Source: Hyaloraphidium curvatum SAG 235-1 (lineage: Eukaryota > Fungi > Monoblepharomycota). From it: a DNA stretch of 64,000 bases. The notes under the pieces were generated by a model. That model saw nothing but the letters and a program-made list of their open reading frames with translations. It ran no database searches and was not told the origin of the DNA. Of this stretch, positions 1 to 64,000 are shown one piece after another. The stretch lies in contig JAIVFI010000024.1 in assembly GCA_025558095.1 (NCBI GenBank), positions 372,001 to 436,000 of the forward strand. The letters run 5' to 3'. Position 1 is the first letter of the stretch, and each line of letters opens with the position of its first letter. A program made the translations under genes and the position numbers.

Positions 1-1329
1 AGGCCGTGGAAGGCGGATTTGGGGTTCTGATGGGCGCCGTGGCAGCCGAATTTGCCGGCAGATGTGCAGCAGGACCTCGAGCGGAGGCTGAGGGCGCTCC
101 AGGCCACGCTGCCGACCGTGACGGAGCAGGTCTACGACAAGGAGACGTCGAAAAAGAACTACGAAAAGTACAAGTACGTCCGCTTTGTTGGTAGGTCTCC
201 GTGGCGTGTGCTTGGACCGGCCGGATGTTGACGTTGCCAAAGAACGGCAAAAGGTCACCCGGAAGCTGAAGCAGGTCGAGAAGCGGCTGCGTAAAGCGGA
301 AGAGGACGGCGAGGACGCGGACGAGCTTCGGCAGGAGAAGGAGGGCCTCGAAGTGGACCTCGCATATACCCTGGTGGGTCGGAAATCTGTTCGGCGGCGC
401 GGCTCGTAATCATTGACACCGGATGTCGTCAGAACTACCCCCTCCTGTTCAAGTACGTCTCCCTCTACCCCGTCACCCACCAGCCCGGGGAAAAAACCCC
501 CTCCACCTCCGAAACCCGGCGCTCCGACGTGCTCCGCGACACGGTGCGCGCCGAGATCCGCCGGCGCACCGAGGCCGGCGCCGAGCTCGCGCAGGAGGCG
601 GTCGGGTTCGCGGTCCGCAAGGCGCTCAAGCTGGGACATCCCGAACTGTTTCCGGAGCTGCTCAAAGCGAAGAAGGGGGTGCCGCCCAAGGGCGGCGCGG
701 CAGCGAAGGAGGATGGAGGGAGGGCGTCGGAGAGCCCGCCGCCAGGGAAGCCCGCAAGGGCTAAAGCGACAACGGAGGGAAAGGCGACGGAGAAGCCGAA
801 GAAGGACAAGACCGCCGGAGGCCCGATTGGAGGGAAGCCGGCCAACGCGCAACGTGCCGGCGCGGAGAGGCCGCAGAAACGCCCGAAGCAGGAACCGCCG
901 GCACCGAACCCCTTTGCGGACGACGACTTTTTTGTCCTCGACGACGACGACGATCGGGCGTTGGAACCCGGTCGGGAGATCCCCGAGGCCGGGGACGTCC
1001 TGGGGGATGGTGCTGCGGACGATGGTTTCTTCCCGAAGCGGCGCGGCGGGAAGAAGCTGCGCAAGGAGGAGAATGCGGGGAACGGCGAGGCAAAGAGCTC
1101 CGCAGGCGATCCGCCAGCATCCTTGGGGCCGTACCGCGGACGAGGTCGAGGGAATTTTGGGGGGGGAGGACGTGGAGGCGGCCGCGGGGGTGGTTCTAAT
1201 TCGGGATCTCATGCCGGGACGAGCCGTGGATCCTTCAGGGGACGCGGTGGAGGTGATCGGAGAGGACGGGGTGGTGGAGGCAGAGGCGGGAACTGGAAAC
1301 CGAAGCTGGGTGGTTCCAAATTCGAGTAG
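1..1329 (+). CDS. EFG1: rRNA-processing protein Efg1 (5'-partial; introns about 191-242 and 374-432), RGG-rich C-terminus
   Basis: Spliced translation KKNYEKYKYVRFVERQKVTRKLKQVEK...VDLAYTLNYPLLFKYVSLYP matches Efg1 motifs; GT..AG introns restore the frame. Confidence 0.85.
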
Positions 1330-1382
1330 CTTCCTCCGCTGCTGAATAAAAACATAAAGAGCCCAAGCCACCGTCCCCGAGA

Positions 1383-3197
1383 CTAGAAGATCCTGCATCC
1401 GCAAAGGCTGTTGGCCTCCTCGTCGTCCTCTTCGCCTTTGCGATCCTTCTTGATGGCGTTCGCGACTTCTTTTGCAGCCCGCAGCCCCGTCTCGTATGCT
1501 GAAGACGACCGAATAAGCACAAAGATCGCGAGCAAACACCGTTTCGCCCACCTGCGTGCTGGTAACTGAAGGAGCGCAGGCTTGTGTGCTCGCCGGCAAA
1601 AAAGATGCGCTCCTTGCCGTCCGCCCCGTTGACCGGCCTGGCGATCTCACGCAGGTGCGCCTCGGCCTCGGTGCGCCCGCCCATGTCCAGGCCGATGTAC
1701 GAGTAGGAGCCCATGGAGTAGGGATCCGAGTGCCAGCGGGTGACGATGACGTCCACGGGATCCGGGATCGGATGCCCCGGGAAGACGCGGTACCTGAGGT
1801 GGTGCATGATGATCTGCTTGACCTTCTCGTCGCTCAGTTTCTCGATCGCGTTCTGCGAGCAAAGCGTGCGTCGGTCCCTGCATCTAGCTGCGTGCATGCG
1901 ACCACCCACGGCAAAGCTTGTGGAGGTCCAGGCTGCGAGCACCGGAGGGAACTTGTGCTTCTTGCTCGACGAGCCCTCGGGGGACGACGGCCTCATGTGA
2001 TGGAATGCCGTGATGGAGAAGAAGGAAAGCAGGTGGAAGTCGCTGATAGGGGGGCACAACGTCTTGCCGTCTCCGTCATCGGATGCGTCTTCTTGGCCGG
2101 CCACCATCAAGGCAATGTCCGAGTGCGGGAGGAAGGTCGTGAATAGGTCGTGCTCCACCTGCCACCACACTTCCGGAAACCTGATGATGATCTTGTCGAG
2201 GGTTCCATAGCCCATGGCCTGAAGGGCATTGGACGCGGGCACCGGCAGGGGAGGCGAAAAGATGGCCTTGTGTGTCTTCTTCATCACACCGAGCGGGATC
2301 GTGCAGACCACGTAGTCGGCCATGTACACGGAGCCGTCCTGCGTGGTGATCTTGACGCCCGGAGCCTTGAGGTCGCCATACTCGATGCTCGTGACGGGCT
2401 TGTTCAGCAGGATGGAGCCCTCGTCAAAGTCGGACCGCTTGAGCATCTGCTTCAGGACGCCGTCGTAGCCCGACGTCACAAAGGCGTCGGCACCCTCCCT
2501 CGCCGCCTCCGTGGCAAACATGACGAGCGACAGATCGGAGAGCGGAGCGGCCTCAAAGTCCGAGACGGCGTCGATCATGCCCATCAGGGCGGCGCGCTCT
2601 TGGGTGCCCTCGGCGAAGCCTTCGACGTACCAGCCGTCAGCGACGGCCTTTTGAGCCCACTCCTTGTAGCTCATGGGAGTCTCGGGATGCTTCATTGCGT
2701 AGGCGACCGCCTTGTCCATCAGCTGCGCGACACGCAGGCCGATGAGCTTGGACACGGCCGTGGGTAGGGGCTCGGCCGAGTCGCACGGTGGGTGGAGCGG
2801 AGATCGGGTGTAGCGCCCGTCCCTCGTCTCCACCAGCTTCAGCTTCTTGCCAAAGTCGCGGATCAGCGGATTGCCCGTGGACCCGTGGATGAACATGCAG
2901 CCTTGATCTGCAGAGCAGAGCGAGTTGAAAGGGGTAGCATAGAGGCAATCAGCGCACAGCATTGACGCCCCACCAGCATGGCGACAACTTACCGATGGCG
3001 ACGTCCTTGCCCCAGCGGTAATCCGTGAAGGTCCGGCCGCCGATACGATCACGTGCTTCCAAGACGGTGATGTTCCGGTATCCCGACCGGGCCAGAGCCG
3101 TGGCAGCGGCTAGCCCGGAGCAGCCCGAGCCGATGACGCAAATGTGCGGCCCGGGCTTCGGTTCCTTGATCTTCTTCTTGTTGACGAATGAGTCCAT
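1383..3197 (-). CDS. Flavin-containing amine oxidase (polyamine oxidase/LSD1-like), multi-exon
   Basis: [12 protein letters not shown] (GxGxxG), [42 protein letters not shown]. Confidence 0.92.
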
Positions 3198-3513
3198 CTT
3201 CGAAGGTTAAGGCTACTTTGCGGGGGATTCCGAAGGCCCTCCAGAGCTTTTGCTGCGAACGGGGAAGGTCGGGGAAACGGCAAGAGCACCAGGCGCGGTG
3301 TAGCAGTGACGACGAAGGCGGGATAGCCGCGAGAGAGGTGCCTTTCTTCGGGAGGGCGTTGCGTCCGGGGCAGGGCGCTCCTTTTTGAAAGCACAGCCTC
3401 ACACAGATTCCGTTTCCGTTTCCCCGCCGCTGGTCTGGGCTCCTTCGCCTTCCGTCATTCGCAGCTGTTGTTCTATTGAATTCATTCTGCCGCCGTCTCT
3501 CGCACCTGGAGCG

Positions 3514-4537
3514 ATGCCCGCGAAAACCGAACCCGACCGCGTGTCTTTCACGCACGCCGCGACTAAATCCAGTGCAGTCGTCTACCTTTATGGCGCGACG
3601 CTGACGAGCTGGAAGCCCGGAAAAGACGGTCGGGAACGGATTTTCGTCAGGTGGGGCGCGATCGACGCGTCCCTTCATCTCCTATTTACCCTTCGAACGC
3701 GTCGCCAGTCCTCGCGCAGTTCTGAACGGGACAAAGGCGATTCGAGGCGGTATCCCGTTGGTTTTTCCACAGTTCGGCACTGTGGCCAACTCAAGGCTGC
3801 CGCAGCACGGCTTCGCGCGCACATCGATTTGGAAATGGAAGGGGGTCCGTTCGGAGGACAGCGACCACATTCAGGTCGCCTTCGAGCTGCTGCCGGGACA
3901 AGTGTCCCCCGTGCTCTTTCAGCTGTGGCCATTCGCGTTTGTGCTTACGTATCTGGTGACTCTGCGGGGTTCCGATCGGATCGAAACGAGCCTTGTCGCC
4001 GAGAATACCGGCACCTCGCCCTTTTCCTTCACCGCCTTGTTGCACACCTATTTTGCTGTTCCCAACATCTCAGACGTGCGCGTGAAGGGGCTCAAGGGGT
4101 CGGTTTTGTCCTCCTCCGCTCTGTTGGGCTGTTGCTGACGAGGCCAGCAAGGACGACTTACGCAGACAAAGTCCGGGATGGACAATCTTTCACCGAGACC
4201 GACGACGCTATCGCTTTCCGAAGAGAAGTCGACCGTGTCTACGAGAATGTCCCTGGTGCCGTGATCATCGAAGCTGGGCATGGCTCCGATCTGGAGCTTT
4301 CGCGAAAAGGGTTGGCTGACGTTGGTGGGTAATGGAAAGAAAGGGAGAGGAGCCAACAACTCAAATCCTGCGGAAGTTGTCTGGAACCCCCACGTCGAGA
4401 AAGCAAGAGGGATGGTGGACCTGGGAGAGGATTCGTATCCGAGGTTCGTGTGCGTCGAGGCCGGACAGGTGGCAAGCCCGGTGTTGCTGGCCCCGGGCGC
4501 ACGATGGGAAGGAACACAGACCATCCGTGCCCTGTGA
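3514..4537 (+). CDS. Glucose-6-phosphate 1-epimerase (aldose 1-epimerase family), multi-exon
   Basis: VYLYGATLTSW, AIRGGIPLVFPQFG, QHGFAR, LHTYF, EVDRVY, VVWNP, FVCVEAG. Confidence 0.92.
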
Positions 4538-4579
4538 TTTGCGGCGACCATGTACATAGCCAGTATACCCCCGAAACAT

Positions 4580-5716
4580 TCATACTTCGGCATCGACCTT
4601 TGTCCTCTTCATCTCGGGCTGGAGGCCACTTCGGGGACTTTCCGTTCCCGGACCGCTCTCGTCCAGCTCTTCCTCCTCCAAAATCCGCTTGCGTTCTTGC
4701 TCCTTGGCCTCGGCCCTTTCGCGCATTCGGCGCAGAGTCGCAGCCTCGTAATCCTCTGCCGAAAGCTCCGCGCCGGGTGCGGAAGCGCCAAACGATGAAA
4801 TCGCTGGGAAAGAAGAAAACGGCTCGTCCGTGGTACGGATCGTGTAGTCCTTGGCTCCGTTCGCGTCGGCTTCTGGCGAAGCATCCTTGTTGTTTCGCTT
4901 TTGACGGAGCAAGGAAACAGTAGCGGGTTCCGCGCCCAATGCCCATTCCACTTCAAGTCCCTCGGGCCACTGCGGTTCTCTTCGCTCGAAAGAATCGAGC
5001 GCGTCGACGGCGAAACCGAGTTCCGCAAACTGCACGATCGCGCTCGCTTTGCCTTTCTTCTTCTTCTTTGAATCCGCATCGGCCGCTTTCGGCAACGAGA
5101 CCAGCAGGTGGGCAATGAGCCCAAACGACGACAGGAGGTATCGCATCGACGCCTCCGAGATTTCCTCTTGCCCAGGCTCCAAAGGTCGCCATCTGAGCTT
5201 CAAAGTGCGATCTATGTCCGTCGTTCCGGGCGGATCGTTGTCGTTTGCGGCCAGAAAGCCCGCAAGAAGGTCCCTGTTGCTCCGCTCCTTCATGGCCCTC
5301 GCCGCGTCCTCCTCCTTCTTGGCGATCCGCCGTAACCCCTCCTCCCTCAGCCGCTCGATCTCTGCCTTTTGCCGGGCCGCTTCCATGGCGTCCGTGTACC
5401 GCTTTTCGCGCGCGACGTACTCCCGCTCTTCGAGATCCGAGGTCATCTTCCTCCGGGCGCTGTCGAGCTTCGCCATCTTCTGCTTCTTGGCCAACTTGGC
5501 CTTGAGCAAAGCATCGTAGTTCTGCTTCCGTTCCGGGTCGGACAGCACATCGTAAGCTTTGGTCAGGCGAAGGAAGAGGTCCGCTGCCGCCGTGTCGTCG
5601 GGGCCGACTTTGTCCGGGTGGCACTTGAGCGCCAGGATCCGGTACGCCCGGCCGATGTCTTTGACGGACGCATCGTACGGAACGCCGAGTGTCTCATAGT
5701 GGTCTTCGTCGTCCAT
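4580..5716 (-). CDS. DnaJ-domain protein, DNAJC17/Cwf23-like
   Basis: N-terminal J domain with HPD, LEERE coiled coil, degenerate RRM (TLKLRW...FG...AIVQF). Confidence 0.85.
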   Translation of the reverse strand: MDDEDHYETLGVPYDASVKDIGRAYRILALKCHPDKVGPDDTAAADLFLRLTKAYDVLSDPERKQNYDALLKAKLAKKQKMAKLDSARRKMTSDLEEREYVAREKRYTDAMEAARQKAEIERLREEGLRRIAKKEEDAARAMKERSNRDLLAGFLAANDNDPPGTTDIDRTLKLRWRPLEPGQEEISEASMRYLLSSFGLIAHLLVSLPKAADADSKKKKKGKASAIVQFAELGFAVDALDSFERREPQWPEGLEVEWALGAEPATVSLLRQKRNNKDASPEADANGAKDYTIRTTDEPFSSFPAISSFGASAPGAELSAEDYEAATLRRMRERAEAKEQERKRILEEEELDESGPGTESPRSGLQPEMKRTKVDAEV

Positions 5717-5822
5717 TCGCCAGTGCGCAGCAAGCAGCTGATGGACGCCGCAAAGGCGGCGTATGTTTACCCCGCAGTCACTCCGAATCTGAATCTCTCT
5801 TAAGCTCTCGCTACATCAAGCC

Positions 5823-8800
5823 TTACAGCGAAATGAACAGGAGGTCGTTCATTCCGGTCCATCCATGGGAAGACGCATGACCCATGCAGCTTGCCACGTC
5901 CGCGAGCGTGGCTCGCACGTGCGCTCTCGTCTTTCGCACTTGCGTCAGAGCTTCGGTAACGCGTCTGGGAACCTCGTCCTTCCCCAAATCCTGCTCTCCG
6001 AAGTCTTGTGCAGCCCCTTGCTGCACACCACTAATCAAGTCCATGAGTTTTCCAGACGCCGATTCGGCCAGTTCGCCATAGCGCTTCCGCTCTTCCAGGA
6101 CTGCAGGCAAGGCTCGATCCCTCAAATGCGAGCACTCCGCGTCCACTTGCTGGAGATGGTTCGAAGCGCTCTCGAAATCACTGGTCTCCAGCAGAACTTG
6201 CAGTCTGTCCTTTCGTGTCTCCTTTTGGAGCTGCTCTGTCTTTCGAACCACGTCGTTCGTATCCCGCACCACCTCCTTGACACGCCCTTCCTCCTGCTGG
6301 CACATAGCAAATACTGCCGACTGCCGAGCGTGGAGCCATGTCGCTGTGCGATCACGATCCTGGCTCAAGATCTGGCGGGTCGCGGCCACCTCCTCGACCT
6401 TCATTCGCATTTGCTCCACTTTCTCTCGCAGATCGTCCCGTGCTTTCTGGAGAGCAAAGGCTCTGGCGGTTTGCAAATCAATTGCAGAGCGCAGTTCTTG
6501 CTTTTCAGCGGCAAGGGAGGACCGCTCGTCGGAGATCGAGCTGAATAGCGAGTCGACTTCGTCTTTCCGCGCATGCCAATCGGGGAGCTCGAGATCAAGT
6601 TTTTCCCGTTCGTCCGAAATTTGCTGGATAGCGCGCTCCAGTTTCAGCTGCTCGGCAGCCATGGTCTCCCTTTCCCGTGCCCAGGATGCATCAGATTCCT
6701 TCAGCTCCATCTTCTTGTCATTGGCAACGTGCACGTGAGCCGACACCGCATCCATGAGGGTCTGCCTTTTGGTTTCTGCCTCCTCTAGAGAACGGGCTGC
6801 TGCTGTTTGTATCTCTTCCAACCGCAACTTGTCTTCCCCGGCACGGCGCTTCCAGGACTCTGTTTCGACCTCCAGGTGCTCCTTCTTTTTGGTCAAGCTC
6901 TCGATTTTCTCCGCCATTTCTTTCTTCTGCCGAACGAGCTCCGATTCATCCCTCTGCACTTTGGAGGCTTTCTGTCGGGTTGCGTCGAGCTGTTTCTGCA
7001 GCTCGGATTCCTCGACCTTCCAAGAACCTCGCTCGGCGGTGATCTCCTTCAAGACGGTCTGCTCTCTCGCCTGGGCCTCTCTTGCACGTGCGTCCTCGTC
7101 CTCTACGGTCCGTTTCGAGTTGCTTCTGGCAGTCCGAGGCGCAGCCAGCGCTGACGAGACCTCGGCCTTGCGCAGATTGGAGCTTTCGCATTCGCTTTCC
7201 AAACGACGGGCTTCATTCTCCAACGACAAGCAGGTGGCATCGTGCGCCTTGGCAGCATGGGTCAACTTTGTGCGGTCGCTTTCGACGAGGCGGGAACGCT
7301 CCTGAACCTCCCTCCCCACCACCTCGATCTGTCGGGAGAGCTGTAGCGAGTGCTGTTCAAGTTCCATCTTCTCGCTGTGGAGACGTTGCAGAGACTTCTC
7401 CAGGGATCCCAGCCGGGAGCGTCTGGCTCCGACTTCCGCAAACAAGAAATCGCACGCGGTCGACGCATTGGCAACCAGCTGATCTAGCTCCGAAGATTCT
7501 CGTTGCAGACTCGCTAGCTCGGCAGACAGCTTGTCCATGGTTTCGACCACTTGACGCGGGCCGCACTCCGATTCCTCTTCTAGGTGAGACCTCATGGCAC
7601 GCGCCCCTGAGGTTTCCTTCGCGAGCTTCTTTGCCAGCATGTTCTCCTTTCCAAGCCGGGCAATCTGCATGCTGATATCAGCAGCGATTGTTCGGACTCG
7701 CTCCCAAGCTTGCAGATGGATGTCCAGGAGCTAGTCAGGTTGCGTCAACATCAAGCAACGATTGGCGATGCCGGGTAGGTCTACATACGGTCCGGCTGTC
7801 GGCATAGGAGCGGCCAACATGCGTTGCAAGAGCAGCCACGGCGATCCCTAAGCCAATCCAGTTCCTCTCCCAGGGCTCGAGCTTGGCGCAGAGCCAATCC
7901 CCGGCAATCTTTGCCCTCTTCTTTGCCTCCTTCAAGACGCGCTCAACTTTGGCCACCTGCACTTTCCAGTGCTTAAGCGCACGCTGGGAGTCCCAAAGCG
8001 CGGACCTGAAAACATTCAGATCGACCTGTTGAGCGGCGAACGCGGTTTGGTATATGTGAGGTGTCACCACCTCCGGAAGGTTCGATGGAGACAGCATGGA
8101 GAGGTTGTGCATCCTCTGCGGAAGTACAAAGTCGGTCGGCGGCAACGGCGGGACCTCGTCCGCAATGTGAGTCGATGGCAAAACGCCGGCATGCGCCAGG
8201 ATCAAGTCCGTGCCGGCAACGAGGTCGTGGAGGCTCCGTTGTCCGGCGGATCGGCAGCAACCGTGCATCCACGTGTTCCAAAGCTGCTCCTGGCACGAAA
8301 GGCAGAGGTCCGTATCGCTGCCGAGAAGCGGAGCAAACTCTCTGAGGATCGAAGGGCGCACCGGCCAGCGAACCACCGTTTCGGCCCCTTCCGGGACAGA
8401 GACGTCGCCGGCATGGTCCAAAAGAGCAGATTCGTCAGACAAAGATGGAAGAGTGGCCTTCTTGGGCGGGATGGCAGGGGGGTCGAGGGGCTCCGAGCTG
8501 TCCTCACTGAAATGCACGGACCTGGGTGGCCGATGAGGCGGCTGCTGCGGTGCATCGCGCTTCTCCGAGGCATAGGCAAGTTGCGGAGCGATGGGCCCTT
8601 CAGCGGGCCTCCGTCCGGAAGCGCCTGTCCTCGCATGCAGCGCGATGCGGGCCGCCGGAGCCCGCAGAGTCAGGTCCTGCGGCGCCGCCGTGCGCCGAGC
8701 ATTGCCAGCAGCAGCCAAGCCAGTGCAAAGGGAGGGCTCCCCCTTCGGATGCGGAGGTCCATCGAGATTCATGGGTCTGTTCCTCGTCTGCGCGCCGGGG

Positions 8801-8880
8801 CCCAGGCGCTTGCGGGGACATTGGTCCCCACACCGACCACGGATCGCGAGGCCAGGGGCGCTGGGGCGGTCGTCGGCCAC
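5823..8880 (-). CDS. Large coiled-coil protein of unknown function (multi-exon, start uncertain)
   Basis: 615-aa E/K/Q/R-rich heptad ORF (5823-7670) plus a 381-aa upstream ORF on the same strand. Confidence 0.6.
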
Positions 8881-8923
8881 TGCAATCGGATCACTTCTAA
8901 TCGGAAGCCTCGGACGTGCCGCG

Positions 8924-10589
8924 ATGACGGCGAAAGCGGAGGCGCAGTACTCTCCCTGGCCAGTCCTCCACGCTGACGCGACAACGAGGGTCGCGAGCGC
9001 GATTGGACGCCAGAAGGAGGCAGGCAGTGGAGGTTCGGCGGCGCATGCATCTGGCTACCACAACTGGAGGTCCGAGGAGGAAGTGGACTGGCTCCGCGAC
9101 TCCCTGCTCCGCTGGTACGATGCTTCCTACCGCAAGATGCCTTGGAGGGTGCACGACACGAAGGAGACGACGGACAAATCTCCGGAGCAGCGGGCATACG
9201 AGGTCTGGGTGTCAGAAATCATGCTGCAGCAGACCCAGGTGGCCACGGTGATCCCATACTGGACGCGGTGGATGGCAAGGTGGCCGACGGTCCAAGCGCT
9301 CGCCGCAGCAGGAGCGGAAGAAATCAACGAGCTTTGGTCCGGCCTGGGATACTACTCTCGAGCCTCGCGGCTGCACGCTGCGGCGAAGCTGCTGGTCGGA
9401 GAGCACGCCGGGACTCTCCCGCGTGATCCGGAGGCGTTGAAGAAGACGGTGCCAGGAATCGGACCGTACACGGCGGGCGCGATCGCATCCATCGCCTACA
9501 ACGTCAAGGCGGAACTCGTCGACGGCAACGTCACCAGGGTCTTCAGCAGGATCCGTGCGATCGGCGGCGATCCTAAGAGCAAAGCGTGCGATTCGCTGGT
9601 GTGGAAGCTCGCGCGCGAAGCCGTCCCGGATGACCGCCCAGGGGCATTCAATCAGGCGCTGATGGAGTGAGTCTTTGCCGCGCAGTGTTTATGACGGGCG
9701 TGCTCATGTTTCGCTCAGTCTTGGAGCGACAATCTGCACGCCGCAGAACCCGAACTGCGAAGCCTGCCCGCTTCGCGAGTGCTGTCTGGCCTACGCGGAA
9801 AAGAAAGCTGCGGACACTCTGGCTTCCACCAGCTTCTTTAAGGACTCGAAATCATCTGGCGCACAGGGCACAGCCGGAGGCTCCGAGGACATCGAAGACA
9901 CTTGCGGAATCTGCGGAACGGACTCACCTACTGGGGACTTTTCGGTCACACGCTATCCGCTCAAAGTTGCGAAGAAGAAGCAGCGGGAAGAGCGTCGCCT
10001 CGTTTGCGTTGCCGAAGCGACGGGCGAGACTGCGGATTCGTCGCGGTTCCTTGTTCTGAAGCGACCCACTTCCGGACTCTTGCCCGGCTTGTGGCAGTTC
10101 CCTATGTCGGAAGCACTTGCAGATCCACAGCCGGACGGGACCGTGGACGAGAACGGCGAATCAACGAGCGATGCCTGCACGCAGGTGAGGCAGCTGCTGA
10201 AGCCTCATGTGACCGGCGAAGTCGATTCGTTCAAGATCTCATACCGCGGCGACGTCAAGCACGTCTTTTCTCACATCATCTGGCAAATGGAGGTCTACTC
10301 TTGCCCTTTTCCAGCGACGGACGATCTTGCGAATGGGACGGACGCGAGGTGGCTTACGAAGGAGGAGATCGCGGACGCTGCACTACCGACGGGCATGCGA
10401 AAAGCGTTCGACCTCTGCTTTAGCAAGCCTAGCGCAAAGCGAAAGGCCAAGGACGCAAAAGCGGAGTCATCCGCTGCCGGAGCAAGCAAGAAGAGCCGCA
10501 AGAGTCCGGCGACAGCAGCATCCGCGGGCAAGAGTCAACGTGGAATTGCCTCGTTCTTTGCGGCGCCGACGACGCGGGAGGATACATGA
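8924..10589 (+). CDS. MUTYH: A/G-specific adenine DNA glycosylase MutY/MUTYH (intron about 9667-9718)
   Basis: YEVWVSEIMLQQTQV, WSGLGYYSRA, HhH PGIGPYTAGAIASIA, VDGNVTRV, Fe-S motif CTPQNPNCEACPLRECC, NUDIX-like HVFSH. Confidence 0.96.
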
Positions 10590-10620
10590 GACTGACGCGC
10601 CGGCTCAGAGGTTTGCAAGA

Positions 10621-11739
10621 TCACGCCATCATCCATCCGGCACCGCCGGCAATGACCCAGAGCAGCCCTTGGACAGCCGTCTGTCGACCGGAGCTGGCTC
10701 GGGAGCCGGAAGGAGGGCTTGGCGTCGAGGAGTTCGGCGTCGCCGTCGACGACGTCGATGATGCTGTCGATCCGCTGGGCGACGGAGCGGCCGGAGGCGT
10801 CGAGGAGCGCGGCTTGTACTGGGGTGTGCCCGGCGCAGCGCCCATGCACTCCGCCAGGGTCACAAATCTGTATCCTTTGCTCCTGACGATGTCAATGAGA
10901 GATGAAGTGGCGCGCACTCGATCGGAGGTCAGGCTACACATTGAAAAGGATGGGGTGCGAAGCTCACCTGATTCGAGCTTGGTCTCGTGGAGCAGTATGA
11001 TTTGCCCCTCGAAGGCGTTTGCAGCGTCCGGAAGCTCGGTTTTAGCACGGTCCAAGATGGCCTGTGTGACGTTGGAGGCGTTTTTCGAATCGAAAGAGTC
11101 GTAACTCCACACAACTGAAAGGCAGATGAGCACACATCGCAGGCAAGGTCGCGGAAGTAGCTCACCGATCTTCTGTCCGAAGTTGCGAATGAGATCTCCG
11201 GTCCTTTTGTCGACCTCCCCAAACGGAGGCCGCAGAGCAACGGGCGCGACGCCGATCCTGCTCACGATCAGCTGCTCGTTACGAACGAGCTGGTCCATGA
11301 TGCCGCTGTCGTTGAGCGTAGGCAGCGACAGGTGATCCAATGTGTGGGAGCCGATCTGGATGGAGTTGATCGTGAGTTGAGGTCAGCGCGGGATCGACGA
11401 GATCGCACCAGGTGTCCGGCCCTGTACGCCTCTGCCATCGAGGCGCCGAAGTACTGGATCGACGTGCCGACGACGCTGCGGAGACGGATTGAACAGGAAG
11501 CACGCCGATCGCGGGACACCGGCTCACAAGAACGTCGCGGTCACATTCTTGGCGCGGAGAATGCTCAGAAGCTCGAGAGAGTACGGAGACGGACCGTCGT
11601 CGTACGTGAGCGCGACAGTCTTCGGGTCGACGCAAGCACGAAGATCGTAGACCCCGGTGGAGCCGAAGTACAGCGTCGCGTTCTGGGCGAGCGTGCTGGC
11701 CACGAGGCAGAGCAGGGCGAACAGCAGAAGGAAGGCCAT
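10621..11739 (-). CDS. Polysaccharide/chitin deacetylase (CE4), secreted, S/T-rich tail, probable GPI signal
   Basis: Signal peptide MAFLLLFALLCL; ALTYDDGPS, HTLDH, LRPPFG and IILLHE motifs. Confidence 0.9.
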
Positions 11740-12174
11740 GGTGGTGGATAGGCGTTGATCGGTCTCTGCCTCCGGTGAGCGCTGGGCCGCAGACGCGTCG
11801 CAATGCTGAGCGACTCGTGTCTTTGTAAGGCCGCGCTGCGCCTCGCGCAAGGCGCCGGAAAGGCGTCATGTTGCACGAATCGTCGGGGGCGTTGCCGTCG
11901 CTCGAAACGCCGGCTCAGCGCCGCAGCCGTTCAAGTTCTAAGGAAACCTGGAGTGGTACAGCTAATCTCGAAGCCTGTGCATCCGCTCCAATAAATGACG
12001 AGGTAACGTGTCTCCCAGCTCCGGACCCGGCGAGTCAGGCGCGGGTCAATCCCTCAGCCCGGTCCTGCGTTCGGTCGGTCGCTGCACTGCACGAGAAGAG
12101 GGCAGCGCCTCCCTGCCTCGAGAGATCGAATCACATAAAAGGCCACCGGGCGCTCTGCACACGACGTCGACCAG

Positions 12175-14147
12175 ATGCCCAGAACTGTGCCAACTACCGT
12201 TAGGCCTGCCCCCGCCCCGGCCTCGTTGCCGCGCTCGCACCCGGCCATTCCGTCCAACGAGGGTGACCCGTACGAGTACCAGCCGGGATTTGGCAATGGT
12301 AAGCCGCTCAGCGTCGGCGATTGCGGTCACTGGCTTACCGCGTGCCTCTCCTTCCATCTCCTCGTCGTCTGTCTCCTATTCCCCCGGATGTGCCCTTGGC
12401 CAGACTTCTCCACCGAAGCGCTGCCGGGCGCCCTTCCCGTCGGGCAGAATCAACCCCAGCGATGTGCCTATGACCTCTACGCCGAGGTACGTTGAGCATA
12501 CTGGGGGTTCCTGCTCTCCGAAATCTGACGGTCAACTTCGGAACGAAGGGCATCACGGGGACCACGTTCACGACGCCGCGATCCCACGGCCTCGGCAACC
12601 AAAGGACCTGGCTCTACCGGATCCGGCCCACCATCGCGCTGACGTCGCGATTCCAACCGTACCACGGCAACAAGTTCATTACAAGCGATTTCGTTCCGCG
12701 TCAGTACCTGCACCCGTCGCAGGGGCTGCCTTCGATTGCTTCGGCCCCGCAATCTGGCCACGCGATCGCCCACAACCCCACGGCCGGCGAACTTTCGGCG
12801 TCCGGCGGGGCTGTCACCAACGGGCCGCTGGCGACACCGGTTCCGAACGTGCTCCAGTGGAACCCCCTGCGGATCCCTTCCCCTGACGAGGTCAAGCTTG
12901 ATTTCGTAGATGGAATCCGCACCATGGCCGGATGCGGCAGCGTCATGATGAGGGACGGCTTGGCCTACCACCTGTGAGTATCTTCGTTCCCTGTCCTTTC
13001 TGCGCCCTTTTCCGACACTCGATCCAGCTATGTGGCCAACACAAGCATGGAGAAGCGAGCGTTCTACAATGCCGACGGTGGAATGTGCATTTGTGGGTAT
13101 TGCCGGGGGCGGAACTTGGCCCGCCTTCCAATTTTGCACCTCCCCCTCCCCCTCAGTTCCGCAAACCGGCGTTCTCGACGTGTGGACCGAGATGGGGCGG
13201 CTTTCTGTGGCGCCCAACGAGCTCCTCGTGATCCCGAGGGGCATCCGATTCTCGGTCGCCGTTTCCGAGCCTTCGCGCGGCTTCATTTGCGAGGTCTTCA
13301 ACGCCTCGCACTTCCAGCTTCCTGACCTCGGCCCTATCGGTTCTAACGGTCTCGCGAACCCTCGCGATTTCCTGGCGCCTGTCGCCGCCTTCCTCGACGT
13401 GGACGAGCCCTGGGAGGTCGTGGGAAAGTACATGGGAAACTTGTTCCGTTATGGAATGGACCACGCGCCCTTCGATGTCGTCGGATGGCACGGAAACTAC
13501 TATCCGTATAAGGCTAGTGTGCTTTGGGGCTGTTTCCGACATTCTGGACTCACTCGTCCATCATTTGTCCCCCTCACACAGTACGACATCGCGCGCTTCT
13601 CCACCCTGGGATCAATCAGCTTCGATCACACCGATCCCTCGCTCTTTACGATCCTTACCGTGCCAGGCTCGGTGCCGTGAGTGAGCGGATCGCGAAACTT
13701 TGAAGCCGCGGCTGATCGGGCTCGTCCAGCGGCGCGGCCGTGGTGGACATACTTACCGTCAACCCGCCTCGTTGGTCATCCTTCATGCATTCTTACGTCG
13801 TTCCATACTTCCACCGCAACTGCGCATCGGAGTTCTTGATGCAGATCAAGGGTCAGCCGTCGCCCAAGGCGGAGCTAAGCGACGGGTCGGTGCTTTTCGT
13901 GCCCACGCACACCCCGCACGGCGCTCCTCGATCGCAGTTCGAGAGGGCGACCTTCGGGAAGCCGGTCGACAAGCCTTTCCGCCTCGGTGATGGGCAGCTC
14001 CTGCTAATGTGGGAATCGACGTACCAGATCGTTCCGACCCGGTGGTGGGTCGAGGGCAGCGGGGCCCTGGTCACAGACGCGGACTGGCAGGAAAATATCG
14101 GTCGATCACTGAAGAAGTACTTCAACGGCGGGCAGGCGAAGCTTTGA
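12175..14147 (+). CDS. hmgA: Homogentisate 1,2-dioxygenase, multi-exon
   Basis: [67 protein letters not shown], Fe-ligand segments FHRNCASE and HTPHG. Confidence 0.92.
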
Positions 14148-14433
14148 ACGTGCGGGCAACATTTCGAGTGTGGGGGGAGCCGACCCCATCTTGAGGACTG
14201 CAACGGCAAGAGGGTGCAAACGGGACGTGAATAGCACCAAATTCGTGTTGTATTGAGTTGTAGCACCTTTGATCATCGTTCCGGTGCCGAAAGACGAAGC
14301 GAGGAATGACGCGAAGCCCCAGCGCGCACAGCGGCGGCGCCGGACGGTTCGGCTGTCGCTCCACAACAAGTGCTGCATCGCCCTCCACTGGCCGCAGAAC
14401 GCTCATCCTCGATCTCGAAACGCATTTCCAGTC

Positions 14434-14886
14434 ATGACGCTGAAGATCCGGAGGCCGACGCAGGTCAAGAGGCTGCGGGCGCCCATCGTCCTGCGGCCCG
14501 GCGGCGCTGCCAAGGCGGCTGGCCCCTGCCGCGACGAACTCACCGCCCTGCTCAACTGCTGGCGCAATTTCGGCGTCGATAGCGATTCCTGCTGGGACAA
14601 AGCGAGGCTGATGACGGAATGCGCCGAAATGGCTGTGGGTTCCGTGTTTGACGCGACGCGTCTTTGTTCTCATCCCGAGTGCCATCCCGTCGCATTGTGC
14701 TCTGTTCACGGCCTAAAATCTCCTATCTGACGATTGCACCGGCGATTGGACGCTGCCATCGCCGCCCTGTGCCCTTCGGTTTCGTGTGCCGGCCCTCTGC
14801 AGCGCCTGGCGAAGAAGGAGGACACTTCCGGGGAAATCAATCACTGGTTGCGCGAGCTACCGCGCGGCAGGAACTCTATAGTGTGA
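14434..14886 (+). CDS. MRP10: CHCH-domain mitochondrial small-subunit ribosomal protein mS37/Mrp10-like (intron about 14635-14802)
   Basis: Twin Cx9C (PCRDELTALLNCW...SCWDKARLMTEC), basic N-terminus, C-terminal EINHWL. Confidence 0.7.
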
Positions 14887-15291
14887 GCTCATGTCCTGCC
14901 CATGCTATTCTGTCGGAGCCTGGAGGAGCTCTCTGTGCCGGACCAGCAGAAGGGCGTATGACTTTCGCGGAGTTGTTTCTGGACAATCGCGGACCCTTTG
15001 TCAATTGCCGCGTGTATGGCCTATACCCGAAACGATGAATTCATCGTGTTCTCCTTGATGTGTGCAGTGGTCGCGGAGTTTTTGGTTCGCTCGCGGTCAC
15101 CGCGACGCCGCCAATCCCACGTCAAATTTCTCCGACGAATGGTTTACTATAGCCTGCCGTGGAAGTGGGTGGGTAGAATTGGAAGCTCGAAAGACGAAGC
15201 CACCGGAAAAAGCCGGTTGCAACTGCCAGCTAGCAAACAAAGAGAGACTACACGGTACCGATCAAGAGGTAGAGCTATCGACTTCTGGAAA

Positions 15292-16227
15292 TTACTCATC
15301 GCCAGATCCGCCGCGACCTCCGGAGGCGCGACCGCCTTTCTCTCCGCCCTCCTGGGCGGCAGTCTTGCTGGAGTCTGTTGGGCGGTCCCGATCTTGAGCT
15401 CACGTCCAGGCAACGAAGACGGCAACTGACCTTCCTTGGACTGGATCTTCGACGAGTGGTGCGAACCGTGAGCCAGTTTCTCGGTGTTACGGGCGTGGGC
15501 CCCGGATTCCTGTCCAGCCGGAACGGAATGCATCGTCAGAGAAGATCGTTTACGCTTTGCAGCATCGCTGACCTGGCCCTTGACGCGCTTGTCGGGCGTC
15601 CCGTCTTCCTTCATGCCGCCGTGCTCAGTCGGCTTGTACTTCTCGCTGCTGCCGCCCTTCTCGCCGCCGACCTGAGCCCCGCTCTTGCTCGGGTCTGTGT
15701 GCACGAATGCTAAGCGACAGAGGCGATCACGCACGGAAACGTCGGATACTGACCCTCCTTGGACTGAACTTTCGACGAGTGGTGGGAGCCGTGAGCTAGC
15801 TCCTCGGCGTTAGCAGCGTGGGCCTCGGATTCCTGCCGAAGACGGATGCGAAATGCAACGTCAAGTAGAGATCGCCAATGCTACGCTGCGTCGTTGACCT
15901 GGCCCTTGACGCGCTTGTCGGGCGTCCCGTCCTCCTTCAGTCCCCCGTGCTCGGTGGGCTTCTGTTGAGATCGAGTCCCGGATCCACGGCCGTCGGCGAA
16001 GCGGAGGAAGGACAGGGCGTTCAGCGGAGGCACACCAGCTCCGAAAGGCAGCATACTTACGTACTTCTCCTGACCCTGCTGGGACCTGGGTTCGGCGATG
16101 CGAATTCGTAGGCGGATTCGGCAGCGGTGTGCGTCGGGGCGGGTGGAAGGCGGGTCAGGGTGACTCCGTGCGCGCCGACGTTGCCATACGCCGCCGCCCT
16201 TGCGGCGTCCACGAAAACCCACGACAT
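15292..16227 (-). CDS. Small hydrophilic KGG-motif stress/spore protein (Con-10/LEA-like) with an internal repeat, about 7 exons
   Basis: Spliced product MSSQQGQEKY-KPTEHGGLKEDGTPDKRVKGQ-ESEAHAANAEELAHGSHHSSKVQSKE...GGEKGG (module twice)...GGEKGGRASGGRGGSGDE*; upstream TATAAAA on the minus strand at about 16325-16331. Confidence 0.75.
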
Positions 16228-16580
16228 CGTGTTTTCGAGAGCGATATAGCGACGCAGCGGGAGCGCGGTGGTTGCGAATGAAACGGGTGATTGGAGCGCG
16301 TGATGGACCGCCAGCTGTCGCCCCTTTTATACCCGCCACGTCATGCCGGACACATCATCGATTGCAGAGCCGTTGCCGAGCGAAGCCAGCACATGCTACA
16401 GCTTGATTCAGGTGTAGATTACCATGCCTTGCTTTTGGCCCACTTCTCTTCGCTCACTGACCTCTGGAGCTGTGACTGGACGACCACCGCCCTCCCTCCA
16501 GAAACGCCTGCTCATCACTTCGTCTAGCTTTACTTATTATGTTTTCATCGCTTTTACAATAGCATCATGTTTGCGCGCTT

Positions 16581-19500
16581 GTGGGAGAGGGGAAGGATAT
16601 TTGTTCTTCCCACCAGCGCCGGCGCTGTCAAGTCGGAGTTCCGAATCCTGAAACAGCTCCGGCAGGAGGGGACGACTTCTGGCACCCCTGGTTGTTCATG
16701 CAGCCTCGAACGGCCAAAAGGAACGTTCCTGCGGCGGCGCCAGAGGTCGTTTGCCATTCGTACGCGTATTCGGCTCTCCGCGATGCGCTTGGAATCGCGC
16801 CAGCGTCTCCGCTCCGTGCGCCGGCGAGCTGGACGGATCTCGGGCCAGAAAGTCTGTTCCGGCTGGACGTAAGCAGTCAATGGACCTCCGCCCAGACCAT
16901 TGTGGATCCCGAGCCGGCCTGGGCACCGGGCTCGCCGTGGGACAGCCAAACCCGGAAGCGCGCCCAGGAGCGCGCTGCTGCCGAGGCCGATACCGCGGGC
17001 AAAGACTTCCTCGCGTCCTTCAAGGAAAGAACGCTGGAAGTCCCCAAGGATGGGGATTTGTTCGACAATCTGTCCAGACTCTTCGGGCGGTTCGACACCG
17101 TCATGGGCATGCACGACCCAACCAAGGGTCGCGAGCCTACTCCTGAAAGGCTCTATCTCCCGACCGTTCGACGGCAGCCCGAGAGCCCCAATTCGCCCGC
17201 AGAGAACATCCTGCTTCACCGGACTCGGAACGCGGACCGCTCTCTATCGGTTCCCAGTGTAGCGGCAACGCACGCTCGTGAGCCGGTGCAGAAAGGGCTC
17301 TCCCGTCGGGATCAGCTGAGATACGCAGATTGGATGTTGTTCGAAACACGACCGAGGCAAGCTGCCTCCGCGGTGCCAGTGGCCAGTCCTTGGCTCGTTC
17401 TTGGAAGCGACTTCGCTCGCGAGCCGAAAAGGCGGAAGGTCGATTTCGATACCCTTCCAAAACGACCTGCACCGAGCAAAGGACCTGCGGCGAAAGATGC
17501 GCCCAAGAAAGCTGTGCCAGTTGCGCGCGAGGCTTCTATCCCGCAGAAGAAGGCAAAGATTGCTGAGCCAACCCCACTTCTATCTGAAGGCGGAACATTG
17601 CCCGTCGAGCCCAAGAAAGAGGGCAGCCCGAACTTGTTACCAAAATCCGCGGAGGTGAACGCTCGGACTACTGAGTCGTCTCCGCCGACTGCGCAAGTTC
17701 CGAAGCCGCAAGTAGCCACGCCGTCGGGACGTGGGAAGCTGTACGGCAACACCAAAATTGGCGCGCCGATCGTAAATCCGGCTGAGAAAGGAACACCGGA
17801 AGAGAATCCTTTCGTCGCCGCGATGGTGCAGCGAGCAGCGCGCAAGGAAACGATCACGAAGGCTCCCAAGGTCGTACAGCCTGCGTCGCAACCTGCCGCC
17901 AACGCCTTTTCGCTCGCTTCCTTGGGGGCGCAGGTCGTGGACGTTGTGCGCCAGCGGCGTGCCCGTTCGGCAGAAGGTGCACGGGAAAGCCGCTTGCCCT
18001 CCGACGAGATCGCTCGACAAGTTCCTGAAGGATTCCATTCGAAGAACGTGGATTACCGCAAGGACGCGGGATCGGCTTCGATCACTCTGGTCATCCCTCC
18101 CGAGAACGAGATTCCCCGATCTCTGCGGGCGTCGCCTCTCACTCCTTCGCCGGCGTCCACCGTTTCGGACACAACCGCGGTCAACAATCCTTCTCCACTG
18201 GACACCGAGCAGCCACCAAAAAGTGATCGCGCTCCGATTTCTTCCCAGGCCCCCGAGCCGTCGCAAGCCGAAAAACCAGCCACAGGTGCCGCCACCGCGC
18301 CAGCTCCTGCTGCTGGCACCGATGATCTTCGCAGCTTGTTGCCTTCTCTGGGGCGTCGAAGATCACGTTCGGTCTCGCTCGGGACGGATCCTGCACCTGC
18401 CAAGGTCGGCGGCCTTGCTGCCTCGTCATTGGTCATCCCCGCGCCTCAACCAGCAAGCAGCCTTCCACGGCCGGCATCTCAAGGCGTCACAAAGCTTGCA
18501 AAGCCGATCTTTGGCCAGCGAGCTCTGGCAGAAAGGGACGAAGAGGAGACGGGAGAAGTTCCTCCGACGCCAGAGCTGAACAGTTACCTGCCGGACTCCC
18601 TGCGAACGAAAACGCCGTCTCCTGCTCCTTCTGGTTCTCCTGCGCAGGCATTGGTGCCCTCGGGGGCGAATGCTTTAGTTGTGGAACGGGGCATCCGGGT
18701 GGACCAGCCCGTTCCAGCGGTTTCGGAGCCCGAAAGCCGCGGAGAGGACGGCGTGGGCTTCTTTGACCGTTGGCGTGGCGGACGGTCGGCGGCTTCCTCG
18801 GCATACTCCCTCAGCCCCGAAGGAAAGAAGGGCAAGGGCAACTTCATCGGCACGCTGTTTGGTCTGCGCAAGAAGCCGGACGACGCAGCGGACTCGCTGG
18901 ATGCGTCGCTCGGCTCCGTGGATTCGGATCGGAGTTTGGCGTCGTTGAACGCTGCCAAACTTTCCGCGAAGGGACAAAAGGCTTCGGAGGCAAAGGCGCC
19001 CGAATCGTTGGAGGGGTTGCCGTTCGATCCGCTTAATGCGCGCGGGGTTGCATGTCTTTCAGATGGCATAGCGTGCACCGTAAGGATTGACGAGGCCGCC
19101 AGCACTCTAAACCTGGTTTCGACGGGACCCAAGAAACGTGGGTGCAGACTCCATCCAGACGTCCGCCACTTTCGCTCACGCGGACCTTGCAGCCGACCTC
19201 GCCCGCCACCTTCCCATCAGCACGAGGCGTCTGATCCGCGCCGTGGTCGTCCACCGCACCGTCGTCAAGATCTACGCGCAGCTCGCAAGCGAGGTCGGCA
19301 AGCTCAAGTTCGACCTCGGGACGGCGGCGCGGGCGGCGGGGTTTGCCGAGGGCGTCAACGGCTTCCTTTGCCGCGAGTCCTCCAGTGTCGCGCGGAGCGT
19401 CTGGGTGCTCGTGGGCGAGAAGGGCGGGGCGGCGGAGAAGATCGTCGCGGATGGGATGAAGGAGACGTGGGACTGCGCGGGCGTGGAGGTCAAGATCGTC

Positions 19501-19785
19501 GGTGCGTGTCACGATCTTTCCGCTTGGCGCCGCTCGGGACTCACCTGCGAAAACGCAGGATCTCTGGACAAGCTCCCCGGCCCCGGATCCAGGCTCGACG
19601 TGCTCCTGTGCATGACGGACGAGATGACGATGCTCCATGTGCTCCGGCGGTACGGGGGCGGCGACCCGTCCGCGGTCGCCTACGACAAGATCGAAGCCAC
19701 TGAACCGACCGAGGTGGCTATCAAGGTGCTCCGCGACCGTCCGAAATGCGCCACCTGGTTGCTCGACTACGAGTACCCGAGATAG
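16581..19785 (+). CDS. Large low-complexity (P/S/A-rich) protein with a probable globular C-terminal domain, function unknown
   Basis: About 850-codon ORF continuing after a probable intron at about 19138-19191 into the 19138-19785 frame. Confidence 0.6.
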
Positions 19786-19867
19786 GGAAGGAGAGTCGCT
19801 CATTACTGTATGCTAACACTTAGGGGTATGAATCCGCTTCCAACCGACCGCGGATGCGCAAATGAGG

Positions 19868-22186
19868 TCAAAAGTCGTCCAGCTCCCTGCTCCCGCTCCA
19901 CAGCGTCGAATCGCTCCGCAGCGCGGCCATCTTGCGCCCCAGCCCCGCGAACGCCTCCGCCTCGTCGGTGCGTATCTCGCGGTCCCCGACCCCCCTCCCG
20001 AACCCGAGCCCCCCGAGCCGCGCCGGCGTGGCCCCGGCGAACGGGTTCGTCGGCGTGCCCGCGGGCTCGGAGCTCGCCGCGGATCCGAGCGGCGACCCCT
20101 CGTCCTCGTCGTCGAACCGCCGGCCGAGCAGGCCGTGCGCGGGGGTGCCGCCCCGCCGGCCGGCGGCCACCGTGAGCCGGTCCATGCTGTGCTCGATCCC
20201 CTCGGGGTCGGCGATCGCGGGGCCGGGGGTACCGTAGTGCGAGCCCGGGGGGCTAACAGCCTCCCCGGCCTCCGTGGCCGCCTCCTCGGCGTCAGCGTCG
20301 GGTGTGGCGTTGGCCTCGCCGTCCACGGGGAAGCCGACGCACCACCGCCCGCCCTTTTCGCCGGGGCCGGGGTTCTCCCACACGGCGATGCCGCCGCCGG
20401 CGCCGTTCCAGCGCACGCCGCGCACGCGGAAGCCCTCGGGGCCGGCGGGGATCTCCCAGGATTCGGGGCCGAAGCGGGGGTCCCAGGTGTAGAGCGCCGT
20501 GTTCGAGGTCGAGGCCCATGCGAGGGCCGTGGGCGGGTTGGGGCTGAAATGCGGGCGAACCGGGGCGCTGCGGCATTGCAGGACGCTGTGCAGCGTCAGG
20601 GTCGGGACGTGGTGGATGAGGAGGGTGCACGGCGTCGTCTCTGGACGGAGGGCCGCGCTTCAGCAATCAGATGCATGGCGGTCGAAGCGGGCTCAAACCA
20701 TTCCGGGTCACGATCCATTCGCCGTCGCAGCTCCATTCGAGCACGCTGATGCCCGTCTTGGGCAGGCCGATCGGCCCCTTGTCGCCCTTGTCCTGGGCCG
20801 GCAGGGCGGCCGAGACGACGCCAGGGTCGCCGCGCTGTATCGGGATCGGGAACGGCCGCGCGGCCACCTTCTCGACTGGAAGGAAAACGATGGAACGGAT
20901 CAGTGCAAGGAAGGGAGGGCGCATGCCGAGGAAGGACCCACATCTCGCCCTCCCGCCCTTGCCGTCCACCTCCTTCCAGCACTCGACGTCCGCCGTCTCC
21001 ACGGCACCGATCTCGCCGCACCACCCCGCCACGTTCCTCCACCCCCAGCTGTCGACGATCCTCACCCTCCCGTCGAACCCGCCGAGGGCGAGGTACCTCC
21101 CCGCCCGCTCCCACCGCAGCGCGCGCACCCCCAGGGGCAGGTCGCTCGGATGGCGCGGCGGGGAGTAGGACCACACGCAGCGGCCGTCCGGGGTGTAGGC
21201 GTGCACGGCGTACGAGAGCGGCGAGTCGTGGGCGAGGACGAAGCGCCCGTCGGGGGACCACTGCGCGTCGTGGGCGTCGTGCAGGGGGTGCAGCATGCCC
21301 GATCCGGGGCCGGGGGAGGCCGAGGTCGAGGGGCCGAGGAGGTCGAAGCGGTGGATCGGGCGCAGGGGGAAGGGGTCCTCGGGGGCGGGGGCCGAGGTGG
21401 GGGCCACCGACATGGAGCCGCGGGCGCCGGTGCGGGAGGAGCGGACCGAGGCGGCGCGGGAGTCGCGGCCGGCGGGGGCGGATTCGGAGGAGTAGATGGC
21501 GACGGTGTCCTTGCAGTCGCGGCGCTCGAGCACCAGGGCGCGCGTGGGCACGAGGGGGTGGAACGAGACGCCGCGCTCGGGGCCGTGCTTGGGGTTTGCG
21601 AGGTACGCCGTTGACAAAGTGGTCAGCGAGTGCACGGCCAGCCGGAGCTTTTCCCGGAGGGGTGAGCTGAGGAAGTCCCATTGCTGCGGGCAACCCACGT
21701 TGAAGTCCTCCCAGCACCACACGCTCTCGCCGTCGCCGCCCCAGCGCACGCCGACGATCGGCGCGCCGTTGTCGATCCTGCACTCCCAGCCGTTGTCAGC
21801 GACGTTGCCGACGCCGTCCAGCAGAGCGGCCTCGAGGTCCTCGTCCGCGCACACCACGCGCACGTCGCCCGCGCGGAAGTTTGCGGCCAGCAGCAGGTCG
21901 CCCGCGGGCGCGAAGGCGAGCGCGTCGACGGCCTTCCAGCCGGGCTCCCACACGCGCACGATGCTCAGCGAGTCGGCGTCGCGGAGCACCACGCGGCCGC
22001 CGACGGCGTGCGCCAACAGCCGCCCGTGCGGCGCAAAGTGCAGCGGCGCGCCCGCCGCCGCCGCAGACAGCCGGTACACCTAAAACGGAGGGCGCACGTG
22101 AGGGGGCAGGGGGAGCGGGGCAGGGGGGACGGTCAGCAGGGCACGGCAGGGACCGCCGTCCACCCGCCCACCTCGGAAAAGTCCAT
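19868..22186 (-). CDS. WRAP73: WD40-repeat protein WRAP73/WDR8 (centriole/spindle-pole), multi-exon
   Basis: N-terminus MDFSE|VYRL...FAPHGRLLAHAVGGRVVLRDADSLSIV; ECRIDNG, LGVRALRW, LALGGFDGRVR, PKTGISVLEWS. Confidence 0.85.
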
Positions 22187-22497
22187 GCCGGGGGGCGCGG
22201 GGGGCGCGGGGGCCGCCGCTTAAAGCACGCGGGCTCGGGGCGCCGCGCTGGGCTCCCGCGGGCCGGGGCACAAGAGAGATTCGGGGGAGTTGGAGTGCGG
22301 CGGGCAGGGGGGCGGCCCATCACACCCGGTTGGAGGCGCACACCGAGGCAGAACTTCGGCTGGCCCATCTCGTCCGATCCATGTCCGCTCTTCGTCATCC
22401 GAGCTGGCAGTCGTCGTCGGCCGACCGGGCAGCTCACGTGCGAGCACGGAAGCGGCGTTGGAGCTGCCCCACTCCGCACTGTCTGGCGTGGACGATC

Positions 22498-22651
22498 CAT
22501 CCCTCCTGCAGGTCTGCAACACCGCCCTAAATGAGCTGCTGTTGTTCATTTCATTGCTGGTTAAGGCCAGGGATGAAACCAATCCGCGAGCCTGAAGAGA
22601 TTCGGCTTGCTCGGGGGGGGTGATCACCCTCGGCTCGCCGCTCGCACATTC
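22498..22651 (+). ncRNA. Candidate box H/ACA snoRNA
   Basis: Basal stem CATCCCT(22498-22504)/AGGGATG(22569-22575), then H box AAACCA (ANANNA, 22576-22581); second stem GCGAGC(22586-22591)/GCTCGC(22640-22645), then ACA + 3 nt; lower GC than the flanks. Confidence 0.6.
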
Positions 22652-22813
22652 AGTCCTCGCTAGCCCGCTTGCTCCCACCTCTATCGGCCTCTCGGGCTCG
22701 GGGAGCTTCTACGGAGGCGCTTCAACGCGCGTCCGTGCCGCGGGCGTGGCCTCGCGGGTCGTCGGCCCGCGGTCAGCGGGATCTCCGTCGCGACCCGGTG
22801 AACGGCCATCAGG

Positions 22814-25607
22814 ATGAGGTGGGCGTCTCTGCCGGCCATCGAAGACCGGGACTGCGCGGAGAATAGTCGATGGAAGCGTACGGGGCCCCCTGGGCGGGCT
22901 CGGAAGGGCGCGATGTCCTCCGACGCGCTGCCTCCCGGACCTCCCCTCCCGCACGCGTCGCTCACGCGCGGCCCGCAGGTTCTACCTCGACGACCTCCCC
23001 GTCATCTTCCCGTACGAGTACATATACCCCGAGCAGTACGCCTACATGCGCGACCTGAAGCGCGCCCTGGACGCGCGCGGGCACTGCCTGCTTGAGATGC
23101 CCTCGGGCACGGGCAAGACGGTCACGCTGCTGAGCCTGATCGTGGCGTACCAGCTGTTCTACCCGGAGAAGAGGAAGCTCATCTGTGGGTTGCGCCCGGC
23201 GGGTGGACCCGGGGCGGCACCGGGCTGACGCGGCCCCTCTGAAGACTGCTCGCGGACGGTGCCCGAGATCGAAAAGGCGCTCGAGGAGCTCAAGCGGCTG
23301 ATGGTCTACCGCCGGGACTTCCGTCGGGCCGAGGCGGAGCGCGGCCCCGGCGGCGCGCTGCCCGAGGGGGCCGAAATCGGCGAGGAGTTCCTCGCGCTGG
23401 GCCTGTCGAGCCGCAAGAACCTGTGCGTGCACCCGACCGTGTCGGCCAACAGGCGCGGGAACCTCGTGGACAGCCGGTGCCGCGACCTGACGGCCAGCTG
23501 GGTGCGGGAGAGGGCGGCGTCGGATCCGTCGATCGAGACGTGCGGGTTCTACGAGGCGCTCGAGTCGGCGGACCAGTCGGCGTCCATGCCGGGCGGGGTG
23601 TACACGCTGGACGATCTGAGGCAGTTCGGGACGCAGAACGGGTTCTGCCCTTACTTTCTGGCGAGGCGGATGGTGGGACTTGAGCTCCGGCGGTTGGCGG
23701 CTGCAAGACCGTTGACAGTCTCTGTTGTCGTATTCCCACAGCTCAACTTCTGCAACGTCATCATCTACTCCTACCACTACCTCCTCGACCCCAAGGTCGC
23801 CGACCTCGTCTCCAAGGAGATGGCCAAGGACTCTATCGTCGTCTTTGACGAGGCCCACAACATCGACAACGTCTGCATCGAGTCCCTGAGCATCGACATC
23901 ACCCGCCCCGTGCTCGAGAGCAGCTCCCGCAGCCTGAACGAGCTGCAGCGCAGCATCGAGCAGGTCAAGGAGACGGACAGGGGCCGGCTGGAGGAGGAGT
24001 ACAACCGGCTGGTGCAGGGCCTGCGGGAACAGGGCATCGGCAGGGAGACGGACGAGGTGCTGGCCAACCCCGTGATTCCGGACGAGATCCTGCAGGAGGC
24101 GATTCCGGGCAACATCCGGCGCGCGGAGCACTTTGTCGCATTTCTGCGGCGGTTCGTAGAGTACCTCAAGACGCGGCTGCGCGTCATGCACGTCGTCGCC
24201 GAGACCCCGACGAGCTTCCTCAACCACCTCAAGGACATGACCTTCATCGAGAAGAAGCCGCTCAAGTTCTGCTCCGAGCGGCTGTCTTCGCTGGTGCGGA
24301 CGCTCGAGCTGACGCACCTCGAGGAGTACACGTCGCTGCAAAAGGTGGCCAACTTTGCCACGCTCGTCGCGACGTACCAGAAGGGCTTCCTGCTTATCCT
24401 GGAGCCGTTCGAGAACGACACGGACACGATACCCAACCCCAACCTGCACTTTACGTGCCTGGACGCGACGCTGGCCATCAAGCCCGTCTTTGACCGCTTC
24501 TCCTCGGTCGTCATCACCTCGGGAACCCTTTCCCCCATGGAGCTCTACCCCACCCTCCTCGGCTTCCGCCCCGTCGTCCTGGAATCCTACCAGATGACCC
24601 TCGTCCGCTCCTCCTTCCTCCCGCTCATCATCACCCGCGGCTCGGACCAGGTCGCCGTCTCCTCGCGGTTCGAGGTCCGCAACGATTTGGCCGTGGTGCG
24701 CAACTACGGCCACATCCTCATCGAGTTCTGCAAGGCCGTGCCCGACGGCATCGTGTGTTTCTTCCCCTCGTACCTGTACATGGAGTCGATCGTGGCCGCG
24801 TGGCAGGAGCTCAAGCTGCTCGACGAGGTGCTCAAGCACAAGCTCATCTTCATCGAGACGCCCGAGGCCGCGGAAACCAGCATTGCGCTGGAGATGTACC
24901 GCACCGCGTGCGACAACGGCCGGGGGGCGGTCATGTTTTCCGTCGCGCGGGGCAAGGTCAGCGAGGGGATCGACTTTGACCACGAGTACGGGCGAGCGGT
25001 GCTCATGTTTGGGGTGCCGTACCAGGTGGGCGGCACGCCAATCTGCATGCATCGATTTGCTGCTCAACCGTCCCGACAGTACACCGAGTCACGCATCCTC
25101 AAGGCGCGGCTCGAGTACATGCGCGACAACCACAAGATCCGCGAGAACGATTTCCTCACCTTCGACGCCATGCGGCACGCCGCCCAGTGCGTCGGCCGCG
25201 TGCTCCGCGGCAAGACCGACTACGGCCTCATGGTGTTTGCCGACAAGCGCTTCGCGCGGGCGGACAAGCGCAACAAGCTGCCCAAGTGGATCGCGTCCAG
25301 CATCAGCGACGCGACCAGCAATTTGTCCACGGACATGGCCGCGGCGATCGCGAGGAAGTTCCTGCGGACCATGGCGCAGCCGTTCGAGGGATCGCAGGTC
25401 GGGATCAGCCTGTGGGACGAGGCCGAGCTGGCAAGGCGGCAGGCGCCCCAATCGGCGCGATTGGGACCGCAGGCAAACGGTGCGGGAGCAAATGGACATG
25501 CCTCGTCCGCGGCTGCAAACGGCGTGAATGGCGACAAGGAGGCCATGGACGTGGACGAGTTCGAGGAGGAGGAGGCGGTCATGCGGGAAATCGAGACCGG
25601 GCACTGA
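22814..25607 (+). CDS. RAD3: TFIIH/NER helicase XPD/Rad3 (ERCC2), multi-exon
   Basis: [31 protein letters not shown], Fe-S cysteines, [34 protein letters not shown]. Confidence 0.98.
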
Positions 25608-25992
25608 TTTGCGATACCCGACCATTGTAGTGATATGAATTGCTTCGTTCTTGATTGAGAAATGAGTTTGAGCCGGAAGATCGGGGATTCCTTCCACCTC
25701 GTTCCGCCTGATCTGCCTTTTGTCTCACGTCATCAAAGTCTGTGCCTCGCACATTGCGCCCTTCTGACCCGGAGTACCGACTCGCTACCCCCTTTCCCGT
25801 GAGTACGGCCACATAACAAGCAGACGGCGATGGAGCAGAGTCGGCCGGCGCCTGCGCGGCTGCCGGAGGACAGCCTCGCCCCGTCTGAGATGGAAGTCGA
25901 GAGAAGGGAGCCACAGAGCGGGGCGCAGTCGTTTCGGCATGGAGTTGCGTTCAATTCCATCGGAGCGATGAGGACGTTGCCTCTCGGACTGA

Positions 25993-26900
<908 letters not shown>

Positions 26901-27277
26901 TAGGCGCGCCATGATGCTGAGGCCGCGGGATGTCCAATCGAAGGCAGTTGATTGAATCATAGACCTTCATCATGTATAGCCAAGCAGTTTGATTCCATTG
27001 AGCTTTCCACCTGACGGGGCAACTCCCGATCGAGCCGGCGCCGCCCGGAACGTCCGTTGCCAAACACCGGAGTCATCAGCGCTGAAACTGCCCTTCGAGA
27101 CCCGGAACCGCTCGCCAGACGCGTTTCGTGCCTCGATATTGTTCTCCGAAGACCGACCTGGGCTTTGGCTGAGCTTTGGGCGTCGGAGAAGCGGGCATCG
27201 GAAGCGCCACTTTCCGCTGGGACATCCCGGAGCAAGTTCCGGCATCGTACAACCTCCTTTCTGGACGATTTGCAACA

Positions 27278-28490
27278 ATGTCGACCTCCACGGACAACTT
27301 CGAGACCGAGATTATCACCCTGCCGCGTCACATCTTGGCGCAGCAGCGGGCACACAAGGGGGCAACCGGGGACCTGTCGATGCTGCTCGTGGCCGTCCAG
27401 CTTGGTTGCAAGTTCGTTGCCAATGCCGTGAGGAAGGCCAAGCTGGTCAACCTGTGAGTTGGCTTGGGACCGGAACGGGAGCGTGCCTCACGCCGCCTCC
27501 CAGGACCGGCCTGTCCGCTGCTGGCACCTCCAACGTGCACGCCGAGGAGCAGAAGAAGCTTGATGTGCTCGCGAACGACATCTTTATCAACGCACTCCGG
27601 AGCTCCGACAAGGTGAAGGTCATGGTCTCGGAGGAAATCGACGACCCCATCTTCGTGGAGGACGAGCCCGGTGCCAAGTACGTCGTGGTGTTTGATCCGC
27701 TCGACGGCAGCAGCAACATCGACTGCGCCGTCTCCGTCGGCACCATTTTCGGCATCTACCACGCGGTGGGACCGAGTCAGACGCTCTGTGGATGTGGCGG
27801 AAGTGCTGATCCACACTCAGAGCGACGGGCCGGGCAAGATCGACGATGCGCTGAAGCCGGGTAGCGAGATGGTCGCCGCTGGCTATGCTCTTTACGGCTC
27901 GTCCTGCATCCTGGTCATGGCGACCGCAAACGGCGTGCACGGCTACACTCTTGACCCTTCGATCGGAGAGTTCATTCTCAGCCACCCCGACGTGAGCAGA
28001 CGTACTTTGTCCCGCTGTGAACGTGGATTGACGTTGTCTGCCTCAGCTCACGATCCCGAAGCGCGGCAAGATCTACTCGGTGAACGAAGGCAACTCCAAG
28101 TACTTCGACGAGGCAACGGCCGCGTACCTCGAGAGCATCAAGTACCCCAGCGACCCGAAAAAGGCGCCGTACGGTGCGCGCTACGTCGGCTCCATGGTGG
28201 CCGATGTGCACCGCACGCTACTCTATGGCGGCATCTTCGCATACCCCGGCGACAAGAAGTCCCCGAAGGGCAAGCTGCGGCTGCTCTACGAGGGCTTCCC
28301 CATGGCCTATGTCCTGGAAAAGGCCGGCGGCAGGGCCACAACCGGCAGGGAGCGTGTGCTGGATCTCGTTCCGGAGAACATCCACTGCCGCGCCCCGATC
28401 TTCCTTGGGAGCGAGGACGACGTCAAGGACGTTGAGGAGTTCTACAAAAAGATGGATGCCGGCGAGCTGAAGGCGGCGAATGGAAAGTGA
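27278..28490 (+). CDS. FBP1: Fructose-1,6-bisphosphatase, multi-exon
   Basis: [52 protein letters not shown]. Confidence 0.97.
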
Positions 28491-28605
28491 TCGCAGGAAC
28501 CGGTTGGCCTGGATGGATGAGATTGGTGACGTCTGTACATATCCTCCGAAACAACACTTGTGGCCCTCCAAATCCTTCAATAAAACATCCAAACACTCGA
28601 TCTCT

Positions 28606-29959
28606 TCAGAGCTTCGCTTGCTCCTGGGTCTTGGACTCGCTATCGTTGCTATAGATCTCCTTCACGAGCTTTCCCTCGATGAGAGACGAGTCACGCCTTG
28701 CTCCGGCGGATTCGCCCCATGGGCGAGGCGCTCTTCCCAAGAAGACCTCGGGGACGAGAGTGTCGCTGCCCAGGGGAGCTGCGTCGTGCGTCTTGATGAG
28801 ATCGGCGGGAGGCATGTCCTCGAGGCGCGGAGGGCTGGCATAGCCTACGAAAGGAGATGTGAGCTCAGCATACGTCACATTACGTGAGAAACTGAACCAA
28901 GGGTGTAATCTTAGTCGCAGGTAAGCTACTAGCATCGGCGAAAGCGGGTGCGCGTCTCCCACCTGCGGCCGCATATCCGATGAGTTCTTGTACCATTGGG
29001 TCGAGTGTTCTAGCAATGTGGATCGGAACACTCAATTTCTGGTCCTCCTCCTGTCTTAACCTTGAAGCAGAGGCCTCAGTGATATCTCTGGATGGTCGAA
29101 GAAAGGCACGTACCATCCCACTGCAAAGCTCAGGTGCATCCCGATGCGCCACTGGTCCTTCGTGACGTTCTCCCCACCGCTGTGCATCGCACTTCCAGTG
29201 TAGATGACTGCGCTGCCCTTGGGCATCACGGCGTAGCACGTCTCTTCCTCCGAGGGCACGTAGTCCCAGTCCAAGGGGCGGAGATGAGTCTTCGGTGCTA
29301 TCCGGGTCGCGCCGTTTTCCTGCCAAAAACGTGAGCAGCAATCGCAAAGCTCGCAAGCCAATCACCTTGGTGAAGTCGGAGAGAGCCCATACTGACGCCA
29401 GTTCCGGTTCCACTTGGTCCGTCAGCATGTCCTTGCCCCACGCCTGCCGGTCCCGGTGCCAGGGCTGCGCCGGCGACTTGGGCCCAATGCGTATGACCTG
29501 CCGAGCCGGAAGACGATGTAGCAGGAGCTTGGAGGAGTTGTGGAGTACCGACCTGAGTGGCCATGACGTGAAACCGTTTGCACCACGGGAGCAAGTTGTC
29601 CTCGGCGGCAGCAAGCAAGAAGGGGTTGACCAGGACTTCCTTGTTGAACGTGGGTGACCGGGCTGCGAGCGCACCGGTTCTCGTGGTGTTCATCCCCGCG
29701 AAGTCGTCGTTGCCTGCACAGCAGCAGAGGGAAGCACCAACGGATGCAGGATGTCGGCCCCTAGCGCCCCCAACAGCGGCGGCTCACGCTTACCTTTGGT
29801 GGTTCTCTCGATGAAAGGGGTCATTTCGGAGACGATGCGGTCGGCTGCCTCCGCCGAAATCAGGTTCGTGACAACGCAGGCCCCATCTTCGCGTATGGCC
29901 CGGACGACGTCCTCCTTGCTGCACGCCCGCGCGTCCAAGTACTGGAGCTTCGCAGGCAT
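28606..29959 (-). CDS. Phytanoyl-CoA dioxygenase (PhyH) family Fe(II)/2OG dioxygenase, multi-exon
   Basis: IREDGACVV, QPWHRD (HxD), ALSDFTKENGATR, MHSGGEN, LRQEEDQ, QELIGY. Confidence 0.88.
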
Positions 29960-30241
29960 TCTGCCGAGCTGCAGCCGCCTCCAAGGAAAGCACTTGAGGC
30001 GTTTGAGGGTTGGGCGGAGTCAGGAGCAGGCTCCCCGATCGCGCCCGATCGATCAGGACCCGGTACGGATGCGGAGGAACCGCCAACTGTGGCGTCCACG
30101 CCCACCACGAAAACTCATCTCGATCGACGACGATGCGAAAACACATACACCGGTCGATCCAGAGTCGAGTCCTGTGCTCCGTTGAACGGTGAAATGAATA
30201 CGCTACCGACCACAGCAATACATCCTCACGCTGAAGCCCCC

Positions 30242-31370
30242 TCAGCGGTCCTCCCCATAGCTGCCAACAGCTTCGCGTTCAGCTCCTGCAACGACCAGGT
30301 CCTTTAGCGAGCCATCAACGATTGGGCCAGTGTGCGCATACCTTTGCTTCGGCAATGCCCTCCACGTCCGTCTGCACCCACTCCATGTCTCCCGTGGCGA
30401 TCTCCTCCTCCTCCTCCCTTTCCATCCGCGCCCGATCAGTCTCGCCGCTCTGCCTGCGCTTCTCGAGCCGCGCCAAACGGTCGACCTGCCTCCTAACCAG
30501 TGATCGGATGTAGCCGGTACGCGTCGCCGCGGGACCGACTGGCACTCGGCCGCCGGAAGGAGCCGCGGGATCCACGACGGAAGGCAGGGTCCGACGTACG
30601 AGCTCCGCAATGTGGGTGAGAGATGCAGTGAGGGCCGCGAGGTCTGCGGGTTCCGTGGAGGGCCGGAGGGACGGGAGAGCCTCCCTCAGAGCGCGGGAAG
30701 CAGGAACACGGGAGGAAAGCTGGGCCATGCGGGTGCTGAGCTTGTGGTTCAGCAGCTTTTGCTGCAGGGACATGTTAGCGAAGTTGAATGACAAGAGCGA
30801 CCCGGACTCACTGCAGCGAGCTTCTTCCGCAGCTCCTCAAGCTCTGTGTCGACTGCTTTCTCGTCTTCTTCAGTCAGCGAAAAGTCCATGCTCTGCAATG
30901 AGGAAGTCGTTCGGATCCAGACCCTCGACACACCGTCGATGGCGCTCACCTCCTGGTACGGCAGCCGGATATCCAGTCCAGGTGGCAGGTTGAACACGTC
31001 GTTCACGCAGTAGGTTTCAAACTGATCAAATCGCTTGTCGAGGGACTCGAGCAGGAGTGTCTCGAACTGGGAAATGCCCTGCGGCGGGGGTTCGTCGGTT
31101 CCGCATTCCTCGGCCCGCTCGTCGGAGCGCCACCTTCTCGTTCTCCAGATCCATGACCTCGTCCTCCTCGCCCGCCTTTGCGTATTCGGCGGTGGTAAAG
31201 GCCTCGAGCTCGTTGAGCCCTTTGGTCGCGGCCTCGTTGGCAGCGTTGATGACCTCGTCCACTACCGACATGAAAACGAAGCCTAGGTGCTCAATGACCA
31301 CCTCCTCGGCCGGCGAGAAAACGAAAGGCTCGTTTGCGGCCAGTGCCGCGGGAACGTCGGTGGTCGACAT
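30242..31370 (-). CDS. MIS12: Kinetochore protein Mis12/Mtw1, multi-exon
   Basis: EHLGFVFMSVVDEVINAAN...GISQFETLLESLDKRFDQFETYCVNDVFNLP resembles the Mis12 domain. Confidence 0.82.
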
Positions 31371-31647
31371 GGTCGCGCCCTTTGGAGGAGGAGGGGTGGT
31401 GGGGCCGCGGTCACGGTTGTTTGCCGCGCTTCCGGTGCGCGAGCGCCCTGCAAGCGAAGGCCGGAGTAGCTGGAGAGGTACGAGGCTCCGTTCGCAAGCG
31501 GGAAGAGAGCGCTGTCGGCTCGCGGCCCTCCGAAATTGGAGCGCGTCGTTCACCAGCGGCTAGGGATCACGTCGGCGCGGCGGTCATCACTCCCCTCCAA
31601 ATCAAAGTCGATTCACTCAGGGAGACCGCTGTCTAGGCGGCTACTCC

Positions 31648-31993
31648 AAGCTCGCGCAGTACAACAAGCGCTCGACCATCTCGTCGCGCGAGATCCAGAC
31701 CTCGGTGCGCCTGATCCTGCCCGGCGAGCTCGCCAAGCACGCCGTGTCGGAGGGCACCAAGGCCGTCACCAAGTTCACCAGCTCTAAGTAGAGCAGCGTG
31801 GCTCGGCCTCGAACTCTTTGGCGGGCACCCGCTCCCCGGCGTATCTAAACGCCACCACCCTCTTCTCGTTGTTCATGTACATGTGGTTGAATGAATGGTC
31901 TCCTTCTCTACTGCTCCGCGCCTCGAGTCTTCGAGTCCTCGAGCCCACCAGGTCCACTGCCCGGCGCGGGTGCTCTCCACCGGGCTTTGGCAG
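31648..31993 (+). pseudogene. 5'-truncated histone H2B fragment plus 3' UTR (inverted copy of about 35507-35852)
   Basis: Near-identical to the reverse complement of H2B ([18 protein letters not shown]...TSSK*); no start codon or N-terminal half. Confidence 0.92.
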
Positions 31994-32093
31994 CTGCTTG
32001 GCGCGCGTACGGGAGGCGTGGCGATCGGCCAAAAGCAGTTCTCAAATCGCGCACTTCCTTCCATAACATGTGCTGGATTGAGCCGTATTCCTT

Positions 32094-32200
32094 CGTTCAC
32101 CGGTCGGGATCGCCGTTCACCTGCTGGTGACCATGCTAGGGGAGCTTCGTTCACCGGGCGAGGTTCCGTTCACCGGGCGAGATCACCGTTCACCGGCCGG
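32094..32200. repeat. Short tandem array, five CGTTCACC cores, about 20-bp unit
   Basis: CGTTCACC at 32094, 32114, 32148, 32167 and 32187. Confidence 0.85.
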
Positions 32201-32274
32201 TGATCTAGGCGGATCTTCGCCAAGGGTCGTCGACGTCACCAAGAAGTTATCACTCAGACTCAGATAGGTCACCA

Positions 32275-34611
<2,337 letters not shown>

Positions 34612-35640
34612 GTGCGGGACGAAGGGATGGATCTGTGGAGCTGGTGCTGGGAAGCAGCTCCTTTATACCTTGTCGGCGCGGAAGGCCTCGCTGAACCTGA
34701 ACCTATCTGAACCTGACCCTGCGAGCACAGGCAATGTACCATTATACACTGTGGAACAATGTAATGTACAATTTCCCAGATCTTCCCTTGGCTCGTCGTT
34801 GGCGTTCTGCTTTGGTTCCTTGACCGCTTTGATATGCCTGGCGAGCAAGCCCCGCGCCACGGACAGGCGGATACCTTTGAAAGAGGAGCAAGCAGCGGAC
34901 GAGCACACAACTGGGGTGGTGATTGGCGAGGCGATCTTCAACGACCTGTTTCGAGAGGGGGACGATGGAGCACCGGGACCTGGTTCCTTGCAGGGAACAT
35001 CTTTTGTTCATCATACAACGCTCCGCTTTTGTTCATCATACAGCGAGAAGCGTCCGAGCCACCCGAGGTAATGGATAGCGTTGCCGCCGCGGATCTGAAC
35101 CTTGAAGGTGCACGAGCATTCGGCCCGCGGTCTCGCAGCCGAAAAAGATCAAGACTCGCCGATCTGCGACTGCCTCGGCAAAGCATCGTCGATTTAAAAC
35201 GAGGACATAGGCTTGAGCAGCCCGCCCCGGTCGCCGCTACCGGCGAGTTGGGAATGTTAGGTCGACGCCTCCGGACCACCGCGAAAGGGACAACGGATCT
35301 CCGCGCGCCAAAGCGCCCAAAAATCCGAAATTCACGCGGATGGCAGAGCCAGCATGTCGAACAAGCAGCGGGGGCTTTAGGGTTAGGTTGTGGGCTCCGT
35401 TGGCCTTGTCGAGCCCGGCGTCATTGGGGCGCCTCCATGAGTCCCTCACCACTCCGCTACGCGCCGCCAAGCGGGCCCGAGAACAGAGGTTGGAAAATGC
35501 AGCACTCTGCCAAAGACCGGTGGAGAGCACCCGCGCCGGGCAGTGGACCTGGTGGGCTCGAGGACTCGAAGACTCGAGGCGCGGAGCAGTAGAGAAGGAG
35601 ACCATTCATTCAACCACATGTACATGAACAACGAGAAGAG

Positions 35641-35664
35641 GGTGGTGGCGTTTAGATACGCCGG
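35641..35664 (-). promoter_or_regulatory. Conserved histone 3' UTR stem-loop element (H2B)
   Basis: CCGGCGTATCTAAACGCCACCACC, 44 nt after the H2B stop; identical element in the H2A 3' UTR. Confidence 0.8.
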
Positions 35665-35708
35665 GGAGCGGGTGCCCGCCAAAGAGTTCGAGGCCGAGCC
35701 ACGCTGCT

Positions 35709-36259
35709 CTACTTAGAGCTGGTGAACTTGGTGACGGCCTTGGTGCCCTCCGACACGGCGTGCTTGGCGAGCTCGCCGGGCAGGATCAGGCGCACCGAGG
35801 TCTGGATCTCGCGCGACGAGATGGTCGAGCGCTTGTTGTACTGCGCGAGCTTCGAGGCCTCGACGGCGACGCGCTCGAAGATGTCGTTGACGAACGAGTT
35901 GAGGATCGACATGGCCTTGTTCGAGATACCGGTGTCGGGGTGGACCTGCTTCAGCACCTTGTAGACTGGAGGGCGAGGCGGAGGTGAGCGGAGGCTCGCG
36001 GGGGGCAGATCCGGGCGACGCACTGTAGGTGGAGTAGGTCTCGCGCCGCACGCGCCGCTTCTTGGTCTTGCCCTCGGCCGACTTCTTCTTGGCGGGGGCC
36101 TTGCCGGCGGGCTTCTTGGTGGTCTGGAGGGCGGCGGGTGAGCGGGGACGGGGGGGAGTCGCGGGGGGCACGCACCTTGGCCGCGGGGGCCTTGGTGGCG
36201 GGGGCCTTGGCGGCCTCGGCGCCTTCGGCAGCGGGCTCAGCAGCCTTCTTGGGGGCCAT
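35709..36259 (-). CDS. HTB1: Histone H2B (2 introns)
   Basis: MAPKKAAE...RRETYSTY|IYK-type exon junction, [24 protein letters not shown]...AVTKFTSSK. Confidence 0.98.
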
Positions 36260-36492
36260 GTCGACGAGTGTGCTACGGCGGTGTGCGGGCAGCGGTTGCT
36301 GCTCGGGCTTGGGGGGTATGCGATTATAAGGCGCCCCTGCCGTACGGTGCCCGCTTTTCGCGCGGCCGAGTTCGTAAAGGCCGTTGGCCGCGCCGGCCCC
36401 CCGCGACCGCGCGCACTATATAGCCCGGCGCCCACCCCTCCCACCGCCAACCGCCGCAGCACCGAACCTCCGTCGCAGCAGCAAACGCAACC
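36260..36492. promoter_or_regulatory. Bidirectional H2A/H2B promoter with a TATA-like element on each strand and an E2F/SCB-like site
   Basis: TTATAA at about 36324-36329, TATATA at about 36417-36422, TTTTCGCGCG at 36355-36364. Confidence 0.75.
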
Positions 36493-37059
<567 letters not shown>

Positions 37060-37104
37060 GCGCACCCTCCGCCATCCTCCAAGGCTCCCCGGGGCCAACT
37101 TCAA

Positions 37105-37128
37105 CCGGCGTATCTAAACGCCACCACC
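37105..37128 (+). promoter_or_regulatory. Conserved histone 3' UTR stem-loop element (H2A)
   Basis: CCGGCGTATCTAAACGCCACCACC, 45 nt after the H2A stop. Confidence 0.8.
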
Positions 37129-37892
37129 AGCACCTCTGGCTTGTAAATGCTCTAATTCAATGGCCTGAACTCCACGTCTCTGCGCTCCGCGCTTCCTCCG
37201 TCCCTGGTTGCCCACCGTCCTTGTCCCTCCCGTTGCGCACTCCTGCGACATGACTTGCTCTGCACCCGGCTCATGCTCCGGATGGATGGCTGTTCGCGCG
37301 ATGTTGACCGGGCGACACGTCCTCGGTACGTCGATCCTCGGGCGCCTCCTGCTGCGGAGGCTTAGCAGGAAAGACCGCCAGGTGGCATCCACTCGAGCTC
37401 GGGGCTGATGCGCGCTCTCGCGAGCTCTCTGGTCCAGGTGAACGCCGTTATGATCCGAGGTGTGTCGTGCCAAGGGGGGTTCGGCTGGAAGGCAAGGCAA
37501 TGGTGAGGCTGGACGGTGCACGGGTTGGTAAAGACGGGGACGCCGACGCTCCGGTAAAGCAATTTAGACATGTGGCCGAGAATCAAAGATCGTAGACGTG
37601 TTGCGGAACACCCTTTGCGGCAGTCGCAGCGCCAAGGACGGCGGGCCGATGGCTGGTAATGCTCTCGACAGTCCGTGAAAGATGACATTGCTGACGCCAG
37701 GGCCGTAGCGAATTAGTCGTTGCGCAACGTGCGGCGGGGTTCCGCCTCCTGGAACCATCGCCCGAGCCCTTCGGGTATGCAGCGATGCGGGGCCGGCCGT
37801 GGAGCCGGGTCGGCGGCGCCGCGGCGGTCTGGATGGATTCATCTTCTGCTCCTCGCTTCGGTATCGGGAAACGCAGGACAAGGAGCCACAGT

Positions 37893-37925
37893 GGACTGGA
37901 GTTGGAAAGGACTGGAGTTGGAAAG
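37893..37925. repeat. 16-bp direct repeat, 2 copies
   Basis: GGACTGGAGTTGGAAA twice. Confidence 0.85.
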
Positions 37926-38051
37926 ATCCGCAGGGGTCGACCTGTCCGGAACGAGCCGGAGGCTTGTGGAGGGCCCAGCAGAGGTACTACCGTGTCTGAC
38001 CTTGACGAGGGACCCCTGATGATTCTGAGCGCCGCAGAGTCGAGGCAACAA

Positions 38052-38099
38052 TTGCAACGCACGGCGTTCTCCTTGTTGCAACGCACGGAGTTCTCCTTG
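38052..38099. repeat. 24-bp direct repeat, 2 copies
   Basis: TTGCAACGCACGG(C/A)GTTCTCCTTG twice. Confidence 0.85.
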
Positions 38100-38357
38100 C
38101 CTTTCGCCGCTCGAAGCTTCGAACGTGACGTGCGCACACATCCTGTTCAGCAACACCTTCATTAAGCACACTTGACGCAGCTTGACCTCATGTAATCAGG
38201 ACATCGTTTTGGATTGCAATTGAATGCCGCATATGCATGCATTGCTTCTTGATGGGAATCAGACCGTTTTTGAATTCGTGAAACCAGCTCCCCAATTCCG
38301 CCTCGCTTCCCCATGCGTGCACGAAGCTGCATTGGGCTCATCGCACCACTATTCGCC

Positions 38358-38500
38358 TACGGTGCCCGCTTTTCGCGCGGCCGAGTTCGCCCAGGCCGTT
38401 GGGCGCGCCGGCCCCCCGCGACCGCGCGCACTATATAGCCCAGCGCCCGCCCCTCCAGCGCCAACCGCCGCAGCACCGAACTTCCGTGCAGCAGCAAACG
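38358..38500 (+). promoter_or_regulatory. Orphan diverged copy of the H2A promoter and 5' UTR (about 36343-36487)
   Basis: Collinear match TACGGTGCCCGCTTTTCGCGCGGCCGAGTTCG...CACTATATAGCCC...GCAGCAGCAAACG with scattered substitutions; no histone CDS follows. Confidence 0.9.
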
Positions 38501-38815
38501 ACAAATGAACATCACAGCTACCGGATGCATTGGGCTGGCAATTAATGTTAATCTCGCTGCTCTGGAATAGGACTATAGGACTGTTTGTGAGGCGTCGAGC
38601 GCAGCGATCTCGAAGCTGTATTCGACCAAACGTCCGCCGGCGGCATGCTACATTGCGAAAGGTGGGTATCTGCCCTCCCGCCGAGAGGCGGGTGCGTGCT
38701 CGTGCGTGGATGGCGCTGTACAGTGCGTGTCCGGCACCCGGTGCCGCCCGGCCCGCCGGTCCGTCTAGAAGATCCGCCCCGGTCAGGGGGTCCAAAACGG
38801 CGCGCCGCCCGGCGG

Positions 38816-40172
38816 CTACGCCCTCAGCGAGGTCCAGAACGGCTTCCTGACCGCGTGCTGCCTCGCCTCCCTCACCTCCCCCGGCGATCCGCCCAGCTCG
38901 ATGAGCTCGATCGCGTCCATGGCGTTCTGCACGGCCCCGCGCACGGCGCCCGCGGCCGACCGCGCGCCGACGCTGGACCGCAGTTCCGCGTCCCCGATCT
39001 CCAGGTCCAGCGACGCCAGCGTCGCGTGCGAGTGCAGGGCGTGCCCGTTGGCGGGGTGGCCGGGGAGAGGCGGGAGCGCCTTGCCCCCCGCCGCGGCCGC
39101 GCGGGCATTGTGCCGGATCGCCGAATCGGCCTCGCGCAGGGCGGCCTCGAGGTCGCCTTCGGTGTCGGCTTCGAAGGATTCCGAGTCGGGCACCCGGTCC
39201 GCGAGCCCGGTGCGGGAGGGTATCCGCCGCGGGACGGTGCCGACGGGGGAGCCTACGAGGGTCTCGGTGGAGGAGAGGGTGCCGCTCGAGGAGATGGAGG
39301 GGATGCGCGAGCGGGGCGGGGCGATGGGTCCGAAGCCGTTGACCTTGGCCGGGTTGACCATGGTCTTGTACGGGCCGCCGGCGCCGGAAAGTACCTCCTT
39401 GGGGTGGTAGTAGCGCGCGCAGATGGCCAGCAGGGCGTCGAACGGTATCGCGAGCTCAAATTCCTGCGAAAGCCGAGCATGACGAGACGAGCGAAGAAAT
39501 GCGAGGAGAATGGCCAGGTCAGTTGGACGAACGCCTCGCACCGACCACGAGCCTTCCACCCACCAGCAGGTAAAGCAGCTGCCTCTCCATCAGGTTGACT
39601 TCCTGCAGCGAAAAGCTGGTCAACCTGCTCCACTGCTTGTTCCTGAGCGGCGTGTCGTTGCAGTACTTGTTGGCGCACACCAGGCTGGACAGGAAGATGC
39701 GGTGCGCGGTGCAGTACATGCCCTTGGCCGTCTGCGGGAGCTTGGACCGCAGCCGCTCGATGTAGGTGATGCAAGCAAACACGCTGCCTGCCGAGACGCG
39801 GGAGCGCTCGCACATCTGGCGGACGAACTGGGGTGGGCTTCTCAGCGCCTCCCCGGGAGGCGGAAGGCGGGCGCAAGAACCTTTGTGAGCGACGGCAGGG
39901 AGGCGTTTGCCGGTGCCGGTGCGCAGGGTATCACGGAGACGAGGATGGAGACCATGATGTCTGGGGCGGGGGAGGGTGCGAAGTGGTGAGAAGGGGTGCT
40001 GACAGGGCGGTCCGGCCGCGGCGCCCCGCGGACCCGGCGTGGCGCGCGGACCACTCCGAGCACCGGAGCGGACCAGTATGGAAGCCAGGTACTCACCAAC
40101 TATCTCCTCCGTCACGGGCATGCGGCAAAGCCGCTCCAGGAACACGCCCCGGCGTGCGCCGTCGTCGAGCAT
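38816..40172 (-). CDS. Pho85-type cyclin (Pcl1/2-like), multi-exon
   Basis: FVRQMCERSRV...YIERLRSKLP..AKGMYCTAHRIFLSSLVCANKYCNDTPLRNKQW...EVNLMERQLLYLL. Confidence 0.9.
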
Positions 40173-41778
40173 CGTCGCGGCGGCGGCGGGCCGCGGGGCA
40201 CCCGCGCGCCCAAAGAGGCGGAACAACGCGGTCACTGCGCGTGCGGCGGGGCGCGGGGCCGCGTGGGCTTCGCGCGGCAGCGGTGCGAAGGGCGCGTGGG
40301 AGCGGGGCCGCTCGCGACGCGCGCGGGGCGGAGGGGAGCGCGGCGCCGCGCGGGACTGCGGGCGGTGTGCGACGGTGATGTGGAGGCACGGGCTCGCGTC
40401 GAGTGGTGGGCGAGGTGTTCGGCTGTGGGAGTCGCGTCGAGTGGTCGCGGATGATTCCAAAGCCGCCAGCCGCACACCGTCATCGCAGGGTCAGAAAGCC
40501 CGCCCAGCAAGTGCACAACTGGGCTTCACCCACCACTAGAATATGGCTGGATGGGTAGCAGACCTCAACAGAGGATTTTTGGCGGCGTTGGTGCCTTGTT
40601 GGGGCGTCCTGTTAGGCGGGGGAGGCGTCGGGTTACCGCATGCACGCCGGGGCGGACAGGTGCACCACAGCGGAAAGAAAATCGGCTGCCGCTTTCTGCC
40701 TGCAGACGCAGGCCACCGCATGCCGCGGGAGCCGTTTCCGATCCATCTGTCCTTTCTGGCCTGCCCCGCCCCGCGGTCGGCCGCCCGGCCGAGTTTGACA
40801 GTCCGCCTTCCCGTACCCAATAGCCGCGTTCCGCCCCTCCAAACATGTTCGAAAGGCGCATCGTGGCCGATCCTCGCGCGCAGTCGGGCGCACACGCCAC
40901 TTTCGGAGGCACCCACCTCGGTCTGCACGCGCCGTGCCCGAGTGTTTGCCGCACCCGGCGGCACCTCCCTGCGGCACCCTTCCCTCCTCCTCTGCCTTCC
41001 TCCGGCTTTTCCAACTCCCTACGCTACCGGCGGATCCCTCTGCAGCCCTCCTCCGGGGCGATGCGCGGGCCGGCACGGGGACGCTCGCCACCTGGTTGGG
41101 AAAACAATGCTCTCCCCGTCCTCCCAGCCTTCTCCGGCACCCGCGGAGCGAACCGCGGTGTTAACGCGCCCCTGCACCTCCCAACCGCGGGTGTGCGCGC
41201 CGGCGATGGCCTGCCTGCGGCCGCCGAACGGGCGCACGCGACCCCGCCGTGCGGCGGTCCTCCGGGCCGGGCGCCGCGCGGCGTAGGACCGGGCAGCGGC
41301 GCGAGGTCGCCGCGTCGGAGCCGCGCTGCGATGGCCTGGAGGAGGCCCAGGGGGCCTGGCGCCGGAGGGAGCTGGTGATTCGGGGCGCTAAACAGGAGCG
41401 GGCGGTGCAGGTAAGCGCAAACAAACATTGATGGGCCGCACGCGGCGGCGGGCCATTCGGGGATGACGGTGGCAAACATGCATCGCGCAGCTGGATGGCC
41501 CGGATGCGAGGATGGGTCTGATGCTGGTTGATATAGTTACTTGCCGGCGAGACGAGGTGGGGGACGTGGGACGGCCATCGGGGGGGTGGAGACAGGCGAT
41601 CGGGCGCCTCCAAGAGATCCGACCCCAGGTTCGCACATGCAGGTGCTGGATTGGCAGTCTGATTTGATTTTTGGGTGCTTCTGCAGCGTTCGAGGATGCG
41701 TCCACGGGTGCGGGATGCGGTGATGCGGGGGGGCGTGAGCAGTCCCGGCCGGTTCCCGCCTCCCTCCCGAACCACGGA

Positions 41779-44092
41779 ATGGAGCCGGAGGACCCGTTCT
41801 ACTTCCCGTTCGCGGGCGCGTCGTCGTTCCGCGGCGACGAGAGCGCCGACGGCGGGCCGCCGCTGGGCGACTTCGGGTCCGAGTTCGGCGCGCAGCCGAC
41901 GCCTGCGACGCCGTCGATGGGCGCGTCGGGCATGCTGGGCATGCTGCCGGGCGCGCCGCCCGACGGCTCGATGTTCCCGGCGATGAGCGCGCTGGGCGGG
42001 CCGCTGGGCGGGCTGGGCGGCCCGCTGGGGCCGGCGGTGGGCGTCGCGCCGGGCGGGTCGGGGCAGCCTCCCGCGGGGCAGCTCGGCCCCGGCGGCCCCA
42101 AGGTGTACGGCGCCTCCCTCCAAGGCGCGCTGTCGGGCCTGGCGCGCAGGCCGCCGCAGCCCCCGCCGCCCCCGCAGTTCCCCGGCTTCCCGCCGCAGTC
42201 GTTCTCCCAGCAGCAGCAGATGGCCATCCCGCCGCACATGCTGGCGCGCCCCCCGCCGGAGCCGCAGCAGGCTCCGAACCAGCAGGCAGCAAACCAGCAC
42301 GCCGTCGAGCGGCTCATGAAGCAGCAGATGTCGCAGCAGCAGATGGCCCACTCGGGCATGTCGCGCTCGGACGCTGCCGCAAACGCCGCTGCCGCCATGG
42401 CGGCCACAATGGGCTTCGACGCGTCGGCATACGGCATGCAGCCGGCCATGCAGCCCGGGCTGCAGCACCCCATGCAGTCGGCGGACCTGGGCTACTCGCC
42501 GCAGGCCTCGTCCATGGGCGGCGACTTCGACCACATGCCCACGCTGGACTCGCCCATGCAGACGCCGCTGCAGCCGCCCATGCAGGGCATGGACTACTAC
42601 GGCAGGCCGTCGCCCGCGCTCGCCCCCCTGCCCGGCCCGCAGGGCGGCGGCGGCAAGCCCAGCTGGCAGCAGCCGCCGGCGCCCAACCGCGGCAAGGGCC
42701 CCGACCCCGCCAACGCGCCCGCCGTCGCGAAGCCCGGCCAGCGGACGCGCCAGGCCTCGGGCTCGGGCTCGGGCACCAAGATGTCGGTCATGGGCCCCGT
42801 GCCCGCGGCGCAGCAGCAGCAGCCGGGCCCCGGCGCAGCGGGCAAGAAGCCCAAGCCGGGGGCGCCGCCCGCGTCGGGCAAGGACCGGCCCGGCCCGTCG
42901 GTCGTGCTGCAGCCGTCCTCGCACAAGGCCGCCACGACCCCCGAGGGCATCCCCGCCGGCGCCGCCGCCGGGCCCGTGACCATCTCGCGCCACATCAACT
43001 CGGTCATCAACCACTTCACCTCCTCCAAGGAAGGCTACCGCCGCCTGCTGCAGGAGCTCGACGATCTGCTTTTCGTCCTCACCCCCGAGGGCGCCATCAT
43101 CTACGCCTCCCCCTCCGCGAAACGGACGCTCGGCTACGGCCCCGAGGAGCTCACGGGCCGGCCCATCCTGGACTTTTGCCACCCCGACGACGCGGCGCTG
43201 GTGGGCGAGGAGCTCGAGGCGTCGGTGCGGCGGGCGGCCGACACGGCCTACCACGCCCGCTTCGCGAAGAAGGGAGGCGAGTACGTCCTGATGGAGGTCC
43301 GCGGCAAGCCGTACGGCAAGGAGCAGCTCCGCATCCTCGGGCAGAAGGAGTCGCGCACGGGCTCGTCCTCCAACGGCGGCCAGGACGACCTCGCGGAGCC
43401 TGCCGACGGGCCGGGCGAGGTGCGCTTCGTGGTCAACACGGCGCGCGAGTACCGCTCCAAGGCGTCGCTGGCCGTCGACGGGATCCTGGAGCTCTCGGTG
43501 GAGAACCTGAAGCTGCGGAGGCAGCTCGAGCGCGCGCTGAGGGACAAGGGCGTGGACCCGGCGTCGCACCCGCTGCTCAAGGAGGCAGAGAACGAGCTGC
43601 CGCCGAGCATGCTCCCCTCGGAGCTGTTCGAGTCGGCGGGGCTGGACATGCGGGACCGGTCGTTCGCCGCCGCGGCGGACGCCGGGTTCGGGTCGGGGAT
43701 GGAGGGGGGCAACGGCACGGGCGGGGAGGACAAGGAAGGCGGGGAAAAGAAGAAGGCCAAGGTGGGTTCGCGCTGTCCGATGAACTTGCAGTGCGAAGCT
43801 GACTCCGCGAGCAGAAGGGCGGGGCCGAGGAGATCTTTTGCAGGCAGTGCGGGACGACGTCGTCGCCCGAGTGGCGGCGGGGCCCAGACGGCCCAAAGAC
43901 GTGGGTTGCGCGCCGCGTGCGATATCGTTGCCCGAGACTTATTGCCTCCCATCCAGCCTGTGCAACGCCTGCGGCCTCGCCTTTGCGAAAAAGACCAAGA
44001 AGGCCACCAAGAAGGCCGAGGCGGCGATGGCCGACAGCCCGCCGCCGCCCAAGCCGCCCAAGAGCGGGACAAAGTCTTCGAAACCGGCCTGA
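41779..44092 (+). CDS. wc-2: White collar-2-like PAS + GATA zinc-finger transcription factor
   Basis: PAS (LFVLTPEGAIIYASPSAKRTLGYGPEELTGRPILDFCHPDD), AREYRSK...LELSVENLKLRRQL, spliced GATA finger [30 protein letters not shown]/M-rich N-terminus. Confidence 0.85.
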
Positions 44093-44365
44093 AAGGTGGT
44101 CGGGGTCGCGCTCGTGCATGGTGCTGTCTGGTCGCTTTTTGTTCTGATGGCTTCTTGTGGACGTGGACTGAATTGATTGCTTCTAATGGCTCGATCGCGC
44201 GGCTCGCTCATCCTCCTCTCCTGTCCGATGTCTCGTAGTCGTATCTGTCGTATCGATCATCCGAGGAACGATCGGGCGAGGAGACGAGGGAAGATCGATC
44301 CGGTGCAGCGGCGTGGACGATGGTCCCGCTGCTTGACCGATCGAACCCCCGACACAGTTACAGAG

Positions 44366-45748
44366 ATGCCCACGGAATCGGCCTCCGCGCCGACCGCCGC
44401 CCATCAGGCAAAGCGGCATTTCTCAAAACCAGTAGCATCGGACACGGACCTCGCGGCGTGCGGCTTGCGCTGGCACCGCGTGACGCCAAGCGCGCCGGCT
44501 ATCCCGCCGACGGCCGTGCAGGGCGGCTGGACGTGGGCATCCGTCTTCCACCACGGGAAGACGCCGCTTTTTGTCGGGCGTTTCGACCTCGGGGATGGAC
44601 GGGCCGTGCCCGGGAAAGTGGGCGGCAACGAGTTCCATTATTCCACGGGCGAAGGAGGGAAGGAGCTCAAGGCAACGACGGGCTTCGAGGTGCTGGTGTT
44701 TGAGCCCGACAAGGCACCGCCGGGTGTGAAGCTCGATTGGGTGCCCCATTCGGGCGTGCTGAAGGATACGGCTTCGACTGTGTCCGGGGGCTGCCGGGAC
44801 TTGGAGGGGCGCGCTCTGTTCATTGCGAGGCGGGATCATCGGAACGGAGTGCACGTTGGTTTCGTCGCGGACGGGTCGGACAAGTGCTTTGTGTCGTGGG
44901 GCGGTGGGGAGGTCACGTCGTCATTCTACGACGTGCTGGTCGTTTGCAACGAGGAACCCGTTGGGGCCGCCAGGGAGAGCACTCCTCCGCCGCTGGCCAG
45001 CGCGACTATCGAGCCGATGAGCCGCGTACCTTCGGCCTCATCGGCGCATTCCTCCCGGACGGGCGATTCGGCGGCAAAGTTCGCACTTGTTGCCCCCATC
45101 TTCGGGGAAGCGGCTCCGGCGTCGCCGTCTCGCAGCATTGCTGCGGTCGGCTCCGAGCAGGAAGAAGAAGCAGCACCAACGGATGTCGCGGATGTTGAAG
45201 CTGCTGATGCTTCCGCAGACCTCCTGAAAGACATCGTTGGATTGGAACAGGACCTGCTGGAGCAGTCAGATCTCGGGGACAAGGCCGCCGAGGGAGCGGA
45301 TCACGTTGCACATGCCTTGGCGGCAGCGATCGACGTGGATCGGCTGCCTTCGCCAGCAACGGAGCATGCCCCGCCTCTACCACCGCCGAAGGAGACCGCT
45401 GCCGGGACGACGGTGGAGGCGCTGTTCCCCGCCACCTCCAAGCATCCTCAGCATGATTTGGACTCGGCTTCTGGAGGTTCTGGGACTAGGACGGACCCTT
45501 CGAAGCTGTACCACGACCCCAAGGTCGCCGACGCGGTGCGTGCGGCCCGGGAAAGGGCCGTAAGTGGGGCGCTGGCGGACAAGAGCGTTTTTGCCAAGAC
45601 CGGCCAGGCGCTGAGCGAACGCGGAGACCGTTTGCAGGAGCTTTCCCTGAAAACGGAGGCGATGCAAGAAAGCAGCAAGGGTTTCCTTGACGCAATCAAA
45701 GAATACAATAAGCGAGAGGAAGAAAAGGCGAAACGCTTCTTCTTCTGA
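44366..45748 (+). CDS. DM9/DUF3421-repeat protein with a C-terminal tomosyn-like R-SNARE motif
   Basis: IPPTAVQGG..PLFVGR..VPGKV..FEVLV and LFIARR..VHVG..CFVSWGGGEV..YDVLV (DM9-like); GQALSERGDRLQELSLKTEAM (R-SNARE-like). Confidence 0.75.
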   Translation: MPTESASAPTAAHQAKRHFSKPVASDTDLAACGLRWHRVTPSAPAIPPTAVQGGWTWASVFHHGKTPLFVGRFDLGDGRAVPGKVGGNEFHYSTGEGGKELKATTGFEVLVFEPDKAPPGVKLDWVPHSGVLKDTASTVSGGCRDLEGRALFIARRDHRNGVHVGFVADGSDKCFVSWGGGEVTSSFYDVLVVCNEEPVGAARESTPPPLASATIEPMSRVPSASSAHSSRTGDSAAKFALVAPIFGEAAPASPSRSIAAVGSEQEEEAAPTDVADVEAADASADLLKDIVGLEQDLLEQSDLGDKAAEGADHVAHALAAAIDVDRLPSPATEHAPPLPPPKETAAGTTVEALFPATSKHPQHDLDSASGGSGTRTDPSKLYHDPKVADAVRAARERAVSGALADKSVFAKTGQALSERGDRLQELSLKTEAMQESSKGFLDAIKEYNKREEEKAKRFFF

Positions 45749-45894
45749 TCGCATCGGCTGCTGATTTGTGCTTTTGAGTGAGATGGGCGACATTTGTGGC
45801 CCGTGCGCGCACGCTGCGGCAAAGATCGGAGCGCTGATCCGCTTCGGGCCGAAACCTCCCCGACAACGCTCTTGCGCCCCTAGAAACCGACATC

Positions 45895-46558
45895 ATGTCG
45901 ACTGCCGTTGTCTTGCCTCCTCCGCCCGCCGTCGGCCAGCACCCGCCCGCCGCGCCGCTCGCCTCGGAGCAGCTGCAGGCTCTGAAGGCCGAGCTCACGG
46001 CCGGCGGCAACCGCACGCGGATCCAGGTCTCGGACGGCCGCGTCTTCTTCGGCCACTTCATGTGCGTCGACCGCGACCGCAACGTTGTTCTCGGAGGCTC
46101 GGAGGAGTACCGCGGAGGTGCGTATCGCGGCGTGTGGATGCTGCGGGTGGCATCGGCCGAACTGCGGACGGGCCAGGCGGAGTTCCCCGAGGGTGAACGC
46201 CGTCTGACCCGATGGAAGTGCTTTAATACTTCTATTATGCTACTGTCCGGGGATTTCGCGGGCCGATGGCTGCAGGGCCGTTGCCTATGGAGGTTTTCTT
46301 CCCCGTCTCCCACTTGCTGATCTTTCACCTCCCCTCGCCCCATCCCCGGCCTGAAAACCATCCTCGCCTCCATGATGCAACTTTTTTGCCATGCTTGGAC
46401 AACAGACCAGAGGAGATTCGTTGGGCTGGTCATGGTGGGGCTATCATCGCTTTGCGGTGAATGAACTGGTTCCTGACTCGTTACCCTCGCGTCAGATTCC
46501 CGGAAAGCACATCATGAGCGTAGCAGTGCCAGCGGAGGACACTGCTTTGGGCATTTGA
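45895..46558 (+). CDS. NAA38: LSM-domain NatC auxiliary subunit Naa38/Mak31 (introns about 46118-46405 and 46435-46495)
   Basis: RIQVSDGRVFFGHFMCVDRDRNVVLGGSEEY|DQRRFVGLVM|IPGKHIMSV. Confidence 0.82.
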
Positions 46559-46846
46559 GGCTCTCTCTGGACTCTCGGCAATCTCTCTCTACCCAACCTC
46601 CCCTATCTTGGAACCGCGCACCCCCTGGCTCTGCTCTGCATGTACATAGAAAGATTGGAAATGCCATCGATCTGCTCATGCACTTTCTTTTCTCCCTGCC
46701 CTTACAGAAGAAGGAAAACGACCCGCGCCAGCCAGATTTTGGCTTTTCGAGGCGGTGGGTCCGGTGGCGCAAAACAGCGCATCACGGCCAGGACGACAGC
46801 GGAACCGTCCGAGCCGGAGCCGCCAATAGATTCGGGAGCTGCAAAG

Positions 46847-49800
46847 ATGTCTCTCGAGGAGATTGGCGACGGCCTGGAGGTTCCCGTGGCGGACGTCGAT
46901 GGAGAGGAGTCATCAGGCGTCGACGACGACGAACCGGGACAGCTGCCCGCCGACGGTCCTGGCGCTGGCGTGCTGTTCCTGAGGCGCTACACCGGAAAGG
47001 ACTTTACTACTGGTCGTTATGCGGGAGCCCATGGGCACTCGGACGACGAGGAGGAGGGGGATTCCGGGGTCGAGGACGAGGAGACTGGCGCCACCGACGC
47101 TGCAGGGGTCACAGGCCCGGAAGCTCGCCCGACCGGAGGAACCACCGGCAAGCAGAAAAAGAAGAAGAAGGCGATTGATTGGAAAACGACGATGTATCTG
47201 GCATATGCGTGCTTTGGGTAAGTGGCTGCTGGTCTCGTGTCTTCGGTTTATTCACCGCCCACAGCGCCGTCTTTGGAGATATCGGCACTTCGCCTCTTTA
47301 TGTGCTGCAGTCGACTTTTCATCAACTGGGACGGAATCCAAACGAGGTGGAAATCCTTGGTCTCATGAGCCTTATCTTCTGGAGCTTCACATTGATCGTC
47401 ATCGTCGAGTACGGCTTGATTGTCCTGTACGCCGACAACAAGGGCGAGGGAGGAACCATCGCCATCTACAGCCTGCTCTGCCGCTATGGGGAAAAGTGGT
47501 TCAACACGGGCATCTCCGACCAGCAGCGGGACATCACAGTGAGCAGCAGGGACGATTTGGACGCCAAACGCTCGCGAGAGCAGTGGTCTGCGCGCTATAC
47601 GAACTTCTTCCAGACGGCTACAATGGTCGCTGTCATTGTTGGAGTCGCCTTGCTCCTTGGGGACGGCGTCCTCACCCCCGCGATCTCCGTGCTGTCGGCC
47701 GTCGAGGGCATTGCCGTTGCCGCGCCGTCGATGAAGGTTGCCGTGGTTCCCATCACAATCGTCATCCTGGTAAATGCCTCGGGTAGCTGATCGGCGCATT
47801 CTTGATCATTCGTCCCCAGTTCCTCCTCTTCAGCGTTCAGTTTCTCGGTACCTCTAAGATTGGAGCTTTCCTGTCGCCCGTGATCATCGTGTGGTTGCTC
47901 GTGCTGGCAGGCATGGGAGCGTACAATGTTGCCTTCTATGGTCCCTCGGTGTTCCGCGCCCTCAGCCCGCAGTACGCTTTTCAGTTTTTCCTGGCCGATG
48001 GCACTCTTGCCTGGAAAATGATGGGGGCGTCAATGCTGGCGATAACCGGAACTGAAGCGCTTTTCGCGGACCTGGGGCACTTCAGCAGGCTCTCGATTCA
48101 GATTTCCACCATCGCCGTCGCTTACCCGTGCCTAATCCTGCAGTACCTTGGACAGACTGCCATGCTGCTGGACGATCCGAGCGAATGGGAGCAGGCCTTT
48201 TGGGCAGCGGTACCCGGCCCGCTTTACTGGTTCATTGTCGTGCTTTCCATCTTGGCCACGATCATCGCCTCGCAGGCGCTCATTAGCGCAAGCTTCAGCG
48301 TGGTCTCGCAAGCGATGCGCCTGTCTCTATTCCCCCCGGTCAAGATCGTACACACCAGCGCGCACCATGCGACTCAGATCTACTCGCCTGACATCAACTG
48401 GATCCTTATGGTCCTTACGATCGTGGTCGTCGCTGCCTTCCAATCGTCGGAAGCCCTCGCGGCGGCCTATGGCATTGCGGTCTGCATGGGTACGTTGCTC
48501 ACAGCTGTCCGGCTTCCTCTTCACGCTGACATCCCACTACTAGACATGATGTTGACAACGATTTTGATCACGACCGTCATGGCCATGGTTTGGCGGGTTC
48601 ACTGGGCCATTTACGTTCCGTTCTTCCTCTTCTATGCCCTGGTGGTTGGAGCTTACCTCAGCTCCAACCTCTTGAAGGTTCCCAGCGGAGGCTGGCTCCC
48701 GCTTGCCATGGCCTGTGAGTGCGGCGAGGCTAGCACAGCATTCTGGAGCTTGCTGACCCTTGCTCGGTTAGTCATCATTGCGTCAATCATGGGCCTTTGG
48801 AGGTGGGGCAAAGGCCGGACGATGCGGCAACGCTGGCGCTTCCGCAAGCCATACAACAAGATGTTTTCTCTCCTGACTTCCGAAGACGCACTCACGAGCA
48901 CCAAGAGCGGTACCTTCGCGGTCGCGGACTTGGAGACATTGTCGGATTTGGGTTTCGACGAACGGGACGACGAGGACTACGACTCGGATGACGACAGCGT
49001 CTACGGCAACGGGTACCCTCTCACGGCGGTCCCGTCGCGCGATGCAGGAGCTTCTGCGATGGGGCGCCGACGTGTCTCTGTCTTCGACGTTGGTTACCCG
49101 GCGATCGGATTCCCCCGCACTTTGTCGGTCGCTGGAAGCCTCTCTTCCGATGGCAACCGGAGGATGTCGATTGCCTCATCGGGTGGGAGATCCATTTCGA
49201 CTGGCCCGTCAGGCTACAAGATCAGCGGACCAATTATTCCAAGTTCGATTCTGGTCACCGCAGCCGCCCCCGCCGAGACTATGATGGACTCCAAGTCAAT
49301 GGATGCCAAGCCTATTGCGGATTCGAAGCCTAGCGAGGAGACGCCAATTCAGCCACTCGCCGTCAAGTTCGGCGAAGCACCAGTCAGGCTCGCCGCTTCT
49401 GCCCCCGCGAACTTGGACGCCGCCGCAGTCATCCCGTCGGTCGAGATCGATTCGACAAACATCGATGACGATGGAAATGCGGACGAGGAACCGATCGAAG
49501 CGGGCGCGGCTTCGGCCAATGCCTCCTTCACCTCTGCAGTCGCCGATGCACCCCCGGCCACTTCGTTCCGGTCAATCCTCGCCCCCACGACGGGCTTCCC
49601 GAGGACGATTACCGGCGACTCGCGCAGTATCAAGATCCTCGAGGGCAACACGAAAGGGCCTTCTTTCGGCGAGGTCGGCCCCACCACCCCTGCGATGAGC
49701 GTGCACGTCACTTCGAAAGGACTGCTGGACGCCGACATCCCCATTCCGCGCTTCCCCGGACTGGGCATTTTCTTCACCGAAGTTACCAGCGGGATTCCCG

Positions 49801-50503
49801 GTGTCTTTGCGCATTGGACGAACAACATTGGTGCCATTCCTGAGGTCGTCGTGTTTGTTTCGATCGGTTACGCCAACATTCCGAAGATCGATGAGTCTGA
49901 TCGGCTATTCATCACCAAGAATCTTCTGAGCTCGTTCTGGTCGGCACGCGTGACTCTGGGCTATATGGACGAGGGCGTAGACAGGTACAGTAGTTACCGT
50001 ACACTCGTAGCTTTCAGCGGCTGAATGCTCGTGTTTCCAGCGATTGGGTCACGGAAGAGATTGTCGCCGCAATCTCACGCGTGGAATCGCGGTTCCACAC
50101 AGGTTCATTGCGGCAGCCGTCGGGCGCAACGAGCTTCACTGCAGGTTCGACCACCGTGATGGGCTCGGACGGCAACGGACAGGCCAGCGCGGGTGTGGAA
50201 GCCGAAGGCGTGCGTCACAGGGCAGGCGCGTCTGATCCTCAACGCCCTCCGCGCTCGAGGCGGATGAGCCAGGCCTACCTGGGGCCGACCAGCTCAGGCG
50301 TCCCCGTTGCTGAAGCCGAGCAGCACGGAATCGTTTACTTTCTCGGAAAGCGCCGTTTCGAGCCAAAGGAAGGCGCGAATATCTTCCACCGCTTCCTTGT
50401 CGAAGCGTACAAGATTCTCGTGCTTTTCTCCCGCGCTGGACATTCTCAGCTGAAGGTCCCGGACGACCAGACGATTGAAGTTGGATTGCGTGTTCGCCTC
50501 TAA
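46847..50503 (+). CDS. HAK1: KUP/HAK/KT potassium transporter with a long low-complexity cytoplasmic insertion
   Basis: VFGDIGTSPLYV, ADNKGEGG, GDGVLTPAISVLSAVEG, TGTEALFADLGHF, AAAYGIAV, IEVGLRVRL. Confidence 0.95.
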
Positions 50504-50523
50504 TTGCCGATGTAGGCTGGTGC

Positions 50524-52005
50524 TCAAGAACGAATGAAACTGTCCCGAGCTATAATCTTCTGCGCCCACTTGACCACGGGAGCATCGATCTGCAATCAAG
50601 TACCAGTTAAGGCCCCTGCGCATCTCCGTTTGGGCCCTTCGTACCATCTTTCCATCCAGGGTGAATGCGCCGACCCCCTTCCTGACGAACTCGTCGAAAC
50701 CATCCACGATCCGCTTCGCGTACTCCACGTCCTTCGAACTCGGGGCAAAGACCCGCTGAATGATGTCCACCTGCCGCGGGTGGATCGCCTGCTTCCCCGT
50801 GAATCCCCATTGCCGGCCCTCGTTGCACTCTTCCTCCAGAGTTGCATCGTTCTGGTAATCCACGCAAACCAGATCGATAGCTTGCAGTCCAAACGCAGCC
50901 GCATGAGTAACCAGCGCCTGCCGCGCGTACTGCATCTCCGTCCGCGAGGGCGTGCGAGTGCAGTGAACGTCCGCACAGTAGTCTTCGCTCGCGACTACAG
51001 TAAACGTTAGCCGGGTCCGCGCAGCATCAGCACACGGCTCACAGATCAGCCCGTCCATCCGGGGTTCGCTGGTCGAGATTTCACGCAGGTTCAAGATGCC
51101 CATCGCGGATTCAATGGCTGCCAATAGCCGGACGTTTTGCCGACTGGAAAGCGCGGCTGCATCAGTATCGTCCCAATCCACGTGAGCCCCAACCCGCGCT
51201 CACTTGCTCTCCGGAGCTACGGCATCGATCATTCGCGCCACAAAAAGGACATCGCTCGCGCTCTGGACCTTTGGAATAACGATGGCGCGCAAGTTCTTCG
51301 ACCGCAACTGAAAGGAGCTTTAGACCTAATGATTTTCGCGGCGTCAACGTTCTGTAAGCACTCACAATCACGCTTAGATCATCGACTTCCAAGCCAGATC
51401 CGACGCTGTTGATGCGCACGGCCTTCTCCCTCTTGCCAATGTCGAAGGTCTGAACCGCAGCTCGAACATTCAGCTCACGACTGAGCACAGGCCGACAGTC
51501 CCCTCACTTCAAGAGCATTGAAGACCTTCTCCCGTGCCTCCCCTTTCCGGTTGATTGCCACTCCATCCTCGAGGTCATAGACGATCGTGTCGGCGGCGGA
51601 CTTCAGCGACGACTGCAGCTTCCGATCGTCGCTGCCTGCCATGTTCAGCCGAGACAGTAAGAGAAGGAGCCTCTGCAGACAGTAGGCTAGGGCATACCAG
51701 GAACTACAGGCCAGGTTCGTGAGCCACCGTGGGAGCAGAGACCCGAGCAGTCTCACCGTTGAAAAGAGCGCGCCTTAGCCTCTCTGGCCTGTCCAATGTG
51801 CTTCCAGCAGACGCAACCGTCGAAGAATATAAACGGCATTTGGCCCTCGACGCGATTACGGCTTCTGGGGGACAGAAATCAGTGGTCCGACCAGCGGCAA
51901 GGCCGCCTCCCACCGACCTGCGATGGGTCGCGAGTCCGGAGACAATCGGCCCAGAATGATGCCATCATAGGCCCGATGAAGGCATCTCGCTGCCGACGAG
52001 CGCAT
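50524..52005 (-). CDS. CLYBL: HpcH/HpaI aldolase-citrate lyase beta family (CLYBL-like, probable mitochondrial presequence)
   Basis: YDLEDGVAINRK, AVRINS, AAIESAMG, ASEDYCAD, AIDLVC, GFTGKQAIHPRQV, LDGKMIDAPVVKWA. Confidence 0.9.
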
Positions 52006-52081
52006 CGTGACCGGATTTGATGGGTTGACGTGCGTCCGTTGCCGCCGGCGGCGGCGGCGCAACTTCCTGGCTCCACACAAC

Positions 52082-52930
52082 ATGCAACAACATCCGCAGG
52101 CAAGTGGAGCCCAGCAGACTGCGAGTTTCTCCCGGCATGAATTTTGACACAAACGTGCCGCGCGATGCAGTACCAAGAGATCGCGGACCACGTGAAGCGC
52201 TATCCGAAGCACGGGCAGTACCTCTTTCTGACGTACCTGGACCTCATCGTCGGTTGGTTGGGGCTGCTTGTTCCCTGCTTCGAGCCTTGCGAGCTTTCTT
52301 TGCAGCCAGGCGATGGCCAAGGTTGCAGATTGTGGACGTGGACGCGATCGGACGAAGCTTCATGGTCGGGGAGAAGGAACCGGGCGTGAGGACACTTGGA
52401 CCTCCTCACAGCATTGCTGCGACTCATCGATCTGTTCTTGGTTGTCAGGGCGAGATCCACATAGTTTTGCCCGCGTGCATCGACGAGTTCGTCGATCCCC
52501 AGGGGTGGGCCTCATTGCTTCGCGCCCCGGGATCCCCCCTCATTCCACCTTCAGGCTGGCCGAACTCTTCCGGAACATTCCACGACGTGAACTGTTGCCG
52601 GATCGGCGGACATTTGTCCCACCGGCGGCCTCTGCGGCGGGGAAGGCTCGGACTGTTCCCGATAAACGGGCGGAGCTTGGAGGGATCGACGAGCTCACTC
52701 AGGAACGGCCGCTAGCGGTCAGCGGACTTGCCGCAGAACCTGCCGCGGCAGCAGAGTCGGGCGAAGAGCGCGCAGCTGGTGGTTTAGATGCCAGCGGTGG
52801 AAGCGCAGAGCGGACAGCAGCCAAGGGGCCCAAAAAGCTTCCAGAGAGTATCGTGCTCGCGGTTGCCGATCATTCTTCGACCGTGGTGTATTACCGGGTG
52901 TGGGACGGCATCGTGCCTCCGCGAGTGTAA
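52082..52930 (+). CDS. SEN15: tRNA-splicing endonuclease subunit Sen15-like, multi-exon
   Basis: FLTYLDLIV|ARRW..., IVLP, C-terminal SIVLAVADHSSTVVYYRVWDGIVPPR. Confidence 0.8.
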
Positions 52931-52938
52931 TGATCCGT

Positions 52939-54301
52939 CTATTCGACCTTGTTCAAAGCCTCGTTCGTGATCTGGAGCTCATCAATCTCCGGCGAGAGCT
53001 CAGACAGGCTCTCATACGCCTCCTTGTAATAGGCGAGCTGCCGGATGGCGACGTCAGTGGGTTCGTTGGATGGAAACGGCCACTACCCGTACCTGGGCGG
53101 CCACGAGATCGGCAAGGTTCGCCAGTGGTTGGGGCGACGTGACGACGGCTTTCATCTGATGGACATTGTCGCAGAACTTAGAATGAGCTCGGGAATCTTC
53201 GGGGCTCTGCCTACCTTGTTCATGGCGTCTTCCACGGCGGCGACGAACTCGTCCTCGGCCTTCTCCATTTCGTGCCGCGCGGCCTCCAGCTTCTCGGGCT
53301 TGGCGGTTTTGACGCGCTGCTTGCACGCGTCGTAATTGAGACGGCAGGTTTGGACATCCTTGCGCGCCTTCTGCATGGTCAAGTGGCATTTAGTTGGCGA
53401 CACGAGGGACGCAGCGTGACGACCGAACCATGGCGGGCATGATAATCCCGGTCTGCGTGTTCATGAACGGCTTGTAGAAGCGTTCCGTGATGTCGTTGTC
53501 CATCCGGATCTTGGCGTTGCCAATCTTCTCCGACACCGCGGCGACCTTCTGCAGCGCCGCCCCAGTAGGTTCCTCCGTCCCCAGGGCCTGAGCCGCTTGT
53601 CCGGTCGCCCGTGCGATCGCATGGCTCAGAGTCAAAGGCTCCTCCTTGGAAGGGGGCTTCGGAGGCGGTGCGGCGCCCCCTTTCAAACATGGCCCCGTCA
53701 GCAAAGGCAAAGGGAGCCTTACGCAAGTGCTACGAACCCTGAATCTTTGAAGCGGCGCTCGTGGCAAGACTGCCCAACGACGAGCCCAGCTGCGTCGTCA
53801 GGTCACCGATAGTGTCCCCGAGAGGAATGTCTGAAGCGGCCAACGCGTCAACGGGACAGAGAAACGGTCCACGGCGTCGGCCCACCGTAGTCGATGTGTT
53901 TCGTGTATGCCCTCGTGATCTTAACCATGCTCTCGTGAAAAATCCTGATCTTGTCCACCCTCTGAAAGCAAATGCAAAGTTGGTGGCCGAGACCGAGGCT
54001 TACGTGGGAAGACCGACCTCTTCAAGCTCCTTGTACCTGTCCAGCGAGGCTGGCGTGAACACCGAGGATACGAGCGGAAACTAGCATCTGCTCACTCTTG
54101 CGGCAATTCCGTGACCTCTGCGCTCCCCATTCGCTCGGAGAGAAGCTGCCGTCCCGTGGAGACGCTCTTGGAGAGCTTTGCCCCGAGAGGTCCAAGAGTG
54201 CTTCCGATGGACTTGAAGATCCCGCCGACGCCCTCCTGGACCGCTCCAAGGCTGGGTGTCATCGATGCGGAAGATCCACTCGGGTTTGGAGAACCGGACA
54301 T
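52939..54301 (-). CDS. GVP36: BAR-domain protein, Gvp36-like, multi-exon
   Basis: ERMGSAEVTELPQEYKELE, PLTLSHAIARA, RLNYDACK, EKAEDEFVAAVEDAM, AQLAYYKEA. Confidence 0.82.
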
Positions 54302-54419
54302 GGTGCCGGCGAGTAGGGAGGAGAGGGGACGCGCACGCAAGTTACTAGTCGTTCCCACGCGCCACCCGCGGCTGCTGTCACAAGCTCCCATGGCAGCCTT
54401 CGCATTCAAACAATCAGAT

Positions 54420-55529
54420 TCACGTGCCATTCAGACCCTCAGATCCACCATCAGCCGCGCCAGATGCAAGTGGCCTATCCTCCGTCCCGCCACAGCTTTC
54501 ATCCGCACCGCGCGACGCCTCAACATCCCCGACCGCCGTGCTCTCGCCAGAGTCCTTCGCGGTCAGACCTTTCCGCTGCGGTATCGCCTTCCAAAATGCG
54601 GCCTCCCAATCACGGACCTCGAGCCACTGCGAAACGATCTCGAACACCTGGTCCACGGTCAGCACAGGCCGTCCCTTCATCTGAATGTACGAATCGATCT
54701 TCAGCCGCCCGTGTGCGATGCCCTGCTCCAGGGCGCGGTTGTAGCAGAGCATCTTGTGCCGATTCTTGTCCACGATGCCGCCGATGATGTAGATTTTGTC
54801 CTCTTCGATCTCCTCGATCGTGTTCGGGCTGTCCGCGGTCAGGTAAACGGCCTTCTCGCGCGCGTCGGGGAAAACGTCCAGGTAATGCCGGGGGTCGCAA
54901 TTCATCTAGCGTCCAATGGTGGACGTGAAGAGAGGGACAGGCAGCGATCGGGGCGCCTCACCTTCCAACTCTTCCAGTGCGGCTGCCGCCTGTCGAGGTT
55001 CGCTTCCAAAACGCCCTTCAGACTGGTTGCCGCCAGCTGCATCGGATGCCGAGCCGCGCGATTCTTCGAGTAGCAAATGGCAATCTGCTTCGACATTGAC
55101 TGGAGCTCCTGTCGTCACCGACCCGGTCAGCGTTCCGGATCGACCAAGGGCGCAGAGCTCCGGGCGGCCCACGTTCTCGGTCATGAGCTCCTCAAAGTCG
55201 CAGTCGATCACCACGCGCGCCTTCGAAGGCGTTGGCGGCGGCTTCTTGACCACGTTCGCAAGACCGCCCTGCGCTGCCAGTTGTGCCCTCTCCGCCTTCC
55301 GCTTTGCTTCCCGCACACGGTCCTTCTCTTTGAGTATCTTTTTTCTCTCGTCCCTAGTGGCCAGCCATCTCTGCTCCTTCAGTAGCCGCTTCCGGGCGTT
55401 CTTTGACAGTTGCTGCTGTTGCTCCCCTGGTTCCCCCGGGTTCGACCCTTTGTGGCCGGCAGCGGCATTGTCCGACGATTGGAAACCTTCGGCACTATCT
55501 AGCCGAGTTTCCGGCCCCGGCTCGTCCAT
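54420..55529 (-). CDS. TRM10: tRNA (guanine-9-N1)-methyltransferase
   Basis: VIDCDFEELM, VYLTADS, YIIGGIVDKNRHK, VLTVDQVFEI, AIPQRK. Confidence 0.95.
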
Positions 55530-55608
55530 GGTTGCGGTGTCTGATGTTTAGCGGCGGCGACGCGCTCGGCGTCAAAGTTGTCGTTGCTTCCCCTCCCCGC
55601 ATCCCGCC

Positions 55609-56005
55609 ATGGCAGCGCGGGCATCGCTCTCCAGTGCCGTGCGCGAACTCCGGCTACATCTTAGCCAGACATCGCCCGGGAGCGAGGGCTTGCGGTATGC
55701 CGCCGGCGCCCCCGCCGCGTGAGCTCCGTCTCACGATGTCGCCTGCAGGAACTTCATCAAAAACAACTACCAGGCCCTGAAGAAGGCCAATCCCGAGCTC
55801 CCGATCCTCATCAGGGAGTCTTCGACGGTGGAGGCGCGGATATTCGCCGAGTACGGTGCGTGGAGCTCGAGGGGCGCCTCCTCCGTCCACCGACGCGTTT
55901 CGACCCTCAACAGACCGCGGCGTGGAGCGGAAAGCCATCGTGGAGGGTTTCTCGGAGGCACAGATCAACGCAACGTTGGAGGACCTGGCGAAAGGGGCAA
56001 AGTGA
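55609..56005 (+). CDS. NDUFA2: NADH:ubiquinone oxidoreductase subunit B8/NDUFA2, 3 exons
   Basis: VRELRLHLSQTSPGSEGL|RNFIKNNYQALKKANPELPILIRE...FAEY|DRGVE. Confidence 0.92.
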
Positions 56006-56226
56006 CCGCGATTCCCGCCGTGGAAACGCTCTGCCGGAACCACTCTGGACTGGGGCCTTCGCGGCCTCCATGGATGATTCCCGCGATGGGCTCGTTGGGG
56101 AATCGTGTATCGGTGCGCTGACTACACCGGTTTGGGTATCGCCGACCTATCTCTACTCGGACTCGCTGCCGTCGCACCGCCCCAGTCCCGGCCCGACTCC
56201 CGCCCTTCCCGGGCGCCCGCCGCACG

Positions 56227-57658
56227 TCACGCCACGTCGAGGTTCCAATACCGCGCCTTGCCGTCGGCACTGCAGCTGGCAAAGCACGGATCAACGTTGC
56301 TGGCAGCAATGGCGCAGACCGTGTTCGAATGGCCCGGCAGCTTCTTCAGCGCCTGTCCCCCGACCCGCGAGTCCCACAGATGGCACTGGTTCGTGCGATC
56401 GTCGCCGGAAATGACATAGTCCTCGTTGAAGGACAGGGCTGCCGTAATCTGCGTCGTCTGCACGGTCCGTGAGGCGTGTGGCCTTGCCAAAGCACGACGT
56501 AACCCACCACGAAAGAGGCCCCCTCGTAGCTTCGTATCGCGCGCCCGGAGGCGACGTCCCAGAGTTTCACGGTCGAGTCGCCTCCCGTGGAAAGGATGTA
56601 ACGCGAATTGCGGGTGAATTTGCAGCACCACACCGGCTGCGATTTGTGGGCATTGTCCAGGGTAATCGTGCAGCGGCCCGAGACGACGTCGAACACCTTG
56701 ATCGAACCGTCGTCGCTGCAAGTGGCAAAAAGGGCACCGCTCGGCGAGTAGCGGGCGAAGTTTATGCCCTGCCTGTGCCAGTCGGCGGCATTAGGAGGCG
56801 TGTAGCAGGCCGACGTCTTCACGTCGTAGACCCGGGGCGCCTCGTGGTCCGTGCCGGCGAGAATGAAGTCACCGCTGGGGTGGAACGAGATCGTCCGGAC
56901 GGGGTGGGAGTCCTGAAAGAAACCGTCAGCCGACGTCGGTGGCCGATCGCGAAAGGCTTACGTTGATGAACCGGAGGGCCCGCTTCGCGTTGGGCTTCGT
57001 CAGGTCAAAGACCTTGATCGTCCGGTCCTCCGAGCTCGTAGCGACGGCCAGACCCCCGGGATGCCAGGAAACGTCCGTAATGGCTCCAACATGATCGTGT
57101 AAAGAACGCACGATGGGCCGCTCCTCGCCCTCGGTCCGTGCGGCGTTCATTCTCGCCACCTCCATGACCTTCGCGGTCGTATCCTTGGATCCCGTGCACA
57201 GGTACTTGCCTGGCGCGAAAATGAGACCGCATCACGTCAGGCAACCACCTCTGCCCACCGTCCGGGCTGAACGCCGCGCACTTGACCGCCGCCTTGTGGC
57301 TCGCCACGAACCACACGCTGTAGTTGGGCGCCGGCTTCGGCTGGTAGCGCTCTCCCTCCTGGATGACCAGGTTGTCCTCCTCGTCCTCGTCCATCTCCCT
57401 CCCGGCAAACTCGACCTCGTCCGCGCCGTCCTCGGCCTCCTCCGCGGCCCTGCCGAGGGACGCGAGCTCCATGAGCCGGCCCGAGGGCGCGAACGCGGGG
57501 TTCATCCCCGTCGCGATCGCCACCGCGCCGCCGAGCTCCTTGAAGCCCAGTTCCTGGAGCTGGTTCACGATGAGCTGGAGCAGTTCCTCTCGGGAGACCG
57601 AGGGCGCGGCGGGCTCGGCGTCCGGCGCGGCGCCGTTGGGCGCGGGCGACGCGGCCAT
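56227..57658 (-). CDS. CSTF1: Cleavage stimulation factor 50 kDa subunit (CstF-50), multi-exon
   Basis: N-terminal dimerisation-like segment LLQLIVNQL...APSGRLMEL; FVASHKAAVKCAAFSPDG, RPIVRSLHDH, WD40 repeats. Confidence 0.88.
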
Positions 57659-57867
57659 CGCCGGTGCCTGTCCGCAGACGCGGCAGCAGGTCCAGGGACG
57701 CGATGGGACCCGGAGACTGCCTATTGGAGGCACAGGTAGCGCGTTCGCGGAACCCACTCGGGCCCCCGCGGTTCAGGGATGCAAGAGCGACGTTGAGATG
57801 CGGACCAGAGGCGACGTCGGACAAGTATCAGGCGCAACAAAACGATGGAAGAGGCGTCGGAGAAGAT

Positions 57868-59627
57868 TCATTCCGACTCTTCCAGAGTCACGACCAGCTT
57901 CTTCGCCGACCGATCAAACACCGCCCTCCCCTTTGCCTCGTCGGCAAAGTCGACGCTGACGGGCAGCTTCACGCGGAGGCGGTACTTCTCAGGGACCTCG
58001 AAGGCGATCGCGTCCCGCGAGACGTCGAGCGCGGCCGATGCAAGCGTCGTCTAGAAAGGGAGCACGTCAGCCGCGGTTCGTAGGAGCCCGGGAAGAAGCC
58101 CACCATGCCCGGAAGCTCGATCTCCACCGCCACCATCCGCTTCGGCGCCGTCCCCGTCACCCGCACGATGTGCCTCGGCTCCTCCGGCGCCGGTGCGGCC
58201 TCTGCCGGCGGTCCCGCGTGTCCGTTGATTCCGTTGGCGGGCGGCGGCGGTCGGGTGGCGGCGATCGGAGCGGTTGGGGGTCGTTCGGGCTCGCCCGCCC
58301 GATCCAGTGCGGGTCGGGGCGGCTCCCTCTCCCGGATCGTTTCAGCGACGGCCTTCGGTGCTTCCCTCTCCCGAATCGTTCCCGCGACGGCCTTTGGCGG
58401 CTCCCTCTCGGCGATCTTTTCCGCGACGGCGGGCTTGGCAGCCGGCTGCTTCTCGGCGACCTTCTCTCTCGCCGGCTCCCCCTTGTCGGCGGGCGGAGGC
58501 GGCGCGGTGGGCTTCAGGATCGACTTTGGTTGGGCTGGCTCCTTCCCCTTGGCCGTCTTCGGGGGCTCGTCGTCCTCCAGCTCGACAATTCGGGGCCCGG
58601 AGGGTGGGCTGGCCGGCGACGGTTTCGGGGCGGGCTTCGAGGCGGGTTTGGAGGACGACGGGGGCGCGACGGTGATCTTGCCGACGACGCCCTTGGCGCG
58701 CATCTTGGGGAACGCAAAGTCTGGTCGGTGGGCGGGCCGCGTTAGCCGACACCTCTACGGCGCGCCCGCCGCCCACCCACCCCTGCTCAGCGCGAGCCCG
58801 TGCTGCTCCTCCACGTTCTCCACCACGATCTCGGACAGGAACGCCTGGTACTCCACGTCCTTTTCCGCGAGCTCGACGACCGACGAGTGCATGCACGCGT
58901 CGACCTCGACGCAGCTCCGCCCTGCCTTGTCCAGCCCCGCCCGCGGCGGCCCGACGGCGATCGGCACGCGATACTCGAACGGCGCGGCGCCCTGCACGAC
59001 CTGGCGGATGGTGACGGAGCCCAGCGGGGGCGGGGCGAACATGTCGGGCGAGTGGCAGACGTTGATGAAGACCTTGACGTCGGCGGGGTAGTTCGGGGTG
59101 GCGATCCTGTTGTGCGACTTGACGACGTAGGCGGGTATCGGGGTGACGACGACGGAGGAGGGAGGCGGGGCGGCGCGGGCTTTGCCGGGGGCGGTAGAGG
59201 CAGAGGGAGACGCGGCCGAAGTCGAGGGCTTCGAGGGCCCCGATGGAGAGAAAGAGGGTCCGGATTTCGACGCCGACGCGCCGCCGTTGGCCGACGAGGA
59301 GGCCTTGGAAGGTCCCGAAGGTCCGAAAGGCCCGGGAGGCCCTGCAGGTCCACCCCGACCCCCCGCTCCGCGCGCCAGATCCCCGGCCATCCTGTCCAGC
59401 GACTCGGCCAGGTCGTCCCACGACATGCCCGAGTCTGCCAGGTTCTTTTCCATCTCCTTTGCCATGTCGGGGTTCGCCTTCATGTCCGCCAGCATCTCCT
59501 TGTAGTCTCCGGACGCGAGCAGCTTCAGGAGCGCGTCCTCCGAGTCCTCGCGCGAGATCTGCTCGTCCGAGAAGCCGATCGTGTCCTCTGCGGGGCCCGG
59601 CGGCCGCTGCCGCTGCTTTGGCGGCAT
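57868..59627 (-). CDS. PIH1-domain co-chaperone (PIH1D1/Kintoun-like) with a C-terminal CS-like domain
   Basis: VTPIPAYVVKS, KVFINVCHS, YRVPIAVGPPR..DKAGRSCVEVDA, VEIELPG, AVFDRSAKKLVVTL. Confidence 0.85.
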
Positions 59628-59757
59628 CCTTCCCCACTTTGGCTGTCGGGTGTCTGGTGCCGGTGCCGCCGCGTGATTGGTTGACTTGTTGACTTGATCT
59701 GATCTTGCGATCCGGCCCCGGCGCTCCACGTGGCCGGCGCCCGGCCGGCGGCGCTGA

Positions 59758-62009
59758 ATGCGCGTATTGCCGCGGGCAGCGCGTGCCGCACTGCTGCGCG
59801 GCGTGCCGTCGGGGCCGCGTCCCTCCGTGCCCCCCGCGCGCGCCGTAACTCCGTGGCCGCCCGCGATGGCGCCCGCCGCGGCCCGCCTCGCCACGCGGCC
59901 GCCGCCGACCCCGCCGCCCGCGCAGGCGGAGCCCGGCGACTCGCCGCCCGCGGAGCCCTCGCGGCTGTCGGAGCTGGGCCGCTGGCTGCAGGCGAACCTG
60001 CCGTCGCTGCCGTCGCTGCCCTCGCTGCCAAGCGCCCCTGCCTTCCTGCGCCGCGGGGACGCTGACAGGGCCGCGCAGGCCGCGGAGGACAAGGAGTACG
60101 TGGCTGGCTTCCCGGACCTGTCGGACCCGTACCAGAACGCCTCCAACGAGGCGCTGGCAAACACGGACCCCGTCTCGCGCCTCGAGTCGCACGTGAGCAC
60201 CGCGAACCCTGCCGGTGCTGCCGATGCCGCGAGGGCATTGGGACTTGCCGGGGAGGAGCCCGGCGCGGGCGACACCGGGGAGCGGGGGTCGGCCGACGGT
60301 CGATCTGGGGCGCCTCCCCAGCCGACCCCCGGAACCGGGCCCGAGGCGCCTCCGGTAGGTGCGCCACCTTTGGCACAGAAACCTCCGGTGGCTGCACGCC
60401 CGCTGCAGCAGCCAGGCACGGCTCAGCAGGCCCCCAAGGAGGCTCCTGCCCCGGCGGCTCCCGTGGCCCCCGCGGCGACTCCTGTCGCCCCAGCGAAACC
60501 CTTCGCGCACCCGCGCAATATGGTTCTTCCGCCGATCGATCTTGCGGCGCAACCTCCTAGGCAGCGTGCTATCCCGCACGAGCTCCTGGCCGCCCACGAC
60601 ATCCCCCCTCCCGCGGACCTCACACTCTGGCAGCGCGCAATGCACCGCTTCAACGCCCTGCTGTACCCTCCGGGCCCCGTGCGCCCTCGCGAACCCGAAC
60701 GGTGGCTGGACCACGTCACGCGGACGCTGTACGACGTCAAGCACGTCGTCGTCGTCGGGGTCCACGGGTGGTTTCCCATTAGGCTGATTTTGAGGTTCGT
60801 GGGCGAGCCGACGGGCACCTCGCCCCGCTTCGTGCACATGATGACCCGCGCGGTGCACGACTTTCTCTTCGAGCGCGGGATCAACCTCCCGCCCGACGCC
60901 ATCACGGGAATCGCACTCGAGGGGCCCGGTAGGGTCGAGGAGCGGATCGAGGCGCTGTACGCGCAGCTCCTCCGCCACCGCGAAGCCCTGGGTAGGGCGG
61001 ACATGGTTTTCTTCGCGGCGCACTCGCAGGGGAGCGTGGTGAGCGCGCACCTGCTGAGCAGGCTGGTCGCAAACGGGGTGCTGGATCCGGAGCGGACGAG
61101 GACGTGCCTGCTGGCCATGGCGGGCATTTCGCATGGTCCGTTCCCTTTCCTCAAGGTGGGCGACATGTCCTCTGCTGCCTCAAGCGCTGTCGCTGATCCC
61201 TCGAACAGCAAAACATCCTCATCCAGTACATCGAGCAGCAGGCCGCGCGCGAGCTCTTTGAGTTCTGCGACGACCCCGAGCGGGACCCCAACTCCAACTC
61301 GGCCCGGTACAAGCGCGCCTTGGAGCACATCCTGTCCAGCGGCGTGCGCGTGGTGGCCGTCGGATCGTGGTTCGACCAGGTCGTCCCGCTTTATTCGGCG
61401 CTGCTGCACCGATTCACGCACCCGCTCCTCTTCCGCGCCGTGCACATCTCGGCGCAGGACTACCAGCCCGACTTTCTCACCTCGCTCGTGACATTTGCCG
61501 TGCGCCTGCGCAACCGCGGGATCTGGGACCACGGCCTGCTCGTGCACCTCTCCGAGGTCGTCGCCGGCAGCCTCATCTCGGGAACCCAGGGGCACTCGAG
61601 CGTATACGAGGAACCAGATTGCTACTTGCTCGCGGTGCAGTGGCTCCTCTCGAACCACGGGATCGCGCCGCGGCGCGCGGGAGCACCGGACCCGGACTCG
61701 CTGGTCTGGACGTCGCAGTCTGACGCCGCGCAGAGCGGCCCGCCTCCGGGGCCCTATGGGCCGCTCACGGTGCATCCCCCGCCGCCCATCCACGCGTCGA
61801 CGGGGCGGATCAACCCGTTCCACCTCCCCTGGGTGATGCACGAGATCCTCGTGTCGCCGAGCGTGGCCGGCGACGAGGGGCTGCGCAGGGAGCTGCGGGG
61901 ACTGGTGGAGCAGTTCAGGCGCTGGGCGCCGCCGGACGATCGCAAGGCGTGGAAGGAGCTCAAGTGGAGGCTGGAGGCTCTGGCGAGCGTCCCCACTGCA
62001 AAGCTGTAG
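59758..62009 (+). CDS. YML020W-like fungal alpha/beta-hydrolase-fold protein (intron about 61156-61208)
   Basis: VVVGVHGWFP...GEPTGTSPRF, ALEGPGRVEER, AAHSQGSVV, MAGISHGP, DQVVPLYSA, GHSSVYEE, NPFHLPW. Confidence 0.82.
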
Positions 62010-62298
62010 CTTTCTGATGTCGAGTCTCAACAGCAAACCCCGAATTCCGCTCTGCTTAGTGGCTTCGCAGGCCGAGGACGAACGCTCCATGCGCTGCCAT
62101 CCGGATGGGAGACGAGTGTTCCTCGACTTGAGGGCTACGCTGCAAGACATGCGTTTGTTGGAATTGCGAATGGCGCCGCACGCAAATCCGAGGAGCTGCA
62201 ATGAGCTGCGTAGCATTCGAAGCTTGTTCTCAGAGCTTCTCCGTTCCCTCGAATGGCCAATCATGCCGCGAAATGCACTCAGCACGTGGTTCGGAAAG

Positions 62299-63215
62299 CT
62301 ACACATTTGTGGCGCCCGACTCGGCGCGATCCATCTCCCCGTCGATCGCCTCCTCGTCCTTTCCCTCCTCCGCCTCATCGTCCTCCAGGAGCGCCGGCTC
62401 GCTCAGCGGCCTGATCGGGGCGCGGCCTTTCGAGAGCAGGTAGGCCTCGTACTTTGCGCATGCGGATTCGAGGCTCGAAATGAACCTGGGCAGTCCATTT
62501 TTCGCAGCCCAGTTTATGAGCGCCTAAGGTAGGTTTGGTCAGCAGACGGCGCGGTCGACGCACGACGGCGGAATCTTACCTGGGGAATGTTGCCGCGGGG
62601 GTTCTCGTGGTAGACCATTTCGATCTCGGTCCCCTTGCCATCGCTCGTGGGGGTCATGACGATGGTCTGACGATAAGGATCGACGACGACGTGCCCGGAG
62701 GAGAGGTGCGGAAGCCGGAACCCGGTCCCGGTGGGATCGATCGAGCGGGCCAGGATGATGTGAAAGCGGCGGTCCTTCCTTCGCACCGTCTTGCGGTGCA
62801 TCGCGAAGTGGTACTCCCGGGAGGCCATGAACAGCGGATCTGGCGACGGAGGCGGTGAGCGGCGTCAAAGCATGGCCTCGAGGGCGCACAGACATTTGAG
62901 GCCGTAGAAGGCGACGAAGGAGTGGTCCGGATTGTCAAAAGGATCCCAGGAGCCCACCACGGGTTTCACAGCCAAGACGTTGGCATCCCAAGCCGGTCTG
63001 AACTCATAATCCAAGTACACGCGCAGCAACAGCTCTGTGTCGATGCGCGGAAACGTCCCCCGGACTTTGTAGTCATACAGGCCGCTGTCCAGAGGCCTCC
63101 TCTCAAGGTCCCAGACGTCTGCAATTCTCAGAAAACGTTCGTAAGGAGCTCCGCTTGTCCCCGTTTCGAACTGCCTGAGTGCCGACAGAAAGTCCTCCTT
63201 GGGGAACGGAGACAT
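62299..63215 (-). CDS. START-domain lipid-transfer protein (PCTP/STARD7-like), multi-exon
   Basis: GLYDYKVRG, YLDYEFRPAWD, YPLFMASREY, YHENPRGNIP. Confidence 0.85.
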
Positions 63216-63650
63216 GTTTGCGTTCCGCGAACTGGCGCGATGAAGTCAACGCCTGGGCGTGGGGCGCCGTTCGCTGCTCCGTTGCGGACGCCAAAGCAGT
63301 CGGGCTCTCCAAGAGTCCGCGGTCCGAGCACGACGAGGGCCGAGCGTCCTCGGACTGGTTACCAGTGTCGACCTGGCTGATTGGACCCCGCCGAGCCGTG
63401 CGGAAAGGCGCGGGAGGACGCGAACAGCTGCGGTCTATCGTTTCGCTTCCCGTTACCCTCTCCCTCCGTGAGTAGCCGTGGAGGACACGGCGCGAGGCCA
63501 GCAGCGTTTTCACGCGCCGAGTGCGCCGCCTGGCCGCCGCCGCGCGAGCGTGAGGGACGCAGCCGCGCGCCCCGCCGGCCCTCGCGCGCCCTGCCGGCCC
63601 TCGCGCGCCCGCCCTCCGCCCTCCGGCGCTGACGCCCCCGCAGCGCCGCC

Positions 63651-64000
63651 ATGGCCCTCCGGCTGCTCGCCGGCGCCGCCGTCCTCGCGCACCTCGCGTT
63701 GGGCGCGCAGGCGTTCTACCTGCCTGGTGGGCCCCCGACTCACCCGCGACACACACACACGCTGACCCGCTCCAGGCGTGGCGCCGCGCGACTACAAGCG
63801 CGGCGACAAGGTCGACGTGTGGGTAAACGCCTACTCGTCGCCAGACACGGTCATCCCCTACGACTACTACTTCGAAAAGTTCCACATGTGCCCGCCGGAG
63901 GGCGGCCAGCGGGGCAAGGGCGAGTCGCTGGGCTCGATTTTGTTCGGGGACAGGCTGTACGACTCGCGCTTCGACCTGCGCATGTCGGAAAACACAACCT
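63651..64000 (+). CDS. EMP70: TM9SF/Emp70 endomembrane protein (3'-partial)
   Basis: Signal peptide, AFYLPG|VAPRDY, IPYDYY, GESLGSILFGDRL. Confidence 0.93.
   Translation, partial: MALRLLAGAAVLAHLALGAQAFYLPGGPPTHPRHTHTLTRSRRGAARLQARRQGRRVGKRLLVARHGHPLRLLLRKVPHVPAGGRPAGQGRVAGLDFVRGQAVRLALRPAHVGKHN

Follow-up and report, generated by a model that had tools for sequence, protein, structure and literature searches.

The window analysed here is a stretch of 64,000 nucleotides, positions 372001-436000 of contig C24 in the 55-contig, 31.9-Mb assembly of Hyaloraphidium curvatum, which NCBI taxonomy places in the Fungi (Monoblepharomycota). It holds canonical H2A and H2B genes in divergent orientation, each followed in its 3' untranslated region (UTR) by the same short hairpin, together with partial duplicates of both genes. 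In window coordinates, these features are as follows:

36494-37059 (+): canonical H2A gene of four exons and three short introns, with a Pfam Histone match
35709-36260 (-): canonical H2B gene with introns, divergently paired with H2A, with a Pfam Histone match
37105-37128 (+): histone stem-loop in the H2A 3' UTR, core at 37107-37122, identified by its fold, by Rfam Histone3 (15.7 bits) and by our own covariance model (46.2 bits)
35641-35664 (-): histone stem-loop in the H2B 3' UTR, core at 35647-35662, identified by its fold and by our own covariance model (49.6 bits)
31644-31993 (+): inverted duplicate of the H2B 3' end and UTR (99% identity), found by repeat search, with a hairpin copy at 31836-31859
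32261-32931 (-): inverted duplicate of the H2A 3' half, UTR and downstream flank, found by repeat search, with a hairpin copy at 32563-32586

The H2A protein ends in ...GKKGASQEV*, featuring the SQE motif of the H2A.X type, and over its whole length the last exon shares 98% identity with an NCBI protein that carries the label Hyaloraphidium curvatum. A preliminary description of this DNA had correctly called both genes intron-containing and had reported that an identical 24-mer, CCGGCGTATCTAAACGCCACCACC, follows their stops. Indeed, the stops (37057-37059, +, for H2A; 35709-35711, -, for H2B) are separated from exact copies by 45 and 44 nt, respectively, and comparing the two UTRs confirmed that nothing outside the 24-mer aligns; in 100 shuffles, chance occurrences of the 24-mer in the window numbered zero. 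The core at the H2A site reads GGCGU-AUCUAA-ACGCC, with CC on its 5' side and ACCACC on its 3' side. Folding reproduced the 5-bp stem that had been described, pairing GGCGU with ACGCC around the 6-nt loop AUCUAA; the energy was -7.9 kcal/mol whatever the context (z of about -3).

Only two copies in the window had been described at first; both are real, but two more exact copies of the 24-mer had been missed, at 31836-31859 (+) and 32563-32586 (-). Since these are located inside the 99 to 100% identical duplicates, they do not constitute independent evidence. The H2A duplicate matches its source at 100% over 542 nt (32390-32931) and at 88% thereafter (32261-32389). Both fragments are cut off within coding regions and are arranged tail-to-tail, at a distance of 3.5 to 4.9 kb to the intact H2A and H2B genes. 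They could have arisen by a recent rearrangement, have been captured by a mobile element or be an artefact of the assembly. Between the two fragments, at 32080-32200, CGTTCACC(G/T)G is repeated no fewer than five times, and a similar GGTTCACGGGGTTCTGGG repeat is found beside a copy of an H3 fragment on contig C10 (L026:1060-1190, minus strand). Both could represent the subterminal repeats of a transposon bearing histone 3' ends.

Throughout the 31.9-Mb genome, the 16-nt core is present in 11 exact copies and three copies with one mismatch, all in sense orientation past a histone stop. The copies form minus/plus pairs on contigs C7, C10 (two clusters), C11 and C24, coincide with Pfam Histone matches, and follow H2A (...SQEV*), H2B, H3 (...RGERS*) or H4 (...GFGG*) genes or fragments of such genes. 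Several of them, like two of the four copies in the window, are recent duplicates. The data set comprises nine independent contexts, which cover all four core classes and whose UTRs are otherwise unalignable; the stem begins 36 to 61 nt after the stop, and the one block common to the nine contexts is CC-GGCGU(A/C)U(C/U)UAAACGCC-A(C/A)... A covariance model that we trained on the nine independent copies returned exactly 14 sites genome-wide, at 44.7 to 50.9 bits, while the next match among the 150 of 3,056 candidates that were scored reached 22 bits with an E-value of at least 0.2. The preliminary description had raised the question of whether the core is restricted to the 3' flanks of histone genes and whether it accompanies H3 and H4 in addition to H2A and H2B; both are the case, with 14/14 sites located after canonical histone genes or their fragments. 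A pattern scan of metagenomes for the hairpin gave 12 matches, all of which lie by chance within bacterial genes, for example that of SecA.

The stem is invariant within the H. curvatum genome, including a G-C pair at stem position 2 in all 14 copies. Five Watson-Crick pairs surround an inner UCUA or UUUA, with U as the first and third loop base in every copy, and the sixth stem position is an A.A or C.A mismatch. On the 3' side, an A is invariant, ACC is found in most copies and the C at +6 is again invariant. The 5' flank is rich in C and U and ends in an invariant CC; the A-rich CCAAA flank of the metazoan type was not encountered.

The covariance-model scan of the genome, together with inspection of gene flanks, revealed no hairpin after a solitary H3 gene, a CenH3-like gene, an H2A variant, other histone-fold genes or H1, and the same scan revealed none after an H3-like gene located in a low-GC region. 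The hairpin-free H2A variant has no SQE tail. The solitary, hairpin-free H3 (L019, G000:C11:629649-630190) shares both its N terminus and its C terminus with the clustered H3; it is a candidate for a replication-independent fungal H3. By analogy, this pattern of presence and absence would mirror the division of animal histones into replication-dependent and replacement types. A perfect hairpin accompanied by a UGUA/AAUUGAUU block was also found on the minus strand of contig C10 (L026:925-1060, G000:C10:156724-156860) and in its duplicate L027. All that precedes it of H3 is a remnant of the last microexon (...SLRGERS*), and no H3 body can be recognised upstream; this site is another histone 3'-end fragment.

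Among Rfam families, Histone3 (RF00032) was the best match to the H2A copy (15.7 bits, E of 0.89 in 1.8 kb), and the alignment matches the GG, the U-C-U-A loop, the CC and the ACCA. Scoring with this model, which the preliminary description had proposed, stayed under its gathering score of 34 bits; no Rfam family was matched at its gathering threshold. When Rfam was run over 33 kb, the Histone3 matches were lost through E-value scaling. Hairpins of relatives also stay below the Histone3 gathering score, with 22.6 bits for H2B of Gonapodya and 21.5 bits for H2B of L077, a metagenome contig described below. According to a preprint by Zhao, Bond and Ni Leathlobhair (bioRxiv 10.64898/2026.10.14.759114, 16 Oct 2026), models trained on metazoan sequences are less sensitive outside animals.

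Given that the stem does not vary inside the H. curvatum genome, we turned to relatives for evidence of RNA structure, using the loci of chytrid H2A entries that an H2A search had returned and choosing their hairpins by eye. Gonapodya prolifera features GGAAUU-UUUA-AAUUCC-ACC at the same place after H2A and GGUUUU-UAUA-AAAACC-ACC after H2B. A GC-rich, intron-bearing close relative (L080) has GGCGUA-CACA-UACGCC, and a further eukaryote (L077/L078) carries GGUGUU-UUUA-AACACC after H2A and H2B alike, while Gorgonomyces and Gaertneriomyces hold looser versions of the hairpin at the same place. The L077/L078 sequences are JGI metagenome contigs (Ga0453977_0043236 and Ga0453918_0127109) of low GC content with intronless, divergently paired H2A and H2B genes; relative to the H. 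curvatum core, their canonical hairpin, GGUGUUUUUAAACACC, has one pair exchanged in a compensatory manner and the top pair restored. In a cross-species alignment of 11 rows, 93.9% of the cells were paired, a value inflated by the choice of hairpins by eye, and compensatory changes were found in 4/6 pairs; stem position 2 was G-C in 11/11 rows. The only unpaired cells belong to the sixth pair of H. curvatum (A.A or C.A), which is a real pair in the relatives (A-U in L080, U-A in L077 and Gonapodya). Covariation in these 11 rows, with the relatives' hairpins picked by eye, reached 0.54; shuffles gave 0.20 (0/500), and sliding the pairing partner gave 0.08 at most. The compensatory stem changes that the preliminary description had hoped to find in related fungi are present in relatives such as Gonapodya.

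The protein that would be expected to recognise such an element is encoded on the same contig: a match to SLBP_RNA_bind (PF15247) lies at C24:320213-320468, 51.5 kb before the start of the window. Searched one by one, its two exons scored 48 and 57 bits (cut-off, 27), exon B alone scoring 53.7 bits. Exons A (...LEQRQKQIDYGKNTAGYERYTKMVPK) and B (...RKRGDPQTPDKYASYSKRAWDGLVRVWRRKLHAWDPP...) are colinear with residues 12-37 and 39-77 of the RNA-binding domain (RBD) of Drosophila SLBP, as captured in PDB entries 4TUW, 4TUX and 4TV0 (Drosophila), with 4L8R and with human SLBP. The preliminary description had considered a divergent SLBP; the gene is there, as a single copy, but its RBD is well conserved, with the motifs TPxK, YSKRxWD [(K/R)R-x-W-D] and LHxWDPP intact. 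The exons thus retain the threonine of TPxK, LHxWDPP and the arginine whose counterpart contacts the guanine at the second stem position, roles that are reported from the 4L8R/4QOZ work. All atlas neighbours of the protein are, without exception, SLBP clusters; its nearest named relatives are those of the chytrids Gaertneriomyces, Gonapodya and Spizellomyces, and public databases already label chytrid SLBP entries as hairpin-binding proteins.

The tail of this SLBP holds two E(E/D)GEI motifs, one of them straight after the RBD (L017:1740-1760 and L017:2505-2530, on G000:C24). The first is kept in two environmental relatives of about 89% identity (P0121, P0122) and missing from the SLBPs of Gonapodya, Spizellomyces and Gaertneriomyces. 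Another stretch of the tail, ...NWADDADEEVDW..., resembles the DWxxxEE motif by which animal SLBP binds SLIP1. In animals, motifs of the E(E/D)GEI type link FLASH to ARS2. It is tempting to speculate that the SLBP of the Hyaloraphidium lineage took over the adaptor role of animal FLASH, with E(E/D)GEI recruiting ARS2 and the cap-binding complex to the hairpin and thereby allowing SLBP-directed, U7-independent 3' ends on hairpin-terminated or short-tailed transcripts, but we regard this scenario as a long shot.

Animal histone mRNAs end 4 to 5 nt past the stem and carry no poly(A) tail, and the U7-type cleavage that creates these ends uses a purine-rich histone downstream element (HDE) 10 to 20 nt after the cleavage site. 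Counterparts of this machinery were searched for in H. curvatum. Among 16 Sm-fold loci (PF01423, E of 1 or less), none was a candidate for Lsm10 or Lsm11, although a divergent, intron-split Lsm11 could escape such a search; comparing the 16 loci by eye with human proteins, we take them to be Sm B/D1/D2/D3/E/F/G, Lsm1-8 and an NAA38-like protein, which leaves none spare. A Sm-fold exon within the window itself (46006-46119, +; RIQVSDGRVFFGHFMCVDRDRNVVLGGSEEY) resembles NAA38/LSMD1, an auxiliary subunit of NatC, rather than Lsm10 or Lsm11. No match to U7 snRNA (RF00066) was found among the 65 of 1,415 candidates that were scored, and no purine-rich HDE is shared downstream of the hairpins in the nine contexts, which agrees with the preliminary description in this regard.

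Two other blocks were considered as HDEs and rejected. TTGAAT(T/G)RAT is not purine-rich and is missing in some contexts, and similar A-rich/UGUA blocks follow CenH3 and other genes. TCCCCGTCCAGAGTCC was discarded because it occurs in both orientations: exact copies are found only about 70 to 75 nt past the hairpins of H2A on C7 (G000:C7:186021-186036, minus strand) and of H4 on C11 (C11:452939-452954, plus strand), and a copy with two mismatches follows H2B on C7 in reverse orientation (C7:187588-187603, minus strand). Looser blocks resembling CTGTTCCCGTCC are present after most histone genes. Being independent of orientation, TCCCCGTCCAGAGTCC probably functions as DNA, for instance as a terminator or a site bound by a factor.

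Past both hairpins of the intact pair, the window holds what may be ordinary poly(A) signals:

37142-37159 (+): UGUA (37142-37145) and a block of A-rich hexamers, putative poly(A) signal 20 to 37 nt after the H2A hairpin
35604-35624 (-): UGUA (35621-35624) and UUGAAUGAAU (35604-35613), putative poly(A) signal 23 to 43 nt after the H2B hairpin

The same arrangement, with UGUA located 9 to 23 nt past the hairpin and A-rich hexamers such as AAUGAA or AAUUGA behind it, is found in seven of the nine contexts. In the first 200 nt downstream of the stops of unrelated genes, UGUA is likewise enriched about fourfold (1.0 compared to 0.24, nine genes), and CenH3 is trailed by a block of this style as well. 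The UGUA/A-rich block is putatively a poly(A) signal of the general type. In two other early-diverging fungi, Allomyces and Catenaria, poly(A) tails downstream of histone stem-loops are reported in the preprint cited above (10.64898/2026.10.14.759114).

What we observe is an element that is exclusive to canonical histone genes, whose stem covaries across taxa and which coexists with an SLBP of intact RBD. We consider it likely, with a probability of roughly 0.8, that the hairpin is a genuine histone-mRNA stem-loop of the animal/protist type, which follows every canonical core-histone gene and is accompanied by a co-encoded SLBP. In such a system, the hairpin would be transcribed within the 3' UTR of each canonical, divergently paired H2A, H2B, H3 and H4 gene and the RNA would fold into a GG-closed stem with a U-rich loop and an ACC flank. 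SLBP most likely binds this hairpin, and core-histone mRNAs would thereby share one post-transcriptional handle through which processing, stability or translation could be tied to DNA replication. The interpretation of the hairpin as a histone mRNA element, already put forward in the preliminary description, has gained from the checks proposed there, namely the confinement of the core, its presence after H3 and H4, its counterparts in relatives and the SLBP gene. Some points argue against it: the Rfam score of 15.7 bits compared to 34, the mismatched sixth pair and a 5' flank that is C-rich rather than A-rich.

A separate question is where the transcripts end. Introns disfavour stem-loop processing in animals, and the H. 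curvatum genes contain them; this, together with the Lsm10/11, U7 and HDE searches that returned no candidate, the UGUA/A-rich blocks and the poly(A) tails of Allomyces and Catenaria, makes an internal 3'-UTR hairpin on polyadenylated mRNAs the likeliest configuration. It seems somewhat more probable than the opposite, then, that an animal-type U7 snRNP does not cleave directly past the hairpin and that the general machinery would instead cleave and polyadenylate about 40 to 80 nt further on, at the UGUA/A-rich signal. The resulting state would be the one termed 'SLBP-SL-PAS' for early-diverging fungi, and its three components, SLBP, stem-loop and putative downstream poly(A) signal at the same loci, are all present. 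The conserved ACC..CC 3' flank counts against polyadenylation, as it would suit cleavage just past the hairpin.

This flank is also an argument for a fully animal-type arrangement, in which the hairpin would form the very 3' end of a non-polyadenylated histone mRNA, generated by a U7-snRNP-like or another SLBP-directed cleavage a few nucleotides past the stem, with the UGUA/A-rich block serving as a back-up only. The constraint on the flank (A invariant, ACC in most copies, C invariant at +6), the full conservation of the SLBP RBD, a hairpin sequence that is invariant over four gene classes and the E(E/D)GEI motifs in the SLBP tail, of the kind that connects FLASH to ARS2 in animals, would all fit such an arrangement. 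However, all 16 Sm-fold loci are assigned without any being left for Lsm10/11, no U7 match was found among the 65 of 1,415 candidates scored, the nine contexts have no common purine-rich HDE, all genes have introns, and related fungi carry poly(A) past the stem-loop, so that we deem animal-type ends unlikely, if still worth keeping in mind.

Alternatively, the block might act in DNA as an imperfect palindrome, bound for example by a dimeric transcription or termination factor, instead of as an RNA hairpin. The core is nearly palindromic, and the orientation-independent TCCCCGTCCAGAGTCC after several histone genes indicates that DNA-level sites exist in these flanks. Yet 14/14 copies are in sense orientation, the flanks are asymmetric (CC... 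and ...ACC) and the genome encodes a dedicated hairpin-binding protein; covariation of the stem bases across taxa while their sequence changes would by itself argue against a DNA site, which we therefore hold to be very improbable. That the identity is a functionless by-product of recent duplication, gene conversion or a mobile element, as the recently duplicated copies (two of four in the window, several in the genome) and the C10 copy behind a mere H3 last-exon remnant might suggest, has next to no probability and is already effectively refuted by data across classes and species: the flanks of the nine contexts are unalignable, the block is common to four unrelated gene classes and absent elsewhere, and other genera hold the same architecture at the same place.

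To our knowledge, textbooks portray fungi as polyadenylating their histone mRNAs and as having no SLBP/stem-loop system. The preliminary description had likewise considered the system to be absent from fungi, a view that is superseded by the preprint 10.64898/2026.10.14.759114. Because the phenomenon is established there, the system in early-diverging fungi is already known, and H. curvatum is a further, unusually complete example that adds no new principle; its value lies in the clean example and in the details. H. curvatum represents an intact SLBP/stem-loop system in a chytrid-grade fungus, and it is unusually clean in that a near-invariant hairpin is found on canonical genes only, one SLBP gene is present and U7-specific proteins were undetected in our search. 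These features make it well suited to address a question that the preprint leaves open, namely what role SLBP and the hairpin play without U7 machinery and with a poly(A) signal following. The details that it adds are the mismatch at the top pair, the C-rich 5' flank and the EEGEI motifs in the SLBP tail.

Compared to the metazoan stem-loop (RF00032) and SLBP (PF15247), H. curvatum features the same 16-nt hairpin a few tens of nucleotides past the stop in all four core classes, with the same GG/CC closing, the same G-C pair at position 2, U at inner-loop positions 1 and 3 and an ACC 3' flank. Variant histone genes are devoid of the hairpin in both, and the SLBP RBD motifs are intact in H. curvatum. 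In contrast to the 6-bp stem and 4-nt loop of metazoans, its A.A or C.A top position results in 5 bp and a 6-nt loop, its 5' flank is C-rich instead of CCAAA, and its Rfam score (15.7) stays below the gathering score (34). Moreover, its genes contain introns, its H1 is hairpin-free and past the hairpin there is a poly(A)-type signal, whereas a purine-rich HDE, Lsm10/11 and U7 were not found in our searches.

Outside animals, histone stem-loops have been described in protists (Davila Lopez and Samuelsson 2008, cited in 10.64898/2026.10.14.759114) and in the green alga Chlamydomonas (Fabry 1995, cited in PMC13525598). H. curvatum shares with them the divergent histone pairs, the 3' GG...CC hairpin and an SLBP homologue, but it belongs to the Fungi and differs in details of the loop and top pair. 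The closest comparison is with other early-diverging fungi. For Cryptomycota, Blastocladiomycota and Chytridiomycota, the preprint by Zhao and colleagues (10.64898/2026.10.14.759114) documents orthologues of SLBP along with stem-loops at histone genes. In its account, U7 factors are sparse, stem-loop and poly(A) are combined in one state ('SLBP-SL-PAS'), and retention among chytrids is heterogeneous and only partial. Hyaloraphidium and the monoblepharids are not named in its main text, and E(E/D)GEI motifs like those in the SLBP tail of the Hyaloraphidium lineage are not discussed in it. H. curvatum has exactly the SLBP-SL-PAS configuration, that is, SLBP, stem-loop and putative poly(A) signal, and, in contrast to the partly retaining chytrids of the preprint, its retention is complete, with a 16-mer that is nearly invariant over the canonical genes.
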